The notes beneath the pieces were generated by a model, which was not told where the DNA came from, ran no database searches, and worked only from the letters and a program-made list of their open reading frames with translations. Both the position numbers and the translations under genes were made by a program. From a virus (taxonomy: Duplodnaviria > Caudoviricetes): 54,939 bases of DNA. Positions 1 through 54,939 of the stretch are shown in pieces (position 1 is the first letter of the stretch; every line of letters starts with the position of its first letter). The stretch is taken from the IMG/VR virus record IMGVR_UViG_3300045457_000127, positions 1 to 54,939 of that record. The stretch is one strand, 5' to 3'.

Positions 1-210
1 GATGTCAAGAAGGATCACATTGTTCACTGTAAGACAAAGAAGGTGATGGATGTTTCGCTGGTTAGCATTAATGGTGGTGAGTGTAACGCTCCTTCATTCC
101 ACTGGCATGGTGAAGGTAAGTTCGCCGTACCAGGAACAAAAGACTGCTCTTATGTTGGAGCAGTGACATTATCAGTTGACGGACATACAAAAACATTTGC
201 TCCGTTATGA
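1..210 (+). CDS. 3' end of a hypothetical protein (5'-truncated by the window)
   Basis: Frame 1 is open from base 1 (DVKKDHIVHCKTKK...TKTFAPL) to TGA at 208-210. Confidence 0.7.
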   Translation, partial: DVKKDHIVHCKTKKVMDVSLVSINGGECNAPSFHWHGEGKFAVPGTKDCSYVGAVTLSVDGHTKTFAPL

Positions 211-216
211 GTAAAG

Positions 217-342
217 TTCGCCTTCATCACGGTAACATCTGTCTTGGGTTGGTATCCAGATTAAAGATGCCGTATTGAGTTACGGTTCGAATAACCATTA
301 GTTGAAAGACTATAAAACAGGTGTTACTTTGATGAAGGCGAA
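217..342 (+). ncRNA. Unclassified structured RNA: long closing stem with a multi-branched head
   Basis: 217-229 TTCGCCTTCATCA pairs perfectly with 330-342, and 232-242 pairs with 317-327 (one G-U). Internal hairpins lie at 245-258, 269-286 and 299-312 (GAAA tetraloop). G-U pairs favour the + strand. It fills an intergenic gap. Confidence 0.65.
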
Positions 343-348
343 TAAATA
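341..348 (+). promoter_or_regulatory. T4-type late promoter (AATAAATA) upstream of the tmRNA acceptor piece
   Basis: Matches the NNTAAATA motif found before many late genes in this window, and lies just before the predicted tmRNA precursor start (~350). Confidence 0.55.
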
Positions 349-349
349 G

Positions 350-652
350 AATTGCCAAAGGTCGTTGAGAGGAACGGCATAGACGCTGAGGACGTGGGTG
401 CGACTCCCACCGCCTCCACCATAGATACATCACTATACTTTGAGGTCTTGGTCGTTACCAGCATAGCAAAAACGGCGACAGGAGTTAGGATGTATCTTTG
501 ATGGGGGCGAACTAGGATCGACTGGTGTAGTAAGGGTTCAAGGAGACCAAAGGCAAATATAGGTGCTAACGATAACGTTTCACCATTTGAGATGGCCCTA
601 GCGGCTTAATCTCATTGGGTTTGGTGGTTTTCCTAGAAACAGAAAAATCACC
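350..652 (+). ncRNA. ssrA: Circularly permuted (two-piece) tmRNA: acceptor piece ~350-421, intervening segment 422-502, coding piece 503-~652
   Basis: T-arm GTGGG-TGCGACT-CCCAC (394-410), then CGCCTCC-A-CCA (411-421). Downstream GGGGGCG (503-509) completes a 7-bp acceptor stem with the G3-U70 alanine identity pair, followed by AACTAGGATCGAC. The tag frame 565-609 reads ANDNVSPFEMALAA*. Inter-piece pairings: TTGCC(352-356)/GGCAA(552-556) and GGTC(360-363)/GACC(545-548). Confidence 0.95.
623..652 (+). terminator. 3' hairpin or terminator-like stem of the tmRNA coding piece
   Basis: GGTGGTTTT...AAAATCACC inverted repeat downstream of the tag stop; only a weak U-tail follows. Confidence 0.45.
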
Positions 653-682
653 TCTTCACACACAAACACACAGGAGTAAATC

Positions 683-934
683 ATGGATACATATAACGCA
701 CATTCACCCTTTACAATCCGGCTAGAACTGCTAAAATTAGCACAGTCAATTGAGAACGATAGGGTATGGGTGGAACGGAATAGACTAGAACAAGAATTTC
801 AAATGGTACGGGAACAGGCCGATAGAAAAGGTTGGGACACTATACCTGACTTTCCAGACTATCCAGTTGTCACCTATCAAGATGTTGTCCGAGTAGCCGA
901 GGAACTAAACAAATTCGTTTCTAACAAGGGTTGA
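683..934 (+). CDS. Small hypothetical phage protein (PFxIRLELLKLA motif)
   Basis: 83-aa ORF with an AGGAG RBS and a CA-rich leader. Confidence 0.85.
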   Translation: MDTYNAHSPFTIRLELLKLAQSIENDRVWVERNRLEQEFQMVREQADRKGWDTIPDFPDYPVVTYQDVVRVAEELNKFVSNKG

Positions 935-936
935 TA

Positions 937-1164
937 ATGATGACGCCGGATGATATTCAAAAGTTTAGTATGGAGATTGAGGAACTGGTCTATATGAAAG
1001 ACATTCCTTATATTGATGCCGTGATTGAATACTGTGAAGCAACTGGTTTTGAACTAGAAACCGCAGCGAAACTAATCTCCGGCGTCCTCAAATCCAAAAT
1101 CAAACTCGAAGCAGAAAACCTTCACTACCTCAAAAAGTCAAACACCTCACAACTTCCTCTATAA
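937..1164 (+). CDS. gp33: Late transcription coactivator gp33
   Basis: FSMEIEELV..YIDAVIEYCE..E.AAKLIS..LKSKIKLEA..L.YLK..S.LPL is the gp33 pattern. It lies upstream of gp59/gp32 as in T4. The ATG at 937 (or 940) is preferred over the TTG at 931. Confidence 0.9.
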   Translation: MMTPDDIQKFSMEIEELVYMKDIPYIDAVIEYCEATGFELETAAKLISGVLKSKIKLEAENLHYLKKSNTSQLPL

Positions 1165-1178
1165 GAAGGAACTACATT

Positions 1179-2024
1179 ATGGAAAACAAGGAAACTTTCT
1201 CCAAGAAGGAGATTGAAAACATCTATCGTATGAAAAACGAGATTGAAGACCTTATCAAGACCAAAGAACTATTCGAGTATTACATTGTCTCTACTCCAAC
1301 TGCCACTGACAAATTTACAAAGCACTCTTACAGAAATCATCCGTCATTTGTGATTGCTGGTGGTGTGTTTGCTTCTATCTTTCATAAAGAAAAGATTTTC
1401 GACATTGATGTGTTCATCTTGGGTGAACATCATATCATTTCTTCAGAAGATTGGATTACACCCAATTACGATCATTTTTCATCCTTGATTCGTTATAAGA
1501 ATGGTCGTTGGAATGTGCAATTTCGCCTTGACGAGGATGACAACTATCATAATCCTCATGTCTTTGGCACCGCTACACACAAGGAATCTGGCATTCAGTA
1601 TATTATGACCAATCATCTAACAAGACAGGAACTACTAAAGGACTTTGACTTTGTTCATTGCACTGTGTCATATCACGAGGGTAAACTAAACATCAATCGT
1701 GGTGCCTATGATGCTATTGCTAACAAGCATCTGGTTCCTCAGAACCGTAAGAAGAAGATCAAGCAATGGCGCCAGGATAAGTTTATCGGCCGTGGTTGGT
1801 GGGATGAGAATAATCCAATAGTAAATCAAACTGGTAGAACTCTAAAAGATATCATGGACGAAGTCCTTGATAAAAAAGGTGTAGATATTTTTGAAGATGC
1901 CTTGAAGCATCCTCCTGTGGTCAATCCCACTAATCTAAGCGACCGAACGTGGAAAATGTTGATAAATGATACTGACAAAATGAGTCATAAACAGGTGTGG
2001 ACAAATAGCACGAAAGTAATATGA
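1179..2024 (+). CDS. Putative pol-beta superfamily nucleotidyltransferase (CCA/poly(A) polymerase head-like)
   Basis: IAGG....IFH.EKIFDIDVF fits the GG-x(n)-DxD metal-binding motif. The downstream LLKDFDFVHC resembles the RRDFTxN position of class II enzymes. An AAGGA RBS is present. Confidence 0.6.
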   Translation: MENKETFSKKEIENIYRMKNEIEDLIKTKELFEYYIVSTPTATDKFTKHSYRNHPSFVIAGGVFASIFHKEKIFDIDVFILGEHHIISSEDWITPNYDHFSSLIRYKNGRWNVQFRLDEDDNYHNPHVFGTATHKESGIQYIMTNHLTRQELLKDFDFVHCTVSYHEGKLNINRGAYDAIANKHLVPQNRKKKIKQWRQDKFIGRGWWDENNPIVNQTGRTLKDIMDEVLDKKGVDIFEDALKHPPVVNPTNLSDRTWKMLINDTDKMSHKQVWTNSTKVI

Positions 2025-2734
2025 GATATAATCTAACTCCTTTTTATGACCTACTGGATGAATCTGTCCCTTCAAGAGATGTTTGGAGGGACAGATTCAA
2101 GGTGTTCTTTGATAACACCAATACAGACAAGGCTCTATTAGACCTTTATTATAATCTTCTGATAAACAATTATAATAATCTGTATCCTTTATTGGTATCG
2201 GGGTATCTGATAGACCCTTATTCAGGTTTATTTACCTTTGATGAACCTTCTATGAAAGGTCTTCACACATTCAATATGGCAAACTTTATAAGAAGAAACC
2301 ATGTCTTCTTTAATAAGAAGTCGCTTAAGACTATAAGCATGGATTTCGGACTAACGAACATACAAATTAAGCAGTGTGGCTTGAAACTGACCAATGTGTC
2401 GCTATCAGCACAATCCATACCTGGTTCTGCATTGTTGGTCATTGGCAACTATAGCCCACCGTATGACTTCAAAAATGATGGAGACCCTGATGTTATATTT
2501 GCCTGTCATGTATTCAATACAGAAGATGAAGCATGGGAAAACTGGAATATGTTGTTTGACCTTAGTATTCAAGGCAAAGATGTTTTCTTTACCAGTTCTA
2601 CATTTAAAGAGTTGAAAAAGTTTATAAACTATGATAGAATACAACAAATGGAAAACCCATCGGAAATATACGATGCGGATGTGTATTCAAATCTTGATAT
2701 GGGTTTTATGAACAGGATCTATAGAATAATCTAA
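2021..2734 (+). CDS. Hypothetical protein, possibly a degenerate class I (family 16-like) methyltransferase fold
   Basis: MANFIRRNHVFFNKKSL..SMDFGLTNIQIKQCG and DVIFACHVFN parallel the LAxxI..N..KxVLxLGxGxGL and DxIxxxDVxY motifs, but the Gly-rich loop is lost. ATGA overlap with the upstream gene. Confidence 0.35.
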   Translation: MRYNLTPFYDLLDESVPSRDVWRDRFKVFFDNTNTDKALLDLYYNLLINNYNNLYPLLVSGYLIDPYSGLFTFDEPSMKGLHTFNMANFIRRNHVFFNKKSLKTISMDFGLTNIQIKQCGLKLTNVSLSAQSIPGSALLVIGNYSPPYDFKNDGDPDVIFACHVFNTEDEAWENWNMLFDLSIQGKDVFFTSSTFKELKKFINYDRIQQMENPSEIYDADVYSNLDMGFMNRIYRII

Positions 2735-3369
2735 TGAAACACTTTTCTGGATATGGTGCATATCAGTTGTTTCTGGCCTTACGAACACACTTCATAAGTC
2801 CAAAGTATGACTTCTTTGAAATGCATGGTAAACTCCGTGCAACAAAGGAGTCATACAACAAAAGAAACGACCGATTGTTTCTTGAGAAGTTGGCGAAGAC
2901 ATATGATCCTGAAACTCTTAGGGATTTCTATATCGCCAACATTCTTGAGGACAAACAATATGTGACAGACTTGCTTGATGATAGTGCTGCGGCTAATCTT
3001 GTAAAGTATCAGGCTCGCCGGCAGGCATTATCATACAATGTGTCCAATGATGTTGATATGGTGTTGCGTAATGGGTCATGTGAGGCGTTCAGAACGTATC
3101 CCAATCAATATCCCGAAGTGCTTGTTCTATATCTACAACGCCGTATTAGTATTGAGACCATGGTGATCATGAATGACTTTATTCTGTTTAGACAAAAGTT
3201 TGATAAATACTATGACGGTGATGTGATATGGCCTAAGGTATCTCTAAAGATGATAAAGTATAGGCCCTTTTTAAAGTATGATAGAGAGAAGATGAAACTC
3301 ATACTCAAGGAGCGTATAGATGAAAACTCTAGAGGGCAATGCGTCGGACATACTGAAGCAATGGATTGA
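2734..3369 (+). CDS. gp59: Helicase loader gp59
   Basis: AYQLFLALRTHF..KYDFF..GK..SYNKRNDR.F.EKLAK, ISIETMVI and WPKVSLKMIKYRPFL; position between gp33 and gp32. Confidence 0.92.
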   Translation: MKHFSGYGAYQLFLALRTHFISPKYDFFEMHGKLRATKESYNKRNDRLFLEKLAKTYDPETLRDFYIANILEDKQYVTDLLDDSAAANLVKYQARRQALSYNVSNDVDMVLRNGSCEAFRTYPNQYPEVLVLYLQRRISIETMVIMNDFILFRQKFDKYYDGDVIWPKVSLKMIKYRPFLKYDREKMKLILKERIDENSRGQCVGHTEAMD

Positions 3370-3502
3370 CGGGAGGTATGAGGTTTTTTACAAATACGAT
3401 GGTGACAGAGTTACAAATATAGAAATCTATGAAAGAGAAACAGACCTAAGTTTTACACCAAATGAAGAGACTGAACATTTTTTGGAGATAATACTTGGAT
3501 AA
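3320..3502 (+). CDS. Small acidic hypothetical protein
   Basis: 60-aa ORF with an AAGGAG RBS; overlaps the end of gp59. Confidence 0.6.
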   Translation: MKTLEGNASDILKQWIDGRYEVFYKYDGDRVTNIEIYERETDLSFTPNEETEHFLEIILG

Positions 3503-3818
3503 AGAAAAAAGACAGAAGCGGTTTCAACAGAAGCAACGGCACATCGAGCGCCAGTTTTCTATCCGAAAGACTAATAACTTCGTATGGGGTTATAAAGACA
3601 ACATGGAAAACAAAGAAGAACAAAAGCATCGCTTTCACAAGATGAAGGGATGGACTTGCCATTCTGGTTGTTATCTATGTGGCAACCCCAGAACATATTG
3701 GGGTGCTAAGACATTACAAGAAACAAAGTTTGAATGTTCCGCAGTTGAACAAACAAACAGAGATTCCATTGGCAAATGGGAATGGGAGGATCTAACTGAT
3801 CCTTCCATGGAGTGGTGA
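3495..3818 (+). CDS. Small basic protein with a C-x3-C-x2-C-GNPR putative zinc motif
   Basis: TTG start with a GGAG RBS, a K/R/Q-rich N-terminus and CHSGCYLCGNPR. Confidence 0.7.
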   Translation: MDKEKRQKRFQQKQRHIERQFSIRKTNNFVWGYKDNMENKEEQKHRFHKMKGWTCHSGCYLCGNPRTYWGAKTLQETKFECSAVEQTNRDSIGKWEWEDLTDPSMEW

Positions 3819-3825
3819 CTAAATA
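3818..3825 (+). promoter_or_regulatory. Late promoter (ACTAAATA) for gene 32
   Basis: NNTAAATA motif in the intergenic region before gp32. Confidence 0.55.
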
Positions 3826-3829
3826 TCAC

Positions 3830-3858
3830 TTGACAGAGGGAGATTCCTCTGTTATAAT
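3830..3858 (+). promoter_or_regulatory. Consensus sigma70 (early) promoter for gene 32
   Basis: TTGACA (3830-3835), a 17-bp spacer and TATAAT (3853-3858). Confidence 0.9.
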
Positions 3859-3920
3859 ATCAACTTATACTATGATGATGTGGACAAGAAACTATACAAC
3901 GAACATACAAGGAAAATACA

Positions 3921-4886
3921 ATGAACTTTTCAAATCTAAAGAAGCAATCCTCAAAGTTTGACAACCTACTCAAGGAAGTCGATAAACTACAGAACCCCAC
4001 CTACGAGAAGGACGATAGCACAGATAACTATTGGAAGCCAACACCAGATAAGACTGGTAATGCTCTAGCAGTTATTCGCTTTCTTCCTGGCCCAGCAGTT
4101 GATGGTGACGATGCTCTGCCATTCGTTCGCTATTTCGACCATGGTTTCCAGAACAAGGTGACAGGTAAGTGGTACATCGAAAAGTCTCTAACGACTTTTG
4201 ATGAAAAGGATCCTGTTTCTGAATACAACTCACAACTCTGGAACTCAACACAGGATGATAACTCTCCAGAGCGTAAGCAGGCCCGTGACCAGAAGCGCCG
4301 TCTGCATTATGTCTCCAACATCTATGTGGTGAGTGATCCTAAGAACCCAGAGAACGAGGGCAAGGTCTTCTTGTTCAAGTATGGCAAGAAGATTTTCGAC
4401 AAGATCACCAAGATGATGAACCCTGACCTTGAGTCAGAGCCACGTATCAATCCTTTTGATTTGTGGAAGGGTGCCAACTTCAAGTTGAAGATGACACGTC
4501 AGAACGTCAATATGGGTGGTCGTAACATTTCATTCCCTAACTATGATGAGTCGGTGTTTCTAACGGCCGGTCCATTGAATGAGAATGATGATGAACTAGA
4601 GTCAATCTGGAAGGGCGAGTATTCATTAAAGGACATTATTGATCGTAAGAACTTTAAGTCCTATGATGAATTGAAGCGCCGTTTGAATGATGTTATGGGT
4701 CTATCTGGTACACCTGTTCGTTCTACTACGGATGAATATCGTGCTGCTGCACCTAAGGCATTCAATGAAACTGACGAGGATGTTCCTTTTACAGACTCAA
4801 AGCCTGCTAAGAGGGCACCTGCTCCTGTTGTAGATGAGGATGAAGATCCTGATCTTGCAGAGTTCCGTCATCTACTAGACGACTAA
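3921..4886 (+). CDS. gp32: Single-stranded DNA-binding protein gp32
   Basis: WKPTPDKTGN..AVIRFLP, WYIEKSLTT, YVSNIYVVSDPKNPENEGKVFLFKYGKKIFDKI, PFDLWKGANFKLK and an acidic C-terminal tail. Confidence 0.98.
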   Translation: MNFSNLKKQSSKFDNLLKEVDKLQNPTYEKDDSTDNYWKPTPDKTGNALAVIRFLPGPAVDGDDALPFVRYFDHGFQNKVTGKWYIEKSLTTFDEKDPVSEYNSQLWNSTQDDNSPERKQARDQKRRLHYVSNIYVVSDPKNPENEGKVFLFKYGKKIFDKITKMMNPDLESEPRINPFDLWKGANFKLKMTRQNVNMGGRNISFPNYDESVFLTAGPLNENDDELESIWKGEYSLKDIIDRKNFKSYDELKRRLNDVMGLSGTPVRSTTDEYRAAAPKAFNETDEDVPFTDSKPAKRAPAPVVDEDEDPDLAEFRHLLDD

Positions 4887-4893
4887 GACAATC

Positions 4894-4919
4894 GCCGGGG
4901 AGAAATCCCCGGCTTTTTT
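4894..4919 (+). terminator. Rho-independent terminator after gene 32
   Basis: GCCGGGGA-GAAA-TCCCCGGC followed by TTTTTT; sits between convergent genes. Confidence 0.9.
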
Positions 4920-7900
4920 AATTCTTCATATTGGAATTTCCACCACTGTGGTGGAAATCATTTGTTGAATCACCAGTTTCAACAAATCTTGCACGACTGT
5001 ATGCTCTTGCAGCACTCGGATCCAAAAATATATGTTTGGTCATACTCATAATATTCTCAATCATTCCGCCATCTCTATCTGTTATATGAGATTCGCTACC
5101 TTTTGTAATATCTTGTGCTGGATTTTGTTTAACTTCTTTAAGACTCATAATATCCGATCTTAAAATATCCATTTCAGATTGCATATTGGACTGAGATGAT
5201 GGTGTTTTTCCTATTGTAGATGATTTAGGAATTACATCAACATTTCTTTTAGTAGGGTCATAAACTGCCGCTTCTTTTTCAGTATTCATGGTGAAAAGAG
5301 GTTTTTGATTAGCATCTACAACGACTGAATTATCGCTTTTTATTCCACCTATTGGCATGGCTGATATTTGGTCTGTCTGTGTCTTATTTTCTCCACCCTT
5401 TTCATTAGTCATTACAGGGTGAGAAATGACACTTTGTTCTATTTCTTTAGGTGATGCATCCGCAACCTTTATATTTGTTTCAGGTGTGGCCGTAGGACTG
5501 TTTATAGTCTGCTCACTTACAGCCTTAGTTTCTGGGGTTTCTGTTGTGTTGCCTCTATCAGATGTTTTTTCTTTAATTTCATGAAGAAATTTTGAAGAGT
5601 CAAAATTATGGTTTTTCATGTCTTGTAAAACCTGCTGAATCGCAGGAGACTTTGGATCGTTAACAGTAAGAACACCATTTTTATATGATACACCTGGAGT
5701 GTTTTTGAATCCGTTTCTAAGTTCACTTAGAATATAATCATCAGAAACAAGGGCAGCACCAAATTCTTTTTCACGAACCTCGGCAACAAAGGCTGCTTCA
5801 TCAAAATTATATCTTAACGATGAAGTCTCTGGTGCTTTACGTTCAGTTTTAGGAGTAGGAGTCTCAGGTCTATTTAAAGTTTGGCCTCCTGTAGGTGCAG
5901 GTCTCTTTACATCCTGTGGTACATCCGGTGCAGCAGTTCTAAGGCTTTCATTAACATTCTGTCCACCTACTGTGGGCTCAGTACCAGGTCTATTTAAAGT
6001 TTGGCCTCCTGTAGGTGCTGGTCTAGGTTCTGCTGATACATCGGGTGAAGGAGTTCCAAGGCTTTCACCAATTCTTTCTTGGCCAACATTTGGTGCAGGT
6101 TCATTTAAAGTATGACCACCTGTAGGTGCTGGTCTAGGTTCTGCCGATACATCAGGAGAAGGAGTTCTAAGACTTTCAGCAATTCTTTCTTGGCCAACAG
6201 AACCTGGTGGTGTAACATCACCTGTTCTTACTTGAGTAGAAGACTCTACGACCTGAGGTTGATTAGTTCTAATTTCTTTTATCGCCTGATCGGTTGTTAC
6301 GGGTTTAATAAAAGTCCCGTCTTCACTGTAAGCAGGTGAAGCAGTTACTGTTACACGGCCGTCAGGCATGATATTGATATATGCTTTTCCATCATGTGCC
6401 TTTTTAAAATTTTCCATTTCTTGTTGAAAAGCAGGAAACTCACTCTTTGGAATAGATATACATCCATGGCTGTATAAACGCTGTAAGTCGTCATGACCAG
6501 AAGAATGTATGACCATACCATCTCTTGTTCTACCAACCTTAGGATCAAATTTATTATTCAATGAAGGCATTTCATAACCATATCCACCAGGAACGTGATG
6601 AGGATTAAATCCACCTACTGGTGAACTACCCAAAGGTGTTGACGGATGATCTGTATCGTCAGGTCTACCAGAACCAAAATGATATGTCCCGCCGCCTTCA
6701 AAAGAAAGAGAACCTTGTCGGACGGCTTGTCTAGATGATTGTACCTTTTCTGTTATGTTAGTAGGGTCTGCTACCGACTCTGTTTTTGGTCCACCTTGAT
6801 GTTGCTGCGACTGTTCAATGACACGCATAGGATTGGACTCACCTAAAGGTTCACCCTTGGTGTCATTAATAGCATAGAAGTTTTTGGCGCTTGTTATTCT
6901 AGTGTTTCCATCAATAGGAAATGTTCTGTATCTTACACCATTTGAGGTGGACCACTGGTCGGCAACTCTAATGCCAGTTATTTTTCCAGTCTGGTCTCTC
7001 TCATAGCCTAAAAATACGGCAGCATGTGTGGTATCGTTTCCTCTTTTTCCAGTACCAACACCTCCATCATAGTATTGTGAAGGATTACCTTCTCTATCCA
7101 TGAATGTTGCAATAGGCGTACCAGGTTTTAAATTACCATCTAATACATTACTACCTTTGCGCCAATCACGGACAGTGCCTGTAGCACCAACATATGCTTT
7201 GGCGAGAGCAACACACTCTTTGCTTTCCATGCCTGTTAATTCTGATATTCTTTTTCTAACCGCTGCCTCTGATTTACCGTCTGACAAAAACTGTTGTGCT
7301 TCTGGTGATCCTGGAACAGGTAGATTGGCCTGAGAATATCTTGCTAATGACTGTATTCTATTGGTGTTAATTTCTCTTACAAGTTTTTCTCTTTCGGCTG
7401 CAACTTGCTCCGATGTATAGTCCTGTGTTATAGGATCTTTTGAGGCGCCCATTTTGGTGTAAACACCACTTTTAAACCAGTTAGAATTCCAATCAGAATC
7501 ACCTACAGAAGCTCTTTCATTAATATTATATGGAGTTCCAGTTTGACCTAACTGCTGTTTTCCATAACCATACCACTGAGATGCCACCCATTTACGAGCC
7601 GCATCACCACCACCTCTCTTTGCTATTTCTTTGGCAATCCAATCCGCTTGCTGTGGTAATGTTGACATATTTCTAGGATCTAGTCCTGTTTGCGACATAA
7701 AGTTTTTGCCTAAAAAATTCATATGCATTTGAAATGGACCAAAACTTTTTCCACTATCACCTATATCATATTCACCTGATGTTTTTCCAATTGACTCGCC
7801 ACGAACGATACCATACATGATACGTGGGTCAATATTATTTTTTGCAGCGGCAGTATCAATAATTTGCTTCATACCACTGCTTGAAGCCAGGCTTTGTTTT

Positions 7901-8463
7901 ACCTCTTCTTCTGATGGTGCCGGCACCATATACTTATAAAATTCTTTATCACCCTCACCTTTAAACTTTTCAAGGCCAACATCTTTTAATTGTTTTTCAG
8001 AAAGAGTTGTGATAAAAGCAACTCTAGGATCATTTGCTGCAATTTGTTCACCATTTTGTAATGCTTGAACTGTAGCTGTCTGTTCTGGAGTTAATTTTGG
8101 TTGAGGAGCCTCACCAGGCTTTAATGGTGTTGCAGTTTCTTCGCTCACACCTTCTTGTAACTTTCTTCTCCATCCTCCTTCTTCCATGTTTTCACCAGCA
8201 GCGTCACCACTGGCTGTATTATTCAATTGTTCCTGGAAGAATGCCTGTTTAGCAGCCATCGTGCCTGTAGGAAGAGCCTTCAGAAATCCAGATATGTCGG
8301 GTAGACTTTTGAGGTAGTAACGAGGAAATAATTCTGCTATCTCTGTTGGTGTCAAGGCAGACATTAAAAAGCGGCCAATTCCAGGGTTCTTGATTGCCTG
8401 GACTCTCTCTTGAACATTTAGCTTATTTAATAACTTTAAACTTATTTTTTTATAGTTGATCAT
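4918..8463 (-). CDS. Multi-domain tail/baseplate hub (tape-measure-locus) protein with lysozyme/SLT-like, Tae3/BPSL0067-like amidase and YkuD L,D-transpeptidase-like domains
   Basis: IDPRIMYGIVRGES...GPFQM (~7540-7875); ECVALAK..WRKG..GTPIATF..HAAVFLG..VADQW (~6865-7230); IHSSG..YSHGCISI (~6350-6720). It lies directly downstream of gp26/gp51. Confidence 0.75.
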   Translation of the reverse strand: MINYKKISLKLLNKLNVQERVQAIKNPGIGRFLMSALTPTEIAELFPRYYLKSLPDISGFLKALPTGTMAAKQAFFQEQLNNTASGDAAGENMEEGGWRRKLQEGVSEETATPLKPGEAPQPKLTPEQTATVQALQNGEQIAANDPRVAFITTLSEKQLKDVGLEKFKGEGDKEFYKYMVPAPSEEEVKQSLASSSGMKQIIDTAAAKNNIDPRIMYGIVRGESIGKTSGEYDIGDSGKSFGPFQMHMNFLGKNFMSQTGLDPRNMSTLPQQADWIAKEIAKRGGGDAARKWVASQWYGYGKQQLGQTGTPYNINERASVGDSDWNSNWFKSGVYTKMGASKDPITQDYTSEQVAAEREKLVREINTNRIQSLARYSQANLPVPGSPEAQQFLSDGKSEAAVRKRISELTGMESKECVALAKAYVGATGTVRDWRKGSNVLDGNLKPGTPIATFMDREGNPSQYYDGGVGTGKRGNDTTHAAVFLGYERDQTGKITGIRVADQWSTSNGVRYRTFPIDGNTRITSAKNFYAINDTKGEPLGESNPMRVIEQSQQHQGGPKTESVADPTNITEKVQSSRQAVRQGSLSFEGGGTYHFGSGRPDDTDHPSTPLGSSPVGGFNPHHVPGGYGYEMPSLNNKFDPKVGRTRDGMVIHSSGHDDLQRLYSHGCISIPKSEFPAFQQEMENFKKAHDGKAYINIMPDGRVTVTASPAYSEDGTFIKPVTTDQAIKEIRTNQPQVVESSTQVRTGDVTPPGSVGQERIAESLRTPSPDVSAEPRPAPTGGHTLNEPAPNVGQERIGESLGTPSPDVSAEPRPAPTGGQTLNRPGTEPTVGGQNVNESLRTAAPDVPQDVKRPAPTGGQTLNRPETPTPKTERKAPETSSLRYNFDEAAFVAEVREKEFGAALVSDDYILSELRNGFKNTPGVSYKNGVLTVNDPKSPAIQQVLQDMKNHNFDSSKFLHEIKEKTSDRGNTTETPETKAVSEQTINSPTATPETNIKVADASPKEIEQSVISHPVMTNEKGGENKTQTDQISAMPIGGIKSDNSVVVDANQKPLFTMNTEKEAAVYDPTKRNVDVIPKSSTIGKTPSSQSNMQSEMDILRSDIMSLKEVKQNPAQDITKGSESHITDRDGGMIENIMSMTKHIFLDPSAARAYSRARFVETGDSTNDFHHSGGNSNMKN
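5864..6198 (-). repeat. Three tandem ~37-40-aa Pro-rich coding repeats (ESL.T..PDV...RPAPTGG.TLN)
   Basis: Visible in the protein and in the DNA, e.g. CAGGTCTATTTAAAGTTTGGCCTCCTGTAGGTGC occurs twice. Confidence 0.85.
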
Positions 8464-8684
8464 CTTCGTTTAGCCTGCCTCTGCATTTGTGCCATCTGAG
8501 ACTTTCTCTCTTGTTCTAATAGCTTTATTCTTTCTTCTTCTGCTGCCAAATATTCTTTCAAAAGATCAACATATACATATCTTTCCCATGGTATCATACC
8601 TTCAACTTCTGTTAAACTCCAGTGATGATGTTCCATGAGACCAAAGTTTGTTTTATAATAATTTCCAAGTTTGTCATGACCCAT
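8460..8684 (-). CDS. gp51: Baseplate hub assembly protein, gp51-like (short form)
   Basis: NYYKTNFGLMEHHHWSLTEVEGMIPWERYVYV is the short gp51 motif of T4-like phages. Confidence 0.88.
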   Translation of the reverse strand: MGHDKLGNYYKTNFGLMEHHHWSLTEVEGMIPWERYVYVDLLKEYLAAEEERIKLLEQERKSQMAQMQRQAKRR

Positions 8685-9409
8685 TATGAGAAAAAAAAAT
8701 CATAGAAATCTGAATACCTCACATGGTGTTCAAATCCACATTTTGAACATGTTGCATCCAATGTAACAACAAATGTCGGAAAGTTATCAACAAATGCGGC
8801 TAACTTGTTATAGTTTTCCTCTGTCAGGTCTTCCACAAATCTTTTCAATTCATCTTTTGAATAATCCCTGGCGGCGTGCATGACCTTTCCATCATAGATG
8901 TATTCAATTGAGTTAACTATCAGAATAGTTCGTTGATCAACTGGCTTGGCATTTTCGATGTGCTTCACTACAGAATATGTTGGATATTTCATCTTGACTC
9001 CTCTATTTGAGTCAAGTTTGATATCATTTGTTAGTTCTTCTTCTGTTACAATTTCACAGTTGTTTATGTCCAGGTCAGTATTGAATATATGACCGCAGAC
9101 TTTATCTTCAACCACATTGTTACAGGTCAGCCTGATTTCAACTTTTTCACCTATGGACTTAGCACGTAGATATATAAAAACATAATCGATATCAAAGAAA
9201 GGTAACTTATCAACATCCAAATCACCTTCGATTATACAGTTGTTAATAACCTGCTTAACAGTTGCCACAACGTCATCAATCTTATTTGCTTCAAGTGCCA
9301 TAAACAAAAGTTTTTCTTCTTTCACGGAGAAAGGTCTGACTTTGATTGTCTTTCCTGTAGAAGGTATTTTCAATTCATAAATGGGCACATCAATCTTTGG
9401 TAAAGGCAT
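8684..9409 (-). CDS. gp26: Baseplate hub assembly chaperone gp26
   Basis: MPLPKI..P.YEL.IPSTGK.I..RPF.VKEEKLL, FDIDY.F..LRAKSIGE, MKYP, C-x2-C and a terminal FF. Confidence 0.92.
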   Translation of the reverse strand: MPLPKIDVPIYELKIPSTGKTIKVRPFSVKEEKLLFMALEANKIDDVVATVKQVINNCIIEGDLDVDKLPFFDIDYVFIYLRAKSIGEKVEIRLTCNNVVEDKVCGHIFNTDLDINNCEIVTEEELTNDIKLDSNRGVKMKYPTYSVVKHIENAKPVDQRTILIVNSIEYIYDGKVMHAARDYSKDELKRFVEDLTEENYNKLAAFVDNFPTFVVTLDATCSKCGFEHHVRYSDFYDFFFS

Positions 9410-9424
9410 TATTTAATCTCCATG

Positions 9425-10054
9425 TTAAACTCTCGGTGTAATATCTCTTCCTGGTCTTGACCAATATTTGAAGGCAAAAGAGACATCAAGTCTTATTATA
9501 TCCTGGTCACCCCAAGTCACTGGTTGTGGGTTAACTGTAACTGGCCAGGCCTTGAATAGTGACCATTGATATACCGCTTTAGGTTCCGTGGGCGCACGGA
9601 CATTTTGGTTTGCTGCATATTCGGCTAGCTGATATACATCTATCTGACAGTAATACTGTTCTGGATAGTTAAAATCAAATATGTTTGTTGGATTTATTAT
9701 CTCTAGCCAGTCATCAAACAGTTGTCTTTCAAATGATTCCTGCCGGCATATAAATCTCAAATCATGAGTGTCGGCGTATTTTGAATTTCTTGGAACGAAC
9801 TGAGTTGGTCCATAATATCTAACTTGTGATATATCAAATCCACGGCCAGGCAAGTCAGTTGATTCGCAGAGCATTGTCAAATCTCTCATCAAAGGACCAT
9901 AGTTATATTGTGACAGAATATTATTAACACCAACAGGTGATATTCTGACAGCAAATCTACATTGTTTGGCTGGACCTCCTAGTGAATTTAAAGCACTATT
10001 CAGATTAAGCATAGTTAAACGAGTTGGAGGATTATTAGGTGTGAAAGATGCCAT
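9425..10054 (-). CDS. Tail tube-family protein (gp54/gp19-like baseplate-tube initiator)
   Basis: LCESTDLPGR, FDDWLEII, IDVYQL, L.KAWP.TV and V.FAFKYW are tube-fold motifs; adjacent to gp48. Confidence 0.75.
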   Translation of the reverse strand: MASFTPNNPPTRLTMLNLNSALNSLGGPAKQCRFAVRISPVGVNNILSQYNYGPLMRDLTMLCESTDLPGRGFDISQVRYYGPTQFVPRNSKYADTHDLRFICRQESFERQLFDDWLEIINPTNIFDFNYPEQYYCQIDVYQLAEYAANQNVRAPTEPKAVYQWSLFKAWPVTVNPQPVTWGDQDIIRLDVSFAFKYWSRPGRDITPRV

Positions 10055-10878
10055 TAGTTACCGCCTGCAATAAGGTCTTTATGAATGATTTCCATCTCTT
10101 GGAAATTTAATGAAAGTAATGTGGCTACAGGATGTCCATTTGAGAATGTGCTCCATTCGCCACCAAAAGGTGCGTAGTCTACGTCAATTCGGTTCAGAAC
10201 ACATCGTCTTATTTGAGGTATATGAGGATTCGGCTGACCCTTATTAAAAAATCTGATCTGAAATTCTGCTGGTGTTTGAAACAATACACCTACGGCTCTT
10301 GGTGCTGCCCAGTATCTCAAATTTTGTATAATACTTTTCATTGACCTGGATTCGTCAAAAGATTGTGGTGCCATTGCAAACTGAAACTGAAATGACCTAA
10401 GGGCTGTGTTTGTATAGAGAACTTGAACACCAGGATTTATAGTATAACCCGTAGCGCCTGCTAATGGTCCTGCACCAACACCTAACTTGTCTCGCATAAG
10501 ATTTGTCAATTTAATATCAGCATATTCATGAACTTCGTGTGTAACTATACCGGAGCCGCTCAGACCACCTGGTATAAAGAGAACCGCTGCATACTGAGAT
10601 TGGTTAGGTGTCACGGACTCATTGGCTGCCTGGAGTCCTGCTCGTCGGGCAACATTATCGATAACCTGACCTATTGCACCAGTTGGAATACCACCTGTTA
10701 TGGCTGTAATGGTCATATAATGTCCTGTTTGATCAGAACCTAAGTCTTGGGGAAAAATATCATATGAAAACCCAGGTGAAACCGAGGCTGCCGAAGGTGT
10801 AAAGTTCTGAACTATACCTTCAACAGGGTTTACTAAATTTTCTCCAAGAAAATCGTAGGTTTGATCTAAGAATGCCAT
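10054..10878 (-). CDS. gp48: Baseplate tail-tube cap gp48
   Basis: INP.VQVLY...LRSFQFQF.M.PQS..ES, P.EFQIRF, CVL..IDVDYAP and L.L.FQEMEI. Confidence 0.88.
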   Translation of the reverse strand: MAFLDQTYDFLGENLVNPVEGIVQNFTPSAASVSPGFSYDIFPQDLGSDQTGHYMTITAITGGIPTGAIGQVIDNVARRAGLQAANESVTPNQSQYAAVLFIPGGLSGSGIVTHEVHEYADIKLTNLMRDKLGVGAGPLAGATGYTINPGVQVLYTNTALRSFQFQFAMAPQSFDESRSMKSIIQNLRYWAAPRAVGVLFQTPAEFQIRFFNKGQPNPHIPQIRRCVLNRIDVDYAPFGGEWSTFSNGHPVATLLSLNFQEMEIIHKDLIAGGN

Positions 10879-10900
10879 TTATTCCTCCAATGCTACATAC

Positions 10901-10908
10901 TATTTAGT
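10901..10908 (-). promoter_or_regulatory. Late promoter (ACTAAATA) driving the minus-strand tail operon
   Basis: Reverse complement of TATTTAGT, ~22 bp upstream of the gp48 start, with a GGAGG RBS in between. Confidence 0.7.
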
Positions 10909-10920
10909 AGAGGTTATTAA

Positions 10921-11370
10921 ATGGCACATGATTATAAGCAAGGTATTTTTAAACCTAGAAACGTGAAAAAGTATATTGGTGATCCAAGCAAGATAATATA
11001 TCGTTCTGGTTGGGAACTCAGAGTTATGCAGTATCTTGACGAAAACTCAAGCGTCATTGGATGGTCTTCGGAAGAAATAGTAATACCTTATATATCACCA
11101 TTAGACAATAGAATGCACAGATACTTTGTTGACTTTTATGTAGAGGTTGTTGACAAAAACGGAAACAAAAAGAAAATGCTCCTGGAGGTTAAACCCAAAT
11201 CTCAAACACAAGAACCTAGAACCTCGAAAAGAAACACGAAGAGATATCTAACAGAGGTCATGACATGGGGCGTCAATCAAGCCAAGTGGAAAGCAGCCCA
11301 AGAGTTTTGTATTGATAAAGGTTGGGAGTTTAAATTGATAACAGAATCGGAACTATTCAACAAGAAATAG
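10921..11370 (+). CDS. gp4: Head completion nuclease gp4 (TnsA-like)
   Basis: G.FKP.N..KY.GD...I.YRS.WE, W.SEE..IPY.SP.D...HRYF.DF, EVKP..QT and NQAKWKAA. Confidence 0.93.
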   Translation: MAHDYKQGIFKPRNVKKYIGDPSKIIYRSGWELRVMQYLDENSSVIGWSSEEIVIPYISPLDNRMHRYFVDFYVEVVDKNGNKKKMLLEVKPKSQTQEPRTSKRNTKRYLTEVMTWGVNQAKWKAAQEFCIDKGWEFKLITESELFNKK

Positions 11371-11378
11371 AATAAATA
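11371..11378 (+). promoter_or_regulatory. Late promoter (AATAAATA) before gp2
   Basis: The motif sits only 5 bp upstream of the ATG at 11384. Confidence 0.55.
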
Positions 11379-11383
11379 GTATT

Positions 11384-11908
11384 ATGGCTGAAAAATATAC
11401 AAAAGATACACTAAGTAAATGGTTTGAATCCAAAGCGATGAGCGTTTCGGCGGGTGCCGCTCGAAACACCATATTTGGTGTCAACATCAGAAAGAGGGAC
11501 TTTGGTGTCACAGGTAACCTATACTTTTTCCGATATGAAGCGAAAGGTAAAGAAATACTGCCTATGTGGGATAAGTATCCACTGGCAGTAATACTTGAAC
11601 GAAAACCTGATGGATTTCTGGGATTAAATCTTCACTATCTATCGGGATCACAAAGAAGTTCTCTCTTAGGACTTGTAGATAAATACAAGGAAGAATATAA
11701 AATGAAGATGTCGGTGACCACTGGAACATCGGTTAACTGGATAAATCTTATGCAGTATGCTGATATGGTAGGAATGGAATCATTGCCGCCCAGGGCACTG
11801 AAAAGATATCTTTTTACTCAATGTAGGTCAAAGTTTATTGAAATATATCCTGATGAATATGACAAAGCAATTCAACTACCCATCGAACAGTGGGTAATCA
11901 AAAGGTAA
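11384..11908 (+). CDS. gp2: DNA end protector protein gp2
   Basis: G.LYFF.Y.AK.K..LP.WD.YPL, GFLGLNLHYL, KRYL and AI.LP.EQW. Confidence 0.9.
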   Translation: MAEKYTKDTLSKWFESKAMSVSAGAARNTIFGVNIRKRDFGVTGNLYFFRYEAKGKEILPMWDKYPLAVILERKPDGFLGLNLHYLSGSQRSSLLGLVDKYKEEYKMKMSVTTGTSVNWINLMQYADMVGMESLPPRALKRYLFTQCRSKFIEIYPDEYDKAIQLPIEQWVIKR

Positions 11909-11911
11909 GAA

Positions 11912-12823
11912 ATGCCCTATCAACCATTTTTCGACAAGTTTCCAAAGATTGATTATGATATCAATAATGATCTTTATTCTAAGTATGAAAATGTTACCAA
12001 CATATTCTTCAGAATAGGAGTTATTCGTGAGATATTGAACAACATATCTTCTTATTATGTTTTTGAAATTGAAAACGGAGACAAACCTGAGGTGCTTGCT
12101 GATAAGATTTATGGTGACCCAGGCGCAGGATGGATGATACTGTATGCAAATCGGATTATGGATCCACAGTGGGAATGGCCTCTTGATAATGAGGAGTTTA
12201 AAAAATATATCATTGATAAGTATGGATCTGTGGCGAACGCAAAAACAAAAGTGCATCATTATGAAATGGTCATTAAAAGAACTAATTCTGAAACACAAGT
12301 AACAACAGAAACTAGATTTAATGTTGGTTATAGATCCTATGGTTCCAAACAATATCAGGTCTCCGTATGGCCAGAAGGTGCCAATTACATTTTAGGTGAA
12401 GAAGCCTTTACAGGTGTTTCAACAAGCAATTATGACTTCTATGGTGATGTTACTAATTGGTGGGTATCAAACAGTACCGTGCAGATTTCAAATACTGTAG
12501 GAAGAATTGCTATAGGTGATGTTATTGTAGGAAACACCAGTGACGTATTAGGAACTGTAACAGGTATTGTTGATGATGATATACCACACGATTTCTACTT
12601 AAACTTACCTGAGGTCCAGGAAGTCGAAACATTTAACTTTGATGGCAAAACTATTACACAGGTTACTGATCGTGAGGCAATTTATGCATTTGATTATGAG
12701 GACCAACTCAATGAATCTAGAAGAACAATTAAAGTTATTAAAAGGGAATACTATGATAGAGTTATGTCTGAATTTAATAATCTGGTACAAGCTAGACCAT
12801 CTTATCTTAGAAGACTAACATAA
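11912..12823 (+). CDS. gp53: Baseplate wedge subunit gp53 (with an ~80-aa insertion)
   Basis: FF.KFP.I.Y, G.KPE.LA.K.YGD...W.IL..N.I.DP..EWPL, HHYE and YE..LNE.RR.IK. Confidence 0.9.
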   Translation: MPYQPFFDKFPKIDYDINNDLYSKYENVTNIFFRIGVIREILNNISSYYVFEIENGDKPEVLADKIYGDPGAGWMILYANRIMDPQWEWPLDNEEFKKYIIDKYGSVANAKTKVHHYEMVIKRTNSETQVTTETRFNVGYRSYGSKQYQVSVWPEGANYILGEEAFTGVSTSNYDFYGDVTNWWVSNSTVQISNTVGRIAIGDVIVGNTSDVLGTVTGIVDDDIPHDFYLNLPEVQEVETFNFDGKTITQVTDREAIYAFDYEDQLNESRRTIKVIKREYYDRVMSEFNNLVQARPSYLRRLT

Positions 12824-12824
12824 T

Positions 12825-14039
12825 ATGGCAAAAACGTTACAGGTTCAAGATCCTGCTGGTCTGATTAGTGTTTATGGTTTTGATATTGGTGGTGCTGCCG
12901 GAGAGTTGGCTGAAACCACCATTAAAGAAATAGTTCTTGCTGAAAGTTTAACTACTCCTGGACTACAGACCTCTGTAACACTACAATCATTCATTTACAC
13001 AACTTTTAATAAAAATTTTGATAACTTTAAGAATAAACCAGTAACTTTCAATCTTGTCAGAGAAAACACTGGCAAGTCACTGCAAGTTGCACAGCAAGTT
13101 TATAGGCTTGCTAATCGTGATTTCATGCCGACCAACGTAGGTCAGACCGAAGAAATGACGGTTCATGCCTGCGACCAAACATTATTGAATGATGCAAAAA
13201 CTTTGGTATCAAAATCATGGAAATGTACCAAACCATCAGACATTGTTAGTTATGTTCTTGGTTCTTGTGTCGGCGCCAGGCAGACTGACGTGGAGCAGGC
13301 CGATCCAACCAGAGATTATATTGCAGAAAATATCCATCCATTTCAGGTAATTGCACAGCAATCCAATGTTGCTCTTGCTCAAGGTGATGATCCTTCTTTT
13401 GTTCATTATATGACATATAGAAATCTCGGCACACACCACTTTAGATCACTGAAAAGTTTAACACAGGCCGGTGCCGGTTTCCAGTTCCAACATGCAGAAA
13501 CTGGATGGGTCAATAATGGTGGTTATGCCAATCCTAGAGCGGTTATATCGTTTATGTTTCCTTGTGATTTTGATTATCTATCTGACCTTCTTAATGGTAT
13601 AGATGAAAATGGTTCAAACCAAAATGCTCTTGCTGTGTTCAACCCTGTTGCAAAAGCAATGTCACTATTAGGTAATCAGACAAAAGGTTGTGGCATGGGC
13701 GGATTTAACTATAAGCAAGCACTGACAAATGGCGGAACATCAAAGCAGCAGGACTCATGTAACTTTGGTGTTGAAAAATATTTGCTGAAACGCCAGGCAA
13801 GAATGTCACTATTAGAAAGAGACAAAATAGGCCTAAGAATTGTTGTTCCATGGAATCCTGATATTCATGCAGGTGATATGATTAATTTAACATGGGACAA
13901 TAAGAATAGCGGCGGCTTAGTTTATGGTAGCGGAGATTATCTAGTGGTATCAATGCAGCATAGTGTAAGATTAGGTGGCTTTTCTACAACTACCATGGAC
14001 TGTGTATCAAGAACAGTTGGTAACGGAGGTGTATTATAA
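12825..14039 (+). CDS. Probable baseplate hub protein (gp27-like)
   Basis: Lies between gp53 and gp5. The C-terminal I.VP.NP.I.AGD.I.L...SG.YLV....H pattern is typical of hub proteins. Confidence 0.6.
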   Translation: MAKTLQVQDPAGLISVYGFDIGGAAGELAETTIKEIVLAESLTTPGLQTSVTLQSFIYTTFNKNFDNFKNKPVTFNLVRENTGKSLQVAQQVYRLANRDFMPTNVGQTEEMTVHACDQTLLNDAKTLVSKSWKCTKPSDIVSYVLGSCVGARQTDVEQADPTRDYIAENIHPFQVIAQQSNVALAQGDDPSFVHYMTYRNLGTHHFRSLKSLTQAGAGFQFQHAETGWVNNGGYANPRAVISFMFPCDFDYLSDLLNGIDENGSNQNALAVFNPVAKAMSLLGNQTKGCGMGGFNYKQALTNGGTSKQQDSCNFGVEKYLLKRQARMSLLERDKIGLRIVVPWNPDIHAGDMINLTWDNKNSGGLVYGSGDYLVVSMQHSVRLGGFSTTTMDCVSRTVGNGGVL

Positions 14040-14040
14040 G

Positions 14041-15429
14041 ATGACTTACCCTAAGAACTTTCCAGGACAAATTCAGGTTGCTATTGTGGGAGGCGGCGAC
14101 GTAAATGATCCTGCTGAGGATCAATCCTGCAATCAAAGAATATATTCACCATTGGAGCACAGTCCAGATGGTGTTCAATTAAAGCATCTCGCCTTTTCTC
14201 CAATGTCACACTCACCAACAAACCATTCTCAGCAATCTTTTCCAGGTTGTATGGACCCTGGTTCATTGGTTTATGTTCTAAAGAATACAGGTTCAAACCA
14301 GGTCCAGATTTTAGGTCAGGCAAATGATTTTCATAATTCTGAAACAAATAGAATACCTGGTAATCTAGATTTGATGAATAATCCTATTGTCAAAGAATTG
14401 CTTGATAGAACAATCCAAATCCTGATACCACCAAACGTTGAAGACGCCGAAGAAAAAGGCGCAAGAATTAAAAAGATAAAAGAAAAAGGTCAAGAACATA
14501 AACACAATCTACTTAAAGGCCTACCAACCCATGCCGCTTTGATGGGTATGTCAGGTCTTAGAATACCTGAGGTGAAAGAAGTACCGACAGCAAAGCAGCA
14601 TTGGCAAAAACTGCTAAAAGATGACCAAATGAACAACTTACCTGGAAGTCTAATGTCACTAGGTCAGATGTTCCAGGGTTTGATGGGCGGCCTCGGCGGT
14701 GGTGGAGGCGGCGGAGGCGGCCTTCTCGCCGCCGGTGGAGCAGGAGGTGCGCCTGCACCAGCAGCAAATAACGAAATAAATTTCGGTACAGGATATGATT
14801 ACAGCAGAAACAGAATGGATGAAATTACATCCAAAATGACACCTCAAATGAAAGATGCTGTTAATTCTCTGTCAACACTAATGCAAGGATTTGACTCAAC
14901 AGGATCAGAAGGTTCATTTGTAACAGGTGGTAGAGTTCATGTTCCGACATATCTAGATAATTCTGCATCATTGATATCACAAGCAACTAACATATATGAA
15001 CTAATGGATGTGATGCATAGACTCCAAAATGATGAGTCGCTATTTGGAACAGAAAAACTAGAAGCACAAGTTTCCGAAATTGAAACATATGAAGGTTCAA
15101 CCAAACAATATTTTTATGCCAACGGATATATCACCCTTGATCAGACGCCTGCAATGCAGAATAATCAAAACAATTTTGCCAGTAGTGCAGGTTCTCCTTC
15201 AACTGCTCCTTCTGGTGGAGGATCAGGTAACGGAGGTATGTTCGGTGATCAGATGAAAAATATCATGGACATGCTTAAGAGAGTTTCCCCTGAGGCTGAG
15301 AAGAAACAAAAAGAAGTTATAGAGAAAGTTACCTCAGGTAACCATGGTAGAAAATCAAATCCTATTGTGAAGGCTCTGACAGATGGTAAAAATCCAGTCA
15401 AAGATGAAGTTCTGAATCAAGGTGGTTAA
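14041..15429 (+). CDS. Probable gp5 N-terminal (OB-fold-like) module with a Gly-rich and helical extension
   Basis: The N-terminal IV...DP...RIYSP..H....L...P....G..VYV....ILG spacing resembles the gp5 OB domain. The ATG at 14041, just after the upstream stop, is preferred over the GTG at 13975. Confidence 0.5.
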   Translation: MTYPKNFPGQIQVAIVGGGDVNDPAEDQSCNQRIYSPLEHSPDGVQLKHLAFSPMSHSPTNHSQQSFPGCMDPGSLVYVLKNTGSNQVQILGQANDFHNSETNRIPGNLDLMNNPIVKELLDRTIQILIPPNVEDAEEKGARIKKIKEKGQEHKHNLLKGLPTHAALMGMSGLRIPEVKEVPTAKQHWQKLLKDDQMNNLPGSLMSLGQMFQGLMGGLGGGGGGGGGLLAAGGAGGAPAPAANNEINFGTGYDYSRNRMDEITSKMTPQMKDAVNSLSTLMQGFDSTGSEGSFVTGGRVHVPTYLDNSASLISQATNIYELMDVMHRLQNDESLFGTEKLEAQVSEIETYEGSTKQYFYANGYITLDQTPAMQNNQNNFASSAGSPSTAPSGGGSGNGGMFGDQMKNIMDMLKRVSPEAEKKQKEVIEKVTSGNHGRKSNPIVKALTDGKNPVKDEVLNQGG

Positions 15430-15452
15430 TATGACATATAAAGGATGGTATA

Positions 15453-16367
15453 ATGGCTAACAATAAAAAGACCAGCACTAAAAATGATAAGAAGAAAACG
15501 GAACAAACCTGGACAGGTCCCAAGGATGCACGTTCTGAAAAAGGCGCCGCTAAGTATCCTAATCAGCATGTTTTAAAAACAAGATCAGGCCATTCTATAA
15601 TTTATGATGATTCAAAAGATAATGAAAGCATGACCATTCAACATAGAGGTGGTTCATGTATCATGTTCATGCCTGATGGTGCCGTTCATATGACTACTCA
15701 CAATGGTCGTTATGATATTGTTTTCGGTGAGGACAGAATGACTGTCACTGGTGCCCATGACATTACAGTTAAAGGTGATGGTTCTCTACGTGTATATGGT
15801 GATTATAGAAAGACTGTTCATGGTAATGTTGAGGTATCCGCCACAGGTTCTATTACCTATCGAGGAAACAATATTAATCATCTCGCATCCGGTAATCACA
15901 CAATAGTTGCAGAACTAGGTAATCATAAGTTTGGTACCGCTGCTGAACTCTCCGCACCACACGTTTCTGTTGTAGGATCAGATAGCGCCGCCTTTGTCGG
16001 TAGAGATAAAGCATTCTTTGGTGGTAAAAATGCCGAGGTTGCAGGCGTGAACAAACTTAAAGTTGGCTCAGAAAAAGGTGAGATGCATGTTCATACTGAA
16101 AAGGACTATCATCAAAACATAAGAGGTTCCAAGAAGATGAAAATTGAAGCATCTATTGAACTTAATGTCGAAAAAGATGAAAATGCGGAAGTTAAAGGTG
16201 ATCGTAATCAAAAGATTGGTGGCACCAATGTTGTGAAGGCACAGGAAATTAAATTACAGCCAAGCAGAGATCCTAAGAAACCAGGCGAAGCGGAAGAGCA
16301 TGAAGTTAATTCTAACCAGGTTGAAACAGCATCTCCTCAGCAGCAAAACAATGATAAACTCCGTTAA
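15453..16367 (+). CDS. gp5: Baseplate central spike, gp5 C-terminal beta-helix portion
   Basis: KYPNQHV.KTRSGH.I.YDD...E...I.HR.G....PDG followed by 8-residue V.G repeats. Confidence 0.85.
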   Translation: MANNKKTSTKNDKKKTEQTWTGPKDARSEKGAAKYPNQHVLKTRSGHSIIYDDSKDNESMTIQHRGGSCIMFMPDGAVHMTTHNGRYDIVFGEDRMTVTGAHDITVKGDGSLRVYGDYRKTVHGNVEVSATGSITYRGNNINHLASGNHTIVAELGNHKFGTAAELSAPHVSVVGSDSAAFVGRDKAFFGGKNAEVAGVNKLKVGSEKGEMHVHTEKDYHQNIRGSKKMKIEASIELNVEKDENAEVKGDRNQKIGGTNVVKAQEIKLQPSRDPKKPGEAEEHEVNSNQVETASPQQQNNDKLR

Positions 16368-16375
16368 TAAGTTAG

Positions 16376-16383
16376 CCTAAATA
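16376..16383 (+). promoter_or_regulatory. Late promoter (CCTAAATA) before gp25
   Basis: Intergenic NNTAAATA motif 25 bp upstream of the ATG. Confidence 0.65.
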
Positions 16384-16408
16384 ATTTTAAATATACTAGA
16401 GGACCGTA

Positions 16409-16816
16409 ATGGCACAAGGACCGTTTATCAATAGAGCACCAGATTATGTTGACCTTGATCTGGACTTTTTCAAACATCCAACAACCAAGGATGTTATGAT
16501 GAGAACTGGTGAAGAGGCGATTAAAAGGTCTGTCCGTAATTTATTGTTTACCAACTTTTATGACAGACCTTTTAGACATTACATAGGGTCAAATGTGTAT
16601 AAGTTATTGTTTGATAATGTCAATCCGATTACTGCCATGTTTATCAAAGATGCCATAACAGAAACAATAAATAATTTTGAACCAAGAGTCCGAATTGTTA
16701 GTGTTGAAGTAGATCCAGATATCGATAACAACGGATTTAATGTGAGACTACGTTATGTTATTCTGAACCGTGAATTACCCATAGTTACAAGCCTATTCCT
16801 AGAGAGGATCAGATAA
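16409..16816 (+). CDS. gp25: Baseplate wedge subunit gp25
   Basis: Y.DLDL.F..HP.T.D, AIKRSVRNL..TN.Y.RPF, I.NFEPRV and LERIR. Confidence 0.95.
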   Translation: MAQGPFINRAPDYVDLDLDFFKHPTTKDVMMRTGEEAIKRSVRNLLFTNFYDRPFRHYIGSNVYKLLFDNVNPITAMFIKDAITETINNFEPRVRIVSVEVDPDIDNNGFNVRLRYVILNRELPIVTSLFLERIR

Positions 16817-16819
16817 GTT

Positions 16820-18898
16820 ATGGCAACAGGCAACACCGCCCTTAGAGTCACCGAACTAGACTTTATTTCAATCAAAGAAAATCTAAAAGAGTTCCTTCGC
16901 AGCCAGAGCACCTTCAGCGACTATGACTTCGAAGGTTCTGGTATGTCTGTTTTGCTAGACGTTCTGGCCTATAATACTTATTACAACTCTTTTTATCTAA
17001 ACATGGTGGCCAACGAAGCCTTTCTAGACACCGCACAAGTTAGACAAAATATCCTCTCACACGCAAAACATATCAATTATGTACCAATGTCTAGACGAGG
17101 TGCCTTTGCAAATGTAAATGTTAAAGTTACACCTTCTACATCGGAAAATCAGACAGTTCAATATATTGTTATGGACCGTTATACTCAGTTACTAGGAACT
17201 GATATCGATGGTGTCAATCATCCTTTCGTTACAATTAATGCCAATGCTGCTGGTAAAGTTGCAGGTAGTTTTAACTTTGAAGGAATACGTATTAAGCAGG
17301 GTCAGGTTATTACACAACAATATCCCGTGTTGGCTAATAACTCTTCGAGAAGATTTCAGATTCCTTCCGCTAATATCGATACTAGTACCATTACAGTCAC
17401 TGTTTTGGAATCCTCATCCAACAACTATACAGAAGAATATAAGTTATCAGAAGACTTAACAGTGGTCGAGGCAAACTCAAGAGTATTCTTCTTAGAAGAA
17501 GATGATACACTAAACTATACTCTTTACTTTGGTGATAATGTCATTGGTAAAAGACCTGCCAATGGAAATATCGTTCAAGTAACTTACTTGGATACTGTTG
17601 GTTCGGCTGCAAATTCTATCACAAGATTTACATTCTCTGAATCGGTTGGTGGCCTATTCTCTGATAACGTTATTGTCACCACTGTATCCGCTTCTTATGG
17701 AGGAACAGATAAGGAGACGGAAGAACAAATTAGATTTAGAGCGCCTCAGCATTATGTAACACAAAACCGTGCAGTAACAAAGAATGACTACGAAGCAATC
17801 ATTACTCGTGGTTTTAACAACATCGATTCTGTTTCGATCTGGGGCGGAGATGAAAATGATCCTCCTGTATTTGGTAAGGTGTATATGTCTCTTAAAACTA
17901 AAGGACTTTATGCACTATCAAACCTTGAAAAAGAATCAATTAAAAACAAATTAATACTTGAGAGAAACGTTCTAACTGTTATCCCTGAGATCGTTGATCC
18001 AGACTACACATTTGTCATGATATCTGGAAAGGTTGTTTATAATCCAACACTAACATCCAAGACAGAAAATCAGTTGATTCAAATTGTAAGAAACGCTGTA
18101 AGTGATTATAATGAAAAAGAATTAAATAAGTTTAACTCAACTTTCAGAAAAGCTCGTTTGCAGAAATATATTGAAGCCTGTGATCCATCTATTACAGGTT
18201 CAGATATTGATGTCCTGTTACAGAAACAAATAACTTTACAGATAGAAAAGGCGACCAACTATCAGATAAGGTTCAATGCTCCGATTTCTAAGAGTAGTTT
18301 CTATAACAAACTATACTCTTTTCCTCAGATCCATGTTTATGATTTACAAAATGTCCTAAGAGAGGTTTTGTTTGAAGAAGTTCCTAATTCATTTACTGGT
18401 GTTGATTACATAGGCGTTTTAAATCCTGGAAGAAACTTTTCAGGAACTCCCACTGTAACAATCACAGGCGACGGCGAAGGTGCCACAGCCACAGCGAAGG
18501 TTGTCAACGGAAGAATTTCAAGAATTGACATTGTAAATAAAGGTCAAGGATACACCAGAGCAACCGTGACCATATCAGGCGGCGGAGGGACCGAGGCAAC
18601 AGCGTTTGCAAAGTTTGAAGCAAGATATGGTGTGTTGAGAACTTATTACTATAAGCCAAATGGTGAAAAAGTTATTGTTAATGAAAAAGCCGGAACAGTA
18701 GATCACTTGTCGGGCCTTGTAACCATAGACTCATTATACACTATAGGAACAGATATCAATGACTTTTATGCCGCAGGAATCTTAACAGTTAATGCTGCGC
18801 CTGAAGAAGAAATTATCTTACCTCTAAGAAACAGAATACTTGCAATTGACACCAACAATCCACAAAGTATTCAGATTCAAATGGTGCCTGAAACCTAA
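16820..18898 (+). CDS. gp6: Baseplate wedge subunit gp6
   Basis: ELDF..IK.NLK.FL.SQ..F.DYDFEGS..S.LLDVLAYNT, FGD.VIG, QNRAVT..DY and WGGDE.DPP.FGKV. Confidence 0.96.
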   Translation: MATGNTALRVTELDFISIKENLKEFLRSQSTFSDYDFEGSGMSVLLDVLAYNTYYNSFYLNMVANEAFLDTAQVRQNILSHAKHINYVPMSRRGAFANVNVKVTPSTSENQTVQYIVMDRYTQLLGTDIDGVNHPFVTINANAAGKVAGSFNFEGIRIKQGQVITQQYPVLANNSSRRFQIPSANIDTSTITVTVLESSSNNYTEEYKLSEDLTVVEANSRVFFLEEDDTLNYTLYFGDNVIGKRPANGNIVQVTYLDTVGSAANSITRFTFSESVGGLFSDNVIVTTVSASYGGTDKETEEQIRFRAPQHYVTQNRAVTKNDYEAIITRGFNNIDSVSIWGGDENDPPVFGKVYMSLKTKGLYALSNLEKESIKNKLILERNVLTVIPEIVDPDYTFVMISGKVVYNPTLTSKTENQLIQIVRNAVSDYNEKELNKFNSTFRKARLQKYIEACDPSITGSDIDVLLQKQITLQIEKATNYQIRFNAPISKSSFYNKLYSFPQIHVYDLQNVLREVLFEEVPNSFTGVDYIGVLNPGRNFSGTPTVTITGDGEGATATAKVVNGRISRIDIVNKGQGYTRATVTISGGGGTEATAFAKFEARYGVLRTYYYKPNGEKVIVNEKAGTVDHLSGLVTIDSLYTIGTDINDFYAAGILTVNAAPEEEIILPLRNRILAIDTNNPQSIQIQMVPET

Positions 18899-21738
18899 TG
18901 CTATCAACGAATAATAAAACTTCACATTTAATAACATCACAGGTTCCAGACTTTGTTAATAGGGACCACCAGACTTTTATTGAGTTCCTTGAATACTATT
19001 ACAAGTTTATGGAAAAGTCAGGTGAAACTTTAGAGGTTTCTAAGAACCTTAGACACTATCTAGATATCGACAACGCTGTTGGTAACAATGAAGTTTTCCA
19101 GAAAAAGTTGTATGATAGTTTTATCAAAGTCATTCCTGAAACCACTATTGCCGATAAGACCATAATATTAAAACATGCCACAGACTTTTACAGGGCTCGT
19201 GGTTCAGAAAAGTCTATACGTTTTCTTCTTAGAATACTGTTTGATAAAGAAGCAGATATCTATTATCCAAAGCAGGATATTCTTAGAGCATCCGATGGTA
19301 AGTGGTTTATTGAAAAGTCGATCCGTGTTAACAAAGTTTATATTACCAGTAATGTAAGCAATACTCTTCCTATTATAACAGCAAATGATGCTGCTAATAT
19401 GCAGTTCACCCTGATAGGTGACCAGGCTGATAGATTTAAAAATTATCTGATCAGAGGTCAGACCTCGAATGCCACTGCTATTGTTGAGGACGTTGACGTT
19501 TATTATGAAAAAGGTGCAATTGTCTCCGAACTAAAACTATCAGGAATTTCAAAACCCTTTGCACCAGATGAATTTATTTACACTTACATAAATGAGGAAG
19601 GCAAAGATAAACTAATCAGAGCAAACATCTTCTCTGGTATCGTAATCAATGCCGCTCTAACCGAATCTGGAAACGGATATTTCGAAGGCGAAACAATTAG
19701 AGTTGAGTCCGTCAACGGACTAGGATCAGGTGCCAGTGTTGTTGTTCTAAAGACCACCAAAGGTGGATTGAAAAACATTCTAGTTGAATTTTCTGGTGCA
19801 GGTTTCAGACAGTCTGATGATCTTCTCATTACAGGCGGCTCGGGATTTGGCGCTTCTGGTAATGTTTTCAAAGTTAATGAGTCTGAAACATATCATCCAA
19901 ACACATACAAGTTTTTAGCCAACACAATAGCAGAAGTTTCAAATGATCTGATAGGAAATGCATTTTCAAATCTTGCTGTTATGAATGTTAATACATCAAA
20001 TCTTACAGTCTATACAGGATCGATCGGTATTAATGGAAATGTTAGTGTTGTAAACCTATCTTTTTGGTCTGGTAATTCTAATGTTTGGTTCGAGACCGGT
20101 GACCAGATAAATGTTAATAATAAAACAGTAACTGTAACATTTCTTAATCCTTCATCAAATACCATAATAGTGAACCCCGCTTTAGGAAGTAACCTAGTAA
20201 ATGAATCACTAGTAATTTATAAAAAGCCAAATGCAAATACAGCACTTGTTAATTCAATGTATTACTGGACATTTTCTAATGTCGGACCTGTAACAGCAAT
20301 TAATGTTCTGACCTCAGGAGAAGGATACAGAACATTGCCTGGTGTTAGTATCAGAGGTAATACCACAGTCCGTTCTTTGGCCATACTAGGAAGAATGAAC
20401 GTGGAATCCCGTGGTGAGAACTATCAGGCTGGTGACAGAATTGAATTTATATCAGCAAGACACACATATGGTTCAGGTGCTGTTGCATATGTCGAAAGTG
20501 TGAATGCCACCGGTGCTATTATGAACGTTAAGTTCGGTCAGATACCTGGTTATCCTGTTGGTGGAATGGGTTATGATCGTGCTAATCTTCCTGAGACTAA
20601 AATAATATCAACAGCCGGCAGTAATGCTGTTGTTAAAGTCACATCATTGTTGGGTGAAGGTGAAAGACTTATTACTCTCGTTGATACCATTGGTTCTATT
20701 CTTGATCTTCGTGTATTGACAGGCGGCTCAGGTTATACTGAACCTCCAACACTAAATCTTGCCTATAGATCAGACGGATCTAGACGATTCGAATCAGATA
20801 TTGCAAATGCCTTTACTACTGTTGTTACAGGTGTTTATACATATCCAGGTAAGTTTATCAATGATGACGGACACATTTCATCATATAACTTCTTACAGAA
20901 CAAAAACTATTATCAAAATTATTCTTATGTGGTTCGTTTGAATGAATCCATTAGTAAGTATAGAAAAGTTATTAAAGACCTTATTCATCCAGTTGGTGTT
21001 AAAGTTTTTGGTGAATATACATCATTCAATGATGAAGTCAGTTTGGCCCAGCAGAGTTCAAATGCAGTAGGAACATTATATTTTGTTTCTGAAATTAATA
21101 CAAACTTGATATTCAATCTTGATGCGGCAAATACCGAAAGTTATTCTGAAGGAAATAACTGGGTTAATATTGCTTCTAAACGTAAGCCTGGAGCTAATAT
21201 AGCGACACTAGAAAACGGAGCCAATGTCAGACACGGTGTAGTCTACTTTGATGGTGTTAATGATTATGCCAACGTAGGTAATACAGTAATATATCCTGTA
21301 ATGGCTAATAACGAATACACCGTTAGTATTTGGTTTAACAGAAAAGTAAACACAAATCTACAATATCTGGTCTCAGAATGGACAGCATCAAACACCGATG
21401 CATTCTATGTCAGTGTAAGCAATGGTAATGTTTCAGTTACCGACTCATGGGTAGATATACCAATTGCCAATGTTGCTCCTACAAATACATGGGTTTTCTT
21501 GACCGTAGTTAACAGTACCACGAATGCCCATATCTATGTTAACGATTCTTTGAAGATATCCAAAGGTAGCCCTCTATCATTTACAAAGACGGGACCATTT
21601 GTCATCGGTAGAAAAGGTGCTAATAACTCAAATTACTTTGACGGCAAGATTACAGAAATTATGGTATATACTCATCCTATGTCAAATACCGAAGTGGAAA
21701 GAAATTTCTCATTTATGAGGAATCGTTTCGGAGTTTAG
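18898..21738 (+). CDS. gp7: Baseplate wedge subunit gp7-like, with a C-terminal LamG/ConA-like domain
   Basis: QVPDFV..D...F..FL.YYY, FYRARGSEKS..FL.RILF, and LQ...YYQ.YSYV..HPVG..FGE. The C-terminus reads LDAAN..SY...W..FDGVNDY...FDGKI. Confidence 0.85.
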   Translation: MLSTNNKTSHLITSQVPDFVNRDHQTFIEFLEYYYKFMEKSGETLEVSKNLRHYLDIDNAVGNNEVFQKKLYDSFIKVIPETTIADKTIILKHATDFYRARGSEKSIRFLLRILFDKEADIYYPKQDILRASDGKWFIEKSIRVNKVYITSNVSNTLPIITANDAANMQFTLIGDQADRFKNYLIRGQTSNATAIVEDVDVYYEKGAIVSELKLSGISKPFAPDEFIYTYINEEGKDKLIRANIFSGIVINAALTESGNGYFEGETIRVESVNGLGSGASVVVLKTTKGGLKNILVEFSGAGFRQSDDLLITGGSGFGASGNVFKVNESETYHPNTYKFLANTIAEVSNDLIGNAFSNLAVMNVNTSNLTVYTGSIGINGNVSVVNLSFWSGNSNVWFETGDQINVNNKTVTVTFLNPSSNTIIVNPALGSNLVNESLVIYKKPNANTALVNSMYYWTFSNVGPVTAINVLTSGEGYRTLPGVSIRGNTTVRSLAILGRMNVESRGENYQAGDRIEFISARHTYGSGAVAYVESVNATGAIMNVKFGQIPGYPVGGMGYDRANLPETKIISTAGSNAVVKVTSLLGEGERLITLVDTIGSILDLRVLTGGSGYTEPPTLNLAYRSDGSRRFESDIANAFTTVVTGVYTYPGKFINDDGHISSYNFLQNKNYYQNYSYVVRLNESISKYRKVIKDLIHPVGVKVFGEYTSFNDEVSLAQQSSNAVGTLYFVSEINTNLIFNLDAANTESYSEGNNWVNIASKRKPGANIATLENGANVRHGVVYFDGVNDYANVGNTVIYPVMANNEYTVSIWFNRKVNTNLQYLVSEWTASNTDAFYVSVSNGNVSVTDSWVDIPIANVAPTNTWVFLTVVNSTTNAHIYVNDSLKISKGSPLSFTKTGPFVIGRKGANNSNYFDGKITEIMVYTHPMSNTEVERNFSFMRNRFGV

Positions 21739-21746
21739 TATAAATA
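21739..21746 (+). promoter_or_regulatory. Late promoter TATAAATA before gp8
   Basis: Exact T4 late consensus in the intergenic gap. Confidence 0.85.
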
Positions 21747-21770
21747 AAGTAAAACAGGAATTAAATTACT

Positions 21771-23096
21771 ATGGTTGCAGTTCACTCCAAAGAATTTGAA
21801 ATTTTCAACGCCAAACAGTTTAAAGAATCCGTTTCTGAACCAGACTCAGCAAACATATACTTTACTTTTGGTAGATGCCGCCCGTGGCCAAATGGTGACA
21901 CACCTACGGCCGCAAACACATCTATCGATGCTGATAACAATGTTTGGAAAGATATGATAGGTGGTAAAAGACTTTCTGGTAATAATATGCGTCACTGTAT
22001 ACCACGCTTTAACTGGACAGCAAATACCGTCTATAACCAGTATGATCACCTAACAGACTCTATCGCATTGAAAAATGCCAACAATAAGTTTTATGTGATT
22101 ACAGATGACTTTAATGTTTATAAGTGTATTGCTAATAACTATGGTAAAGCATCTACAGTTAAGCCTACATCTAGAAGTACCACTGTTCCTATTGAGTATG
22201 AAGACAAGTATATTTGGAAATACCTGTATACCTTGACGGCTGAAGAACAGTTAAGATTTACTACAGAGTCATATATTCCTGTTAATACACTAAAATTAGA
22301 TAATAACTCCGACCAATGGTTGGTACAAGAAAATGCCATTCCAGGTAGTTTGTTGCACGTTCAAGTTATGAACGGCGGTGTTTATACAGCAAATGATATA
22401 ACTGTAACAATTCGTGGAGATGGATTTTATGCCAATGCAGTGGCTCAGCGAAACGTCTTTTCAAATTCTGTGTCACATATTATCATGGACAATTATGGAT
22501 ACGGATATTCTTATGCTGACATTCTATTAGAATCTCCTACAGGAAGTGGCGGAATCGGCCGTGCAATTATCAGTCCTACAGGAGGACATGGATCAGACCC
22601 TCTTACAGAACTAGGCGGTTCTTATCTGATTATCAGTATAAGCCTGGCTGATTCTGAATTAGGTATTCTGACAACACATAATGATTATCGCCAAGTGGCA
22701 CTTATTGAAGATCCATTAAAGTATGGAGATAGAGACAATGTGGCCACAAATACTGTTATATCTCAGTTAACTACAGTTGCCCTGAATGGACTGTCTGTGG
22801 ATTATATCGAAGACGAGGAAGTATATCAAGGATTCTCATTTTTAAATCCTGACTTTAGAGGTGTTATTGTTGAATGGGATTCCGCAAATAGTATGATGAA
22901 ACTTTCAAATGTTGAGGGACAACCCACATCCGATCTATTGATTGGAACAGAGAGTACCGCAGCGAGATTCTTGGATTCGGTTCAATATCCAGCGTTAGAG
23001 CCTTATTCAGGAAATATACTATATATAGATAATATAAATCCAATTCAAAGATCGGAAGACCAAACAGAAACCTTCCAGATCATTCTCAGATTTTAA
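21771..23096 (+). CDS. gp8: Baseplate wedge subunit gp8
   Basis: Y..FGR..PWP, MIGGKR, FYV.TDDF.VYKCI.N, Y.WKYLYT, GGHGSDP..ELG and SG.ILYIDN..PI.R..DQTE. Confidence 0.93.
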   Translation: MVAVHSKEFEIFNAKQFKESVSEPDSANIYFTFGRCRPWPNGDTPTAANTSIDADNNVWKDMIGGKRLSGNNMRHCIPRFNWTANTVYNQYDHLTDSIALKNANNKFYVITDDFNVYKCIANNYGKASTVKPTSRSTTVPIEYEDKYIWKYLYTLTAEEQLRFTTESYIPVNTLKLDNNSDQWLVQENAIPGSLLHVQVMNGGVYTANDITVTIRGDGFYANAVAQRNVFSNSVSHIIMDNYGYGYSYADILLESPTGSGGIGRAIISPTGGHGSDPLTELGGSYLIISISLADSELGILTTHNDYRQVALIEDPLKYGDRDNVATNTVISQLTTVALNGLSVDYIEDEEVYQGFSFLNPDFRGVIVEWDSANSMMKLSNVEGQPTSDLLIGTESTAARFLDSVQYPALEPYSGNILYIDNINPIQRSEDQTETFQIILRF

Positions 23097-23108
23097 AAGG
23101 GATAAAAT

Positions 23109-26100
23109 ATGGCTTCGGCAAATGTAACCAATACTTATGTTGTTCCCGAGAGTACCAAGGTCTCTCCTTATTATGATGATTTCAGTGAAGATAAAAACTT
23201 TCATCGTATTCTTTTTAGACCTGGTTATGCTGTTCAGGCTCGTGAACTAACACAGATACAGACCATTATGCAAAACCAAGTCGAAAGATTTGGTCGTCAT
23301 ATTTTCACTAACGGATCACCTGTAATTGGAGGTGATGTTGTAATTCCTGAGGAATCATTCGGTACTATTAATCTGAGTCCTACGTATGGTGTTTCAAACA
23401 ATAGTATTACCGCATCAGACTTTATAAACAAAACAATTGTATTAACAACAGATCCTGTGAATGGCCCAAAATTTAGAGTCATGACTGCCACAGAAGGTGA
23501 TGATATAGATCCACCTTCTCTGTATGGTAGATATGTTAATGAATCAGGTTTTGCTGAAGGCGCTACAATTAAAATTGAAAATGAACCTGTATATGCAAAT
23601 TTATCCTCTGCTAATTCTTTTTCCCAGTCAAAACTTGCATTGCTTCGTGACTCTATATTCTTTTATAATGGCTATTTCGTAAAAGTACCTAAACAGACTG
23701 CCGTTATTGGAAAATATATAACTGCTCCTTCGTGTAAAGTCGGCTTAGAGTTTGATGATGATATTGTAACAGAAAACAGTGACTCAACACTATTAGACCC
23801 TGCACAGGAATCGTCAAACTTCCAGGCACCAGGTGCGGCTCGTTACAAGATGGACTTGACTCTAACAACAAGAACATTGGATTCTTCTGATGATAGTAAG
23901 TTCATTGAACTTGCTCGTATCGAAACTGGTGTTATTAAAAAACTTATTAAGTTCCCTGTTTACTCTGAGATTGAAGAAGTCTTTGCCAGAAGAACATATG
24001 AAGAATCCGGAAACTACACTGTCAGACCATTCATTATTAGTTTTGATAACGACAGATATACACCAGAAGATTTTGTTAAAGCAACTCTGACTCCAGGTAA
24101 GGCTTATATTCTTGGGTTTGAATACGAAACAATATCAGATACCGAAGTTCGTATTCCAAAGGCTAGAACTAAAAAAGATATTTTAGGATATGATCTTAAT
24201 CTAAACTATGGTAACTATGTTATTGTTGATAAGATGAATGGTCTTTTTGATGTTTCTGAAATGACCACTTTTGATATTCATTGTGTTCCTCAAAATTTTG
24301 TTAGCTACACAAACGCTAACACATATAATTCAACAAAAATTGGTACAGGGCGTATCAGAGACCTGGAATTCTATGGTGGTGATATTGATGTTGATGCTCG
24401 TCGTTACGAGTTTTATTTCTTTGATACGAGATACAGATCCATATCTGATAATGCAGCAACCGTAACGGCTAATACAGTTGTTTTGAGTAATGCATCTACA
24501 ATCTTAACCTCAAATAATAATGCGTATGTTGGTGCTAAACTAAGAGTCTTAAAAGGACCTGGATCTGGATATTCTTATGATGTTAGTGAATATGATGGAT
24601 CTACCAGAAAAATAACAATTTCTACTGACTTTTTCGAGTCAGTGAATACAAGTAGTGTTATGTCGGTAGAATTTGATTTTGCTGAATCTGAATCATTTGT
24701 TATTAGCAAAACTTATACACCTGGTGCCACAGCCAACGCCAACACCAACATTACAACTTTAAATAAAGATGGTAACTCTGCTAACGGTTCCGCTTTTGTC
24801 TTTGAATCTTCACTTAATACTCTGTTATTTCCTCTACCAGAGCAGTATGTCTCCAGTGGTATATCAAATGCTTCTTTTAGATATCGTAAGAAATACGGTG
24901 CTGTGGCATTCAATGCTGGACAATCTGACATTATTTCGTCAAGTTCAAATGAACAGTTTTTAGGATCCACAGTTTCTTCTAATACATCCTCTTCTGTTAT
25001 GGAAAACTTTTTGGTTGTGGTTACCAACAAGAAAAGTTCCGCTAGATCAAACGGAGAAATAGTAAAAGCAACGGTTTCTATTACTGGAACTCCAGAGCAG
25101 GCAACTTTTAACACAGGAAACACAAGCCCTAACGATAGTTTTGAATCTGTTATCTTTGCTAAGATGGAAACAAACGAAGGTATAGTTCCTAAGGCTAAGA
25201 CATTTGTTCAAGCCAATACAGTTGCCATGTCTTCTGAAACTCCTGTAATGATTACGGGAAGTCCAACAGGATCAACTGCTAATGTTTATCTAAATGCTGC
25301 TCAGGTAGTGATCAGCAATCCAACCAGAAAAGTTGGTGTTTCGGAATCTTTGTATATTTCTGATGCAATAGGCATTGAAAAAATCTATGACTTAGATGGT
25401 GCGAACATTCCTAATCCAGGAGAAACTTTATCTCAATTTAGAGATGTTACTGTCAGATTTGAATTTGATAGTGGCCAGAGAGATACGCATTATGATCATG
25501 CTTCAATAAGACTTAAGCCTAACTGGCCATCATGTAAAGGACCACTTTTGGTCTGCACCTATTACTATCAACATTCAATAGTTGCTGGCGGCGGAGGTTA
25601 CTTTAGCGTAGACTCTTATCCATCTCTATCAAATCCGATTTTTAATGATGGTAAACTAATTGGTGACGGATATAGTGCAATTCCTACATATACTAAGAGC
25701 GATGGACAAGTAATTGAATTGAGAGATTCAATTGACTTTAGACCTACCAGAACAAATGCTTCTGGTGCAAATCCTAATTATACGCTATATGGTATTACCA
25801 ATCCTATTGCTACTAGTGATTTTCAACTAGACTACTCTTATTATCTTGGTCGTCGTGATCTAATTGTTCTAACCTCAAACAGAACAATTGAAAGAGTTGA
25901 AGGTGTTCCTTCTAAGTTTCCACAGGATCCTTCTGTACCGAATCGTGTTATGGTATTATACTCTGTTGCCGTCCCTCCATACACAAAGAACCCTCAGAGC
26001 ATAAAGACACGATACATTGATAATCGCCGTTACACCATGCGTGATATCGGAAAGATTGATAAGAGAGTTGAAACACTTGAGTATTATGTCTCACTAAACA

Positions 26101-26576
26101 ACCTAGAAAAGAAGGCTGTTGATATGTCCATTACAGACGTTAATGGATTAGAAAGATCAAAGTATGGTATTTTTGCCGACAGCTTTACAGGCCATGTCCT
26201 TGGCAATTCTAAGTTAGAAGATTATAAGTGTGCTATGAATTTTGAAGAAGGATACTTACAGTGCCAGGCAAACACAATAGGATTTTCTCTTGCAGTAAAT
26301 GAACCTTCTTGTTTGAATGTTAAGATTCATCGTGATAAGATTACACTAACTTATGATGAAACAGAAATGTTATCTAACAAACTTGCTTCTAAAGATGTTC
26401 CTGTTGCAGAATTTTTGTTTGCTGTGTTTGATGGAAACATCATCACTCTACCTGAAGCGGATATTTGGAAGAGCACCAATGTTGAACCTGACATTATTGT
26501 AACTGATACAAATACAACAGAATACACTACTGTTGAAGTTCTACAAAGTATAGTCAACAGCCAGGCAAGAGTATAA
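23109..26576 (+). CDS. DUF4815/VrlC-like virion structural protein, N-terminal portion
   Basis: SPYYDDF...KNFHRILFRPG.AVQARELTQ.Q, APGA.R, ARRTYEESGNY.V.PF and NRRYTMRDIGKI..R...LEYY.SL..LE. Confidence 0.85.
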   Translation: MASANVTNTYVVPESTKVSPYYDDFSEDKNFHRILFRPGYAVQARELTQIQTIMQNQVERFGRHIFTNGSPVIGGDVVIPEESFGTINLSPTYGVSNNSITASDFINKTIVLTTDPVNGPKFRVMTATEGDDIDPPSLYGRYVNESGFAEGATIKIENEPVYANLSSANSFSQSKLALLRDSIFFYNGYFVKVPKQTAVIGKYITAPSCKVGLEFDDDIVTENSDSTLLDPAQESSNFQAPGAARYKMDLTLTTRTLDSSDDSKFIELARIETGVIKKLIKFPVYSEIEEVFARRTYEESGNYTVRPFIISFDNDRYTPEDFVKATLTPGKAYILGFEYETISDTEVRIPKARTKKDILGYDLNLNYGNYVIVDKMNGLFDVSEMTTFDIHCVPQNFVSYTNANTYNSTKIGTGRIRDLEFYGGDIDVDARRYEFYFFDTRYRSISDNAATVTANTVVLSNASTILTSNNNAYVGAKLRVLKGPGSGYSYDVSEYDGSTRKITISTDFFESVNTSSVMSVEFDFAESESFVISKTYTPGATANANTNITTLNKDGNSANGSAFVFESSLNTLLFPLPEQYVSSGISNASFRYRKKYGAVAFNAGQSDIISSSSNEQFLGSTVSSNTSSSVMENFLVVVTNKKSSARSNGEIVKATVSITGTPEQATFNTGNTSPNDSFESVIFAKMETNEGIVPKAKTFVQANTVAMSSETPVMITGSPTGSTANVYLNAAQVVISNPTRKVGVSESLYISDAIGIEKIYDLDGANIPNPGETLSQFRDVTVRFEFDSGQRDTHYDHASIRLKPNWPSCKGPLLVCTYYYQHSIVAGGGGYFSVDSYPSLSNPIFNDGKLIGDGYSAIPTYTKSDGQVIELRDSIDFRPTRTNASGANPNYTLYGITNPIATSDFQLDYSYYLGRRDLIVLTSNRTIERVEGVPSKFPQDPSVPNRVMVLYSVAVPPYTKNPQSIKTRYIDNRRYTMRDIGKIDKRVETLEYYVSLNNLEKKAVDMSITDVNGLERSKYGIFADSFTGHVLGNSKLEDYKCAMNFEEGYLQCQANTIGFSLAVNEPSCLNVKIHRDKITLTYDETEMLSNKLASKDVPVAEFLFAVFDGNIITLPEADIWKSTNVEPDIIVTDTNTTEYTTVEVLQSIVNSQARV

Positions 26577-26579
26577 ATA
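26572..26579 (+). promoter_or_regulatory. Late promoter TATAAATA overlapping the upstream stop codon
   Basis: Exact consensus 23 bp before the next ATG. Confidence 0.8.
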
Positions 26580-26602
26580 TTTTAAAAGGATAAATTAGTA
26601 AT

Positions 26603-29600
26603 ATGGTTGATTTCATTTCAAGAGTAAATGTACCATCTGGTTCTATTCCAAGTGATGCTAGTTACAGTGTTACATCAAAACCTAGTATTGTGACAAACAC
26701 CACAACTGTTGAAAAACCTCTAGGTAGTGTTCTTACTAACGTATCATATATTCCTTATATTCGTGGACAAGAAATAGAGTTTGTCACTTATAAGATGAGA
26801 CCATATAGATATATCTATTATTATTTCGATGATCAACCTATGAATCAATATGTTCAGAGACCAAATATCATCGAAACAACAAGCAATAATTCTGTGAATG
26901 GTCTTCTTGACGGAAACAGACAGTTTGTCACGATTAATGGAGCCACTGCCAAAGTATTACATACCGAGTTCAATGAGAATGATGGTAATACGAGACTTTA
27001 TGTTACTAATTTTACTTCTTCAGCTACAATTTCTATTGGTAATAACATTACAAGTCCAAACTCTAGTTATACCTCTAAAGTTAAGGCTTACAAGCACTAT
27101 TCAGGTAAAGTTAAATCTGGATCAAATGTAAGTAATATCTTATTAGAGTCGGACGCAAACAATGTTACCGATAACTTCTATTCAGGAAACGTAATTACAC
27201 TGGTCAATGGAACAAATGCAGGTGAAAGTGCAGAAATCGTAAACTATAATGCTGCAACTAGAACTGCCAATGTTTCGCCGGCCTTTAGTAATGTTACTGT
27301 AGGACAGGTATACTCTATTGGTGATGAAAGATCATCATGGTCTTCTAATAATACTCAGTTAAGTTATATCTCTCCTAGAGGATTTAACTCAGGTATTCTT
27401 CACATTCCTGATCCTTCTCAGACAACTTTGAAGTTCAGAACTGGTGATAGAATATTCAAAATAATGGACAATCCTAGAAATGATGATCAGCAATATACAA
27501 CTTATGCTGCTTATCGATATGTCACAAATGGTCTAGATTTAACTAAAACACAAATTATTGAAAAGACTACAAATACTGCTGTAGAAAATAGAATTTTGTT
27601 TTTGATAGATCCTACTCCTACGCCAACTAGAACGCCAACTCAGACGGCTACTCCATCTCAGACGGCGACTCCTACTCAGACGATGACGCCAACAAATACT
27701 CCTACTCCGTCTCAAACAGGAACGCCAACGAATACACCAACTCAGACGATGACGCCAACACAGACGATGACGCCAACGGCATCAACGTCACCTTCAAATA
27801 CACCAACGTCGTCTATGACAAGAACCCCTACGGCCACTCCTACAGCGACGCCTACTGGAACGGCTACAAATACGCCTACACCTACACCGTCGGTTACGAC
27901 GACGGCGACACCAACACAGACTGGTACTCCTACTAATACACCAACAGGAACACCAACAAATACTCCTACACAGACTAGGACTCCTACTGCTTCGACTACT
28001 CGAACTGCTACTATGACTCCGACTCCTACTAAAACTAGGACTCCTACACCAACTATTGTTCGTAATAATCCATGTTTACCTTACGAAAGAGCCGACGCTG
28101 CGAACAGAACTTGTGCTGGTTACAATCCTAATCAGCAAAATATTAGATGGTGGAATTCTGCTTCAATGTATCGATATACCGATGCATCAGGTAACATTAT
28201 TCAAGGCGCACCAAATTGGAAACAACTGGACCAAGGTTTGATTGTAGGAGGATATAAACAATTCCGACAATCATATGAACAAGGCGGCGGATGGACAATT
28301 CAAACCGTAAACGGTATTGATGTTTATAATCTTCCTGCTGGTGTTAAGTTCCCAGGTGGTTCTTATATTCAAGTCTTCTCTGATACAGGTGGAGTAAGTT
28401 GGAGAAACCAAGTATATGATGTTTCAGGATTGTATGCCTCTTCATTGATATGTTCTGAGAACCCAGGACGAAGTGCAGCGGCCTCTATTGTTCAAGGTTG
28501 TTGGGGTCTATCTCCTGATCCTATAGCACAAACATTCTTTGTGGATAGTGCAACCTATCCCGATGGTGTTTTTATTACATCTGTTGACCTATTCTTTAAA
28601 AATAAAGGAAATTTACCAGTTGAGTTACAGTTAAGACCAGTTGAAAATGGATTTCCATCTTCTAATACGGTCATACCTGGTGCTGTTACTGTTATGCAGC
28701 CTGAGAGAATCAAAACTTCTAATTTACCAAAAGCAGGAGTTTCAAACACTCGTTTCACATTCTCATCACCAATCTATTTGAGTTCAGGTTATGAGTATTC
28801 GTTGTTAGTCATTTCCGATGATTATGACTATGATGTTTATGTATCTGAATTGGGTAAAATTGCTTTTGGAACAACAAACATAATTTCAAAGCAGCCATTT
28901 ATGGGATCCGTTTTCAAATCTCAGCAGAACAAAACTTGGACAGCAATTCAAGACGAAGACATGATGTTTGTCCTGAATGCAGCAATATTCAGTAATACAT
29001 ATGGCAGAGTTATTTTTACAGAAGATAAAACTAAGTTACCTGTTACAGAAAACAATGCTAATACTGTTTATGATTCTTTTGAAGTTCATTCCGATGCGAT
29101 TGAACTAAAGCCAACTACGATCAAATATTACTATAAAGCAAGAGGTAATAATACTGGTGAGATTGATGCTGCATATACAAACATCAAACCAGAAGAAAAA
29201 ATTAACCCTTCAGAAAGAAAGGTTATGAATCCTCCTAGTTATACTAGTTATGCTTTTGATATGAGAGTTGACCTTACTACAGAGAATAATCAAGTTTCTC
29301 CTATTATATTCCAAAATAGACAAAATTTGATTGGTATCGAAAACATTATTAACAATACTGGATTAGCCAATGAAAGTTTTGTCATCACTAATTCAGGATC
29401 TAACTACACTGCAAATGCGTCTGTAATAATAACATCTAACGTAGGTTATGGTGCTAATGCATTTGCTGTTGCGGATGTTGCGAACGGAACAATTTCTAAG
29501 ATCATTGTTGATAATTCAGGAACAGGGTATGTTGATGATGTTTCTGCTGTAATAGTTGGAACAGGAACGGATGCTGAGACTGAAATTTCTACAGAAACTG

Positions 29601-30022
29601 GTGTTTCTGGTGGACCAGCATTGGCCAGATATATATCCAAGACAGTAACTCTTGTTGATGGTTTTGATGCTGCTGATCTCAGAGTCTTCTTAACAGCAGT
29701 TAAGCCTGCTGGATCAAATGTTCAAGTGTATTATAAGATCCACAATTTCTTGGATCCTAATCCAATTGAAACTAGCAGATGGAAGAGAATGGTACAGAAG
29801 ACCAGTGAGTTCACTTATTCAACTGACGGTGAACAGATTGAATATGAATATAGACCATCACTATCAGCCAACAGTCTATCATACAGCACGAGTGACACAA
29901 CTTATAAAACATTCAACCAATTTGTTGTTAAAATTGTTATGTCATCTGACGGCACAATAGCATCTAAGATTCCTTATGTATATGATATTAGAGCAATAGC
30001 ATTGCCTGGAGATATATATTAA
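26603..30022 (+). CDS. DUF4815/VrlC-like C-terminal-type virion protein, copy 1 (Pro/Thr linker plus Cys-bounded insert)
   Basis: [21 protein letters not shown]...[15 protein letters not shown]...WT..Q.ED..F, ARYISK.V.L and F.QF..KIV. Confidence 0.8.
27609..28056 (+). repeat. Pro/Thr-rich (TPTxT) low-complexity coding repeat, ~150 aa
   Basis: [18 protein letters not shown]... in the translation. Confidence 0.95.
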
Positions 30023-30024
30023 AA

Positions 30025-33000
30025 ATGGCTATATTATCAAATAACTTTAGTTCACAGGATGGTGTAGTTACACGAGTAGGAGTTCCTTCTAATAGTATTA
30101 AAACCGACGACTCGTTTAATGTAATAACCTCAAGTTATGCTCCTATTACCACCGTATCAAATACAGACATAGGTTCTGTTCTAACCAACGTCTCATATAT
30201 TCCTTATATGAGAGGATTGGCCATTGATTTTGTTGCCTATAGACTAAGACCTTACAGACCGGTTTATACTTTTTTTGATGATAAACCTGTAAACCGTTTT
30301 ATTCAGAATCCTAACATTCTTGAAACAACTTCAAGAAACACTGACCTTAAAGACATAAAAAGTGGAAATCGTGAACACATCATAATAGGTGATTCATCCG
30401 CCAGAGTTTTAGGTACAGAAACAAATGATACTGACGGTAATACAAGAATTTATCTTACAGAATTTAGTAACCCACAAAAAATTATTATAGGTGAATCTGT
30501 CAGAAGTTCTAATAGTTCATACATTTCATATATAAAGTCTTATCAGCATCGATCTGGAATAGTAGGCCCTGCATCAAACATTAGTAATATTATACTATCA
30601 GGTGATGCGGATATGACCACCGTAGACTATTATACAGGAAATGTTATAACTATTGTAACAGGTTCTAGTGCAGGCGAAAGTTCTGAAATTGTTAATTATG
30701 ATCCTGTTTCAAGGATTGCCAATGTTTCACCTGCTTTTAGTAATGTAGACTCTGGTGCGATATACACCATTGGTGATCAAAGATCACCTTGGTCAGCAAA
30801 TTTGGTACAGACTCTTTATGTGTCATCTAGAGGTTTTCTTTCAGGCATTCTTCACATTCCTGATCCTGCCAAGTCGGATTTTAAAGTTAATACCGGTGAT
30901 AGAATTTTTAGAATACTTGACAACTCTAGAAATGACGTGCAGCAATACACAACTCGTGCAGATTATAGGTTTGTGTCTAATGGTTTAAATTTGAGTAGGG
31001 CACAAATTATCGAAAGAAAGGTTGATGAAAAACTTCAAAACAGAATTTTGTTTTTGATAGATCCTACTCCTACGCCAACTAGAACACCAACACCAACACC
31101 AACACAAACACAGACTCCTACTGCGTCTCAGACTAGGACTCCTACACAGACGCCTACTCCTTCGACTACTCAGACTCCTACTCTGACACAGACGGCTACA
31201 CAGACACCAACTCAGACTGGTACTCCTACTGGAACACCTACTTTAACGCCTACTGTTACTAATACATCGACTCCTACACAGACGCCGACACCTACTGGTA
31301 CTCCTACACGAACGGCCACTTTAACGAATACTGTAACTCCTACAAATACGGTTACACCAACCAGAACACAAACACCTGGGCCTACTCCTACTAATACACA
31401 GACTCCTACGCCTACTAAAACATCGACAACCACTCCAAGTGCTGTTATTACTAATCCTTGTGTACCACGCCAAGATTTTGAGAGCGGAACTGCTACGTGT
31501 CCGCTTCCAGAAATAGCTAGATATAACGGCGAAGACCTTAGACAGTTTGCTGCATTTAAAGGAACACCTTATTTAAAGAACTTTGCCCCCGCTGTTCGTT
31601 ACACAGATGCTCAAGGTAATGTTATTCGAGGCCTTCCTAACTGGAAATACTTAGATTACACAATATACGAACAGTTAGATAATTTTAATAGAAATAACTA
31701 TGCCGGTGTCGGTATTGATGGGCCATGGACCGCAGGTTTTTTAAATGGAATTAGTGTATATAATTTACCTCCCGGAGCTATATTTCCGAGAAATACTTTT
31801 ATACAAATCTTTAATTTGCGTGGAGTCAATGCCGGTGCCAATCCCGGATGGTCCCAAGTCATAGATGTTTCGGGAATATTTGCGGCAACTATTTTTTGTA
31901 GCCAAGGAGCATTGGTCAATTTTTTAGATTGTGCCGGATTAAGAGTTGACCCGACTGCTCAAACTTTTTATGTAGACAAAGTTACTCATCCTGATGGTGT
32001 GTTCATTTCTTCTATTGATCTGTTCTTTAAAAATAAAGGAACATTACCAATAGAGTTACAACTAAGACCTGTTGAACTTGGTAAACCTAGCAGTAATACT
32101 GTTATTCCTGGTGCTGTGGTTGTAAAAGAGCCCGAAGATGTTGTTATTAGTTTGCAGCCCGATGCTAGTTCTTCCACCACAAATACTAGATTCACTTTCT
32201 CTTCACCTATTTACCTAGGGTCAGGATTTGAATACTCCATTGTTGTTATAACTGACGATTATGATTACGATTTTTATGTATCTGAACTAGGAGGTATAGT
32301 TTTAGGAACAGAAGATCGTAAAATTTCTAAACAACCATTTTTAGGATCTATGTTTAAGTCTCAGCAGGCTAGAACCTGGACTCCAATTCAAGATGAAGAT
32401 GTTATGTTTGTGATGAATAGATGCTCTTTCACCAGTCAGAGAGGCACCGTAGTAATGAATGAGGATAAGTTTAAACTTCCTGGATCTATATCTTCAAATA
32501 CAGCGGTGGATTCTTTTGAGTTGCAGTCAGATGCAATCGAGTTTAATAACACGAAACTGTTGTATTACTCAAAGTTAAAGAGCAATACAACAGGGGAAAT
32601 CGATGAAACCTTTGCAGAGTTTAATCCTGATAAAAAATTTGATCTATTAGAAAGAAAGGTTGTAGAACCTGCAAATTCAACCACAGATTCTGTGAGTGTT
32701 AGAGTTGATATGAAAACTAATAATCCAGATATTTCACCTGTTATATTCCAAAACAGACAGAACTTTGTTGCTATAGAAAACAGGATCAATAACACAGGTT
32801 TGAAGGAAGAAAATTTTGTCATCACAAATGATGGAGAAGGATATACTGTTAACACATCTATTGTTATATCTTCTAACGTGGGATATGGAGCAAATGTATA
32901 TCCTATAGTAGTTGATGGTGAAATCACAAGAGTTGTTGTTGACAGTCAAGGAATAGGTTATGTTGATGATGTAACAGCAACTGTTATAGGTGAAGGAACA

Positions 33001-33453
33001 GGAGCCGAACTATTAGTTTCAACCGAAACAGGCCCAGCAGGAGGACCTGCACTGGCCAGATATATTTCTAAAACCATAACTCTAAGAGATGGTTTTGATG
33101 CCGGCGACCTTAGAGTATTCTTGACTGCCGTTAAGCCTGCCGGTGCAAATGTTCAAGTATATTATAAGATTAGAAATAGTCTTGATCCTGATCCAATTGA
33201 ACAGAAGAACTGGAGAAGAATGATTCAGAAGACTAGTGAATACATTTATTCAACCGAAGGACAACAGATTGAATATGAGTATAGACCTTCTATAACTTCG
33301 AACAATATAACATATTCTACAAATTTCGCTACATACAAAACATTCAACCAGTTTGCTATTAAGATCGTTCTTTCATCTGAAGGCACGGTAGCATCTAAGA
33401 TTCCTTTAGTTTACGATCTTAGAGCAATTGCTTTACCAGAGGACATTTACTGA
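30025..33453 (+). CDS. DUF4815/VrlC-like C-terminal-type virion protein, copy 2 (paralog of 26603-30022)
   Basis: Collinear with copy 1 end to end ([33 protein letters not shown], terminal RAIALPxDIY). Confidence 0.8.
31060..31440 (+). repeat. Pro/Thr-rich coding repeat, ~125 aa
   Basis: [18 protein letters not shown]... in the translation. Confidence 0.95.
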
Positions 33454-33689
33454 TGATAGTTGATAAAGTTAAAGATTATGAAGGTTTAGTTAAAGATAGG
33501 CAGAGTGGAGCAATTCTAATGACAAATCATTCCAAGGCGGCAGAATATCTTAACAAGAAAAAAGAAATTCAGCAGCAACATGAAATAAGGAATGAGATAA
33601 ATACAATAAAAGAGAGACTAGACGACATTGAGCAAATGAAGTCTGATATGTCTGATATCAAAAGTTTATTGGAAAAATTAGCAAAGTAA
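33453..33689 (+). CDS. Small coiled-coil phage protein
   Basis: LVKD..SGAI..N...Y..EIN..K..IKSLL; the usual neighbour of VrlC-like genes in T4-like phages. Confidence 0.75.
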   Translation: MIVDKVKDYEGLVKDRQSGAILMTNHSKAAEYLNKKKEIQQQHEIRNEINTIKERLDDIEQMKSDMSDIKSLLEKLAK

Positions 33690-33701
33690 CAGGACAGATA
33701 A

Positions 33702-36700
33702 ATGGCCATAGCAAATGTCACGCTTAACAACACGTTCGAACAGTGGAGAGGTGTAACTAATCAGTTAGTTGTTGCCGTCAATGAGTTTGAATCAAACGCA
33801 AACTTGATGAGGTTTACGTCAAACACTAGTTCGTTGAACATTTCTTCAAATGTTAGTCGTGGAGCTATGGTGTATATCACACCAAACCTTTCTGATGACA
33901 TTAGCAATAATGGTTTAACAATTATTCCTTCAATGTCCGTATTGAATGCAACAATGAATCTTGTTGTTGCAAACTTTAATGTAGCAAATGCTGCTTATAA
34001 CAATGCTAATGTAGGACTATTTTCTGCAAACAACTATTCCGGATTCATGGCAAATAGTGGCAACGCTTGGGCCAATTCGGTAGGTATATCAGGGAATGCT
34101 TATGCTAACTTTGTAGGAGTTGCCGGTAATGCCTATGCACTAACTATTGATACCGCATCTAATACTGCGGCATATGGCAATATTAGAGTTTCAACTACAT
34201 CTGCTAATGACTACGCATTAAGTATAGATACTGCATCCAATACTGCGGCATATGGTAATATCAGGGTCTCCACCGTAGCATCTAACACCTATACCGATGT
34301 AGTATTGGATGCCGCTAATGCTGCCATCCAAGGTAACATTAGAGTATCGACCGTAGCATCTAACACCTATACCGATGTAGTATTGGATGCCGCTAATGCT
34401 GCCATCCAAGGTAACATTAGAGTATCGACCGTAGCATCTAACACCTATACAGATGTTGCTAATGCTGCTATCCAAGGTAACATTAGGGTATCCACTACTG
34501 CGGCCAATACTTATGCTTTGAGTATAGATACTGCATCCAATACTGCGGCATATGGTAATATCAGGGTCTCCACTGTAGCAGCCAATGCTTATACAGATGT
34601 GGCCAATACTGCCGCATATGCTAACATTAGAGTATCAACCGTAGCATCAAACACCTATACCGATGTAGTATTGGCTGCCGCTAATGCTGCTATCCAAGGT
34701 AACATTAGGGTATCCACTACAGCAGCAAATGTTTATACAGATGTGGCCAATACTGCGGCATATGGTAATATCAGGGTCTCCACCGTAGCATCAAACACCT
34801 ATACCGATGTCGCTAATGCTGCCATCCAAGGTAACATTAGGGTATCCACCGTAGCATCTAACACTTATACCGATGTCGCTAATGCTGCCATCCAAGGTAA
34901 CATTAGGGTATCTACCGTAGCATCTAACACCTATACTGACGTAGTGTTGACTGCTGCTAACACAGCAATTCAAGGTAACATTAGGGTATCCACCGTAGCA
35001 TCTAACACTTATACCGATGTCGCTAATGCTGCCATCCAAGGTAACATTAGGGTATCTACCGTAGCATCCAACACCTATGCATTAAGTATTGATACTGCAT
35101 CTAATACTGCGGCATATGGTAATATCAGGGTCTCCACTGTAGCGTCCAATACATATACTGATACGGCAAATGTTGCCATCCAAGGTAACATTAGAGTTTC
35201 CACTACTGCGGCCAATACATACACCGATGTTGCTAATGCTGCCATTCAAGGTAACATTAGAGTATCCACCGTAGCGTCCAATACATACACCGATGTTGCT
35301 AATGCTGCTATCCAAGGTAACATTAGAGTTTCAACTGTTGCATCTAACACCTATACTGACGTAGTGTTGACTGCTGCTAACACAGCAATTCAAGGTAACA
35401 TTAGGGTATCCACCGTAGCATCAAATGCCTATGCATTGAGCATTGACACAGCATCTAATACTGCTGCATATGGTAATATTTTAGTATCAACCATTGCTGC
35501 TAATAACTATGCAGGATTAATGGCAAATGCTGCTAATCAAAGAGCATCTACCGCTCAAACTAAGGCTGATGATGCTTATAATCTAGCAGTAACTCTGAGT
35601 GGAGATACAGGAGATATTGCAGCACTTAACCAAGTTGTATTTAATACCGCTAATGCAGCATATAATAATGCTAATGTAGGACTAGTTTCTGCTAATAATT
35701 ATGCCGGCGCAATGGCAAATTCTGCAAATGCTTATGCTTTGACTATTGATACTGCATCTAACACCGCTGCCTATGGTAATATCAGGGTGTCTACCACAGC
35801 AGCAAATGCTTATACAGATGTGGCCAATACTGCGGCATATGGTAATATCAGGGTGTCTACCACGGCAGCTAATACATATGCTCTAACTATTGATACTGCA
35901 TCCAACACTGCGGCATATGCAAATATATTGGCATCTACCATTGCTGCTAATGCTTATGCATTGTCCATAGATACGGCATCCAACACGGCAGCATATGCTA
36001 ACATTAGAACATCTACTACAGCAGCTAATACATATGCTCTAACTATTGATACTGCATCCAACACTGCGGCATATGCAAATATTCAAGCAACTGGTGCCGC
36101 AGCAAATGCTTATGCTTTGACTATTGATACTTCATCTAACACCGCTGCCTATGCCAACATTAGGGTGTCTACCACAGCAGCTAATGCCTATACAGATGTG
36201 GCCAATACTGCTGCCTATGGTAATATCAGGGTCTCCACTGTAGCAGCCAATGCCTATACAGATGTGGCTAACACCGCTGCCTATGGTAATATCAGGGTGT
36301 CTACCACGGCAGCTAATGCCTATACAGATGTGGCTAACACCGCTGCCTATGCCAACATTAGGGTATCCACTACAGCAGCAAATGTTTATACAGATGTGGC
36401 CAATACTGCTGCCTATGGTAATATCAGGGTGTCTACCACCGCAGCTAATACATATGCTCTAACTATTGATACTGCATCTAATGTTGCTGCTTATGGTAAC
36501 ATACTATTATCTACCACATCTGCTAATAATTATGCAGGAGCTATGGCCAACTCAGGTAATGCTTATGCTAATGTTGTAGGTATATCAGGTAATAACTGGG
36601 TATTAGCAACTTTTGTAAGACTATCGTCTGCAACTCAGCAGTCCATATCAAGTGATATTGCTATTTCCGGTAACTTGACGGTAACAGGTAATACAACTTA

Positions 36701-39374
36701 CGTTAATACACAGACTATGTTGGTTGGTGATAATATCATCACACTAAACAATGACATTCCTATTACAGTAGCACCCACAGAAGATGCTGGTATTGAAGTT
36801 AAAAGAGGTAATGCTTCAAACGTATCTTTGATTTGGAATGAAACTGTTGATAGATGGAGATTTACTAATGATGGTACCAATTTCAATAATTTAATTACTC
36901 AAACTGAATTGGATGCTAAGGTTGCGTCGGTAACCGGTACAGCAGGAAGAATATCTTCCACAGGAGGTACCACTCCTGTAGTTGACTTAATTACCACAGG
37001 TGTTACAGCATCAATATACGGCGGTGCCAATCAGATTCCTGTTATAACAGTAGATACATTTGGTAGATTAACATCGGTTGCGAATGTGACTGTTCAAGGT
37101 ATGGACTATCCATATGTTAACGTATCCACAGCAGCAGCCAATAATTATGCCGGTGCGATGGCCAATTCTGCAAATGCTTATGCTTTGACTATTGATACTA
37201 CATCCAACACCGCTGCTTACGGTAATATCAGAGTTTCCACTACTGCGGCCAATACATACACCGATGTTGCTAATGCTGCCATTCAAGGTAACATTAGAGT
37301 TTCCACTACAGCAGCTAATACATATGCTTTGACTATTGATACTGCATCCAACACTGCGGCATATGCTAACATACAAGCAACTGGTTTGGCCGCTAATGCT
37401 TATGCTTTGAGTATTGTTACCGCAGCCAATACTGCCGCTTATGGAAATATATTAGCATCTACCGTTGCTTCCAATGCTTATGCACTGAGCATTGTTACCG
37501 CATCCAATACTGCTGCTTACGGTAACATTAGAGTTTCTACCACGGCCGCTAATGCTTATACCGATGCAGCCAATGCTGCCATCCAAGGTAACATTAGAGT
37601 TTCTACCACAGCAGCAAATGCTTATACAGATGTGGCCAATACTGCTGCCTATGGTAATATCAGGGTGTCTACCACGGCAGCTAATACATATACTGACGTA
37701 GTATTGGCTGCTGCTAACACAGCAATACAAGGTAACATTAGAGTTTCTACCACGGCTGCTAATACTTATACTGATGTTGCTAACACAGCAATTCAAGGTA
37801 ACATTAGAGTATCTACCACGGCTGCTAATACATATGCTCTAACTATTGATACTGCATCCAACACTGCTGCTTATGCCAATATTCAAGCAACTGGTTTGGC
37901 TGCTAATGCCTATGCATTAAGTATTGATACTGCATCCAATACCGCTGCTTACGGTAACATTAGAGTTTCCACTACAGCAGCCAATACATATGCTTTGACT
38001 ATTGATACTGCATCCAACACTGCTGCTTATGCAAATATACTGGTATCTACGGTTGCTTCCAATGCCTATGCTCTCAGCATTGTTACCGCAGCCAATACTG
38101 CTGCTTATGCAAATATATTGGCATCTACCATTGCTGCTAATAATTATGCAGGATTCATGGCAAATGCTTCTAATGTTAGAGCAGATTCCAAGGTTGCATC
38201 CGTAACTGGTACATCGGGAAGAATAAGTTCATCCGGTGGTCTTAATCCATCTATAGACTTAATCACAGCAGGTGCCGGCGCAGCTACCTATTCATCTGGT
38301 ATTTCTGCTATTACAGTCGATGCTTATGGTCGTGTCACATCTGTAACTGGATCAGCAGGATATCAACCTGGTACTGTTACATCTGTCGCCAACGGTGCAG
38401 GTCTTACTGGCGGAACAATTACTACAACTGGTACATTTGCTGTTCAGGCCAACTCCGGTATTGTTGCCAATACGAATGGTGTCTTCCTTGCTACAGGTGG
38501 CGCTGGCGCAGCGACATACGGATCAACCGGTGTAGCATCTCTAACACTTGATGCATTTGGTAGAGTTTCTAGTGTTGCAACGCCTGCGGCCGCTTACTTG
38601 AATACTGCATCATATGTCGCATTCTCAGCATTTACAGGTGCGGTTACAGGTACGCAATTTACAGATGTAAATAATACTGCATATTATGTAGATCCATCTT
38701 CTACATCAGTGGTAGTGAGAATTAATTCTAATTATCTATATTCATTCAATGGTAATGATACAGCAGCAGAATTTTCAGGTGCCAGCACCGGAAAGTTTGG
38801 TGCGGTTCAACAACTTAGAACTGATACCAATGGTTCAGGAACACAAAATGGTCCTAGACAATGGTATCAGAAGCAAGGTGCAAAGTCATGGTCTATTGGT
38901 GTCGAGTCTTCAACAAATAATGGATGGGGTATTTGGGAAGACGGTACAGACGCTGCTACAGGAACACTAAGATTCCTCGTAGCCGTAGGTGGTGCTATCA
39001 CTGCATATGGTAACTTCAATGTAAATTCCAGTCTGACTGCCGGTTCAGCATCTCAGGTAATAAATGGATTCTCGGTGTCATCATATAATATTGGTACAGT
39101 TTCTTCAGGAACAACCACACCAAGTCCTTTCTTGGGTAACTATCAATACTATACCAATGGTGGAGCACATACACTTGCAGCACCTACTCAAAACTGTGCC
39201 ATAGATATACTTGTTATAAATTCGGCTACAGCAGGTGCTATTACTTTCAGTGGATTTACTGTTCAGACAGGCGGTACTGGTGATGTGTATGCCACAACCA
39301 ATGGTAATAGATACTTACTGATGATTAGAAGAATCAATTCAATTTCAACTTATATTTGGAAGGCTCTACAGTAA
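33702..39374 (+). CDS. Long tail fibre-like protein with a 22/26-aa coiled-coil repeat stalk (1890 aa)
   Basis: N-terminal NTFEQWR..TN attachment motif, roughly 40 repeats of NTAAYGNIRVSTxAANxY(TDV/ALxID), and VDxYGRVTS fibre motifs near the C-terminus. Confidence 0.8.
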   Translation: MAIANVTLNNTFEQWRGVTNQLVVAVNEFESNANLMRFTSNTSSLNISSNVSRGAMVYITPNLSDDISNNGLTIIPSMSVLNATMNLVVANFNVANAAYNNANVGLFSANNYSGFMANSGNAWANSVGISGNAYANFVGVAGNAYALTIDTASNTAAYGNIRVSTTSANDYALSIDTASNTAAYGNIRVSTVASNTYTDVVLDAANAAIQGNIRVSTVASNTYTDVVLDAANAAIQGNIRVSTVASNTYTDVANAAIQGNIRVSTTAANTYALSIDTASNTAAYGNIRVSTVAANAYTDVANTAAYANIRVSTVASNTYTDVVLAAANAAIQGNIRVSTTAANVYTDVANTAAYGNIRVSTVASNTYTDVANAAIQGNIRVSTVASNTYTDVANAAIQGNIRVSTVASNTYTDVVLTAANTAIQGNIRVSTVASNTYTDVANAAIQGNIRVSTVASNTYALSIDTASNTAAYGNIRVSTVASNTYTDTANVAIQGNIRVSTTAANTYTDVANAAIQGNIRVSTVASNTYTDVANAAIQGNIRVSTVASNTYTDVVLTAANTAIQGNIRVSTVASNAYALSIDTASNTAAYGNILVSTIAANNYAGLMANAANQRASTAQTKADDAYNLAVTLSGDTGDIAALNQVVFNTANAAYNNANVGLVSANNYAGAMANSANAYALTIDTASNTAAYGNIRVSTTAANAYTDVANTAAYGNIRVSTTAANTYALTIDTASNTAAYANILASTIAANAYALSIDTASNTAAYANIRTSTTAANTYALTIDTASNTAAYANIQATGAAANAYALTIDTSSNTAAYANIRVSTTAANAYTDVANTAAYGNIRVSTVAANAYTDVANTAAYGNIRVSTTAANAYTDVANTAAYANIRVSTTAANVYTDVANTAAYGNIRVSTTAANTYALTIDTASNVAAYGNILLSTTSANNYAGAMANSGNAYANVVGISGNNWVLATFVRLSSATQQSISSDIAISGNLTVTGNTTYVNTQTMLVGDNIITLNNDIPITVAPTEDAGIEVKRGNASNVSLIWNETVDRWRFTNDGTNFNNLITQTELDAKVASVTGTAGRISSTGGTTPVVDLITTGVTASIYGGANQIPVITVDTFGRLTSVANVTVQGMDYPYVNVSTAAANNYAGAMANSANAYALTIDTTSNTAAYGNIRVSTTAANTYTDVANAAIQGNIRVSTTAANTYALTIDTASNTAAYANIQATGLAANAYALSIVTAANTAAYGNILASTVASNAYALSIVTASNTAAYGNIRVSTTAANAYTDAANAAIQGNIRVSTTAANAYTDVANTAAYGNIRVSTTAANTYTDVVLAAANTAIQGNIRVSTTAANTYTDVANTAIQGNIRVSTTAANTYALTIDTASNTAAYANIQATGLAANAYALSIDTASNTAAYGNIRVSTTAANTYALTIDTASNTAAYANILVSTVASNAYALSIVTAANTAAYANILASTIAANNYAGFMANASNVRADSKVASVTGTSGRISSSGGLNPSIDLITAGAGAATYSSGISAITVDAYGRVTSVTGSAGYQPGTVTSVANGAGLTGGTITTTGTFAVQANSGIVANTNGVFLATGGAGAATYGSTGVASLTLDAFGRVSSVATPAAAYLNTASYVAFSAFTGAVTGTQFTDVNNTAYYVDPSSTSVVVRINSNYLYSFNGNDTAAEFSGASTGKFGAVQQLRTDTNGSGTQNGPRQWYQKQGAKSWSIGVESSTNNGWGIWEDGTDAATGTLRFLVAVGGAITAYGNFNVNSSLTAGSASQVINGFSVSSYNIGTVSSGTTTPSPFLGNYQYYTNGGAHTLAAPTQNCAIDILVINSATAGAITFSGFTVQTGGTGDVYATTNGNRYLLMIRRINSISTYIWKALQ
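34130..38150 (+). repeat. Three blocks of tandem 66/78-nt coding repeats
   Basis: Blocks at ~34130-35520, ~35720-36540 and ~37170-38150, with recurring GGTAACATTAG(A/G)GT and GGTAATATCAGGGT. Confidence 0.92.
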
Positions 39375-40714
39375 TGTTAATACTACATGATAGTGCGATA
39401 TCAAGATCAAAATTACTAGCACCTGTTCCTAAAAAAGAATGGATGTCACCATCTTTATCATCTCCTAGAGATCAGTTTGGTAATGAAACTGTAAAATATA
39501 TGTTTGCTGTCAGTGCAAAATCAAATGATGGTGCTGTTATTTGGAAAGGATGGTTTGATGATCGTGAAGATTTTGACGCTTTTTTATGGGCATTGGTTAA
39601 CAAAACCTTAAAATATGAAAAAGCGTTATGGGACTTACCAACACCAAATTGGCAACCTTATCTAGGTGAACTTATAACATATGAGTTTGCCACATTTTCA
39701 TTTTTAACTACTGCTGGAACTACACAAACATTTAACGTGCCTACAGATTTTAATTCTTTAAACAACATAATTCATTGTGTCGGTGCTGGTGGATGGGGTT
39801 CAAAATCACAATACATATCAAATTATTATCATACTGGCGGAGGTGGTGGTGGTGGAGCATATGCCAGAAAAAATAATGTAAGTTTGACAAAAGGTGGTAC
39901 TTGTCAATATTTTGTGGCGGCTTCTTCAATAACTGCTATAAGTTCTAATACATGGTTTAATGGTGTAACAGGAACTAATTGTGCTGTTGCTGATAGTGGA
40001 GATGGTGCCTTAACACCTTATGAAAGGACTGGTACTGCAAGTACCACTACGGTATATCAAAATTCAGGTGGTTTAACTGCAAGTAGTATTGGTGATGTTA
40101 CATATGCAGGTGGCTCTGGAGGAACCACCTTTGCTACTTATCTTACTAACGCATATGCATATTATGGCGGCGGTGGTGGTGGAGGAGGAGCAGGATATTA
40201 TGGTGCAGGCGGCGCCGGAGGAACTCGTAATGGAGGAACTTATGAAGGCGGCGGCGGGGGCGGCGCAGATGGTGGCAGTGCTGGACAAAATGCATCGTCT
40301 GGTCCTTTTCCGGCTGGTGGAAATAACAGATTAGGTTCGGGAGGTGGTGTAGGTGACTCTGGAACCAATGGAGGAGGTGGTGGTGGTGGTTATTATCAAG
40401 TGGCGACGAGCTTCAATGGTGGGATGGAAACAACCGCATCTTATTTTAATTCATCATACGGAATAGGTGGAGGAGGAGGAGGTGGAGGAGCTAATTATAA
40501 TGGTTCCTCTCCAACTAATAGATTTTATTTTGGTGTTGTTGGTGGAACAGGAGCAGCATATGGAGGCGCCGGCGGAGGCGCATCTATAGGAAGTAATTCA
40601 AATGCTTTAACAGCATATCCTGCCAATAGATCAACCGGTGGCCAAGGATTAGCTGTAGTAGAATATACTCCAGCAATACCTGGTGGTTTTAATTCTCCAA
40701 TGCTAGGAATGTAA
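39374..40714 (+). CDS. Glycine-rich tail fibre tip or receptor-binding-type protein
   Basis: VGAGG.G, GGGGGGAY, many Gly tracts and G.QGL.VVEY. The TAATG overlap gives an ATG at 39374. Confidence 0.7.
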   Translation: MLILHDSAISRSKLLAPVPKKEWMSPSLSSPRDQFGNETVKYMFAVSAKSNDGAVIWKGWFDDREDFDAFLWALVNKTLKYEKALWDLPTPNWQPYLGELITYEFATFSFLTTAGTTQTFNVPTDFNSLNNIIHCVGAGGWGSKSQYISNYYHTGGGGGGGAYARKNNVSLTKGGTCQYFVAASSITAISSNTWFNGVTGTNCAVADSGDGALTPYERTGTASTTTVYQNSGGLTASSIGDVTYAGGSGGTTFATYLTNAYAYYGGGGGGGGAGYYGAGGAGGTRNGGTYEGGGGGGADGGSAGQNASSGPFPAGGNNRLGSGGGVGDSGTNGGGGGGGYYQVATSFNGGMETTASYFNSSYGIGGGGGGGGANYNGSSPTNRFYFGVVGGTGAAYGGAGGGASIGSNSNALTAYPANRSTGGQGLAVVEYTPAIPGGFNSPMLGM

Positions 40715-40724
40715 GGAAAGAGAA

Positions 40725-41237
40725 ATGCAAAATACAGGATTTTCATTAATAGATTCAGATAATAATATAGTAGAAAGTTGGTATGAAAATAATGGATTCA
40801 GAACCGCACCAGAGGTAATTCATATACCTAATTCTGATTTGGTAGTTCATGCACCTCAGTTATATACAGATTATAATGGATATAAACTAGTTAAGAGATA
40901 CCTTGTCAATGAAAAACCATCAGAATGGCATAGACACGTATCATCAACAATTACCTCCGAAGGTCAAGATGTTGTGGAAACATACGTATATCCTGAAGAA
41001 CCAAATGTAGTTCCTCAATCTGTAAGTCCTATTCAGTTTCGAAAGGCCTTGAATCAACTAAATATTAGAAATGAAGTTGATAACTATGTCGGTACACTTG
41101 ATCAAGACTCCAAGGATGCCTGGGAATATGCCATATCGTTTGATAGAGGCAATCCTATAATTTTAGAGGCAACTGTTGCCTTAAACAAGACAACAAAAGA
41201 AGTTGATGACCTATTCAGACTAGCATCAACACTATAA
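40725..41237 (+). CDS. Probable tail fibre assembly or accessory protein
   Basis: VPQSVSP.QFR.AL...WEYA..F.R..P..VDDLFRLA pattern, directly after a fibre gene. Confidence 0.6.
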   Translation: MQNTGFSLIDSDNNIVESWYENNGFRTAPEVIHIPNSDLVVHAPQLYTDYNGYKLVKRYLVNEKPSEWHRHVSSTITSEGQDVVETYVYPEEPNVVPQSVSPIQFRKALNQLNIRNEVDNYVGTLDQDSKDAWEYAISFDRGNPIILEATVALNKTTKEVDDLFRLASTL

Positions 41238-41247
41238 AGGAAAATTT

Positions 41248-41589
41248 ATGGCCGAGTATGTAGAATTTAACGTCGATCAAGGAACAGATTTTAGCACATA
41301 TATCAACCTTAATGATGATGATACAAACTTGGCACAAAACGTTTTAGGTTATGTTATTACTGGACAGTTAAGACGTTCTCTTGTATCATCTAACGTTTCT
41401 GAAAATTTATACTGTGCTGTCACTGACGGCGCCAATGGTGAAATCCTTATTTCACTATCAGCAGCTAATACAGCAAACCTTAAGCCAGGAAACTATTTTT
41501 ATGATATAAAAGTTGTTGATGTGTCTCAAGGCATTACGTCTAGATTAATTGAAGGTATTTTTATAGTTAACCCATCAATAACGAAATAG
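41248..41589 (+). CDS. Small virion structural protein (BppU N-terminal-like)
   Basis: DQG.DF, G.I.ISL.A..TA.L..G.Y.YD..V...RL.EG...V.P..TK. Confidence 0.65.
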   Translation: MAEYVEFNVDQGTDFSTYINLNDDDTNLAQNVLGYVITGQLRRSLVSSNVSENLYCAVTDGANGEILISLSAANTANLKPGNYFYDIKVVDVSQGITSRLIEGIFIVNPSITK

Positions 41590-41591
41590 AC

Positions 41592-41834
41592 ATGGCAACA
41601 AGAATCACAATAAAACCTAGAAAACAGAACATTAACGTCACATCTGCTTCTAAAAATCGGGTACAGATAAATAATGGTGGATTAGGCGGTGTTGCCTCAG
41701 GTATAGATACTATTATGGAATTAAAAGATGTTGATGCGTCCGACGTTGATAATAATGAAACATTAGTTTATGATGAGGGAAGTGGAAAGTTTATAGTTAG
41801 AGAAATACCCATCATAAACGGAGGAACTTTCTAA
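41592..41834 (+). CDS. Small virion protein
   Basis: L.DVD......LVYD..S.KF and a terminal GGTF motif shared with the next gene. Confidence 0.7.
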   Translation: MATRITIKPRKQNINVTSASKNRVQINNGGLGGVASGIDTIMELKDVDASDVDNNETLVYDEGSGKFIVREIPIINGGTF

Positions 41835-41835
41835 G

Positions 41836-42873
41836 ATGGCTAATACAAAGATTCAAATTAAGCGTTCAACGGTAACCGCTACACCAACTACACTGGATAT
41901 CGGTGAACTAGCGTATTCCTACGCTTCGAATACTCTCTATATTGGTAATACAACAGGAACAGGTGTATTAGCAATTGGTGGAACAGGTCTCACTTCCGGT
42001 GGTGCGTCTACCGAATATGTTCAACAAGTAGGTGCAGCGGCTAATGCCTATGCAAACTTAGTAGGAACTTCCGTAAATGCTTATGCAAATTTAGTAGGTA
42101 CATCATCAAACGCATACGCATCTTCCGTTGGTGTAGCTGCCAATCTTTATGCCTCTGCTGTAGGAACATCAGCTAATGCCTATGCGTCTTCTGTAGGAGT
42201 TTCGGCAAACGTATATGCAGACTCAGTAGGCGTATCTAGTAACAACTGGGCAACATCAACTTTTGTTAAGTTATCTTCAGCCACCACACAAACTGTAACC
42301 AGTGATATAGCAATTGCTGGTAATCTAACAATTTCTGGTACACAAACTTACGCCAATTCTCAAACGCTGCTTATTGGTGATAATCTAATCACTCTTAATG
42401 CTGATATTCCTAACAATGTGGCACCTGTTGAAAACTCTGGTATTGAGATTAACCGTGGCAATAAAAATTCTAATGCTGCCCTTACCTTTATTGAGTCTGT
42501 AGGTAGATGGGCATTTAGCAGCAATACTTTAAATGCTTACACAACTTACATTGCTTCTAATACAGATATTGAATCTATAGGCACATCATCAAATGCATAT
42601 GCATCTTCTGTAGGAGTAGCAGCGAATGCTTATGCTGAATTGGTTGGTGCTGCTGCTAATACAAATGCAGCCAACGGTTCTTACATTAGCACAGGTGTTG
42701 TTAAGGTTCCATTCGGTGGTACAGGACTAACAACATTTACACAGAATGGTATCCTATTCGGTAACACCGTTGGTGACCTAAAAGTAACTGCGGCCGGCAC
42801 AGAAGGTCAAGTCCTACAAGCGTCAGCAACTGGAGTTCCTTCATTTGGTATGTTGGATGGGGGATCGTTCTAA
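41836..42873 (+). CDS. Short tail fibre-like protein
   Basis: IQIKRS....P..L..GELAYS N-terminus, 11-residue ANAYA repeats, the shared joint module, GGTG and terminal DGGSF. Confidence 0.75.
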   Translation: MANTKIQIKRSTVTATPTTLDIGELAYSYASNTLYIGNTTGTGVLAIGGTGLTSGGASTEYVQQVGAAANAYANLVGTSVNAYANLVGTSSNAYASSVGVAANLYASAVGTSANAYASSVGVSANVYADSVGVSSNNWATSTFVKLSSATTQTVTSDIAIAGNLTISGTQTYANSQTLLIGDNLITLNADIPNNVAPVENSGIEINRGNKNSNAALTFIESVGRWAFSSNTLNAYTTYIASNTDIESIGTSSNAYASSVGVAANAYAELVGAAANTNAANGSYISTGVVKVPFGGTGLTTFTQNGILFGNTVGDLKVTAAGTEGQVLQASATGVPSFGMLDGGSF

Positions 42874-42894
42874 CTTTAAATTGGAGAATTGATT

Positions 42895-43437
42895 ATGAGT
42901 AGTTCAACTGAATATATTAATGCTTACCTTGAAAATTCTATAAGCACTTTACATGACTACCTTAATCAAATTCTTCAATTGAAAACTCAATTAAAGTTAG
43001 TGACAGATAGTATATCATCAAAAGATGCTGTATTAGATGAATTATCTAAAGAATTGGAAAGAGTCAAGGATGAACTTGATTCTAATAAAAAGTCACAAGA
43101 AAAAGACAACGAAGCTATCAATACAGCAAAATTAAATGCTGAAAGACTACAAAATGAAAACGATAGTATAAAACATAGATTAGGTGAGTTTGATGCACTA
43201 GTAAAACAATTTGCCGATCTTAAGAACGAATACAAGAATAAGAACAACCAATATGAAAAGTTGTCATCCGAACTAGAAAATGTTAAAACACTGTTGGTGG
43301 AGAAAGACAGAGAGTTAAAAGAACTTGAAAAATTGGTTCCTAAAAAGTCTATATCTTCCGCTAAAAAATCTCTAAATACTAAGAATACGACAATGCAAGA
43401 TGTGGCGAAACCAATTGATGAGAATGACGACTTTTAA
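42895..43437 (+). CDS. Charged coiled-coil hypothetical protein
   Basis: Heptad-rich K/E sequence; GGAG RBS before the ATG at 42895. Confidence 0.75.
   Translation: MSSSTEYINAYLENSISTLHDYLNQILQLKTQLKLVTDSISSKDAVLDELSKELERVKDELDSNKKSQEKDNEAINTAKLNAERLQNENDSIKHRLGEFDALVKQFADLKNEYKNKNNQYEKLSSELENVKTLLVEKDRELKELEKLVPKKSISSAKKSLNTKNTTMQDVAKPIDENDDF
43371..43378 (+). promoter_or_regulatory. Possible late promoter (TCTAAATA) inside the upstream ORF
   Basis: Motif ~60 bp before the next structural gene. Confidence 0.45.
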
Positions 43438-44018
43438 TGCCAAACACAGTAATTCAATTAAAGAAATCTGCCACACCTTCATCCGTTCCTTCGGCTCTCG
43501 CCAATGGTGAGTTAGCACTTAACTTTGCTGACGGCATACTATACTACAAATCATCTAATGGTTCTATTGCTTCTATTTCTGGGTCCGGCGGACTAAGTTA
43601 CGGAATCATCAATGCTAATGGAACTATCCTTGTTGCTGGATCCACAGGTGATACATTTTCTATTCTACCAGGCAATTTCATAACTGTTACAGGTGATTCT
43701 ATCAATGATAGGATAACCATTGACGCTAATCTAAAAGTTCTATATGATACATCAAACGCAGCGTTTGATAAAGCAAATTCTATAAGTTTTTCTGCTAGTG
43801 GTAACACTTTTACATCAATATCTGTACCTGGACAAGATATCATTTCTGCTGCCGCTAATGATACCTTAAATATATTTCCTGGAGAAAATATAAATATAAC
43901 AACGAACAGTGCCACAAAAACTGTTACGATAAGCGCACAAAACATAGGTGCTAATGTTGATTACGGATGGATTAACATAGCGTTCCTGACAACTACACAA
44001 AATTACGGGAGCATTTAA
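43437..44018 (+). CDS. Tail fibre-related structural protein
   Basis: IQLKKS....P..LA.GELALN..DG.LYYK N-terminus and two DT..I.PG..I.(V/I)T repeats. Confidence 0.7.
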   Translation: MPNTVIQLKKSATPSSVPSALANGELALNFADGILYYKSSNGSIASISGSGGLSYGIINANGTILVAGSTGDTFSILPGNFITVTGDSINDRITIDANLKVLYDTSNAAFDKANSISFSASGNTFTSISVPGQDIISAAANDTLNIFPGENINITTNSATKTVTISAQNIGANVDYGWINIAFLTTTQNYGSI

Positions 44019-44020
44019 TA

Positions 44021-47000
44021 ATGTCGGTTCAGGTACAGTTTAGAAGAGGTAATACTGCACAACACTCGACCTTTACCGGTGCTCCAGGTGAAATCACTGT
44101 TGATACAGATAAAAATGTTATTGTTGTTCATGATGGAGTAAAAGCAAGCGGTTATCCTCTCGCTCCTAATATTTCATTCGATGTAGCTAATGCTGCCTTC
44201 GACATTTCAAATACTTTATCAGGTAATCTTGTAAACGTTTCAGTATCTTCAAATAATTATGCCGGTTTTATGGCCAATAGTGCTAATGGTTTTGCATCTA
44301 CTATTGTTAACGCCAATTTGGTAACTGCTAGAGCGTATACCAACACATCAACCGAAGCAGCCAATAACTATGCCGGTGTTATGGCTAATGGTGCCGGTGT
44401 AATATCTAATGCTGCATTCAATGCTGCAAATCAGGCTGGCGTTATTGCTAATGCCGCTTTTGCTTCATCTAACTCTGAATACTCATTCTCAAATCTTGTA
44501 TATGATGCCGTAAATTCTGTGTTTAGTGTGGCGAATGCTGCCTATGGTAATGCTAACTCCGTGTCAGTATCAGCAAATAACTATGCCGGAGTAATGGCCA
44601 ATGCTGCTAACGGATATGCCGAGACAATAGTTGCCGCCAACCTTATTACTGCTAGAGCATATACCAATACATCAACCACCGCCGCTAATAACTATGCGGG
44701 TGTTATGGCCAATAGTGCCAATGCTTATGCCGCATCATTAACACCTGATTTATCACCAGCATTTAATAAGGCTAATTCTGCATATACAGTTGCTAATGCT
44801 GCTTTTGATAAGGCCAATACGGTAGCATCGGACCTTTCTAATACAGCAGTATCAGCAAACAATTATGCTAGTTCACAGGCTGGTCAAGCAGGCGTTATTG
44901 CTAACTCTGCTTTTGCTGCTGCTAACCAGGCTGGTGTAGTTGCCAACAATGCCAACACATATGCCGATTCAACTTTCGTAAAGAAAGCCGGTGATACTAT
45001 CACTGGTGACCTTACCATTCAAGGTAATCTTACAACATCTGGAGTTGTTACATACACCAATACACAGTCATTGTTGATTGGTGACTCACTTATTACATTG
45101 AATAATGATATACCTGTCGGTGTGGCACCATCTGAAGATGCAGGAATAGAAATAAAAAGAGGATCTTCTAGCAATGTTTCGTTGCTATGGAACGAAGGTA
45201 CCGATAAGTGGACATTCACTAATGATGGAACTAACTATCGTCTGATTGCTTCCAATACGGATGTTGAGTCTGCTAATAATTATGCCGGTGCAATGGCGAA
45301 TGCTGCTAACTCTATAGCATCTGCTACCTATGCCACAATTACCACAGTTGCTACAAATGCCACAAGTGCTAATAATTATGCAGGTGCTATGGCTAACTCT
45401 GCTAATGGTTACGCTGAGACTATCGTTGCATCAAATCTAATTACAGCAAGAGCATACACCAATACATCAACCGAAGCAGCCAATAACTATGCCGGTGTGA
45501 TGGCCAACAGTGCTAATGCTATTGCTTCCGCAACATATGCAACTCAAACATCATTATCAACAGGTCTGACCAGTGCTAATAATTATGCTGGTGTTATGGC
45601 CAATGGAGCAGGCCTGCTATCTAATGCTGCATTTGCTGCGGCTAATCAGGCAGGTGTTATTGCCAATGCAGCATTTACGGTTGCTAATGCTGCTTACGGA
45701 AATGCTAACTCCATATCTGTTTCTGCTAATAATTATGCTGGTACAATGGCTAATGCCTCTAATGGCTATTCAGAGTCTATAGTTGCATCTAATCTAGTAA
45801 CAGCAAGAGCATACACCAATACATCGACTGAAGCAGCCAATAACTATGCTGGAGTTATGGCCAATAGTGCTAATGGTTTTGCTTCCGCTACCTATGCCAC
45901 GATTACCACAGTTGCTACGAACGCTACTAGTGCTAATAATTATGCAGGCGTAATGGCCAATAGTGCAAACGGTTATACCGAAACAATTGTTGCTGCTAAT
46001 CTCGTAACCGCTAGAGCATATACTAATACATCTACAACAGCGGCCAACAATTATGCTGGTGTCATGGCCAATAGTGCCAATGCATATGCAGCATCGTTGA
46101 CACCTGACTTATCACCAGCATTTAATAAGGCTAACTCCGCTTACACCGTTGCTAATGCTTCTTTTGATAAGGCAAATACAACAGCATCTGATTTGTCCAA
46201 TACAGCAATAGCAGCAAATAACTATGCTGGCGTCATGGCGAACTCTGCTAATGGTTTTGCACAGACGATTGTTGATGCTAACCTTATTACAGCAAGAGCA
46301 TATACCAACACATCAACTGAAGCAGCAAATAACTATTCAGGTGTTATGGCCAACTCCGCAAATGGTTATGCGGATTCTCTTCTGATAACTGGTAGAGCAT
46401 ATACCAACACATCTACCACCGCTGCCAACAATTATGCCGGTGTAATGGCAAATAGTTCCAATGGATTTACTGGAACTGTATATACAGCGGTCAATAGTGC
46501 TTTTAGTGTAATCAACGCCGCATTTGGTGTTGCAAATGGTGCTTATACATCAACTAACGGTACCGCCGCTTTTGCTGCTGCCAATCAGGCTGGTGTAGTT
46601 GCCAACAATGCCAACACATATGCTGATTCTACTTATGTAAAGAAAGTAGGAGATACAATCACAGGCGACTTGGTTGTTCAAGGTAATCTCACAACATCTG
46701 GTGTGGTAACTTACGCCAATACACAAACACTGTTGATTGGTGACTCTCTAATTACACTAAACAATGATATACCTATCGGTGTTGCCCCATCGGAAGATGC
46801 TGGCATTGAAGTAAAACGTGGATCTTCTGCTAATGTCGCTCTATTATGGAACGAAGGTTCCGATAGATGGACCTTCACTAATGATGGTACAATCTATAGA
46901 TCAATTGCTTCTAATACAGATGTAGAATCCGCAAACAATTATGCTGGTTCTATGGCTAATAGTGCTAATGCATTTGCATCCACTATTGTTGACGCTAATT

Positions 47001-48091
47001 TGGTAACAGCAAGAGCATATACTAATACATCTACAACAGCAGCGAATAACTATGCTGGTGTAATGGCAAATGCTGCTAACGGATATGCCGAGACAATAGT
47101 TGCATCTAATCTAGTAACTGGTAGAGCATATACTAATACATCTACAACAGCGGCCAATAACTATGCTGGAGTTATGGCTAACTCTGCTAATGGATTTGCT
47201 TCCACTATTGTAGATGCAAATCTAATTACCGCTAGAGCATATACCAATACATCTGTAACAGCAGCAAACAACTATGCTGGAGTGATGGCGAATAGCGCCA
47301 ATAGTTTTGCTTCCTCTACCTATGCTACGATTACCACAGTTGCTACAAACGCTACCAGTGCAAATAACTATGCTGGTGCCATGGCTAATGCAGCAAATGC
47401 AATTGCAGCAACAATAGTATCAGCCAACTTAGATACTGCTAGAGCATACACTAACACATCAACCACCGCTGCCAATAACTATGCTGGTGTAATGGCGAAT
47501 AGCGCCAATTCATATGCTGCTACCACTTTCGGTACAGTAACAAACACAACAGCATCCTTTGCCGCTGCCAATCAGGCCGGTGTAATAGCAAACGCTGCGT
47601 TTGCTAAAGCAAATACAGGAAGCGGAGGTGGTCTCGCTAACACCTCAGGTGTTTCGTTTAACGGTGATCTATTCTTCCCAACAGGTAATGTTGCCGTTGG
47701 TGCTTCTTCAGCAACATTCAACTCCGTTGCATATAGACTGTATATAAATGGTGCGTTTGCTGCTAACACTAAGTCATTCGTTATCGACCATCCAACCAAG
47801 CCTGGTATGAAACTACAGCACGGTTCTCTAGAAGGTCCAGAGAATGGTGTGTATGTTCGTGGTAAGATTGAAGGTACCGTAATTGAACTGCCTGAATATT
47901 GGATTGGACTGGTTGATGAAGAAACTATCACGGTTCAACTAACTGCTATTGGTCGTTCACAGAATCTATATGTGGTTGAAGTGTCTAATAACAAAGTGTT
48001 TATTGATAGTGAAAATCACACAATACCTGAATGCTATTACACTGTGTATGGTGAGCGTAAAGATGTTGAAAAACTAGTGGTGGAGTATTAA
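44021..48091 (+). CDS. Long tail fibre with an Mtd-N-like head, an ANNYAGVMAN coiled-coil stalk and a C-terminal chaperone-like domain
   Basis: QVQFRRG.TAQH..FTGA.GEITVDTDK....VHDG, repeated TARAYTNTSTxAANNYAGVMANSAN, and C-terminal KSFVIDHP...LEGPE..VY.RG...ERKDV. Confidence 0.8.
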   Translation: MSVQVQFRRGNTAQHSTFTGAPGEITVDTDKNVIVVHDGVKASGYPLAPNISFDVANAAFDISNTLSGNLVNVSVSSNNYAGFMANSANGFASTIVNANLVTARAYTNTSTEAANNYAGVMANGAGVISNAAFNAANQAGVIANAAFASSNSEYSFSNLVYDAVNSVFSVANAAYGNANSVSVSANNYAGVMANAANGYAETIVAANLITARAYTNTSTTAANNYAGVMANSANAYAASLTPDLSPAFNKANSAYTVANAAFDKANTVASDLSNTAVSANNYASSQAGQAGVIANSAFAAANQAGVVANNANTYADSTFVKKAGDTITGDLTIQGNLTTSGVVTYTNTQSLLIGDSLITLNNDIPVGVAPSEDAGIEIKRGSSSNVSLLWNEGTDKWTFTNDGTNYRLIASNTDVESANNYAGAMANAANSIASATYATITTVATNATSANNYAGAMANSANGYAETIVASNLITARAYTNTSTEAANNYAGVMANSANAIASATYATQTSLSTGLTSANNYAGVMANGAGLLSNAAFAAANQAGVIANAAFTVANAAYGNANSISVSANNYAGTMANASNGYSESIVASNLVTARAYTNTSTEAANNYAGVMANSANGFASATYATITTVATNATSANNYAGVMANSANGYTETIVAANLVTARAYTNTSTTAANNYAGVMANSANAYAASLTPDLSPAFNKANSAYTVANASFDKANTTASDLSNTAIAANNYAGVMANSANGFAQTIVDANLITARAYTNTSTEAANNYSGVMANSANGYADSLLITGRAYTNTSTTAANNYAGVMANSSNGFTGTVYTAVNSAFSVINAAFGVANGAYTSTNGTAAFAAANQAGVVANNANTYADSTYVKKVGDTITGDLVVQGNLTTSGVVTYANTQTLLIGDSLITLNNDIPIGVAPSEDAGIEVKRGSSANVALLWNEGSDRWTFTNDGTIYRSIASNTDVESANNYAGSMANSANAFASTIVDANLVTARAYTNTSTTAANNYAGVMANAANGYAETIVASNLVTGRAYTNTSTTAANNYAGVMANSANGFASTIVDANLITARAYTNTSVTAANNYAGVMANSANSFASSTYATITTVATNATSANNYAGAMANAANAIAATIVSANLDTARAYTNTSTTAANNYAGVMANSANSYAATTFGTVTNTTASFAAANQAGVIANAAFAKANTGSGGGLANTSGVSFNGDLFFPTGNVAVGASSATFNSVAYRLYINGAFAANTKSFVIDHPTKPGMKLQHGSLEGPENGVYVRGKIEGTVIELPEYWIGLVDEETITVQLTAIGRSQNLYVVEVSNNKVFIDSENHTIPECYYTVYGERKDVEKLVVEY

Positions 48092-48092
48092 A

Positions 48093-48794
48093 ATGGCAGT
48101 TGGTTATAATCCAAAAATAGTAACTAATGGATTAGTGTTATGCTTGGATGCTGGTAATCGTAGAAGTTATCCAGGGTCTGGAACTACATGGACTGATTTG
48201 AGTGGAGGTAACAATACTGGTACTCTAACTAATGGTCCAACTTTTAGTAGTAATGAAGGTGGTAGTATCGTATTTGATGGTGTGAATGATTATGCTTTAG
48301 TAACGTCTAGTGCTTCTATACCAACAGGCTCCAGCACAAGAACTGTTAGTATTTGGTTTTACACTAACAGCACAAGTTGGGCAGATAATATTAATAATTT
48401 ATTCTATTATGGTTCTGGTAATACGGGTCAGTCTTTTGGTATAGATATGAATCTTTATCCAGCAATAGAATTTTTTACATGGGGTGGATCAGGAAGAGAT
48501 TTAATTTTTAATACCACGTTTGCTCAAGTTGGTTGGAAAAATATAACAATAACATATAATGGTTCTACAACTTCTTTGATTTATGAAAACGCTGTGTTAA
48601 CTCAGACTTTTAATATGGGTGGTTCTTTAAACACAACATCAAGCGACGTTTATATAGGTGCTATTAATCCCTCTGTGCTTTCGGGAGGATATTACGACGG
48701 TAGAATATCATCGGTATCAATGTATAACCGTGCCCTATCAGCACAAGAAGTCAGTCAAAACTTCAACGCACTAAGAGGAAGATATGGAATATAG
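48093..48794 (+). CDS. LamG/concanavalin A-like lectin-domain protein
   Basis: IVTNGLVLCLDAGN..SYPGSGTTWTDLSG, FDGVNDY and YNRALSA.E..QNFNA.RGRYGI. Confidence 0.85.
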   Translation: MAVGYNPKIVTNGLVLCLDAGNRRSYPGSGTTWTDLSGGNNTGTLTNGPTFSSNEGGSIVFDGVNDYALVTSSASIPTGSSTRTVSIWFYTNSTSWADNINNLFYYGSGNTGQSFGIDMNLYPAIEFFTWGGSGRDLIFNTTFAQVGWKNITITYNGSTTSLIYENAVLTQTFNMGGSLNTTSSDVYIGAINPSVLSGGYYDGRISSVSMYNRALSAQEVSQNFNALRGRYGI

Positions 48795-49038
48795 TAACAG
48801 AAAATTCGTAATCTTTGATGTATCAGAACTAGATAAAATAGATTTCACACAAGTTCTGGAAACCTCTGCCGAAACAGTTAGAAAGTCAGTTGATGGAACT
48901 AAAACGTTCGTCAAGTGGGAAGATGGTGTTCCTGCATGTGTAGAGTCATTGACTACCAAAGGTGATTATCTAACATATGAAGAAATATTGAATATTCTTG
49001 CTACAGAAGAATGGACTGTTCCTATGGGGAATCCGTAA
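48784..49038 (+). CDS. Small acidic protein accompanying the LamG genes
   Basis: IDF.QV.ETSA.T.RKSVDGTKTFVKW...EIL.IL...EW; has an RBS and overlaps both neighbours. Confidence 0.75.
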   Translation: MEYSNRKFVIFDVSELDKIDFTQVLETSAETVRKSVDGTKTFVKWEDGVPACVESLTTKGDYLTYEEILNILATEEWTVPMGNP

Positions 49039-49736
49039 TGGGTCTATCACATTCGCCTCGAATAGTAACTAATGGATTAGTATTGTGTCTGGATGCTGGT
49101 AATGCTAGGAGTTATCCTGGTAGTGGGACTACATGGACTGATTTGAGTGGTAATGGATTGACTGGAACTTTAAGCGGTCCGACATTTAGTGCGACAGATA
49201 GAGGATGTTTGACCTTTACTAACGGAAGTAAAGTTACAATACCAGTTAGTAGTTTAGATTTAAATGATGCAACTTTAAGCGTATGGATTAAATTTTCTAA
49301 TATAACAGGACCCCAATCTTTTATGGCATTGGGCGATAACGATGCAACAATTGATCCTAATACAGGAACACATAATTTTAATTTGGCATGTTATACAGAC
49401 ACATCTGGATGGCATACAAATACTAAATTCAATGGATCTTATGCGTCAGCAGAATTAAACGCTTCTAGTCCTGCAAGAAATACAACTAGTTGGGTTAATT
49501 TAGTAGGGGTATATACGGTATCAGGAACATCAAGATCACTTTACCATAACGGAAGTTTAATAGGATCTGATGCTCTTTATAACAATCCAGGTGCTTGTAA
49601 TTCTATAAGATTAGGTCTAGGATTTGGTTGGCAATTTCTTGGTAATATGTCACAAGCAACAATCTACAATCGTGCCCTATCAGCAGCAGAAATCAGACAA
49701 AACTTTAACGCTACAAGAGGAAGATACGGAATATGA
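49038..49736 (+). CDS. LamG/ConA-like lectin-domain protein
   Basis: Same terminal motifs as 48093-48794. The TAATG overlap gives an ATG at 49038. Confidence 0.85.
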   Translation: MGLSHSPRIVTNGLVLCLDAGNARSYPGSGTTWTDLSGNGLTGTLSGPTFSATDRGCLTFTNGSKVTIPVSSLDLNDATLSVWIKFSNITGPQSFMALGDNDATIDPNTGTHNFNLACYTDTSGWHTNTKFNGSYASAELNASSPARNTTSWVNLVGVYTVSGTSRSLYHNGSLIGSDALYNNPGACNSIRLGLGFGWQFLGNMSQATIYNRALSAAEIRQNFNATRGRYGI

Positions 49737-50398
49737 GTGCTTATGCTGGACCTGAAGTAGTAAGTAGCGGATTAGTTTTATCTCTTGATGCAGGTAATAC
49801 TAGGAGTTATCCTGGTTCTGGTACTACATGGACAGATTTGAGCGGTAACGGTTTTAATGCTACTTCCGTTGGTTCTCCTACATTTACCGATAATTATTTT
49901 ACATTGAATGGCTCAAGTCAATACTTTACTTTAGCAGCAACACCACTGACTTCTGTAACAACTTGTACCATGTTGATGTGGATTTTTAATGCTGCCGCAC
50001 AGACTGCTTCTGCTGGTTTGTTTTTTAGTAGAAACACTACAGTAAAAGGAATGAATTTTCAGTTCACGAATCCAACAAGATTAGGATGGCATTGGAATGA
50101 TGATGCTGCTACTTATAATTATGATACAGGTCTAACAATTCCTCAAGGATCTTGGTCAATGGTTGCTGTTTCTGTTGGTGCTACTTCCACAACTCATTGG
50201 GTAAATACTAGTAGTAATACTCAATCTTTCACAACCGTGGCACAGACATTTGACTCTGTTAATATAGGTCGTGAATCAGCATCAAATGGAAGATATTTTA
50301 ATGGTAGAATAGGAGTAGTTAACCTTTATAATCGAGCCCTATCAGCAGCAGAAATCCGACAAAACTTCAATGCCCTTCGTGGAAGATACGGTATATAA
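49733..50398 (+). CDS. LamG/ConA-like lectin-domain protein
   Basis: GLVLSLDAGN..SYPGSGTTWTDLSG...FNGRIG...YNRALSAAEIRQNFNALRGRYGI. Confidence 0.85.
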   Translation: MSAYAGPEVVSSGLVLSLDAGNTRSYPGSGTTWTDLSGNGFNATSVGSPTFTDNYFTLNGSSQYFTLAATPLTSVTTCTMLMWIFNAAAQTASAGLFFSRNTTVKGMNFQFTNPTRLGWHWNDDAATYNYDTGLTIPQGSWSMVAVSVGATSTTHWVNTSSNTQSFTTVAQTFDSVNIGRESASNGRYFNGRIGVVNLYNRALSAAEIRQNFNALRGRYGI

Positions 50399-50401
50399 AT
50401 A
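50394..50401 (+). promoter_or_regulatory. Late promoter TATAAATA overlapping a stop codon
   Basis: Exact consensus 21 bp before the next ATG. Confidence 0.8.
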
Positions 50402-50422
50402 GTCTAAAAGAGACAGGAACAA

Positions 50423-53398
50423 ATGGCTAATACTTATAAGAACATAGTTATTACTCCCAACACAGGATCATCAACAGGCGATCCAACCGTTGTTTTCTCT
50501 GGTGGTAATACAACTGTCAATACCGACATAACCCTTCGTGTATATCCTGATTCTAATGGAACACTGTCATTTGAAGGTGCAGCCGGACAGTTATTCTCTA
50601 TCACAAACGACCTTTCAAATAGTATCTTTTCGGTCAATGATGTTTCTGGTATTCCTCTTATTGAAGTCAATGTATCATCCCAACAGATTACCTTAGGTGA
50701 GTTTTATGGAAATGTTGGTGTAGGTAAGTCATCATCTACTAGTTCCATTTACAAACTAGATGTAAACGGCACAATCAATGCATCAAATGTTTTGATTAAT
50801 GGTAGTCCAATTACAGGCGTAGCAAATTTAACTCCTGCGAATGGATACGTCAACACATCAACTACCGCTGCCAATAACTATGCAGGATTTATGGCTAATG
50901 CTGCTAATGCTATTGCTTCCGCAACATATGCAACAATTACGACCGTCGCAACTAATGCTACCAGTGCCAATAACTATGCCGGTGCAATGGCTAATGCAGC
51001 CAACGCATATGCAACTACAATCAATGATGCTAATCTGGTTGTGGCCAGAGCATATACTAATACATCTGTCACAGCAGCGAATAACTATGCCTCGACCATC
51101 GTTGATGCTAACCTAATAACTGCTAGAGCATATACTAATACGTCAACCACCGCTGCTAATAACTATGCTGGTGTAATGGCTAACTCAGTCAATGCATATG
51201 CCAATACTCTCGGTACGAACACATCATTCGCATATTCATGGACTAATAATCACACATTTAGTGCCAATGTTTTCTATAGAAACACATCCAATCTTGTATG
51301 GATTACCAATGCTGTCAGCACCACAAGCAATGTAACTCTAAGAAACTATCCTGATTCCAACGGCACACTGTCTTTTGAGGGTTCTGCTGGGCAGTTGTTC
51401 TCTATAACTAATGATTTGACAGGTTCAATCTTTGCAGTCAATGATGTTTCTGGTATTCCACTAATAGAGGTTAATGTTGCTTCACAACAGATTACTCTTG
51501 GTCAGTTCTATGGCAACGTTGGTATTGGAACAAATGCATCTAACTCTAGTGTCTATAAACTAGATGTCAATGGAACTATCAATGCTTCTAATATTCTAAT
51601 AAACGGAAGCGCAATTACTGTAAGTCTGACACCTGCCAATAATTATGCTGGTGTTATGGCTAACTCTGCTAACGGATATGCCGAGACAATCGTTGCATCT
51701 AATCTAGTTACTTCTAGAGCATATACCAATACATCCACCACAGCAGCAAACAATTATGCCGGAGTTATGGCCAATAGTGCTAATGCTATTGCTACGGCAA
51801 CATTCGGCACAATAACTAATACTACTGCCGCTTTTGCTGCTGCTAATCAGGCTGGTGTAGTCGCCAACAATGCTAATACATATGCAGGCACCACTTTCGT
51901 AAAGAAGTCTGGTGACACCATCACCGGTGACCTTGTAGTTCAAGGTAATGTAACAACATCTGGTGTTGTCACATACGCTAATACACAGACTTTGTTAATT
52001 GGCGATTCTCTCATAACCCTTAATAATGATATACCAATTGGTGTTGCACCATCAGAAGATTCTGGTATTGAGGTAAAACGAGGTTCTTCCGCTAACGTCG
52101 CATTACTATGGAACGAAGGTTCTGATAGATGGACCTTTACAAACGACGGAACTAATTATCGTCTAATTGCATCTAACACGGATGTTGAGTCAGCCAATAA
52201 CTATGCTGGTGCTATGGCTAATGCTGCTAATGCTATTGCTGCAACAATAGTATCGGCCAATTTAGATACTGCAAGAGCATATACCAATACATCCACCACA
52301 GCAGCAAACAATTATGCCGGAGTTATGGCCAATTCAGCGAATGGTTTTGCTTCCACTATCGTAGATGCAAATCTGGTAACCGCTAGAGCATATACCAACA
52401 CATCCACCACAGCAGCAAACAATTATGCCGGAGTTATGGCCAATAGTGCTAATGCTTATGCTGCATCATTGACTCCAGATTTGTCACCTGCATTCAATAA
52501 AGCAAACTCTGCTTATTTGGTTGCTAACGCTGCATTTGATAAAGCAAATACAGGCGGCGGAGGCGGAGGAGCATCTACTGTAAATGTTTCAACTACCGGT
52601 CCTACTAATAATACTAGCGGAACTCTGTGGTTCAATAGTAATCTAGGTAGATTGTTTGTTTACTATACCGATGTGGATTCTTCTCAGTGGATTGAAGCAT
52701 CACCATCTTCTGGTTCGGTCGACGTAGGACTTTTACAGGCATATACTAATGCTGCTGCTGATCTTGCCGTATTGTCTTATAATCAATCTAATACTGCTTT
52801 CAATACTATAAATGTAGTTTTTGGTGTTACCAATGCTGCCTTTGGTATTGCTAATGTTGGAAATGCTGCCTTTGGTGTAACTAACGCTGCCTTTGGAGTT
52901 GCTAATGCTGCCTTTGGAGTTGCTAATGCTGCCTTTGGAGTAACAAATACATCTTTTGGTGTTGCTAATGCTGCATTCAATGCCGCTAACAATAGATTAG
53001 CAAACTCTACAGTTACTTTGGCTGGCACACTAACAACCACTGGTGCTGTTGTAGATTCTAAGGGCGATACAAGAGACATACCACCTACTGATAGAACGGC
53101 TTCAATGCCGTATGCTCTTACCATATCTGATACAGGTAAGATGGTATTAGCAAATGGAAATACAGCAGCAACAGCAAATATATTTGTTCCTAATGCGATA
53201 TTTGCTATTGGTAATACGATTATGATACTTAATCAGTCAACTAGTAACGTTACTATTACACAAAACTCCAGTGTCACGATGTTCCTTGCAGGCAATGCAG
53301 CCGCATCGGGTAATAGAACATTGGCAGGTAAAGGTATTGCTACTTTAATATGTGTTGGTGCTAATAACTTTATTATATCTGGAGCAGGTCTGACCTAA
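50423..53398 (+). CDS. Mosaic tail fibre-like protein (991 aa)
   Basis: Duplicated YPDSNGTLSFEG.AGQLFSITNDL module, ANNYAGVMAN stalk, joint module, NAAFGV heptads, and a C-terminal domain shared with 54096-54812. Confidence 0.8.
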   Translation: MANTYKNIVITPNTGSSTGDPTVVFSGGNTTVNTDITLRVYPDSNGTLSFEGAAGQLFSITNDLSNSIFSVNDVSGIPLIEVNVSSQQITLGEFYGNVGVGKSSSTSSIYKLDVNGTINASNVLINGSPITGVANLTPANGYVNTSTTAANNYAGFMANAANAIASATYATITTVATNATSANNYAGAMANAANAYATTINDANLVVARAYTNTSVTAANNYASTIVDANLITARAYTNTSTTAANNYAGVMANSVNAYANTLGTNTSFAYSWTNNHTFSANVFYRNTSNLVWITNAVSTTSNVTLRNYPDSNGTLSFEGSAGQLFSITNDLTGSIFAVNDVSGIPLIEVNVASQQITLGQFYGNVGIGTNASNSSVYKLDVNGTINASNILINGSAITVSLTPANNYAGVMANSANGYAETIVASNLVTSRAYTNTSTTAANNYAGVMANSANAIATATFGTITNTTAAFAAANQAGVVANNANTYAGTTFVKKSGDTITGDLVVQGNVTTSGVVTYANTQTLLIGDSLITLNNDIPIGVAPSEDSGIEVKRGSSANVALLWNEGSDRWTFTNDGTNYRLIASNTDVESANNYAGAMANAANAIAATIVSANLDTARAYTNTSTTAANNYAGVMANSANGFASTIVDANLVTARAYTNTSTTAANNYAGVMANSANAYAASLTPDLSPAFNKANSAYLVANAAFDKANTGGGGGGASTVNVSTTGPTNNTSGTLWFNSNLGRLFVYYTDVDSSQWIEASPSSGSVDVGLLQAYTNAAADLAVLSYNQSNTAFNTINVVFGVTNAAFGIANVGNAAFGVTNAAFGVANAAFGVANAAFGVTNTSFGVANAAFNAANNRLANSTVTLAGTLTTTGAVVDSKGDTRDIPPTDRTASMPYALTISDTGKMVLANGNTAATANIFVPNAIFAIGNTIMILNQSTSNVTITQNSSVTMFLAGNAAASGNRTLAGKGIATLICVGANNFIISGAGLT
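52815..52980 (+). repeat. 21-nt (NAAFGVA/T heptad) tandem coding repeat
   Basis: GCTAATGCTGCCTTTGGAGT repeated. Confidence 0.85.
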
Positions 53399-54069
53399 TG
53401 CCTTCTATAATGCCGTTTTTTGCTACGATGATGCAGAGTTCGAGTTCAATAGTAAGTAATGGACTTGTTTTATATTTGGATGCTGGTAACTCAGCAAGTT
53501 ATCCAGGATCAGGTTCAACATGGTTTGATTTAAGTGGACAAAATAACAATTTAACTCTTACTGGTTCACCGACATATTCTACTGCAAATGGAGGAATTTT
53601 ACAATTTAACGGAACAAATCAATATGGACAAAATTCCCTAAATCTTTCATCTGGAACTTCTACTATAATTGGTGCAGCAAGATATTCTGGTGCCACGAGA
53701 GGTCGTATTATTACTTCTGTATCAAATAATTGGTTGTTAGGACATTGGTCAGGAACAACTGAAAATTTTTATGCTGAAGGCTGGGTGACTAGTGTTAGTG
53801 CGGGAGCAAATGATACCAACTGGAGAATTTTAACAGGAACAAATAATGTTACAGGAGATTTATATAGTCTTTATGTAAACGTTTCGCCAAGTGTTGTTAA
53901 CTCAACAGCAGGCGCTGCGGGCCCAAACGGTATATCGATAGGTAGATGGGGCGGCGGAACCGAGTATTCTACGTGCGAAGTATCGTTTGTGTTAGCATAT
54001 AATAGAGTTTTATCAATAGCAGAAATCACACAAAACTATAATGTGTTTCGTGGAAGATATGGATTATAA
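53398..54069 (+). CDS. LamG/ConA-like lectin-domain protein
   Basis: IVSNGLVLYLDAGN..SYPGSGSTW.DLSG...YNRVLS..EI.QNYN..RGRYGL. Confidence 0.85.
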   Translation: MPSIMPFFATMMQSSSSIVSNGLVLYLDAGNSASYPGSGSTWFDLSGQNNNLTLTGSPTYSTANGGILQFNGTNQYGQNSLNLSSGTSTIIGAARYSGATRGRIITSVSNNWLLGHWSGTTENFYAEGWVTSVSAGANDTNWRILTGTNNVTGDLYSLYVNVSPSVVNSTAGAAGPNGISIGRWGGGTEYSTCEVSFVLAYNRVLSIAEITQNYNVFRGRYGL

Positions 54070-54072
54070 ATA
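54065..54072 (+). promoter_or_regulatory. Late promoter TATAAATA overlapping a stop codon
   Basis: Exact consensus 23 bp before the next ATG. Confidence 0.8.
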
Positions 54073-54095
54073 GAACAGAAAACATGGACAAGTAA

Positions 54096-54812
54096 ATGCC
54101 TTTAAATTTTCCTAATTCACCCACAGATGGACAGATTTACACCGATTCCACAACAGGAAATAGGTATTCTTGGGACAATACAAGACAAATTTGGAAGTGG
54201 TCACCGAACACAGTATCCACCTCAGTATCTTCATTGCCTCCTGGTTCACCGGCACAAGGTACACTGTGGTGGAATACTGAATTAGGAAGGCTGTTCATAT
54301 ACTATGTTGATGAAGACACAGGCCAGTGGGTTGAAGCAAGTCCTGTACCTGGTGTTAATACTGGTATTTCAAATACTGTGGCAGCCGCTTTCAATACTGC
54401 CAATTCCGCCTTCAATACAGCAAATAGTCGTCTTGCTAATACTGATATTGTTATAACAGGTAATGTAACATCTACACAAGGTATGGCTGATCGTGTCGGT
54501 GATGTTAGAAATCTACCTATTGTCAATCAAACAGCATCATATACTATAAGTCTGACCGATAATGGTGAAGTTGTATCTGTCACTACAGGCAATGTTTTTG
54601 TAACAGCAAATGTGTTCTTTGCAGGTAATACAGTTACTGTATATAACAACTCATCTGCTAATGTTACTATCACACAAAATACCGGTGTTACATTACAGTG
54701 GGCAGGTCTTTCCAATACAGGTAATAGAATACTACAGCAAAGAGGGTTAGCAACTCTTGTTTGTGTTGCTGCTAACACTTTCGTTCTAACTGGTGCAGGA
54801 TTCGTAGCATGA
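54096..54812 (+). CDS. Short fibre or adaptor virion protein
   Basis: LNFP.SP..GQ.Y N-terminus, G.LWWN...GRLFIYY.D.D..QWVEASP, and a C-terminal domain paralogous to that of 50423-53398. Confidence 0.75.
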   Translation: MPLNFPNSPTDGQIYTDSTTGNRYSWDNTRQIWKWSPNTVSTSVSSLPPGSPAQGTLWWNTELGRLFIYYVDEDTGQWVEASPVPGVNTGISNTVAAAFNTANSAFNTANSRLANTDIVITGNVTSTQGMADRVGDVRNLPIVNQTASYTISLTDNGEVVSVTTGNVFVTANVFFAGNTVTVYNNSSANVTITQNTGVTLQWAGLSNTGNRILQQRGLATLVCVAANTFVLTGAGFVA

Positions 54813-54939
54813 CAATGGCATCTTTGTTGGCAGGATATGGTGGGCCTAGTGGAGAAGTTTTTTATAGATCCTTAACTACTAAAAGTTTTACTATTGGAGG
54901 TGATTATGCTATTTACGCTGATAGATTAACCTTTGCGAC
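54809..54939 (+). CDS. 5' end of the next gene (truncated by the window)
   Basis: ATGA overlap; the frame MTMASLLAGYGGPSG... stays open to the window end. Confidence 0.6.
   Translation, partial: MTMASLLAGYGGPSGEVFYRSLTTKSFTIGGDYAIYADRLTFA

Follow-up and report, generated by a model that had tools for sequence, protein, structure and literature searches.

Copies of the tmRNA spacer stalk in the leader of a permuted phage tmRNA gene: probable relics of tandem duplication

The intervening sequence (IVS) of permuted two-piece tmRNA genes was described by Keiler, Shapiro and Williams in 2000 (as cited in PMC11915505 and PMC3978253). Permuted tmRNA genes are thought to have been born by tandem duplication, after which their outer parts were lost (PMC3978253). 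Their transcripts are reported to be cut by tRNA-processing enzymes, and a tRNA gene and a repetitive element have each been reported inside single IVSs (PMC11915505). A second described system is that of the PeSLs of T4-type phages, which consist of a strong sigma-70-like promoter and a terminator hairpin (Arbiol et al. 2010, PMC2839356). Lastly, a gene order in which the tmRNA is followed by a coactivator is given for the OM43 phage Melnitz and for pelagimyophages (PMC9004378). The Melnitz paper describes the locus; its supplementary tables aside, it does not describe copies of the tmRNA spacer in the leader. No paper describing such copies was found in the literature on phage, permuted and pelagimyophage tmRNA.

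The stretch of DNA analysed here (the window) is a viral contig of 54,939 bp, estimated to represent ~33% of a genome. Its source is a T4-like phage, and it has the same gene order as Melnitz and the pelagimyophages, with the tmRNA followed by the coactivator (Table 1). The tmRNA gene is circularly permuted and is matched by RF04321 (tmRNA_permuted) at 360-609 with 92.8 bits and by RF01849 (alpha_tmRNA) at 298-653 with 88.1 bits, while ARAGORN calls a tmRNA at 329-700 with the tag ANDNVSPFEMALAA. Because these tools disagree on the start (360, 298 and 329, respectively), two of the three calls have a loose 5' flank that reaches into the 3' arm of the element at 217-342; the tRNA-like domain of the tmRNA does not overlap this arm. 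The ARAGORN and RF01849 starts lie inside the element, and this should therefore be checked before hairpins of this kind are reported as new RNA genes or as mature tmRNA. The 54-aa gene upstream has relatives at 40 viral loci (74-100% amino acid identity), and a Pfam search with it matched no family. Ahead of this gene, the relatives have a sigma-70-like promoter, as read from the sequence (TTGACA, 17 nt, TAATAT). In relatives that are free of the element, the stop codon of the gene is TAA, within TATAAATAG.

Table 1. Coordinates of the features discussed, numbered from the first base of the window.
Feature	Position	Strand	Details
Small conserved upstream gene, 54 aa	46..210	+	ORF from GTG 43; ATG at 46; stop TGA 208-210
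Whole element (candidate pseudo-IVS): stalk and three-hairpin head	217..342	+	From fold; R1 covariance model match 219-340
Acceptor-stem 3' strand mimic, with AUCA in the place of ACCA	219..229	+	CGCCTTC 219-225, AUCA 226-229
Rod 5' arm GGTAACATCTGT	231..242	+	Pairs with 317-328
Head hairpin 1, loop motif UUGGUAU	244..259	+	Stem 244-249/254-259, loop TGGT 250-253
Head hairpin 2, GCCGTA/TACGGT core	266..288	+	Pairs 266-267 and 269-274/281-288
Single-stranded AAUAACCAU, candidate pseudoknot partner of hairpin-1 loop	290..298	+	ACCA 294-297
Head hairpin 3, GNRA loop	299..312	+	Stem 299-303/308-312, GAAA 304-307
Rod 3' arm ACAGGTGTTACT	317..328	+	Pairs with 231-242
UGAU and acceptor-stem 5' strand mimic	330..340	+	UGAU 330-333, GAAGGCG 334-340
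Promoter-like box AATAAATA	341..348	+	One base off the T4-type late-promoter word; function putative
tmRNA acceptor piece	360..421	+	T-arm, CGCCTCC 411-417, ACCA 418-421; RF04321
True IVS of the tmRNA gene	422..502	+	Rod, head, rod, TGAT
tmRNA coding piece	503..653	+	Starts GGGGGCGAACTAGGATCGAC / GGGGGCGAAC at 503; tag ANDNVSPFEMALAA
Late-transcription coactivator, gp59 and gp32 families	931-4886		T4-like gene set

A first-pass annotation, made from the letters of the window, had proposed that the gap at 217-342 holds a dedicated phage ncRNA that is neither a tRNA, nor a terminator, nor part of the tmRNA. The parts that it named (a stalk, three hairpins, a GAAA loop, TGGT at 250-253, ACCA at 294-297 and GGTTCGAAT at 284-292) are all found in the sequence and the fold. 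The outer helix pairs 218-229 with 330-341, and T217 and A342 can give a 13th pair. The second helix (231-242/317-328) has 12 bp, including two G.U pairs (G231.U328 and U238.G321), and C230 and T329 remain unpaired between the two. The stalk thus totals 25 bp, with the three hairpins on top. The minimum free energy of the + strand is -53.1 kcal/mol, and none of 200 dinucleotide shuffles is as stable (z -8.36). The + strand, which the annotation had preferred, is ahead of the - strand (-44.3 kcal/mol) by 8.8 kcal/mol, and because the z score of the - strand is also strong (-8.01), most of the fold signal is that of a long inverted repeat.

The Rfam comparison that the annotation had called for gave no family on 217-342 at threshold, and when 150-720 was scanned at E<=10, the matches touching the element were noise only (mir-9437, 15.8 bits; IS605-orfB-I, 13.3 bits; CRISPR-DR33, 15.5 bits). 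Both a tRNA and a terminator had rightly been dismissed: ARAGORN reports only the tmRNA in the window, and an intrinsic terminator is rejected, as the stalk is followed by AATAAATAG and no terminator-like site occurs on the + strand in 1-1300. Within 217-342, there is likewise no sigma-70-like promoter and no terminator-like site on the + strand. A permuted tRNA is rejected too, as no tRNA halves (T-arm or D-arm) flank the element. The 3' arm and the acceptor piece could together form a one-piece tRNA-like domain (GAAGGCG/CGCCTCC, 6/7 pairs with an A.C mismatch), which is rejected as the main fold because the arm's own partner is perfect and nearer. One contig from an RNA library (n=1, 151 nt) spans 263-414; it could be contaminating DNA, and a contig does not show transcript ends. 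The sequencing evidence consists of assembled contigs from four runs, and a depth gap over 53-260 is no sign of absence.

The termini of the element repeat the junctions of the tmRNA, and it is therefore built like an IVS. On the left, the element reads CGCCTTC-ATCA-CGG-TAACATC, and the tmRNA, from its own CGCCTCC-ACCA at 411-421, reads CGCCTCC-ACCA-TAG-ATACATC. On the right, GGTGTTAC-TTTGATG-AAGGCGAA in the element compares with GATGTATC-TTTGATG-GGGGCGAA in the tmRNA, the tmRNA's own junction TGAT-GGGGGCG being located at 499-509. The order of parts in the element is that of an IVS: the acceptor 3' strand, the CCA position, the trailer/leader helix of ~10 covarying pairs, a variable head, UGAU and the acceptor 5' strand. 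Strand and locus, too, are shared with the true IVS.

This kinship was examined with a covariance model (R1) that was trained on 58 distinct true IVSs only, a true IVS being a cassette whose 5' strand precedes the D-loop analogue of the tRNA-like domain. The training set excluded IVSs whose rods read GTAACA, and the one IVS with a homologous head. Across the 58 sequences, 99.4% of the stalk cells are paired, and both sides vary at 12 of the 20 pairs. Their covariation score is 0.446, as against 0.130 in shuffles (0/500 shuffles reach the observed value), and when the registers are slid by one to three columns, only 37-53% of cells pair. In the 55-kb window, R1 gave four matches at E<=10, in two places only. 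The first is the true IVS (411-509), with 60.2 bits on the + strand and 38.9 bits on the - strand, a match that is expected because the identical IVS of locus L076 is among the training sequences. The second is the element, which at 219-340 scores 37.8 bits (E 5.9e-8) on the + strand and 29.0 bits on the - strand; the model thus recognises it at full length, from model positions 1 to 87, with all 20 model pairs formed and none of them non-standard. Across the 40 loci, true IVSs score 57-70 bits, except for L262 (44.4 bits), and leader cassettes score 25-45 bits. All of these matches are located between the 54-aa gene and the tmRNA, and the + strand scores higher wherever both strands are listed. 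The stalk is a paralogue of the tmRNA gene's own IVS helix, and in the evolutionary sense the statement that the element is not part of the tmRNA is not supported.

The element nevertheless differs from a true IVS in several respects. It is not enclosed by a T-arm and the coding piece, as a T-arm is missing before 219 and the D-loop analogue (AACTAGGATCGAC) is missing after 340. Its flanks are instead the stop codon of the 54-aa gene upstream and, downstream, AATAAATAGAATTGCC with the promoter-like box, after which the acceptor piece starts. The element has AUCA (226-229) and not ACCA, and an A3-U70 pair (A336-U223) and not G3.U70, and it lacks the C74.A mismatch. In an acceptor stem, G3.U70 is the mark of alanine identity. 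ATCA is also encoded by one true IVS sequence type, which is found at three loci (L273, L274 and L276). Lastly, the element is dispensable and variable in copy number.

Relatives of the locus were retrieved by searching with two oligomers, a 20-mer from the coding piece and a 26-mer from the T-arm, the latter giving 13 loci. Among the 40 loci anchored on the 54-aa gene, 38 reach the acceptor piece, and the other two end too early. Seventeen of the 38 are free of cassettes, nine with a gap of 12-13 nt and eight with one of 42 nt, in which there is a promoter-like stretch. The remaining 21 carry one cassette (13 loci), two (six loci), three (one locus) or six (one locus), all of these counts being taken from metagenomic contigs of related populations that are not independent samples. 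In L118, L050, L006 and L242, the 54-aa gene is followed directly by the tmRNA (...CCGTTATAA joined to ATAGAATTGCC...), whereas the 126-nt element separates the two in the window, L107, L238, L243, L245 and others. There are two cassettes in L076 and L241 and three in L077, and in L246/L272 the tmRNA is present ~1 kb further downstream.

Backbones that are 95-99% identical differ both in the presence of cassettes and in the type of head. The flanks of L268 are 95-99% identical to those of the window, yet the element is missing. L264 is 98-99% identical to the window in the upstream gene, the element, both tmRNA pieces and gp33, and yet the head of its IVS is unrelated. Heads also occur in both positions, as the head of the true IVS of L273 is found in the first leader cassette of L275. 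Some cassettes enclose unrelated heads, small ORFs or an HNH-like ORF. The proposal of a dedicated ncRNA is not supported, since the element is missing in 17 of the 38 relatives and occurs at the tmRNA locus only.

The stalk is confined to this locus in every genome searched. Besides the element and the true IVS, there are no further copies in the 55-kb window. In a 96%-complete relative of 158,790 bp that carries the same element, the + strand gives exactly two stalk matches, both at the tmRNA locus, and a 100%-complete relative with an empty site has the true IVS only. A dispersed palindromic repeat (REP/MITE-like) is rejected, as the stalk matches in the window and in the 96%-complete relative are the element and the IVS only. 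A search for the two-arm pattern of the stalk found 18 viral and nine metagenome stretches, and no match among 185,579 prokaryote species, each represented by one genome. Neither window positions 1-3000 (blastn, distant mode) nor the upstream ORF (tblastn) had a match in the phage genome collection.

The movement of heads and cassettes between true-IVS and leader positions, and the ORFs that some of them enclose, could also indicate a signal at the level of DNA, that is, a boundary or recombination signal for cassette shuffling comparable to the promoter-stem-loops of T4-type phages or to a miniature inverted-repeat element. Direct repeats (TAAGTAGAATTG and TAAATAGAATTG) flank the L284-type cassette and, from their sequence, would allow its clean loss. 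PeSL-mediated shuffling is documented in T4-type phages, where the PeSLs, like the element, are short stem-loop modules repeated within a variable part of T4-like genomes, and recombination between modules explains insertions, deletions and replacements in near-identical phages (PMC2839356). However, PeSLs are dispersed in hyperplastic regions (PMC2839356), whereas the element is found at the tmRNA locus only, is derived from a stable-RNA gene and contains neither promoter nor terminator. The G.U pairs and energies favour one strand, which a DNA palindrome does not need. There is no clean target-site duplication in the window, where the left flank TGAGTAAAG is at most a degenerate trace of the L284-type direct repeat. 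Because this left repeat is at best degenerate, insertion by recombination is to be regarded as possible for the window type. A DNA-level signal as the reason for the element is very unlikely.

On balance, the element is probably a pseudo-IVS: a tandem-duplication relic of the tmRNA locus that has been kept as a closed, cis-acting leader hairpin. It would have been copied, as a paralogue, from the stalk-and-head module between the two halves of the adjacent permuted tmRNA gene, and would lie in a leader that has a small early gene on one side and the acceptor piece of the tmRNA on the other. The tandem duplication is likely to have taken in the promoter-like box, the acceptor piece, the IVS and the beginning of the coding piece. 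Thereafter, the tRNA-like parts of the copy would have been lost, and heads would have been swapped by recombination within the conserved stalk. Each of L105 and L058 contains a complete extra unit: an acceptor piece and an IVS are followed by 24 bases from the start of a coding piece, which lead directly into a second acceptor piece. Fused junctions with a CG overlap (GGNGN-CG-CCTYC-AYCA) are found in L076, L241, L246/L272, L275 and L288, and that of L077 has a 3-base CGG overlap (GGGG-CGG-ATTC-ATCA). Spaced junctions keep ATAAATAGAAYTG, the stretch that precedes the acceptor piece. Judged by their sequence, both kinds of junction are the leftovers to be expected of repeated duplication and loss, the route by which permuted tmRNA genes are proposed to have arisen (PMC3978253).

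The paired arms of the cassettes vary in a concerted manner. Between cassette types, the acceptor-like stems differ through compensating changes (CGCCTTC/GAAGGCG, CGGATTC/GAATCCG, CGCCACC/GGTGGCG, CGTCTTC/GGAGACG and CGTCTCC/GGAGACG), and these include compensated transversions in CGGATTC/GAATCCG (G4-C69 to U-A and G5-C68 to C-G). Stalk positions 13-22 are 100% paired in the 21 distinct leader cassettes, and as many as five types of pair are seen at a single position. At position 9 (C74), 85 of the 87 true IVSs have a C.A mismatch, and 18 of the 21 leader cassettes have a U-A pair. When the two strands are compared, 17 of the 18 distinct leader cassettes fold more stably as the + strand (the mean difference is 6.4 kcal/mol), and so do 70 of the 85 true IVSs; counts such as 17/18 overstate the number of events, because the contigs are not independent and six of the 18 cassettes are variants of the window type. 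In the comparison of relatives that the annotation had proposed, the arms of the stalk vary with compensation, and the head shows no covariation. The stretch 217-342 is a real RNA hairpin, selected on the + strand, and is not an independent RNA family.

The same data bear on whether the element could be a neutral and recent leftover of unequal recombination at the tmRNA locus, its arms being complementary only since the copy is young. Its presence or absence among backbones that are 95-99% identical, and its restriction to a single locus, would fit such an origin. So would the imperfect acceptor-like stems, with 5/7 pairs, of cassettes in some arrays (L077 E1, L246 E2 and E4, and L241 Eb). Neutrality does not account for doubly compensated changes in the arms between cassette types, transversions included, or for the preference for the + strand. 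It also does not account for AUCA/UGAU being fully paired, through the change of C74 to U, in 18 of the 21 leader cassettes as against two of the 87 true IVSs. We therefore regard a neutral leftover as quite unlikely.

If the element is a retained pseudo-IVS, it would be transcribed on the + strand by read-through from the upstream early promoter into the tmRNA precursor. TATAAAT is the late-promoter word of T4-like phages (PMC9004378, methods). Relatives with an empty site have TATAAATA at the position of the box, and because this stretch contains the late-promoter word, late transcripts may begin immediately ahead of the acceptor piece and so leave out the element. In the early transcript, the leftover copies of the acceptor strands would pair together in the 25-bp helix and would thereby be barred from mispairing with the real tmRNA strands. 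The leftover strands could mispair in this way, as CGCCTTC pairs 7/7 with GGGGGCG, and GAAGGCG pairs 6/7 with CGCCTCC. Located between the mRNA upstream and the tmRNA precursor, the helix could also act as a stable 3' hairpin or a site of double-strand cleavage.

Genes for RNase III and SmpB were found neither in the window (~33% of the genome) nor in three relatives that are 96-100% complete, and any processing would for this reason be by host enzymes. These would presumably treat the element as they treat a true IVS, and the length of the 25-bp helix would suit a double-strand-specific host nuclease. In phage T7, RNase III processing hairpins are located between early genes. The element resembles these in being a stable helix of >20 bp in what is probably a polycistronic early transcript, and by analogy its cleavage would protect the 3' end of the upstream mRNA and free the downstream RNA. 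It differs in that there is no sequence relationship, cleavage is only putative and no phage RNase III gene occurs in the genomes named above.

To our knowledge, intermediates of tmRNA permutation are seldom seen. This phage lineage would show the duplication-and-loss process still running, with several stages preserved in genomes that are otherwise 95-99% alike: complete extra units, bare spacer hairpins, arrays of up to six cassettes and empty sites. The spacer stalk would be a portable module, which keeps its pairing even where it has no tmRNA to serve.

The head of the element calls for separate consideration. The true IVS of L244/L253 contains a homologue of it, and more diverged ones are present in L077 E1 and L246 E2; for L244 and L077 E1, the homology rests on a MAFFT alignment and shared motifs, and blastn of the head against all cassettes returned window-type copies only. 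The motifs YTGGYAT and AATAACCAT occur together in nine of 108 distinct cassettes, which represent three head types. They almost never occur apart, the loop motif (YUGGYAU) being alone in 1/108 and the second motif (AAUAACCAU) in 0/108. This co-occurrence of loop motif and ACCA is conservation of homologous heads and not covariation. Window-type copies are closely related, with the head 97-100% conserved in the window and in the eight contigs that have a full-length copy. They vary at five sites. The three that lie in stems (238, 303 and 328) all change U.G to C-G; the others are A305>U, which turns GAAA into GUAA and keeps the GNRA loop, and C230, which is unpaired. In addition, one base is inserted in the loop of hairpin 1. 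Hairpin 2 is unchanged among the window-type copies, and other head types cannot be aligned there. The copies are near relatives, and their contigs are not independent samples, which makes these substitutions suggestive rather than strong evidence.

Such conservation raises the possibility of a job for the head itself, as a small RNA for which the stalk is a handle that allows release by host tRNA-processing or double-strand nucleases, both from true-IVS and from leader positions. The structure-neutral nature of the changes, the homologous head in a true IVS and the linkage of the two motifs would all be expected of such an RNA. However, 17 of the 38 relatives have no cassette at all, and other cassettes have unrelated heads or even small ORFs. 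Divergence among the window-type copies is low, and the head has no covariation to offer. The pseudoknot that the annotation had suggested between TGGT and ACCA is a case in point: its partners are conserved across three diverged head types, but they do not covary, and the GGC loop of L077 E1 is uncompensated. A small RNA with its own job is thus an unlikely reading of the head. The occurrence of a conserved head and two motifs both in the true IVS of L244 and in another type is an observation that also fits a head with a job of its own.

A broader version of this idea would have the stalk as a general 'expression slot', a tRNA-acceptor-like processing handle through which arbitrary small RNAs leave the tmRNA precursor or its leader, and the window head would be one of these RNAs. 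We give this only a slight chance. NCCA-binding sites are known in the discriminator bulge of the T-box and in the L15 loop of RNase P. If there were such a slot, the YUGGYAU loop would be a further NCCA-binding site, masked in cis by the AAUAACCAU of the head, and during infection it could bind in trans the 3' end of uncharged tmRNA or tRNA.

The annotation had also likened the element to bacterial Y RNAs. Those of the YrlA type have a long terminal stem and a multi-hairpin head with a tRNA-like flavour. A long terminal stem with a multi-hairpin head is indeed what the element has; unlike that of a Y RNA, however, its stem mimics the tmRNA acceptor/leader helix and not a Ro-binding helix. The likeness finds no support in Rfam, and TROVE/Ro (PF05731) is absent from the window and from the 96%-complete carrier G001; a host-encoded Ro is possible. 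The T-loop-like word GGTTCGAAT is present in the window as claimed, but it is not conserved in homologous heads, which have GGTTACAAAT (L244) and CCCACTTAAT (L077 E1) in its place. T-arm-like hairpins are present in five other cassettes.

Complete extra units are found at the tmRNA in two of the related viral or metagenome loci, L105 (minus strand) and L058. Each extra unit comprises the acceptor piece, the intervening sequence (IVS) and the 24 nt with which the coding piece starts, and these 24 nt are directly abutted by a second acceptor piece. In L105, the two matches to the 20-mer probe from the coding piece are separated by 172 nt. From its sequence, the stretch between the two IVSs reads as a one-piece tRNA-like domain without the tag-coding part. 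ARAGORN calls one tmRNA only at each of the two loci. A tmRNA lacking a CDS has been described in phage DS6A, where it is reported to be an inhibitor of host tmRNA (PMC11915505).

A further related locus, L068, carries a second stalk-bounded cassette, CAGCTCC-ACCA...GGGGCTG, which is followed by AACTAGGATCGAC and lies approximately 3 kb away from the tmRNA of that locus. This arrangement suggests a second permuted gene, which would be tRNA-like or tmRNA-like. The ARAGORN calls at L068 comprise a single tmRNA and five tRNAs.

The head of the window's true IVS, TTTGAGGTCTTGGTCGTTACCAGCAT.GCAAAAACGGCGACA, is also present in L120 and L004, despite the tmRNAs of these loci being just 71–81% identical to that of the window. 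L107 shares 90% identity with the window across the whole tmRNA locus, yet its IVS head differs. T-arm-like hairpins, such as ACGGTTCAATTCCGT and AAGGTTCAAATCCTT, are frequent in IVS heads. They occur in the true IVSs of L240 and L243, and further in L130, L107, L265, and the leader cassette (upstream of the acceptor piece) of L273; a strict T-arm pattern is found in 5 of the 108 distinct cassettes.

In L273, L274, and L276, the genuine acceptor piece at the tmRNA 3' end precedes ATCA instead of ACCA, and the CCA would therefore need to be added post-transcriptionally. Further downstream, ARAGORN places a tRNA-Arg(TCT) gene that abuts the tmRNA call at its 3' end, or overlaps that end, in L128, L006, and L120, and a putative tRNA-like sequence occupies the corresponding place in L280, L282, and L272. 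ARAGORN detected no tRNA genes in the whole window. Elsewhere in the window, a crude stalk scan returned three copies of TGGTAAT-ATCA-GGGTGTCTACCAC, spaced approximately 130–1240 nt apart, which are probably an intragenic repeat.

Several IVSs and cassettes contain open reading frames. Those of L293 and L297 (144–156 aa) lie within a tmRNA IVS of approximately 500 nt and have an HNH-like N-terminus; their matches to Pfam HNH, at 20.6 bits for L293 and 18.0 bits for L297, fall short of the 21.4 cut-off. Smaller ORFs (45–68 aa), located within or between stalk-bounded cassettes in L275, L288, and L272, matched no Pfam family. One ORF is common to L275 and L272, and begins a true IVS in the former and a leader cassette in the latter.

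Coordinates of features in the window and in related tmRNA-carrying loci
Feature	Sequence	Coordinates	Strand
True IVS	Window	425-502	+
Repeat copies	Window	36284-37782	
Second cassette	L068	8537-8648	-
IVS ORF	L293	2777-3244	
IVS ORF	L297	2826-3257	
Small ORF	L275	2995-3198	
Small ORF	L288	1698-1874	
Small ORFs	L272	3151-3330, 3486-3623
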